From contig BX248583.1 of NCBI GenBank assembly GCA_000043285.1, forward strand, positions 240,001-272,000: a stretch of DNA of 32,000 nucleotides, written 5' to 3'. Positions 1-32,000 of this stretch are shown piece after piece. The first letter of the stretch is position 1. Each line of letters begins with the position of its first letter. Position numbers and translations under genes: made by a program. This stretch comes from Candidatus Blochmanniella floridana. GTDB taxonomy: Bacteria > Pseudomonadota > Gammaproteobacteria > Enterobacterales > Enterobacteriaceae. The notes under the pieces are model-generated. The model searched no databases and had not been told where the DNA came from. It saw nothing but the letters and a program-made list of their open reading frames with translations.

Positions 1-144
1 TTCCATTCGATTATTGGTAGTGATATGATATCCTGCGCTAAATTCTTTTTTGTATTGTCTATAACGCAATATACCTGCACAACCCCCTGGGCCAGGATTA
101 CCTAGACATGATCCATCAGTAAAAATTTCTATTTGTTTGTACAT
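1..144 (-). CDS. rnhA: Ribonuclease HI, N-terminal 48 codons (gene runs off the left edge)
   Basis: The reverse complement of 1-144 translates to [48 protein letters not shown]. This is collinear with the E. coli RNase HI N-terminus ([28 protein letters not shown]...TTNNRME). It is divergent from dnaQ, as in E. coli. Confidence 0.93.
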
Positions 145-200
145 ATTAAGTGTATTATAGTGTAATTACAATAAATAGGTGTGATATAAAAATACAGAAT

Positions 201-977
201 ATGAATATTAATTCTAATCGATATGTTGTTTTAGATACTGAAACTACTGGTATGAATAAATTTGGAGTACATTATGAAGGTCATAGGATTATTGAAATTG
301 GAGCAGTGGAAATAATAAATCGGCGTTTAACAAATAACCAGTTTCATGTTTATCTTAATCCTAATAGATCTGTTGATTCTGAAGCTTTTGCAATACATGG
401 TATTAGTGATCAATTTTTAGTAGATCAACCATGTTTTTTAGATATTGCAAATGATTTTTTACAATTTATTAGAGGTAGTACTTTAGTTATACATAATGCA
501 TCATTTGATTTAGGATTTTTAAATTTTGAATTACATAATATTTATTTAAATTCTAGAACAGTAGAATCATATTGTACTGTTATAGATAGTCTCAAGCTTG
601 CTCGTAAAATATTTCCAGGTCAGCGTAATAGTTTGGATGCTTTATGTGAGCGTTATTGTATTAAAAATAGTAAACGTATTTTACATAATGCATTAATTGA
701 TGCTCAGCTTTTAGCTTATGTATTTTTAGTTATGACAGGAGGCCAAACTAGAATACAATTTATGGATATGTTAGATAATAGTGATACAAATATACTGAAT
801 AATACTATAACGCATGATAATAAGTTTGAATTATGCTTGAATAATAGTGTGTGTACAGAAAAGAAATCGTTGAAAATTCTTTATGCTACTTCGATAGAAA
901 AATTAGAACATGAAAAATATTTAGATTTTGTAATGAAAGCGTCTAATAATCAGTGTTTGTGGAGGAAGTGTAAATAA
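201..977 (+). CDS. dnaQ: DNA polymerase III epsilon subunit (3'-5' proofreading exonuclease)
   Basis: The track ORF 150-977 opens on GTG. The first ATG at 201 gives MNINSNRYVVLDTETTGM..., collinear with E. coli DnaQ. Exo motifs are present: DTETTG, HNASFDLGF, HNALIDAQLL. Stop is TAA at 975-977. Confidence 0.93.
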   Translation: MNINSNRYVVLDTETTGMNKFGVHYEGHRIIEIGAVEIINRRLTNNQFHVYLNPNRSVDSEAFAIHGISDQFLVDQPCFLDIANDFLQFIRGSTLVIHNASFDLGFLNFELHNIYLNSRTVESYCTVIDSLKLARKIFPGQRNSLDALCERYCIKNSKRILHNALIDAQLLAYVFLVMTGGQTRIQFMDMLDNSDTNILNNTITHDNKFELCLNNSVCTEKKSLKILYATSIEKLEHEKYLDFVMKASNNQCLWRKCK

Positions 978-978
978 T

Positions 979-1017
979 TGACTATAATTTATATATTAAA
1001 TATATAAATTATAGTCA
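979..1017 (+). terminator. Perfect 17-bp (18 with the closing t:a pair) inverted repeat 2 nt after the dnaQ stop; candidate intrinsic terminator
   Basis: tgactataatttatata (979-995) is the exact reverse complement of tatataaattatagtca (1001-1017). No clear U-tract follows. Confidence 0.45.
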
Positions 1018-1131
1018 TTCAAGACGTATATTGTTCTGTTTTCTTTAATAAACTAAATAGATATGATATATTTCGTTGTTTTTCAATAATAAAGAGATTA
1101 TTATTGATTTGATTGTTTTTAGGAGAATATT

Positions 1132-1713
1132 ATGTATTCTAATATAATTTATAATGAGTTTGATAAAATCATAAAAATTATGCAAACGTTTATAAAAACT
1201 GAAAATTATGTAAATAAAATACAATCTGCTGCGAAATTAATTTCTAATGCTTTTAAGGCAGAAGGTAAGGTGTTGTCTTGTGGTAATGGAGGATCACACT
1301 GTAATGCAATGCATTTTGCAGAGGAATTGACTGGTCGGTATAGAGCAAATAGACCAGGGTATCCAGCTATTGTTATATCTGATCCATCTTATTTATCTTG
1401 CGTGAGTAATGATTTTGGTTATGAAAATATTTTTGCACGTTTTATAGAATCTGTAGGAAAATCAACAGATATATTGTTTGCTATTTCTAGCTCTGGAAAA
1501 TCTAAAAATATTTTAAAAGCTATTACATCTGCTTACAATATAGGGATGAAGGTGATTTTTTTAACAGGAGATGGTAGTTGTAAACAAATTTCTAATTATG
1601 TTAATGTAGAAATTTGTATTCCATATGCAGAATATTTAGATTATGTTCAAGAAATTCATATTAAAATTATTCACACGATAATTTTAATTGTAGAAAAAGA
1701 AATGTTAATTTAA
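1132..1713 (+). CDS. gmhA: Phosphoheptose (sedoheptulose-7-phosphate) isomerase, LPS core heptose pathway
   Basis: 193 aa, collinear with E. coli GmhA (KVLSCGNGGSHCNAMHFAEELTGRYRANRPGYPAI, QEIHIKIIH). An AGGAG Shine-Dalgarno lies 6 nt upstream of the ATG. Confidence 0.95.
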   Translation: MYSNIIYNEFDKIIKIMQTFIKTENYVNKIQSAAKLISNAFKAEGKVLSCGNGGSHCNAMHFAEELTGRYRANRPGYPAIVISDPSYLSCVSNDFGYENIFARFIESVGKSTDILFAISSSGKSKNILKAITSAYNIGMKVIFLTGDGSCKQISNYVNVEICIPYAEYLDYVQEIHIKIIHTIILIVEKEMLI

Positions 1714-1864
1714 GTGCATATGGTATGTTGAAATTGAATAAAAATTATTAAGTGATTATAGTTTATATTAGTGAGTTTTGTAGTTATTATATGGCTGTGT
1801 ATGTTATATAAAACAGTGTGTGAATTGAGATCTATACCGTTGCATAGTTGATTAGATTAAACGC

Positions 1865-1937
1865 GCCGATATAGCTTAATTGGTAGAGCAATGCATTCGT
1901 AATGCAAAGGTTGTAGGTTCGAATCCTATTGTCGGCA
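1865..1937 (+). tRNA. thrW: tRNA-Thr, anticodon CGU
   Basis: Hand-folded cloverleaf:
- acceptor GCCGATA/TGTCGGC
- D arm GCTT-AATTGGTA-GAGC
- anticodon arm ATGCA-TTCGTAA-TGCAA (anticodon CGT)
- variable loop AGGTT
- T arm GTAGG-TTCGAAT-CCTAT
- discriminator A
It closely resembles E. coli tRNA-Thr(CGU) as I recall it. CCA is not encoded. Confidence 0.9.
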
Positions 1938-2009
1938 AGTGGATGAATGATTTACCTTTTGTTCAATATTTATATTGTGTGTAGAGTGTGTATTATGATT
2001 TTATAATGG

Positions 2010-2065
2010 GAATACTTGACTAACCACTTGTCTCATAATTGAGACAAGTGGTTAGTCAAGTATTC
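2010..2065. terminator. Perfect 25-bp (26 with the closing pair) inverted repeat between convergent tRNA-Thr and ahpC. The right arm is the ahpC 3' coding end and the stop codon is at the apex. Candidate bidirectional terminator.
   Basis: gaatacttgactaaccacttgtctc (2010-2034) is the exact reverse complement of 2041-2065, checked base by base. The loop is taat. The ahpC stop TGA is the complement of 2033-2035. Confidence 0.55.
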
Positions 2066-2632
2066 TTCTACACTATCTTGAGAAGCATGTAAACCTACTT
2101 TGTTTTGATCCCATTGAGCAGGGCATAGGAGTCCGTGGGTTTCGTTAAATAATAACGCATCTATCATACGAATCATTTCATCAAAATTTCTTCCAAAAGG
2201 CAAATCATTAACAACTTGATGTCGTATTATTCCTAATTTATCTATTAGAAAAGATGCTCTTAATGCTACTCCTTTGTCGGTATGTTCTATACCATAATCT
2301 TTAATAATTTCTCTTTTTATGTCGGATACCATAGGGTATTTTACAGATCCTATTCCTCCTTTATTGATTGGTATTTTTCTCCAAGCATTATGTACGAACA
2401 CAGAATCAATAGAAATTCCAATAATTTCAGTTTCTCTTTTTTGAAATTCAAAATAACGTTTATCGCATGCAATTAATTCTGATGGACAAACAAAAGTAAA
2501 ATCCATAGGCCAAAAAAAGATCATAGCCATTTTATTTTGTATATATTTGAATAAGTTAAAGTCATTAACTATTTCACCATTACCTAGTATTGTAGGAGCA
2601 GTAAAATCTGGAGCTCTATAACTAACTAACAT
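2033..2632 (-). CDS. ahpC: Typical 2-Cys peroxiredoxin (alkyl hydroperoxide reductase C, TsaA/Prx1-like type)
   Basis: 199 aa. Peroxidatic Cys lies in DFTFVCPSE and resolving Cys in HGLLCPAQW. It is collinear end to end with TsaA-type AhpC (about 198-200 aa) rather than the 187-aa E. coli AhpC. An AAGGA SD lies upstream. No ahpF is adjacent. Confidence 0.93.
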   Translation of the reverse strand: MLVSYRAPDFTAPTILGNGEIVNDFNLFKYIQNKMAMIFFWPMDFTFVCPSELIACDKRYFEFQKRETEIIGISIDSVFVHNAWRKIPINKGGIGSVKYPMVSDIKREIIKDYGIEHTDKGVALRASFLIDKLGIIRHQVVNDLPFGRNFDEMIRMIDALLFNETHGLLCPAQWDQNKVGLHASQDSVEEYLTNHLSQL

Positions 2633-2931
2633 AATATTATTCCTTAATGATATATGTGATATATTTATAATGTGTATTTACAATGATATTGTAAACAATT
2701 TTATTGTACTGATGAAATTAATTTTTTGCAAATAACTTGCGATTATTTAATATAAGTTAATTTATTAATATTATTATAGAGATAATTATCTTGTGTTGCT
2801 ATATCTTTAGATGCATAAATGTATAATATTTTTTATAAATGATATAGTTTTTGTAAAAAATGGTTAACTTTTATGAAGTATAAAATATAATATACGTTAT
2901 ATAGTCATGTAACTAGAATGTTTAATACCAG

Positions 2932-3993
2932 ATGCGAACATCAGATTTTAAATTTCAATTACCTAAGAAATTAATTTCCAGGTATCCTAATCTTAAGAGA
3001 AGTGAATGTAGATTGTTAGTATTCGATAGACTAACTACAAAGATAACACATCATTTTTTTTCGGATCTTCCAGAAATATTAAATCCAGGAGATTTATTAA
3101 TATTTAATGATACCCGAGTGATACCAGCAAGATTATATGGGTATTCTGTCACAGGAAAAAAAGTTGAAATTTTAATAGAACGAATATTAAATGATTATCA
3201 AGCTGTTGCTCATATATATTCTTCTGAATTAGTACAATTAGGTGAAAAATTTATATTAGGATCTAATTTAAATATATATATATATGTTATAAAAATATAT
3301 TATAGTTATAAATTGTTTAAAATTTATTTTGATAATATTAATTATAACAATGTATTAAGTTTATTGAATGATATTGGACATATTCCAATTCCACCGTACT
3401 TTCATAGGTTAGATGAAATTATAGATTATGAATTATATCAAACGGTTTATGGATCTAAGTTAGGATCAATTGCTGCTCCAACAGCGGGTTTACATTTTGA
3501 TACATTGTTAATAAATAGATTATTAAATTTAGGTATTGAAATAAGTTTTATTACGTTACATATAGGGTCTGCTACTTTTCAGCCAGTTAGGGTAACATTG
3601 ATTGAACATCATGTTATGCATGATGAGTATATAGAAGTGTCTCAAAGCACAATAGAATCTATTTTAAGATGTAAGGAACGAAAAAATCGTGTAATTGCGG
3701 TTGGAACAACGGTGGTTAAAGCATTAGAAACTGCAGCTATGAATACTAAAAGTTTATCTATTATCGAATCATTTTCTGGTTATTCTCGCATTTTTATTTT
3801 TCCTGGTTATCGTTTTAAGATTGTTGATTCTTTAATTACTAATTTTCATTTACCAGAATCAACATTAATAATGTTAGTAGCAGCATTTGCTGGGTATCGC
3901 AATATACTCAGAGTGTATAATGCAGCTATAGATCTGAATTATAAATTCCTTAGTTATGGAGATTCTATGTTTATTACATGTCGTTCAGAATGA
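2932..3993 (+). CDS. queA: S-adenosylmethionine:tRNA ribosyltransferase-isomerase (queuosine biosynthesis)
   Basis: 353 aa, collinear with E. coli QueA (FNDTRVIPARL, GHIPIPPYF, AAPTAGLHF, TNFHLPESTLIMLVAAFAG, SYGDSMFI). Confidence 0.95.
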   Translation: MRTSDFKFQLPKKLISRYPNLKRSECRLLVFDRLTTKITHHFFSDLPEILNPGDLLIFNDTRVIPARLYGYSVTGKKVEILIERILNDYQAVAHIYSSELVQLGEKFILGSNLNIYIYVIKIYYSYKLFKIYFDNINYNNVLSLLNDIGHIPIPPYFHRLDEIIDYELYQTVYGSKLGSIAAPTAGLHFDTLLINRLLNLGIEISFITLHIGSATFQPVRVTLIEHHVMHDEYIEVSQSTIESILRCKERKNRVIAVGTTVVKALETAAMNTKSLSIIESFSGYSRIFIFPGYRFKIVDSLITNFHLPESTLIMLVAAFAGYRNILRVYNAAIDLNYKFLSYGDSMFITCRSE

Positions 3994-4109
3994 TAGATTA
4001 TACAAAATAATATGTATTTAATAGGTAATGATAACGTTGTTTATTTTATGTCGTTTGTATTTACGGTACATAATATATCAAATAAATATTAATGAATTCG
4101 GATATATAG

Positions 4110-5258
<1,149 letters not shown>

Positions 5259-5300
5259 TAATTAATGTATATACACAGATATATATAGAGGAAGTATAAC

Positions 5301-5648
5301 ATGAATTGGTTGATTAATAAAGTTTGGGCAAATAATAATGCTGTTGATCAAGGTAGCCCTTATTCTTTAATTATAATGTTAATAATATTTATTATAGTTT
5401 TTTATTTTACAATTTTTAGACCTCAACAAAAACGTAGTAAGAATCATAAGGAATTGTTAGATTCTATTGTTAAAGGAGATGAAATAGTAACCACTGGAGG
5501 ATTGGTAGGACGTGTTCTTAGAGTAACAGAGTCAGGATATATTTTTATCATTTTAAACGAAAAAAATAATTATATTCATAATGAGGTATTAATTAAACGA
5601 GATTGTGTTACTGCTATTTTACCAAAAGGTACTATGAAATCTTTATAA
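5301..5648 (+). CDS. yajC: Preprotein translocase auxiliary subunit YajC
   Basis: 115 aa. It has a single TM segment followed by FRPQQKR and GDEIVTTGGLVGRV, and ends LPKGTMKSL as in E. coli YajC. A GAGGAAG SD lies upstream. Confidence 0.93.
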   Translation: MNWLINKVWANNNAVDQGSPYSLIIMLIIFIIVFYFTIFRPQQKRSKNHKELLDSIVKGDEIVTTGGLVGRVLRVTESGYIFIILNEKNNYIHNEVLIKRDCVTAILPKGTMKSL

Positions 5649-5652
5649 TTTT

Positions 5653-7527
5653 ATGAATTTCACACGAAAGATTTTAATAAATTCTTTTTCTATATGGAAA
5701 TATGTTGTAATATTTATAACATTAATGATGGGTTTTATATATGCCATTCCAAATTTATATAAAGAAGGTTTTGCAATATCTATTACACCTTATATATTCA
5801 ATAATCATAATTTAGATAATGTATTAGTATCTGATATTATAACAGGTTTAAAAAAAGAAGAAATATTTAGTAAATTTGTTGTATCTAACGTCAATAAAAT
5901 TCAAATATGTTTTTTTTCTGAATTGGATCAAATAAGAGCTTATCAAATATTGTATACTATTTATTCAGAAAGATATTTAGTATCTTGTACAAAAATTCCG
6001 GATATGCCATTATGGTTATTTTATATTCGAGCTAAACCTTTGAAATTAGGTTTGGATTTAAAAGGTGGGTTGTATTTATTGGTTCGAGTAGATATACAAA
6101 GCATGTTAAATAAAATTCAAATACAATACATGGATATTGTACAAGATAATTTAAATGAAAAGAATATTGTATATTTAAAGATATGTGCAATAAATTGTTC
6201 TGATATAGAAATTATTTTTAAAAATTCTGATGATAGAAATCAAGCAATATCATGCTTATCTAATTGTCATAATCATTTAATATTCAATACAATAAATGAT
6301 TGTAAGTTACGTATTTCGTTTTCTGAAAGTTATATAAATACAATGTATGAGTATGCGATGCAGCAAAATTCTAATATTATACGTTATCGGATTAATCAAC
6401 TGCAGATTTCTGATCCAGTAATTTATCGCTATGGTAAAGATTGTGTTATTATAGAAATACCGGGTATTCAAGATATTTCTGTAATTAAAACAGTATTAAA
6501 TAATACTGCAAGTCTTGAATTTCGTTTAGTCAATACTGAACTAAATCAATTTAAGATTAATAATAATTATATTCCAGAGGATTCTGAAATAAAATTAGAT
6601 GATAATGGTAATATAGTTCCTATATATAAAAAAGTGATTTTAACCGGAGATCATGTCATCAATGCTAATATGAGTTTTGATGAATATCATAGACCTCAAG
6701 TCAATATATCTTTAGATAGTTTTGGAAATACTATTATTTCAAAATTTACTAAAGATAATATTGGGAAAATAATGGCTACATTGTTTATAGAATATAAGGA
6801 TACTGGTAAAAAAGACGCTCAGGGGCATTCTATCATATATAGACGGGATAAGGTTATTAATGTCGCTACTATTCAATCTCAATTGAATCATAATTTTTGT
6901 ATTACTGGAATGAATAATCTGAATGAGGTTCGGCGTTTATCATCATTATTGAGAATGGGATCTTTAGTTACTCCTATTTATGTTGATGAAGAAAAAATAA
7001 TAGGACCTACTCTTGGTAAAAAGAATATTGCTCAAGGAATAATAGCATGTATTGTGGGAATGTTAATTTCAATATGTTTTATGATTGTATGGTATCGATA
7101 TTTTGGGTTAATTGCTGGGATTGCTCTTGTGACAAATTTTGTGCTTATAGTTAGTTTGTTGTCTGTAATACCTGGTATTACATTAACTATGTCTAGTATA
7201 GTAGGTGTTGTTTTAACTTTATCTGTAGCTATAGATGCAAATGTGTTAATTAATGAACGTGTTAAAGAGGAATTAAAACAAGGAAAGCCAGTGCAGTATT
7301 CAATATATATAGGATATCGTAAAGCTTGTACTAGTATTATTGATGCAAATATTACAACTATTATTACTGCTATAATATTATATATATTTAATACAGGTCC
7401 TATTCAAGGATTTGCTATTACTACTATTATAGGTGTAGGAACATCCATGTTTACATCTATAATAGGAACTCGTGCTTTGGTTAATTTAGTTTATGGTAAG
7501 AAGCGTACGAAATATTTATCTATTTAA
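5653..7527 (+). CDS. secD: Protein translocase subunit SecD
   Basis: 624 aa. The N-terminal TM (WKYVVIFITLMMGFIYAIPNLY) matches E. coli SecD. A large periplasmic domain is followed by a C-terminal 5-TM bundle. It starts 4 nt after yajC. Confidence 0.94.
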   Translation: MNFTRKILINSFSIWKYVVIFITLMMGFIYAIPNLYKEGFAISITPYIFNNHNLDNVLVSDIITGLKKEEIFSKFVVSNVNKIQICFFSELDQIRAYQILYTIYSERYLVSCTKIPDMPLWLFYIRAKPLKLGLDLKGGLYLLVRVDIQSMLNKIQIQYMDIVQDNLNEKNIVYLKICAINCSDIEIIFKNSDDRNQAISCLSNCHNHLIFNTINDCKLRISFSESYINTMYEYAMQQNSNIIRYRINQLQISDPVIYRYGKDCVIIEIPGIQDISVIKTVLNNTASLEFRLVNTELNQFKINNNYIPEDSEIKLDDNGNIVPIYKKVILTGDHVINANMSFDEYHRPQVNISLDSFGNTIISKFTKDNIGKIMATLFIEYKDTGKKDAQGHSIIYRRDKVINVATIQSQLNHNFCITGMNNLNEVRRLSSLLRMGSLVTPIYVDEEKIIGPTLGKKNIAQGIIACIVGMLISICFMIVWYRYFGLIAGIALVTNFVLIVSLLSVIPGITLTMSSIVGVVLTLSVAIDANVLINERVKEELKQGKPVQYSIYIGYRKACTSIIDANITTIITAIILYIFNTGPIQGFAITTIIGVGTSMFTSIIGTRALVNLVYGKKRTKYLSI

Positions 7528-7567
7528 TGTAATAATATAATTCAAATACTTTTGAGTAGAATGTATT

Positions 7568-8470
7568 ATGAATAATGTTAGTTTTAAAATTTATAATTTT
7601 GTTTCTCATGGTCGTATTATATTATTTTGTTCAATGTTTTTATGTATTTTATTATGTACGAGTATGATTATTAAGGGTTTTAATTGGGGAATAGATTTTA
7701 CTGGTGGTTTACTCATTGAAATAGAATCAGAACAAGATTTAGACATAGTTAAAATAAGAAAATATTTTGTTCAACTAGGTTATAATAACACAGTAGTACA
7801 GTGTTTTAATAATACAAAAAACATAATTGTACGTTTACCATTAGCTCATAATTTTGATAAATCAGATCAGAATATAAAGATAAAAATTTTGGATGTTTTT
7901 AGTAAAATAATTACTCATAAGTTTTATATACAACAAATGAATTGGATTAGTCCAAATTCTAGTGAAAATTTAATAAAAATATCGATAATATCTACTTTGG
8001 TTGCGTTGATATGTATTTTTTTGTATATTTTAGTAAGGTTTGAATTAAGATTATCAGTAAGTGTAATTATATCATTAGTACATGATATAATCATTATTCT
8101 TGGTATTTTGTCTATATTTACTGTTGAAATAAATTCTACAATTATTGCTGCTTTAATTTCAGTCATAGGGTATTCTTTAAATGATAAAATTGTTATTTTT
8201 GATCGTTTTCGTGAAAATTTCAATAATATGTTGCAACTATCTTCTTTCGAAATTATTAATATTTCATTAAGTCAAGTTCTAAATAGAACTATTATTACTT
8301 CAGTAACAACAATGATGGTATTGTTGGTATTGTTGGTTTTAGGAGGATCTATATTATATGAGTTTTCTATAACTTTGTTGCTTGGTGTAATTGTAGGAAC
8401 AATTTCGTCTATATACATAACTTCATTCTTGGTTTTTAAGTTAAAGATCTATCATAGATATTTGATATAA
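7568..8470 (+). CDS. secF: Protein translocase subunit SecF
   Basis: 300 aa, with GFNWGIDFTGG and VIGYSLNDKIVIFDRFRENF collinear with E. coli SecF. Confidence 0.94.
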   Translation: MNNVSFKIYNFVSHGRIILFCSMFLCILLCTSMIIKGFNWGIDFTGGLLIEIESEQDLDIVKIRKYFVQLGYNNTVVQCFNNTKNIIVRLPLAHNFDKSDQNIKIKILDVFSKIITHKFYIQQMNWISPNSSENLIKISIISTLVALICIFLYILVRFELRLSVSVIISLVHDIIIILGILSIFTVEINSTIIAALISVIGYSLNDKIVIFDRFRENFNNMLQLSSFEIINISLSQVLNRTIITSVTTMMVLLVLLVLGGSILYEFSITLLLGVIVGTISSIYITSFLVFKLKIYHRYLI

Positions 8471-8861
8471 TAGTCAAAAATGTTGAATATATTCGAATAT
8501 ATAATATGAATATTAATTGATTTTTATATAGAATATTTTAAGTATTACTATACATTTAGTTTCATATAATTAGGTGTGTTTTATTATATAATTTAATTTA
8601 AAATTATAAATTACGTTTATATTTTTGTAATTTTATATAATATAAAATTGAAGTTATATTTCTGTATCTATACATATATAGAAAATATATGTATGGCTAG
8701 TTATTTTTTAAAGTTGTTTAGTATATTTTAATAGTATCTTTGTATTTTTATTGATTTAATACTACAAATACAGTATCGTAAATGTGTATTGACTTATGTA
8801 CGCACGATTTGAGTTATGTGATTAATAAATGAGATTAATTGTATGATATGATTTATTTATT

Positions 8862-9998
8862 ATGATAAAAGATAAGCTTTGTGATAATGATTTGATATAT
8901 TTATCTAGAGCATTTCGATTAGCTCGTAAGGGTCGTTTTACGACCATGCCTAATCCTAATGTAGGGTGTGTTATTGTAAAAGAAAATAAAGTGATAGGAG
9001 AAGGTTATCATATACGGGCTGGGGAGGATCATGCTGAAATACATGCATTACGTATTGCTGGAGATTCTGCACGGGGAGCTACTGTTTACGTCACATTGGA
9101 ACCATGTAGTCATTATGGTCGTACTCCACCTTGTACTACTGCTTTGATAAATTCAGGAATTAAATGCGTTGTGATTTCTATGCTAGATCCTGACCCTGAA
9201 ATAAAGGGTCGTGGGGTACGGTTATTACAAGAATCAGGAATTTTAGTAAGGCATAGCCTGATGTTATCTGAAGCTGAACATATAAATAAGGGATTTATTA
9301 AACGTATACGTACTGGTATGCCATGGATTAAAGTAAAATTAGCTGCGTCTTTGGATGGACGAACCGCTATGAAAACCGGTGAGAGTAAATGGATTACTTC
9401 TGTGCAATCACGTCAAGATGTACAATGTTTTAGAGCAGAAAGTGATGTAATTTTGTCTACTGCTACAACTATATTGATAGATAACCCTCATTTAAATGTT
9501 CGATGGTCATTTTTTCCAAAAAATATACAATTAAAGTATTGTAGAGAACATATTAGACAACCGTTGAGAGTAATTATAGATAGTGCTAATCGTGTTTTAC
9601 CTACTCATCGTTTTATACAAAATTCAGGAAAAGTTATTTTAGTGAGATTAAAAAAAGATAATTTGAATTGGCCTGAATCAGTAGAACAGTTGTTAGCTCC
9701 AGAAATAAATTTAGTTGGTAGTTATCAAATTAATTTAGAAGCGTTGATGAAATATTTGGGGTATGTTCGAAAAATTAATAATGTTTGGGTAGAGGCAGGT
9801 CCAACGCTATCAGGATCTTTATTAGATATTGGTTTGGTAGATGAATTGATTTTATATCAGTCCATAAAATTTTTGGGATCGAATGCTAAACCTTTATGTT
9901 TTTTGCCTAATATTGATAATTTAAAAGATGTTAAGACTTTTAAATTACTTAATATTAAAAATATTGGGCCTGATATACGTTTAACGTTAAAACCATAA
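8862..9998 (+). CDS. ribD: Bifunctional riboflavin biosynthesis protein RibD (pyrimidine deaminase / uracil reductase)
   Basis: 378 aa. It has the CDA-type zinc motif HAEIHAL ... TLEPCSHYGRTPPC followed by a reductase domain (KLAASLDGRTA). Confidence 0.95.
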   Translation: MIKDKLCDNDLIYLSRAFRLARKGRFTTMPNPNVGCVIVKENKVIGEGYHIRAGEDHAEIHALRIAGDSARGATVYVTLEPCSHYGRTPPCTTALINSGIKCVVISMLDPDPEIKGRGVRLLQESGILVRHSLMLSEAEHINKGFIKRIRTGMPWIKVKLAASLDGRTAMKTGESKWITSVQSRQDVQCFRAESDVILSTATTILIDNPHLNVRWSFFPKNIQLKYCREHIRQPLRVIIDSANRVLPTHRFIQNSGKVILVRLKKDNLNWPESVEQLLAPEINLVGSYQINLEALMKYLGYVRKINNVWVEAGPTLSGSLLDIGLVDELILYQSIKFLGSNAKPLCFLPNIDNLKDVKTFKLLNIKNIGPDIRLTLKP

Positions 9999-10135
9999 TT
10001 TTTTGAGATGTTTTACATTGATGTAAGAATACTGTTTTTAAAATTTGACGGTTTTTTAAAAAAATATATGAAATATGGTATTTTTGTATAATGTGTTGAA
10101 ATATATGTTTAAATTGATAATAACGGGATTAGTTT

Positions 10136-10615
10136 ATGGATGTCATTGAAGGTAATACTGTTGTTTCTAATATAACAAAAATAGTAGTTGTTGTTGCAAG
10201 ATTTAATAAGGCTATTAATAATCATTTACTTGAAGGAACGATAGATACCTTAAAACGTGTTGGTCAGGTACAAGATGAGAATATTACTATAGTGTGGGTA
10301 CCAGGGGCTTATGAATTGCCGTTAGTATCACAAGCTTTGTCTATAAGTAATAAATATGATGCGATAATAGTTTTAGGGACGATAATTAGAGGGATAACCG
10401 AGCATTTTGAGTTTATTTATAAATCATGTAATTTTGGATTGTCTAATATTTCTATTAGTAATTTAGTTCCTATTGGATTAGGTTTGTTGGTTACTAATGA
10501 TATAGGCCAAGCTGTAGAACGAATAGGAATTAAGGGTAATAATAAAGGTAGTGAAGCTGCTTTAGCAGCTTTAGAAATGATTAATATATTGAAAACTATT
10601 AAAAATAATAATTAG
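10136..10615 (+). CDS. ribH: 6,7-dimethyl-8-ribityllumazine synthase
   Basis: 159 aa, collinear with E. coli RibE/RibH (ARFN, ITIVWVPGAYELP, NKGSEAALAALEMIN). Confidence 0.95.
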   Translation: MDVIEGNTVVSNITKIVVVVARFNKAINNHLLEGTIDTLKRVGQVQDENITIVWVPGAYELPLVSQALSISNKYDAIIVLGTIIRGITEHFEFIYKSCNFGLSNISISNLVPIGLGLLVTNDIGQAVERIGIKGNNKGSEAALAALEMINILKTIKNNN

Positions 10616-10639
10616 TAATATATGGGATGAATTAGTTAT

Positions 10640-11056
10640 GTGAAATCAATAACTCGTCGATTTGCTCGTTTATGTGCATTACAAGCATTGTATGCTTGGC
10701 AATTATCTAAAAATGATTATACAATGATTAGTAATTATGTTATAAAAATTCAAAATATTCAGAATTTTAATATTTCTTATTTTCTGACGTTATATATTGG
10801 AGTAATACATACAATTAAAGAGTTAAATACGTTGATGATTCCTTATTTATCTCGGGGATTAAAAGCAATAGATTATATAGAATATTCAGTATTATTGATC
10901 GCTTTGTTTGAATTAACTCAATGTTGTGATGTTCCATATAAAGTGGTAATTAATGAGGCTATTGAATTAGCAAAAATATTTGGATCTGAAAAGAGTCATA
11001 AATTTATTAATGGAGTATTGGATAAAATAATAACAGAAAAATTATATAAGGGATAA
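10640..11056 (+). CDS. nusB: Transcription antitermination factor NusB (GTG start)
   Basis: 138 aa. [23 protein letters not shown] parallels E. coli [42 protein letters not shown] and [11 protein letters not shown] are conserved. The frame opens on GTG at 10640; the nearby ATG at 10638 is out of frame. Confidence 0.9.
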
Positions 11057-11084
11057 ATTAGTATATGAATAATATATCATACAT

Positions 11085-11570
11085 ATGATAAATGTGATTA
11101 ATAGTTTAAGTTTATTTAAATTATGGTATTTTCTTGCAACTGGATTCGGTATAGGAAAAAAATTTAGTTTTATTCCTGTAGGAACAGTAGCATCTCTAGT
11201 AGCTATTCCTATTTGGTGGGGGTTAGTTTATTTTTTGTCTTATCAAATATATTTTATATTTTTAATATTTAGTATAGTAATAGGAATTTATTTGTGTGAA
11301 AAGATAAATTCTTATATTGGAATGCATGATCATCAATCAATTGTGTGGGATGAGTTTGTTGGGATGTGGGTAACTTTGACTGTTATTCCAGAATGTAGTT
11401 GGTTTTGGATAGTTGTTGCATTTTTATTATTTAGGATATTAGATATTGTAAAGCCTTGGCCAATTTCATGGTGTGATAAATCAATAGCAGGTGGGTTTGG
11501 AATTATTATGGATGATATATTAGCAGGAGTTGTATCTATATATGTGATTTTATTTGTTATGTCAATATAA
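11085..11570 (+). CDS. pgpA: Phosphatidylglycerophosphatase A
   Basis: 161 aa, collinear with E. coli PgpA (GFGIG, HDHQSIVWDEFVGMW, FRILDIVKPWPI, MDDILAGV). Confidence 0.92.
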   Translation: MINVINSLSLFKLWYFLATGFGIGKKFSFIPVGTVASLVAIPIWWGLVYFLSYQIYFIFLIFSIVIGIYLCEKINSYIGMHDHQSIVWDEFVGMWVTLTVIPECSWFWIVVAFLLFRILDIVKPWPISWCDKSIAGGFGIIMDDILAGVVSIYVILFVMSI

Positions 11571-11625
11571 CCTTAAATGAAATAATATTATGATGACATA
11601 TGAAAGGATTGTTGGTCTAAAGTAT

Positions 11626-13479
11626 TTAGATTTTTATCCATCTAACAATTTTTTTATAAATTCCTTGACTATCAAGCCCTAGTTCAGATAGCATTTCTCT
11701 TTGTGCTCCTTGAGGAATAAAAAAATCAGGAAGACCGATATTGAGAGTAGGAATTAACAATTTATTTTGTACAAGAAATTCATTTACTCCACTTCCTGCT
11801 CCTCCTATAATAGAATTTTCTTCTAAAGTAATAAAAGCTTGATGATTTTCAGTAAGTTTTTTTATTAACATTTCATCTAATGGTTTAACAAATCTCATAT
11901 CTACTAATGTGGCATTTAGTTGTAATGCAACATTATAAGCAGGTTTTAATAAAGTTCCAAAATTGAGAATAGCAATATGTTGTCCTTGATGATGTATGAT
12001 GCCCTTGCTTAAGGGAATAGAATATAGTGATGTGGTATTATTGTATGGATATAGTATATTATTAGTGGCGCATCCTTTAGGATAACGTACAACGCTAGGT
12101 CCATATTGATAATGATATCCTGTATGTAACATTAGTTTACATTCATATGCGTTGCTTGGAGTCATAATTATTAAATTGGGAATACAACGTAAATAAGATA
12201 AATCAAAAGCACCTTGATGAGTTTCTCCATCTGATCCTACAATGCCCCCTCGATCTACAGCAAATAATACTGGTAATTTTTGAATAGCTATATCGTGAAT
12301 GATTTGATCATATGCACGTTGTAAAAATGTTGAATAAATAGCTACTACTGGTTTATATCCTGCGATTGCTAATCCGGCAGAGAAAGTTACAGCATGTTGT
12401 TCAGCAATAGCTACATCAAAATATTGTTTTGGATATTTTTGAGCAAATTTATTCATACCAGAACCTTCACGCATTGCTGGTGTAATACCTATAATTTTAT
12501 TATCATGCATTGCAGTTTGACATAACCAATCTCCAAAGATTTTAGAGTATGTGGTATATTTGATATTTTTGTTTGTTGATAAAATTCCGCTTTTAAGATT
12601 AAATTTGGGCACTGCATGCCATTTTATGGGATCTTTTTCTGCAGGTTTATATCCATAACCTTTTTTAGTAATAACATGTAGAAATTGAGGACCTGTTTTT
12701 GTGTTACGTATATTTTTTAAATTATGTATTAATGTTAATATATTGTGTCCGTCTATAGGACCTGTGCAGTTAAAACCCAGATTCGAAAATAATGCAATTG
12801 CAGTACTTGTGTTTTTATTTTTATTATAAATGTTACTGTTTATTATTTTTTTTATATCAGATGTGATATTGGTATATTTTTTTTGTTGTGGACACTGCGT
12901 ATGTAGTGCACCTACATTTTCTGAAATAGACATATTATTATCGTTTAGGATAATTAATAAATTAGATTTTATTGTTCCAGCATGATTTATGGCTTCAAAA
13001 GCCATTCCAGCAGTTAAAGCTCCATCCCCTATTATACATACTGTACGTCTATTTAATTTTTCTCTTTCTGAAGCTATAGCCAGTCCTAATCCTGCACTAA
13101 TTGAGGTAGAAGAATGTCCTACCGATAATACATCATATTTGCTTTCATTTCGGCAAGGAAATGAGTGTAATCCATGACGTTGTCGAATACTATAAATACG
13201 ATTTTTTCGGCCTGTAAGAATTTTATGAGGATATGCTTGATGTCCTACGTCCCAAATTAAGTGATCAAAAGGAGTATTATATACATAATGTAACGCTACG
13301 GTAAGTTCTATAGTTCCTAATCCTGATGCAAAATGGCCACTAGACTTACTTACACTATTTAACAGGAATAAGCGCAATTCGCTACATAGCGTTTGGAGTT
13401 TATTTTCTGTTAGTTGTCGTAATTCTGTAGGAGTATCAATTAACTCCAGTATAGAATATTTATTCAGTTTCAAACTCAT
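11626..13479 (-). CDS. dxs: 1-deoxy-D-xylulose-5-phosphate synthase
   Basis: 617 aa. It has the TPP motif [13 protein letters not shown]...NDN, plus [22 protein letters not shown] and [18 protein letters not shown]. Confidence 0.96.
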
Positions 13480-14256
13480 ATAAATTTATTTTATATAAGT
13501 AAAATCAACATTTATATATAATGTATTTAAAATAGAAATAATACTTGTATTATATCTTAAATTTTTTATATATTTTAAGTATTCTGATAATTTATATGTA
13601 AAGGTTGAGCATGAATTTTATTGTTGTATCTAATTTTTAAAGGATATTATTATAATAATTAAAACTAGTGTTAATCAATACATGGAATAAATATACTAGT
13701 TATTTATAGTTATAAACAATTGAATCAGAGTATTATTTATATGTAAGCATGTAGTTTTAAATTTGGAATAGTTAATGTTTAATTATTTATGATTTTTTTA
13801 AAGTATAATTTTAAATTTATATGTGTTTTATTTGGAGTTTGAATAATGAGAATGAAATCGTCTTAATTCGATTTCATGATTATAGAAGAAATTGCATATA
13901 TAAAATTTACTAAATCATTGCTTCAGTTTATATAATTATTGATATGAATATTAATAGATTTTTGTATGTAATGTGATTTTCAAGATATATACAGTATGGG
14001 TTATTGTGGTAGTGAAAATTTATACCTTATACATGATTATAAATATAGATATGTTAAATTATGGTCTATAAAATTTTAATTGAAGTAGATTTGATTATAA
14101 TAAATTTATTTGTTTGTAGTGTTATATTAAGGATTATGGTAAAGAAAATTTGAATAACTGTATTATGTAGATTGTTAATATAATATTTGTTATCGAATTT
14201 GATATATATAGTATTATAAATTAATAAAATTATTTCAATTTTGCAAATATTAATTT

Positions 14257-15735
14257 ATGAATATAATTATTAAGTTTTCTCCTGAAATTATAATAAAGAG
14301 TAAGTCTGTACGAATTTTTTTCATAAAAGTTCTTGTTAAAAATATTCAAATTATTTTAAAAAAACATAATATATTAGTTGCAGTAGTACGTTATTGGGAT
14401 TATCTTGAAATAAAGTGCGAAGATAGTAGTTACTTAAAAATTTCTAAAGTATTAGTTAATGTACCGGGTATTCATCATTTTTTATATGTTCAAGATAGTA
14501 CAGTTTTTTCTTTAGAGGATATTTATCATCAAATTATGTTGGCGAATTGTTGTTCTCGATTATCAGGAAAAACTTTTTGTGTTAGAGTAAAGCGATATGG
14601 AAATCATATTGTTACTTCTCAAGATATTGAACGATATTTGGGTAATAAAATTAATTGTGTTATACAAAATGTACGTGTGAATTTGATTAATCCAGATAAA
14701 ATTATATATTTAGAAATTAAAAATAATCGTTTATTTATAATTGTGAAACGTTATAAAGGATTAGGAGGATTTCCTATTGGTACACAACGAGAGTGTTTAT
14801 CGTTAGTGTCTGGAGGATTTGATTCTGTTGTTTCTAGTTATATGTTAATTCGTCGTGGATGTAAGGTACATTATTGTTTTTTCAATCTCATTGGTGATAT
14901 TAATCATACAATAGAAGTTTATAAAATTGTTTACTATTTATGGAAAAAATTTAGTTATTCTCATAATGTTAAATTTATTTGTGTTAATTTTTCACATGTG
15001 GTTAAGGAATTATTTGTGAAAATACAACCTAACTATGTAGGAATAGTATTGAAGCGATTAATGATTCAGGCTGCATCTTCTATAGCTACTTGTAGAAATA
15101 TTCAGGTATTATCTACAGGAGAAGTATTAGGACAAGTATCTAGTCAAACGTTAGATAACTTAATTTTAATCAATAATATGGTGTCTTTTAATTGTATGAT
15201 ATTAAGGCCATTAATAGCTTATGATAAAGAATCAATTATTGAATTGTCTCGTAAAATAGGTACAGAAGCATTATCCAGAACTATTCCAGAATTTTGTGGT
15301 ATGATTGTAAAAAAATCTAGTACAAAAGTGAGTAAAAAACATATTGAATGGGAAGAAAGTTTTTTAAATTCTTTAATTTTTCAGAAAACTATAGATCAGG
15401 CACATATAATTAATGTATATGATATTTCGAAATTTATATCAAATCAAAGATCATGTTTTTTTGATATAGAAACTAAGACTAAATTAGATTCTCAAGATAT
15501 AATTTTAGATATACGCACAGATTATGAGCAAAAGAAAAATCCGATTCATGTTCCATGTAATGTTCAGGTACAGAAAATACCATTTTATAATTTGATAGAA
15601 TGTTTTCCTAATTTAGATCAAAGTAAAGTGTATGTATTATATTGTGATTATGGTGTAATGAGTCGATTACAAGCAGTACATTTATATCAACAAGGATTTC
15701 GTAATGTCAAAGTATATCGGCTTATTTCGAATTAA
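14257..15735 (+). CDS. thiI: tRNA 4-thiouridine synthase / sulfur carrier ThiI with C-terminal rhodanese domain
   Basis: 492 aa, collinear with E. coli ThiI. It has a THUMP region, the PP-loop SGGFDSVVS, GQVSSQT, and the rhodanese Cys in LYCDYGVMSR. Confidence 0.94.
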   Translation: MNIIIKFSPEIIIKSKSVRIFFIKVLVKNIQIILKKHNILVAVVRYWDYLEIKCEDSSYLKISKVLVNVPGIHHFLYVQDSTVFSLEDIYHQIMLANCCSRLSGKTFCVRVKRYGNHIVTSQDIERYLGNKINCVIQNVRVNLINPDKIIYLEIKNNRLFIIVKRYKGLGGFPIGTQRECLSLVSGGFDSVVSSYMLIRRGCKVHYCFFNLIGDINHTIEVYKIVYYLWKKFSYSHNVKFICVNFSHVVKELFVKIQPNYVGIVLKRLMIQAASSIATCRNIQVLSTGEVLGQVSSQTLDNLILINNMVSFNCMILRPLIAYDKESIIELSRKIGTEALSRTIPEFCGMIVKKSSTKVSKKHIEWEESFLNSLIFQKTIDQAHIINVYDISKFISNQRSCFFDIETKTKLDSQDIILDIRTDYEQKKNPIHVPCNVQVQKIPFYNLIECFPNLDQSKVYVLYCDYGVMSRLQAVHLYQQGFRNVKVYRLISN

Positions 15736-15830
15736 ATACTGTATCGTTATTATATTAAATGGCGTATATAGTGATAATATATTTTTATATTTATATCATA
15801 GCTTTAAAAATAAATAATCATATCGTGTAA

Positions 15831-15915
15831 CATTAATATATTGATAAATACTAAATTACAGCAACCATATTATTAATATGGTTGCTGTAATTTAGTATTT
15901 ATCAATATATTAATG
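15831..15915. terminator. 85-bp perfect palindrome (40-bp arms, 41-bp stem) between convergent thiI and yajR. The right arm is the yajR 3' coding end and the stop codon is at the apex. Candidate bidirectional terminator.
   Basis: 15831-15870 is the exact reverse complement of 15876-15915, with 40 of 40 positions verified one at a time. The yajR stop TAA is the complement of 15873-15875. Confidence 0.5.
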
Positions 15916-17057
15916 GCGGTTAATAATAATATGAATAAAAAAACCAGCCATATATCTTGTATTTCTAATAAAAATCCACCGACTATTCCTCCTAATCCTA
16001 CTCCTAAAAATTGGCCAATAGAATAAATACTTATGGATGTTCCTTTATATTGGGTAGGTGATGTTTTATTGATTAAATAAGGTAAAATTGATTCTATTAA
16101 ATTAAATGATACGAAAAATAATTGCATAGAAAATAAAAATAACCAAAAATTATGTATAGTAATAAACATGATTAGTTCAGATAAAAATAAAATATTTACA
16201 GCAATAATTAACATTTTTTTCCTATGTTTTTTTATGTGAGATAAAAAAATACATGGAAATGAAATAAATATAGAAGTTAATATTACAGCAGCATAAATTT
16301 TATAATGTACATTATATAAATAACCTAGATTAGTGATTATTTTTGGCCAAATTAAAAAATTTAATATTAATACTGTGTGTAAACAAAAAATATGAAAATT
16401 TAATTTAAGTAATTCTGAATGTGTAATGATTAATTTAATATCATTAAATATTTTAAATAAATTTATATTTTTATCTATACAAGAATGTGTTGTGGGTATT
16501 GTAAAATGTACTAACAATATAGTTAATATCGTGATTATAGTAATAATATGAAATAATCCATGAAATCCAAATTTATTCGCTATAAAAGGTCCTGCAATTA
16601 TTGATCCTATAAAGGTAATTCCAAAACTGATGCCGACTATAGCCATAGCTTGCATATGATGTTTTTCTTGTATAGATTCTAATAATAATGCTATTAATAC
16701 ACTTCCAATTGCACTTAATCCTTGTAGCGCTCGACCTATAATAAGACTCCAAATTTCATGTGCTATTGCTATTAGCTCATTGCCTATAACTGATATTATT
16801 AATCCAATGATTACAATGGGTTTTCGCCCAATTTTATCGGATATCAAGCCAAAGGGTAATTGAAAAATTATTTGGGTAATACCGTATATTCCAATAGATA
16901 TGCCTATTAAATATTCACATGATCCTTGTAAAGATTTTGCATACACAGGTAATATTGGTAAAGCCATAAATATCCCTGACATGCGTAATATAAATATTAT
17001 ATTTAATGTTAATATTAACGGAAATTTTGTATGAGATATCTTAACGTTATTATGCAT
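15873..17057 (-). CDS. yajR: MFS transporter, YajR family, lacking the C-terminal cytoplasmic (YAM) domain
   Basis: 394 aa, about 12 TM segments. MFS motif A is GLISDKIGRKP. It is collinear with E. coli YajR up to ...TKLQQPY (E. coli ...TMKEPPY), where it stops. It sits next to cyoE, as in E. coli. Confidence 0.85.
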   Translation of the reverse strand: MHNNVKISHTKFPLILTLNIIFILRMSGIFMALPILPVYAKSLQGSCEYLIGISIGIYGITQIIFQLPFGLISDKIGRKPIVIIGLIISVIGNELIAIAHEIWSLIIGRALQGLSAIGSVLIALLLESIQEKHHMQAMAIVGISFGITFIGSIIAGPFIANKFGFHGLFHIITIITILTILLVHFTIPTTHSCIDKNINLFKIFNDIKLIITHSELLKLNFHIFCLHTVLILNFLIWPKIITNLGYLYNVHYKIYAAVILTSIFISFPCIFLSHIKKHRKKMLIIAVNILFLSELIMFITIHNFWLFLFSMQLFFVSFNLIESILPYLINKTSPTQYKGTSISIYSIGQFLGVGLGGIVGGFLLEIQDIWLVFLFILLLTAINILINTKLQQPY

Positions 17058-17181
17058 AATATGTCATGATTACAGAATCTTTAATTATATTTAAGTTTGA
17101 TTTTAGATATTTAATATATACGATATTATATATCGTAATGATATATTATTTTAATATATAAATGAATAACATTATTTATTG

Positions 17182-18063
17182 TTAATAAAAAATAAAAATA
17201 GAATCTAGTGATAATAATACATTCAATGATGTTATTATAACGATGGATAAGATAAACATTTTTTTTGCCCATTTTAAATCATTATCTAATTGTTTATATT
17301 GATACCATCCTGTATATAACCAAAATATGCTCATGATACTAATTATATATAAAAATGTATAACTGGTGTATCCGAGTACAGTCAATGATATGTTAGCTAA
17401 AGTAAAAATTAAAATACATAATATCATATGTATTCTAGTTAATTTGATACCTTTTTTTATATTAAAGGTTGGAATTGAAGCTTTTTTATAGTCTTGGGAT
17501 CGAAAAATAGTAATAGAGTAAGAATGGGGAATTTGCCAAAAACTAAAAGCAATGAATAATAACCAAGCTCCTGTATCTAATGTATGAGATACAGTGCAGT
17601 ATCCAATGATTGGAGGCATAGATCCAGATATACTGCCAATAATTGTACTATAAATTGATTTTCGTTTCATCCATAGACTATATATTCCAATATATACAAG
17701 GAATCCAATCATTGTTAATAGTATTGTAAGAAGATTTTTTGTCAATCCTAAAAATAAAAACCCTAATGTATTTAAAATAATAGCATATATAATGCTATTT
17801 TTTACAAAACATGAATTTATGTTTTTAGCTAATACTCTATTTTTAGTTCTATCCATGATAGCATCAATATCACGATCAATAATATTATTTAACACACAAC
17901 TAGAGGCGATTACTAACGTGGTTCCTAGAATCATATACATTAAAATAATATAATTAATATGATGTTCGTGATGAGTGGCTAACAAAAAACCAGATATAGC
18001 AGATATAATATTTCCTAAAACAATACCTGGTTTAATCAAGTCAAAGTAATATTGTATAGTCAT
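17182..18063 (-). CDS. cyoE: Protoheme IX farnesyltransferase (heme O synthase)
   Basis: 293 aa, UbiA-family motif NNIIDRDIDAIMDRTKNR, collinear with E. coli CyoE. Confidence 0.95.
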   Translation of the reverse strand: MTIQYYFDLIKPGIVLGNIISAISGFLLATHHEHHINYIILMYMILGTTLVIASSCVLNNIIDRDIDAIMDRTKNRVLAKNINSCFVKNSIIYAIILNTLGFLFLGLTKNLLTILLTMIGFLVYIGIYSLWMKRKSIYSTIIGSISGSMPPIIGYCTVSHTLDTGAWLLFIAFSFWQIPHSYSITIFRSQDYKKASIPTFNIKKGIKLTRIHMILCILIFTLANISLTVLGYTSYTFLYIISIMSIFWLYTGWYQYKQLDNDLKWAKKMFILSIVIITSLNVLLSLDSIFIFY

Positions 18064-18093
18064 AATATATTATATATGTTATTATTTTATGTG

Positions 18094-18396
18094 TTAACTC
18101 ATTAAATTATGATGTAAATGTGTCATAATCCATATACTACCTGTTATGAGAATTAACACAATAAATGTTGTAAATATTAGTGATATTACATTCCACATTT
18201 GATTAGATATTTGATTTAAATGTAAAAAGTAAATCAAATGAATATAAATTTGCGTGATGGCACAAAATATTACTATAATATATGATGTTTGTTGTTCAAA
18301 ACAATTGTGTTGAATTATATAAAATGGAATAATTGTAAAAATTAAAGATAATATAAATCCAATGCAATAATGTTTAATGTGGATATTGGTCTTCAT
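18094..18396 (-). CDS. cyoD: Cytochrome bo3 ubiquinol oxidase subunit IV
   Basis: 100 aa, three TM segments. Its position between cyoC and cyoE is as in E. coli. Confidence 0.88.
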   Translation of the reverse strand: MKTNIHIKHYCIGFILSLIFTIIPFYIIQHNCFEQQTSYIIVIFCAITQIYIHLIYFLHLNQISNQMWNVISLIFTTFIVLILITGSIWIMTHLHHNLMS

Positions 18397-18400
18397 ATAA

Positions 18401-18991
18401 TTAAAGTACTCCTATTAAATATACTTCTGTAAATACGCAGATCCAGATAATATCAAGAAAATGCCAAAATAAACTAAAGCAGTGTAATCGTATTAAATTT
18501 TGTTGAGTTAAGCCTGTCATGATTAAATGTATAGTCATAATAATAATCCAAATCAATCCTGTGATTACATGAATTCCGTGTGTTCCTATTAATACAAAAA
18601 AAGATGAAAAAAATGCATTTCGACTTGGATTATATTTATTAGCAATTAAATGGTGAAATTCGTATATTTCCATGCTAATAAAACCTAGCCCCAATAATAA
18701 CGTTAAAATCATCCATTGCAGTGTTTTTTTAGGGTTCGTTATGTTTGCATATATCATGCTAGTACTACAGGTTATACTACTAAGTAATAATAGTATTGTT
18801 TCTGTAAAAACAAAAGTTAATTTAAAAATATTGTTACTGATTAATAAATCTTTTTGAAAATTTGTGCTGAGTACTGCATGCATAGCAAATAAGCTAGCAA
18901 ACAATATACAATCACTCATGATATATAACCAAAATCCGAATATTGTTGTGTTGTTAGTATTTAATTTGATATTTTTATTTATTGTATGCAT
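18401..18991 (-). CDS. cyoC: Cytochrome bo3 ubiquinol oxidase subunit III
   Basis: 196 aa, collinear with E. coli CyoC ([45 protein letters not shown]). It overlaps the cyoB 3' end by 17 nt. Confidence 0.94.
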
Positions 18992-20939
18992 TATATTCTA
19001 TTTCTTTAATTTCTTTTGGTGTTATGTAATATTCTGTATTTGTATTAAATGATCGAGCAATCCAAGTTATGATTATTCCAAAAAAACCTAAAATTGCTGA
19101 CCACCATATATACCAAATCATGCTGAATCCAAAAATTAAACTAAAAAAAGCGATTAAAATACCTTCATGAGTATTTTTAGGCATATGTATAGGTTGATAC
19201 TTTTTTATATTACAAGAAATATTTTTGTTATTTTTTATATACCAAAATATATTTCGATGATTATTTATGATAGGAATGTTTACAAAATTATAGAATGGAG
19301 GGGGGGAGGAGGTAGACCATTCTAAAGTAAATCCATTCCACGGATTTCCAGTTTTATCTAGATTATGATGTCGATTTCGAATGCTAATTATTAGTTGTAA
19401 GCATTGGCATATAATACCGCATCCAATTAATATTGTTCCAACTGCAGCAGTTATTAACATTGGTGAGAACTCAGTATCAATTTGTTGACTTAAACGACGA
19501 GTCATTCCCATAAATCCTAAAATATATAAAGGCATAAATGCCACGTAAAAACCAATTATCCAGAACCAAAAAGCTCTTTTTCCCCATGTTTCATCTAAGG
19601 TATATCCAAAAGCTTTTGGAAACCAATAGGATATTCCGGAAAAACATCCAAATAATACTCCTCCAATAATAACATTATGAAAGTGTGCAACTAAAAATAA
19701 ACTATTGTGTAATATAAAATCGGCTCCAGGAACTGCTAATAATACTCCAGTCATTCCTCCTATAGAAAAGGTAACGATAAAACCTATTACCCATAACATT
19801 GGAGATTGAAAAATAATTTTTCCTCGATACATGGTAAATAACCAGTTAAAAATCTTTACACCTGTCGGAATAGCAATAATCATGGTCATAATTCCAAAAA
19901 ATGCATTGACGTTAGCTCCTGCGCCCATAGTAAAAAAATGATGAAGCCATACACAAAAAGATAACGCTGTAATAGCAATAGTAGCCCATACTAAAGCTGT
20001 ATACCCGAATATTTGTTTTTGTGAAAAAGTTGAGACTACTTCTGAAAATATACCAAATGCTGGAAGTACTAAAATATATACTTCTGGATGTCCCCATGCC
20101 CAAAATAAATTAATGTACATCATCATATTTCCTCCCAGATCATTAGTAAAGAAATGAGTATCTAAATAGCGATCGAAAGTTAATAATGCAATTGTTACAG
20201 TAAGAATGGGAAATGCTATGATGATTAATGCATTTGTGCACAGAGCTGTCCAAGTAAAAACTGGCATTTTCATCATTAACATACCTGGAGCTCTCATATA
20301 TAAAATTGTAGTAAAAAAATTAATACCAGTTAAAGTGGTTCCTATTCCAGATATTTGTATACTCCAAATCCAATAGTCAACTCCAACATCTGGACTATAT
20401 ATTTTACTGGATAAAGGTGGATATGCTGCCCAACCGGTTTGTGCAAATTCACCAATTCCTAAGGATAAATTAATCAAAATAACTCCAACCATAAATAACC
20501 AAAAACTTAGTGAATTTAGGAATGGGAATGCAACATCTCGAGCACCAATTTGTAAAGGAACTATTAAATTCATTAAGCCTATTACAAAAGGAGTAGCCAT
20601 AAATATTATCATGATTACTCCGTGAGCAGTAACTACTTGATCATAATGATGTGGAGAAAGAAATTCTGAAGAGCCAATAGATGATAATGTTTGTTGTGTT
20701 CTCATCATAATTGCATCAGTGAATCCTCTTAAAAACATAATACATGATATGATAATATACATTATTCCTATTTTTTTATGATCTACAGAAGTGAGCCATT
20801 CACACCATAAATATTTCCATTGATTATAGTAAGTGATCATTCCTGTCATTATGACTCCTGCTATAAAAATCATAACTATGGTTGACATAATAATTGGATC
20901 CTCGTATGGAATAGAATGTACTGTTAATTTTCCAAACAT
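18975..20939 (-). CDS. cyoB: Cytochrome bo3 ubiquinol oxidase subunit I
   Basis: 654 aa, very close to E. coli CyoB (MFGKL..., [50 protein letters not shown]). Confidence 0.98.
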
Positions 20940-21008
20940 ATGTATTGCCTTATTTTTAGTATTTGTAAAAAGTTTGTTTTTGCGATAATGTTATTTTTAT
21001 AAAGTTAA

Positions 21009-21893
21009 TCATATGTTATATTTTTGATGTATAAATTTATTGATAACTTCATAAAATAAGTTAGGTTTTATATTAGCAAAATAGGTTATAGGATGAAATT
21101 CACTAGGTTTTGCTAATTTTTCATAGGTATTGATGTTAAGAATATGATTTTTGGATAATTGTGCTGTTTTTATCCATTTATCAAATTCTTCATAATTTTT
21201 TGTAGCAGTGACAGCGAATTTCATACCTGAAAAACCTCTTCCGCTAAAATTTGAAGAAATTCCCTTATATTTTCCAGATGTATTAGCTATTAAGTTTAAT
21301 TGAGTACACATACCAGCCATTGCGTAAATTTGACTACCTAATTGAGGAATAAAAAAAGAATTCATTACTGCGTTAGAAGTAATATTGAAATGAACAGGAA
21401 CATTAGTTGGAAATACTAGCTCATTAATGACTGCTATGTTATATTGTGGATAAATAAAAAGCCATTTCCAATCTAGTGCAATTACATGAATGGTAATTGG
21501 TTCGTTATTTTCATATGTAATAATAGTATTTTTTGGGTCTAATGATTGAGTTGATTTCCAGGTTAATACACTTAATATAATAATAATTACAATAGGAACA
21601 AACCATATTGTAAATTCAATTATTCTACACTCAATCCAATTAGGATCATATTTAGTATTATTAGTATTAGATGCTCTATATTGTATAGAAAATATAATAG
21701 TTAAAATTAAAACAGGAATGATTATTATTAACATTAAACTTAATACTGTTAATATTAAAGAACGTTCTTCCAACCCAATGCTTCCTTTAGGGTTCATTAA
21801 GACTAAATTATTGCATCCGGTTAGAAATATAATTGTGCTATAAAATGCGATAGTTATAGATATTTTTTTACATCTATATAGAATATATTTCAT
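21009..21893 (-). CDS. cyoA: Cytochrome bo3 ubiquinol oxidase subunit II (lipoprotein)
   Basis: The track ORF to 21923 opens on TTG. The first ATG (21891-21893) gives MKYILYRCKK...IFLTGCNN, with lipobox LTGC placed as in E. coli CyoA (LLSGCNS). The cupredoxin-like C-terminal domain is present. Confidence 0.9.
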   Translation of the reverse strand: MKYILYRCKKISITIAFYSTIIFLTGCNNLVLMNPKGSIGLEERSLILTVLSLMLIIIIPVLILTIIFSIQYRASNTNNTKYDPNWIECRIIEFTIWFVPIVIIIILSVLTWKSTQSLDPKNTIITYENNEPITIHVIALDWKWLFIYPQYNIAVINELVFPTNVPVHFNITSNAVMNSFFIPQLGSQIYAMAGMCTQLNLIANTSGKYKGISSNFSGRGFSGMKFAVTATKNYEEFDKWIKTAQLSKNHILNINTYEKLAKPSEFHPITYFANIKPNLFYEVINKFIHQKYNI

Positions 21894-22709
21894 ATATGAT
21901 AATAATATCGATAGATTATTCAATCGTTTATTTTACTGTAAAATATCAATAGTGTAAACAAGGCATAAATATTTACAAATTAATAATTAACTAAAAATAG
22001 ATTTAATTAATGTACTCAGTTTATATCATAAAATAATATCTATAATATTTGTAATAACATGTATAAATTTTAAAATTTTATTTTTAAAAATAACATGAAA
22101 TAATATATAATTTTATTAATAATATTATTATCGAAAATTTATATGTGTTTTAGTAAATATATATATGCTTAGTTTTATTTATAATGAATGAAGATATACA
22201 TTTAATCTTGATAGAAATATGTGTATTATGAATATGTTATATGATTATTAGATATTTTATTTATGTAAGTTATATATAATATAGTTGATTATATTGCATT
22301 ATCAGTTAGTTGTTTAGAATTAAATTAAATTAAATTATTTTATAGCATAATGTAAAAATTATATTATTGTTTTATGATATAAAGTAGTATTAAATTATTT
22401 TATAATAAATTTTCGATATATAAATATTATATTAATTGATCCCATTTCCATTTAATTAGGTTTTTTATATGGATTGGTTTAATAATATATTAATATGAAT
22501 GATAGTAAAAATAGATAATTAATTGTATTTATTTATTGTAATTTTATAGAGTATATTGAAATGATATTTTTGTTAAAATTGATTATATTATTTGTGTAAT
22601 ATATGCATATGTGTGATATGTAGTTATTTGTTATGAAATATGTAGAATTTTTTTAAATTAAATTAGTTGTGATTTTTATATTATAAGGATAAATAACGAA
22701 GAGAAATAT

Positions 22710-23351
22710 ATGTATGAAAATATGAGTTATTTATATGATAGTTATTTTCAATATATACATTATAATGTATCGATGATACCTACGGTAGTAAAACAAACTT
22801 CTCGAGGTGATAGAGCGTATGATATTTTTTCTTTATTATTGAAAGAGCGTATTATTTTTGTTATAGGTAAGATAGAAAATTTTATGGCTAATTTAATTGT
22901 TGCTCAGATAATGTTTTTGGAATCAGAAGATCCAGTAAAAGATATTCATTTGTATATTAATTCTCCAGGAGGGGAAGTGACAGCTGGTATGTCAATATAT
23001 GATATCATGCAATTTGTTAAACCTAATATTAGTACTTATTGTATAGGTCAAGCAGCTTCTATGGGGGCTTTTTTATTGGCTGCTGGTACTACAGGAAAAC
23101 GATTTTGTTTGCCCAATTCCAGAGTAATGATTCATCAACCATTAGGATCTTTGCATGGTCAAGCTACGGATATTGCGATACATGCTACAGAAATATTAAA
23201 AGTTAAAGAGAATATAAATAAATTAATGGCAAAACATACAGGAAAATCTATTGATGTTATCCGGCAAGATATGGAACGAGATTGTTTTTTGTCAGCAGAT
23301 GAATCAGTTAAGTATGGTTTAGTGGATAGTGTATTATCTAAGCGTATATAA
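22710..23351 (+). CDS. clpP: ATP-dependent Clp protease proteolytic subunit
   Basis: 213 aa, collinear with E. coli ClpP. Catalytic Ser is in [11 protein letters not shown] and His in [19 protein letters not shown] is also conserved. The start could alternatively be the ATG at 22722. Confidence 0.95.
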
Positions 23352-23538
23352 TATTATAGTGTAATTAATTACAGGGTTTATGATGGTCTATTGATAATGT
23401 AGTGTATGTAGATTATTCAGTTGTTAGAGTGGGTATGAACAACAAATAATATTTTTATTTAATTTCATGAATTATATATATTAATTATGGGTTGATTGTT
23501 TTTATTTACATAAATAAAGTTTAAATTGGGATGTATAT

Positions 23539-24819
23539 ATGAACAATAATTATCAGGGTTTTACAGAAGAGTCGTTATGTTGTTCATTTTGCGGTAAAAA
23601 TCATTTGCAAGTTCTGAAATTAATTACTGGAAAATCAGCTCGGATCTGTAATATATGTATACATTTATTCAATAATATTGTTACTAATATATTTCAAGAA
23701 AAAAAAATAGTAAATTATAAAGAATTAGAAAAATTTCCTACACCTCATGATATAAATCAGTATTTAAGTACTTATGTTGTGGGGCAAGAATATGTAAAGA
23801 AGACACTTGCAGTGGCAGTATATAATCATTATAAACGTTTAAGATATCAAGTAATGAATATAAACAATAATAGTAATTTATATCAGGATGTGGAATTATC
23901 TAAAAGTAATATTTTATTAATTGGACCTACTGGTAGTGGAAAGACTTTATTAGCACAAACATTAGCGAGGTTTCTTGATATTCCTTTTTCTATATCGGAT
24001 GCTACTACTTTAACTGAAGCTGGATATGTTGGAGAAGATGTAGAGAATGTTATACAAAAATTATTACAAAGATGTGATTATAATATTGATAGAGCACAAA
24101 GCGGTATTATTTATATCGATGAAATAGATAAAATTGCTAAAAAATCAGAAAATATTTCTATAACTAGAGATGTTTCTGGGGAAGGAGTGCAACAAGCTTT
24201 ATTAAAATTAATTGAGGGAACCGTAGCTTTTATTCCTCCTAAAGGTGGTCGTAAACACCCACAACAGGAATTTATTCAAGTAGATACAACTAATATTTTG
24301 TTTATTTGTGGAGGATCTTTTTCTGGTTTAAATAAGATTGTTGAAGAACGAATATCAGATAACCATGCTATTGGATTTCATGCATCATTAAAAGATAATA
24401 ACCGGGAGAATCTGAAATATTCATTATTGAATAAAGTAGAACCTGAAGATTTAATTAAATTTGGATTAATACCAGAATTTGTAGGTCGATTTCCAGTAAT
24501 TTCTATTTTGAATGAATTGAAGGAATCTGAGTTAGTTGCTATTTTAAAGGAACCTAAAAATGCTTTAATTAAACAATATCAAAAATTATTTTATACGGAT
24601 AAAGTGAAATTAGAGTTTGCTGAATCAGCGCTCAGTGCTATTGCTAAGTGCGCTATGGCTACTAAGAGTTCTGGAGCACGGGGACTTAGAACTATCTTAG
24701 AAAATATATTATTAGATATGATGTACGATTTGCCTAACCAAAATAAAGTGACAAAAGTAGTAATTAATTCTGATGTAGTCTTTGGAAAATCCAAACCTTT
24801 ATTATTTTATGATAATTAA
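23539..24819 (+). CDS. clpX: ATP-dependent Clp protease ATP-binding subunit ClpX
   Basis: 426 aa. It has the zinc-binding N-domain CSFCGK...CNIC, Walker A GPTGSGKT, pore loop GYVG, Walker [10 protein letters not shown], and the IGF-type loop AIGF. Confidence 0.97.
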
Positions 24820-24936
24820 TAGTAATGATTTATTTTATTTAATTAAAGTAGTTTAATGTTATATTTGTATGTAGATTACTTGTGATTTAATGTGGTTGTA
24901 TAGAAATTAATATAATAAAAAAATATGTTATGTAAT

Positions 24937-25176
24937 TTATAGAGGTTTTAAACATAAAAATTTTTTCATTTTTTTTTCTATAATAGATCGATCTTTAGCA
25001 CATAACATGTTTAATTTATTTTCATTAATTAAAATAGTTTGTACATTTTGCCATTTGTTCCAAGCTTCTTGAGAAATATTTTTATAAATATATTCTCCTA
25101 ATTTTCCAGGATAACAAGGAAATTTTAATCCTTCAGCGTATTTTTTTAAATATATACAGTAAATTATTTTAGTCAT
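24937..25176 (-). CDS. yggX: Fe(2+)-trafficking protein YggX
   Basis: 79 aa, collinear with E. coli YggX ([45 protein letters not shown]). It is downstream of mutY, as in E. coli. Confidence 0.9.
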
Positions 25177-25229
25177 TGAATTTATATTTTAAATTAATTA
25201 ATATTAATGTAGCAAATAGTGTTTATAAT

Positions 25230-26297
25230 TTAGATTGTTTTATTTTGTATTATTTTTAGTATTGTATTTACTGGTTTAGGTAATCCAATAATTGCAGGTT
25301 TATTAAGATTATACCAAATATTTTTTTCATTGGTATTAAATATAGTATTGTTAATGTTAATTAATGTTGGTTGAATCTCCAGAGCGATGTTACTTATATT
25401 ATGTTTGATAATAGGCATATTAATTTTTAGATTATTGTGTAAATTATATTTAGATAACCATGTATTGAGGGTTGTACGATTATAAAATTCAGGAAAACAA
25501 AATAGTTTATTCCATATTGTTTCTTGTAATCTTTGTGTTAAATAGATTATGTTACGATGTTTGACTAATAAAATTAACCAATAAATTATTTTTTTTTGTT
25601 TTGGATTATGTATTGTTGCGTATTTTTGTGTAAGTAAGTTAATATTATTTGTTAAAAAGGATTGACAATGACTATTAAGAGGACAAATATTACATTGAGG
25701 ATTTGAGTGAGTACAGATTAACCTACCTAAATCCATCATAGCTTGATTAAAGATTGCATAGTTTGAATCTAATGGTAGTAAGCTATCAATCAGAGACCAT
25801 AATTTGTTATTTATTTTTGTTGGCGATGTTTGTTGATTATTTAAGGAATAGTATCGAATTAATATACGTTTTATATTTCCATCAAGGATAGGGAATCGTT
25901 TATTTAGGGCTAAAGATAATATAGCTCCAGCAGTAGATCTTCCAATACCTGGAAAGGATAGAAGTATATTGAAGTTATTTGGAAACACACCATTATGATG
26001 ATGAATAATGATTGTAGCAGTTTTATGTAGATTGAGTGCTCTTTTGTAATATCCTAATCCGCTCCATATGTATAATATTTCATTTATATTTGCTTCTGCT
26101 AATTTTGAAATTGTTGGAAATTTTTTAATAAATTTTTGATAATATGGGATTACTGTTGCGACTTGAGTTTGTTGTAACATAACTTCGGATATCCAAATTT
26201 TATATATTGTTTTGTTTATTTGCCAAGGTAATTTTAGAATATGAGCATTTTTGCTCCAAGATAATATTTTGTGTGAAAAAGTTAAGTGATATTCCAT
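25230..26297 (-). CDS. mutY: Adenine DNA glycosylase MutY
   Basis: 355 aa. It has LPWQINKTIYKIWISEVMLQQTQVATVIPYY, the HhH-GPD motif PGIGRSTAGAILSLAL, and the 4Fe-4S cluster loop C-x6-C-x2-C-x5-C (CTHSNPQCNICPLNSHC). Confidence 0.95.
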   Translation of the reverse strand: MEYHLTFSHKILSWSKNAHILKLPWQINKTIYKIWISEVMLQQTQVATVIPYYQKFIKKFPTISKLAEANINEILYIWSGLGYYKRALNLHKTATIIIHHHNGVFPNNFNILLSFPGIGRSTAGAILSLALNKRFPILDGNIKRILIRYYSLNNQQTSPTKINNKLWSLIDSLLPLDSNYAIFNQAMMDLGRLICTHSNPQCNICPLNSHCQSFLTNNINLLTQKYATIHNPKQKKIIYWLILLVKHRNIIYLTQRLQETIWNKLFCFPEFYNRTTLNTWLSKYNLHNNLKINMPIIKHNISNIALEIQPTLININNTIFNTNEKNIWYNLNKPAIIGLPKPVNTILKIIQNKTI

Positions 26298-26540
26298 ATA
26301 TTTATGTTTAATATATTATTTGATTTTAATAAATGTTTTAATAGAAAATATATATTAAATATTTTTAATATTACTTTATTGTATAAATATATATAATAAA
26401 ATAATTGTGTTAAAAGTTGTTTAGATCTAACGATCATATTTGTTTTTTAAGAATTATTTTTAAAAAAATTTTATATTGCTATTTATACCTTATGATTTTA
26501 TATGTATATGAATATGCAATTTAGATTTTAAACAAATATA

Positions 26541-26563
26541 TATTATATTATATTATATTATAT
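26541..26563. repeat. Pentanucleotide microsatellite (tatta)x4 plus tat in a gene-less spacer
   Basis: Read directly from 26541-26563: tattatattatattatattatat. Confidence 0.8.
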
Positions 26564-26960
26564 AGTTTGAATTGTTGAATAAATTTTTATAATAAAATGG
26601 ATATAGATATTATTGCGTTTTATTGAATCACACATAGTAATTAATAATAATTTTTTATTAATTTCAGTATTTAATGAATTTTAGGTGTTGTAGATATATT
26701 AGGTTATTGTTGATATTGATTGATATTTGTTATGTTAAGATGATTGAAATTTTTTATTTATCGAGGATTTAAACAATAAATTAATTATGTATATATAATA
26801 TACAGTAACACTGTGTCTGTATTAATAAATGTTATTATTTTTAAAATATTATTATGCATGTATTTATATTTTATGTTTATTGAATGAAATATAATATGTG
26901 TTATATTTATAATATAACCGTTATGATTATTGATCAGTTGGGTGTTATTGTCGATTATCA

Positions 26961-27389
26961 CTAGTCATTTTGATTTAGCCAACTTTTTAAAATTATCTCG
27001 GCAGCTATTGAATCTATGGGGGTGGTTTTTTTACGATAATAATATCGAAAATGTTGAAAATAAATTGATCGCGCTTCAATAGTAGTAAAACGTTCATCAT
27101 GCATTTCTACTGTTATTTTAAATCTATGAGTGAGTTGTACGGCAAATCTTTTTGACAACAGGGTAATATGTTGTGTGTTTCCATTCATTTTTAAAGGTAA
27201 TCCTACTATTAATTTGTTTGGTTTCCATACATTGAAAATGTGTTCAATTTTTTTCCAATTAGGTATACCAAATTTTGATGGTAATATTTCTAAAGATTGA
27301 GTAGTACCGGTTATTTTTTGTCCAATAGCTATGCCAATTTTTTTTGTTCCAAAATCAAAAGCCATAATTATTGCAATTTTTTTTATCAT
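26961..27389 (-). CDS. ruvX: Putative pre-16S rRNA nuclease / Holliday junction resolvase-like protein YqgF
   Basis: 142 aa, collinear with E. coli YqgF ([35 protein letters not shown]). Its ATG overlaps the yqgE stop in an ATGA overlap. An internal Met 9 start is possible. Confidence 0.9.
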
Positions 27390-27967
27390 GCATGTCCAGT
27401 TTGACTATTCATATTATACATATTAACTCCAATAATTTTTGCAGCTGCATTCCAACGATTAAAAATAGGAGTGTGAAATAAAATAGTCTCGTCAGCTGGA
27501 ACAGCAATCCAAGTACTTTCTATTAATTCTTGCTCTAGTTGTCCTTTGGTCCAACCTGAATAACCTAATGCAACTAAAATATTTTTTGGTTGATTAGGCG
27601 TTCCTAAGGTTTCTAAAATATCTTTTGATGTAGTTATCATGGTTTGGGAGGAAATATTTATGCTAGATCCAAATCCAGTTTGAGGAGTATGTAAAATAAA
27701 ACCTCTATCATTTAATAAAGGTCCGCCTGAAAATACTGGATGATTTAATTGAACAGATGGATCACGTTGTGTAGAAGTAATCTTTAAATTTTTTAGTATA
27801 GTTTCTACTGTATATTTTTCAACTGGTTTATTTATGACAATTCCCATAGCTCCAGTATCATTATGTTCACAAATATATACTACTGATTTTTTAAATAATG
27901 GATCTTGCAGAGTAGGCATAGCTACTAAAAAGTGATTTTGTAAATTTGTTATTTCATTTTTGAACAT
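27386..27967 (-). CDS. yqgE: UPF0301 (AlgH-like) protein YqgE
   Basis: 193 aa, collinear with E. coli YqgE ([59 protein letters not shown]). Confidence 0.92.
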
Positions 27968-28006
27968 ATATTTTTTATTTGTAATAAAAATAAATAAAAC
28001 TGAATA

Positions 28007-28034
28007 AATTAATTTAATTAAATTAATTTAATTA
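28007..28034. repeat. Exact tandem duplication of a 14-nt unit (aattaatttaatta x2) in the yqgE-metK spacer
   Basis: 28007-28020 is identical to 28021-28034. Confidence 0.8.
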
Positions 28035-28375
28035 ATAATATAATAATGATTAAAATTATATAATATTTTTATAAATTATATAAATGAATTTTGTAAATAT
28101 TCTTTATGGTAATGGCGTGGTATTAATTGTAATTAATGATATTAATCTATTTTTATAAATACCATAAATTTCTTTAAATTTATATTAATTTTTCTTGACA
28201 ATCAACCCTTATATATAAGAATTCAATGAATATATGTGTTTAAATTTTTATGATTAAACTTTATTTATGATTAGTAAAAATTAATATGATTCATGAAGTA
28301 TGCAGTATTTATAGAAATAATATTTATTATAATATAGAAATAAATAATTCTCTATATTATAATTACTTATTTGTA

Positions 28376-29533
28376 TTAAATTTTAGCTGAGTTTCTGAGA
28401 AGATCTACTTTATCAATTTTTTCCCAAGGAAATTGTTCTCTTCCGAAATGCCCATATACAGCAGTATCTTTATAAATTGGGCGTGCTAAATTTAGCATTT
28501 TAATTACTCCATGTGGACTAAAATCAAAAAAATTATTTATCAATGTAACTAAAGTTGAGTGTAAAACTTTTTCTGTTCCAAAAGTTTCGATATTAACAGC
28601 AATGGGGTTTGCTATTCCAATAGCATAAGCCAGTTGAATTTCACAACGTTCCGCTAATCCGGCAGCTACAATATTTTTAGCAGCATATCTTGCTGCATAA
28701 GCAGCTGATCTATCTACTTTAGACGGATCTTTACCAGAAAAAGATCCTCCTCCATGTCTCGCCATTCCTCCGTAAGTATCTACAATAATTTTCCTTCCAG
28801 TTAAACCACAATCACTAATTGGACTTCCTATTGTAAAAGTTCCTCCAGAATTAATAAAAAATTTTGTTTGTTTAGATAACCATTTTTGGGGTAAAACTGG
28901 TTTGATAATTTCCTCCATAGTAGCTTCTCGTAGTGCTTCTAATGGTATATTTTTATTATGTTGTACAGATAATACAACCGCTGTAATATGTATAATTTTG
29001 TTATTTTCATCATACGCAAAAGTTATTTGGCTTTTTGCGTCTAATCCTAGCCATGGTAAAGTGCCATTTTTTCTTAATTTAGATTTTCTTTGAATTAATC
29101 GATGAGCATAAGTAATAGGGGCTGGCATTAAAACATCAGTTTCATTAGTGGCATATCCGAACATAGATCCTTGATCCCCTGCTCCTTGTTGTGTACGGTC
29201 AGAATCATGATTGATACTATATTGGATTTCAGGAGATTGTTGATTAATTACACTTAATATTACACAAGAATTTGCATCTAATCCCATTTTTGGATGAGTG
29301 TAACCGATTTCTTGAATAGTATTTCTAGCAATTTTTTCTATGTTTACTGAAGCAGTAGTAGTAATTTCTCCTCCTATTAATACTATTCCTGTTTTAATGT
29401 ATGTTTCACATGCTACTCGAGCTTTTGGGTCTTGCTCTAAAATAGAATCTAGAATAGAATCAGATATTTGATCTGCTATTTTATCTGGATGCCCTGCTGA
29501 TACAGATTCTGACGTAAAAAGAAATCGAGTCAT
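28376..29533 (-). CDS. metK: S-adenosylmethionine synthetase
   Basis: 385 aa, very close to E. coli MetK ([48 protein letters not shown]). Confidence 0.98.
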
Positions 29534-29923
29534 GTTATATATCCGTAGAGTTAAAAGTATAATAAATTATTATTGGTATAAATTTTATCGATATATTGTT
29601 ATTTTAATATATAATATCATATTTTATGAGTTATATCCTGTGAATTATTTTTTATCAGTAATAGAATATTATTTAATATAATTTATTTATTTGCTATTGG
29701 ATGGTTTTATTTTTTAAAATAATATCATTATAATATTAAAAATTAATTATAAATATATAATATTTAAATATATTATAGTTGTTATTGATTAGAGTAATCT
29801 ATAGATTAAAAGTAATACATATAATATTAAATGATCATTAAATGATTGATTTTATTTTTGAGTTTATTTCTATAAATAGATGAATATATCATAAAACGAC
29901 TAAATAAATTATAGCAGGAATTT

Positions 29924-30835
29924 ATGTGCACTTTAATGCATAAACATGATGATTCTTTGTTTTCAAATTCGTTTGGATTTTTAAGACTTCCGTTGGAGTT
30001 TTATCCTTATACTCGACATAATGATTGGGTAATTACTGGAGTACCTTTTGATATAGCAACTTCTGGAAGATCGGGAAGTAGATTTGGTCCAGCATCTATT
30101 CGAAAAGCATCTATCAATTTGGCGTGGGAGAATTGCCGTTGGCCTTGGAATTTTGATATACGTCAAAAATTAAAAATTATTGATTGCGGAGATTTAATAT
30201 ATAAATCAGGAAACGTACAAGATTTTACGAATATTTTACAAAAGCATATTGAAAATTTATTGCGTTTTAGAAAAAAAATCCTTTTATTAGGAGGAGATCA
30301 TTATATTACGTTACCTGTATTACGTGCGTACTCAAAATTTTTTGGGACAATATCCATTATTCATTTTGATGCTCATGCAGATTATTACGATAATAATAAT
30401 CAATACGATCATGGGGCTGTTATACTGTATGCTTTACATGAAAAGTTGATTAATCCTAATCGTTCGGTCCAAATTGGTATTCGTACTGAATATGATAAAA
30501 ACTTTGGATTTACAGTATTGGATGCGGAGTATGTAAATACAACTGCTGTTCATGTTCTTATTAATCAGATTGTATCTGTTATACAAAATAGGCCGGTGTA
30601 TTTAACTTTTGATATTGATTGTTTGGATCCATCAGTTGCTCCAGGTACTGGTACTCCGGTAATTGGAGGGTTAACTACATCTTGTGCATTACAAATAATA
30701 CGAGGATTTCAAAAATTAAATATTATTGGTATTGATATAGTTGAAGTTGCTCCAGTTTATGACTGTGCTCAAATTACTGCATTAGCTGCTGCTACATTGG
30801 GGTTAGAAATGTTATACACTCAAGTAAAGTTTTAA
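29924..30835 (+). CDS. speB: Agmatinase (agmatine ureohydrolase)
   Basis: 303 aa, collinear with E. coli SpeB from MxTLxHxxDxSLxSNxFGFLRLP onward. Mn-binding motifs are GGDH, HFDAHAD and TFDIDCLDP. GTGTPVIGGLT is conserved. An AGGA SD lies 5 nt upstream. Confidence 0.96.
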   Translation: MCTLMHKHDDSLFSNSFGFLRLPLEFYPYTRHNDWVITGVPFDIATSGRSGSRFGPASIRKASINLAWENCRWPWNFDIRQKLKIIDCGDLIYKSGNVQDFTNILQKHIENLLRFRKKILLLGGDHYITLPVLRAYSKFFGTISIIHFDAHADYYDNNNQYDHGAVILYALHEKLINPNRSVQIGIRTEYDKNFGFTVLDAEYVNTTAVHVLINQIVSVIQNRPVYLTFDIDCLDPSVAPGTGTPVIGGLTTSCALQIIRGFQKLNIIGIDIVEVAPVYDCAQITALAAATLGLEMLYTQVKF

Positions 30836-31099
30836 TTATTATTACAGTAGATTAATTATATGTTGAATTTTATATATAATTTTGAAGACTAATGTTGGTT
30901 TGGGTACTAAATTTAATTATAAAATTTTTATTTTAATCAATTATTGTGATAAGTAATATAGATAATTATATATGATATAGTTCTGTGGTTGTATGTATAT
31001 TGAGTTATTTAATCATAAATTAATTTATGTACTAATTTTTTGAAAAATTGGTGTTATTATTTTTATTAGTTTATTTGTATAAAAACATGATTCAAGATA

Positions 31100-31127
31100 A
31101 ATTTTGACTAATGTGTTAGTCAAAATT
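31100..31127 (+). terminator. 12-bp perfect hairpin (aattttgactaa-tgtg-ttagtcaaaatt) in the speB-pgk spacer; weak terminator candidate
   Basis: The arms are exact complements, and the hairpin lies about 55 bp upstream of the pgk start. This stem length is near chance expectation for this base composition. No U-tract follows. Confidence 0.25.
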
Positions 31128-31182
31128 GAGTATAGATATGTAATTATTTTATATGTATAACATAAAGAGGTAATTTGTGGTT

Positions 31183-32000
31183 ATGATTAAAATGAGTGAT
31201 GTAGATTTATTTAATAAACGTATTTTAATTCGTGCTGACTTAAATGTGCCTATCAGAAATGGAATTATTACTTCTGCTAGAAGAATTCATGCGTCATTGC
31301 CAACTATTCAGCTAGCTTTGTCTAGAAGTAATCAAGTTATGGTGACATCTCATTTAGGTAGGCCTGTAGAAGGAGAATATGACTCACAATTTTCTTTGCA
31401 ACCTGTAGTAGATTATTTTCAAAAAAATTTAAGCGCTAAAATTGGAGGTGTAAGATTAGTTAAAGATTATTTAGATGGAATTAATTGGATTTCAAATGAG
31501 TTATTGATTTTAGAAAATGTTCGATTCAATAAAGGTGAAAAAACAGATGATGAAGTATTAGCAAAAAAATATGCATCTTTATGTGATGTATTTGTAATGG
31601 ATGCTTTTGGAAGCGCTCATCGTATACAATCTTCTACTCACAATGTTAGTAAATTCGTTAAAGTAGCTTGTTCTGGTTTATTATTAGAACAGGAAATAGC
31701 AGCGTTACATAAAGCTTTGTCTAATCCTGTTAGGCCAATGGTTGCTATAGTTGGTGGATCTAAAGTTTCTAGTAAATTGATGGTCTTAGAGTCTTTATCA
31801 AAAGTAGTGGATTATTTAATAGTAGGAGGAGGTATTGCTAATACTTTTTTAGCGGCTCAAGGTCAAAATGTAGGAAAATCGCTGTATGAGGCGGAATTAA
31901 TTTCTACAGCTAAAAGTTTGTTAAAGGATTGTAATATCCCTATACCTACTGATGTTCGAGTAAGTTCAGAGTTTTCTGAAACAGCTCAATCGATTATGAA
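31183..32000 (+). CDS. pgk: Phosphoglycerate kinase, N-terminal about 272 codons (gene runs off the right edge)
   Basis: Not in the ORF track because no stop falls in the window. ATG at 31183 is preceded by AAAGAGG (31165-31171). The translation [27 protein letters not shown]...[13 protein letters not shown]...[12 protein letters not shown]...[11 protein letters not shown]...AIVGGSKVS is collinear with E. coli Pgk. GTG at 31177 is an alternative start. Confidence 0.95.

Follow-up and report, generated by a model that had tools for sequence, protein, structure and literature searches.

The 3′ end of yajR in B. floridanus (Candidatus Blochmanniella floridana), a symbiont of carpenter ants, forms one arm of an 85-bp perfect palindrome, located at positions 15831–15915 of the window, the 32,000-nucleotide stretch of the genome analysed here (contig BX248583.1, positions 240,001 to 272,000 of the forward strand). 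The arm carrying the last codons of the gene is ancestral coding DNA, while the other arm is an inverted copy of it, specific to this lineage, and the two were still identical late on the B. floridanus branch. The palindrome most probably arose through one fold-back template switch, as a tolerated inverted duplication that belongs to a known class and may have an effect at the RNA level. It is real, recent and locally made, and represents a well-resolved case of that class.

The palindrome at the end of yajR

A repeat search of the window identified two arms of 42 nt each, 15831–15872 and 15874–15915, which are 100% complementary and have 1 nt between them, the whole (42 + 1 + 42) being centred on position 15873. 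The right arm (15874–15915, minus strand) contains the last 13 codons of yajR (INILINTKLQQPY) followed by the first two bases of the stop codon. The stop codon, TAA, is the complement of positions 15873–15875, and its third base, at 15873, is the symmetry centre. The left arm (15831–15872) is non-coding and is identical to the inverted right arm at 42 of 42 positions.

The yajR gene (Bfl240; 15873–17057, minus strand) encodes an MFS transporter of 394 amino acids, which ends in ...TAINILINTKLQQPY and lacks the C-terminal YAM domain. Its domain matches are to MFS_1, Sugar_tr and MFS_1_like only, and PF21987 is absent. It is convergent with thiI (Bfl239; 14257–15735, plus strand). The remainder of the thiI–yajR spacer, 95 nt at 15736–15830, lies between the thiI stop and the palindrome, which therefore begins 95 nt into the thiI 3′ untranslated region.

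The original prediction, made from the letters of this stretch, described an 85-bp perfect palindrome with a 41-bp stem and a 3-nt apex, the yajR stop codon at the apex and the last 13 residues of the protein in the right arm. Each of these points is confirmed: all 42 arm positions are complementary, folding as RNA yields the same stem and apex, and the coordinates of the open reading frame place the stop codon and the C-terminal residues as described. In the minus-strand (yajR) RNA the fold is a 41-bp stem closed by a 3-nt loop, at −56.8 kcal/mol (z = −12.3), and the plus-strand (thiI) RNA gives the same stem and loop at −57.5 kcal/mol (z = −13.7). The folding energy of 80-nt windows has a mean of −10.0 kcal/mol (sd 3.9), as compared with −47 at the site of the palindrome.

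The view that such a structure is not there by chance is equally well founded. At the base composition of the window the chance of a complementary pair is 0.304, and the probability of such a stem is 2e-22 per centre and about 6e-17 over the whole window. The window was shuffled 60 times with dinucleotides preserved, and the longest perfect stem then had a mean of 10.4 bp and never exceeded 13 bp, against arms of 42 nt in the palindrome.

The G+C content is 23–30% along the window and 19% in the stem, and the GC skew is positive nearly all along. The gene order corresponds to the published ortholog table and comprises dnaQ, gmhA, tRNA-Thr, ahpC, queA, tgt, yajC, secDF, ribD, ribH, nusB, pgpA, dxs, thiI, yajR, cyoEDCBA, clpPX, mutY, ruvX, yqgE, metK and speB. 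Upstream of thiI, the 777-bp dxs–thiI spacer (13480–14256) contains no open reading frame of at least 90 amino acids; ispA (BPEN_245) occupies this place in B. pennsylvanicus and is found there in neither B. floridanus nor B. vafer, and the spacer is probably a scar of gene loss. Exact-protein look-ups with the YajR and ThiI sequences of the window matched no record, and the 29-nt apex sequence had no match among the JGI metagenome contigs.

Polarity and age of the arms

For comparison, the thiI–yajR junctions of five other Blochmannia were obtained by exact-protein look-up. The closest available relative is L021, whose YajR is 80% identical to that of B. floridanus; L022, L023 and L025 come from other sequencing runs, and L024 is B. 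vafer. A Blochmannia YajR profile run over species-representative genomes returned 20 loci, none of which was from Blochmannia.

The sequence orthologous to the right arm is kept as coding sequence in all five relatives (L021–L025), and an inverted repeat over the yajR stop codon was found in none of the five, B. vafer included. In L021, yajR has the same end, ...PY followed directly by the stop codon, only 37 nt lie between the stop codons of the two genes, and there is no palindrome. The spacers of the five relatives measure 37, 38, 44, 161 and 197 nt. When the B. floridanus and L021 junctions are aligned with MAFFT, the right arm alone aligns convincingly, and the alignment of the left side is forced. 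Because the relatives keep the coding arm without the copy, the right arm is ancestral and the left arm was added on the B. floridanus branch. The original prediction had already assigned these roles, taking the right arm as old coding DNA and the left arm as its inverted copy, and it had proposed the alignment of sister-species junctions as a check. The right arm is indeed collinear with the 3′ end of yajR in L021, and the copy is missing from L021 and from the four other Blochmannia alike.

The coding arm differs from the orthologous sequence of L021 at 9 of 42 positions, whereas the two arms of B. floridanus differ from each other at 0 of 42. Over the whole gene, the nucleotide identity of yajR between B. 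floridanus and L021 is 84%, falling to 72% at third codon positions. With 0 differences over 2 × 42 sites, the divergence accumulated since the arms last matched is at most about 0.036 substitutions per site (95%). The contrast between 0/42 and 9/42 dates the identity of the arms as late, and, judging from these substitution counts, the time since they were last identical covers only a short stretch of the B. floridanus branch. The claim of a recent origin thus holds in the form of late arm identity. Loss of the palindrome from the five relatives, instead of its gain in B. floridanus, is a possible alternative because palindromes are prone to deletion.

Palindromes at other gene ends

The window contains three perfect palindromes with arms of at least 19 bp, and their centres lie between −4.5 and +21 nt from a stop codon. 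The two besides that of yajR also go well beyond what chance would give. Like that of yajR, the palindrome of ahpC (Bfl228; 2010–2065, minus strand) is derived from the 3′ coding end of its gene; it is perfect, with 26-nt arms and a 4-nt loop. The palindrome of dnaQ (Bfl225; 979–1017, plus strand), also perfect, with 19-nt arms and 1 nt between them, consists of spacer sequence only and begins 2 nt past the dnaQ stop codon. It was not found at the dnaQ end in three relatives.

The coding arm of the ahpC palindrome encodes the conserved C-terminus ...EEYLTNHLSQL, and the protein is full length. Its stop codon, TGA (complement of 2033–2035), lies inside the inverted copy, and four other Blochmannia have TAA at this point. 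Since the other species examined have TAA, the original ahpC stop codon was replaced by the TGA that the inverted copy brought with it. An independent assembly of B. floridanus (L026; SRR11554989) is identical to the window at 1259 of 1261 positions and reads through the ahpC loop and 10 nt of the copy before it ends. Its differences from window positions 2026–3285, a substitution in queA (position 3038) and an indel of 1 nt in the ahpC–queA spacer, represent strain-level variation. The end of this Logan contig inside the palindrome may be explained by a break of the k-mer (de Bruijn) assembly.

Hairpins at the end of ahpC occur in other lineages as well. In B. vafer (L029, 3583–3615) there is a 15-bp perfect stem with the TAA stop codon as its loop, and in L027 (3060–3125) and L028 (2945–3010) an imperfect stem of about 27 bp is followed by TTCTTTTT. 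No such hairpin was found at the ahpC end in L030 and B. vicinus. There are 22 ahpC coding positions that are paired in both B. floridanus and L027; seven of them differ between the two, and all seven are matched by a complementary change in the non-coding arm. The centres differ among the three ahpC palindromes, and several copying events are therefore needed. The covariation itself requires separate copying events or re-copying, and a chain of single compensatory substitutions cannot have produced it.

The same architecture is found at gmhA of B. vafer (CP002189; L029, 3922–4007), where an 86-bp perfect palindrome (43 + 43, no spacer) is derived from the last 11 codons and the stop codon. 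Its centre is 5.5 nt past the stop codon, and the palindrome lies 59 nt before tRNA-Thr. In L030, queA is split into three ORF fragments (1632–2697) and no gmhA was called between ahpC and dnaQ (3600–4465); these two genes are probably pseudogenes or have been lost. Both coding-derived palindromes of the window are on the minus strand, which is the lagging one by GC skew, and those of B. vafer are on both strands, so no conclusion on strand bias can be drawn.

Long perfect palindromes are present at 3 of the 27 gene ends of the window, and a universal terminator system was rejected on this count. The metK gene adds a near-perfect stem of 15 bp, mismatched at one position and closed by an 8-nt loop (ATTATAATATAGAGA...TTTCTATATTATAAT; about 28326–28363, minus strand), which begins 13 nt past its stop codon and is possibly a weaker example of this class. 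Three further structures were observed. Downstream of speB, at a distance of about 265 nt, there is a perfect stem of 12 bp around a 4-nt loop (AATTTTGACTAA tgtg TTAGTCAAAATT; 31100–31127), which is at the upper edge of the shuffle range, whose maximum is 13. The yqgE–metK spacer (27988–28081) holds overlapping AT-only palindromes, including a perfect 13 + 13 at 28005–28030, and this low-complexity cluster is borderline with respect to chance. Within cyoE of L025, at 634–679, two perfect 19-bp arms lie 8 nt apart in inverted orientation; both of them are coding, unlike in the gene-end cases.

Long palindromes of Blochmannia have been counted before. Williams and Wernegreen (2010; BMC Genomics 11:687, PMC3017870), who required arms of 30 bp or more and allowed up to 3 mismatches and a gap of up to 20, reported 20, 10 and 6 long palindromes in three Blochmannia genomes. 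The 20 of B. floridanus each measure 62–104 bp in total and are nearly all at least partly intergenic, and roles in transcription control or mRNA stability were proposed. The palindromes interrupted both Sanger reads and the Velvet assembly (PMC3017870). The palindrome of yajR, with 42-bp arms, 0 mismatches, a 1-nt gap and an intergenic left arm, falls within that definition. It is the only one in the window to do so, in keeping with a density of about 1 per 35 kb, and by the counts given there it belongs to the roughly 20 long palindromes on record for the genome.

Origin, role and relation to known systems

The proposed origin is a duplication in inverted orientation that took place in the B. 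floridanus lineage once it had separated from its closest available relative. In a single replication template switch, a nascent strand, fresh from copying the end of yajR, would have reversed direction at the stop codon, made a reverse-complement copy of about 42 nt of the yajR 3′ end and then resumed its normal template, leaving an inverted copy directly past the stop codon and an unaltered protein. The same picture would result if an older repeat had decayed and its arms were made uniform again by a later template switch. Template switching can make and keep perfect hairpins (PMC8794818; PMC5941160; PMC5453318), and a perfect repeat favours its own correction (PMC5941160). A fold-back switch is proposed here because the copy is exact and abuts its source, the protein has remained the same, the ahpC copy brought a new TGA, and the complementary changes involve several bases. 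At yajR the copy is the exact reverse complement of the adjoining sequence (42/42), abutting at the stop codon, and L021–L025 keep this source without the copy. In L021 the stop codon is overlain by the short palindromes ATTAAT and TTAATTAA, and such AT palindromes could have served as a seed for the turn. The best local alignment of the L021 spacer with that of B. floridanus falls at the outer end of the left arm and is not significant (p = 0.41), and neither is an 11/12 inverted repeat of L021 itself (p = 0.065).

Long palindromes are attacked by the SbcCD nuclease. The gene tables published for three Blochmannia genomes (PMC3017870) list none of sbcC, sbcD, recA and mutS, and they do list sbcB as well as, in all three, recBCD, rnc (Bfl540 in B. 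floridanus) and rho; of the sbc genes whose absence the original prediction had proposed to check, sbcC and sbcD are thus both missing from the three tables, with just sbcB given. The inverted copy would have persisted because the SbcCD nuclease, RecA and MutS, to judge from these tables, are missing and the structure is tolerated.

The original prediction went a step further and held that a single fold-back gave rise to the palindrome and at the same time removed the YAM-domain codons of yajR, and this part of it fails. In its favour, the protein stops exactly at the ...PY motif, which in free-living relatives stands just before the YAM domain. The homology on which it relied is borne out: the tail ...LQQPY aligns with ...QEPPY or ...RQPPY of full-length YajR proteins, which run on into the YAM domain PF21987, and the homologues from Arsenophonus, Xenorhabdus, Yersinia, Pantoea and Aschnera have 450–458 amino acids with PF21987 present. 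However, all 23 aligned YajR proteins of Blochmannia, from several clades, have 383–417 amino acids, end just past the last transmembrane helix and lack PF21987. As the truncation is genus-wide, and L021 has the same ...PY end with a 37-nt spacer and no palindrome, the truncation predates the palindrome. The arms are, moreover, far younger than the split from L021, and the same layout is seen on full-length ahpC and gmhA, so the palindrome is unrelated to the truncation and does not account for the loss of the C-terminal domain. Comparison of these proteins and junctions indicates that the YAM domain was lost before the genus diversified and that the palindrome is much younger, and a common event is scarcely credible. 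It is also very unlikely that the palindrome is an inverted chimera produced by assembly, cloning or amplification in the deposited genome. Palindromes are known to upset Sanger sequencing and assembly (PMC3017870), but both flanks are collinear with the relatives and the only extra sequence is 42 nt, the ahpC palindrome of the same window is backed by the independent assembly L026 into its copy, and the same architecture is present in B. vafer, where two palindrome-associated gaps are described as confirmed at about 470× and 626× coverage. Insertion of a mobile or dispersed palindromic element (REP/BIME, MITE or RPE-like) at the gene end would explain an AT-rich palindrome at a gene boundary, and yet it has next to no probability: the arm sequence is found nowhere else in the window (with up to 3 mismatches) or in 32 loci, one arm is orthologous coding DNA, and the other palindromes are unrelated in sequence, each being derived from its own gene. 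A mobile element, a known RNA family and a protein-binding site were all rejected as candidates, the sequence being unique and without an Rfam match; the sole Rfam match in the window is tRNA-Thr, which leaves the palindrome without a family.

The remaining rival, a doubtful one, holds that selection maintains the palindrome as a bidirectional transcription terminator or as a 3′ stabiliser of the thiI and yajR mRNAs, its arms being kept perfect by selection, with or without correction by template switching. It accounts for the exact position between convergent genes and for the same very stable hairpin on both strands, and it is in line with the presence of such a palindrome at 2 of the 4 convergent junctions of the window, with the ahpC-end hairpin in 3 of 5 lineages with 7/7 complementary arm changes, and with the TTCTTTTT that follows the ahpC stem in L027. 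Williams and Wernegreen (PMC3017870) also argued that such palindromes would decay without selection; against this, perfection may be kept without selection, since a perfect repeat promotes its own correction (PMC5941160). The junction palindrome is, however, missing in the five relatives, the ahpC hairpin is lacking in L030 and B. vicinus, and rho is listed among the genes of the genome in the published tables. No U-run was found within 0–2 nt past the stem on either side, where the plus strand continues as GCGGTTAATAAT and the minus strand as TTACACGATATG, and the matches reported by a terminator scanner are inner sub-stems whose “tails” are themselves paired. By its sequence the palindrome is not a canonical intrinsic terminator, because there is no U-tract on either side and the stem has 19% G+C; this low G+C content and the restriction of long perfect palindromes to 3 of 27 gene ends also speak against a selected RNA role in general. 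In E. coli, the ribosome represses terminators that lie only a few bases beyond a stop codon (PMC4824070), and by analogy a ribosome at the yajR stop codon would occlude the stem.

An effect at the RNA level is nevertheless plausible alongside the template-switch origin, as transcripts of either convergent gene would fold into the same 41-bp hairpin. On the thiI side, 95 nt past the stop codon, the hairpin could act as a 3′-end barrier against 3′-to-5′ exonucleases and against read-through into yajR antisense, while on the yajR side it would have to be melted by translation. A barrier role for the thiI transcripts is plausible from the folding model, and it is the most plausible of the roles because the stem is free to form in the 3′ untranslated region, whereas the yajR arm is translated. 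The 41-bp stem is also longer than the perfect double-stranded RNA of at least about 20 bp expected of an RNase III substrate, and rnc (Bfl540) is in the gene tables, so that the stem is a putative target of this enzyme. That the palindrome has a selected function is conceivable, at somewhat less than an even chance. The alternative, a tolerated and self-perpetuating by-product, fits equally well, because the palindromes turn over between species and perfect repeats are self-correcting.

It is also possible, though rather unlikely, that the gene-end hairpins of Blochmannia are kept in repair by re-copying, the non-coding arm being rewritten again and again, through template switching, from the drifting coding arm. 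The best hint is the ahpC hairpin, which in three lineages has different centres and whose 7/7 changes are mirrored between the arms. If this were so, replication error would be a renewable source of perfect 3′-end structures, such as terminators, exonuclease barriers and RNase III sites, in a genome where signals of this kind are otherwise eroded. In a sharper version, RNase III would cut the yajR stem, which has the stop codon in its loop, producing a non-stop mRNA and a tuned output of YajR.

The junction provides a clean natural case in which the polarity of a palindrome-forming event is directly readable, from a constrained coding arm common to the relatives as opposed to a dated, lineage-specific copy. 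The recurrence at ahpC and gmhA, together with a non-coding arm that follows the coding changes, suggests that whole stems are written and rewritten in single steps in a repair-poor endosymbiont. This bears on the origin of RNA hairpins, on the survival of long palindromes without SbcCD and on 3′-end signals in reduced genomes. In practice, such palindromes break de Bruijn-graph assemblies at gene ends. The parts most worth pursuing are the recurrent layout of gene end and mirror image, and the arm covariation of ahpC.

The accessible portion of the earlier survey of Blochmannia palindromes (PMC3017870) gives counts and lengths; it contains no mention of an arm formed by a coding end or of a stop codon at the apex, and states neither which arm is derived nor that the palindromes turn over between species. 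The closest parallel in mechanism is template switching and quasi-palindrome correction (Ripley 1982; the Lovett laboratory; Loytynoja and Goldman 2017, PMC5453318; Monttinen and Loytynoja 2022, PMC8794818; Lavi et al. 2018, PMC5941160), in which a single event yields a perfect stem and later events re-homogenise the arms, and the 7/7 changes of ahpC are the footprint these papers describe. Unlike in those systems, the template here is the end of a protein-coding gene, the copy starts at the stop codon, and the arms are 26–43 bp long as opposed to RNA stems or short repeats of 2–10 bp; the mechanism in Blochmannia is deduced from the products.

Like intrinsic and bidirectional terminators, the palindrome forms a stable stem-loop just past a gene and between convergent genes, and the inverted repeats of E. 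coli are concentrated immediately after stop codons and scarce within coding regions (PMC6060812). It differs from them in its stem of 41 bp with 19% G+C, as opposed to 5–15 bp and G+C-rich, in having no flanking U-tract (or A-tract and U-tract), and in that its 5′ arm is inside the coding region. The coding palindromes of Nematomorpha mitochondria (PMC6649704), whose genome is likewise small and AT-rich, are also long perfect inverted repeats over protein-coding sequence; in that case both arms code, whereas here one arm codes and the other is spacer. With REP/BIME and RPE elements the palindrome shares a position at a gene boundary and the potential to stabilise the upstream mRNA, but those form multi-copy families with a common consensus, while the palindrome of yajR is unique and locally derived.
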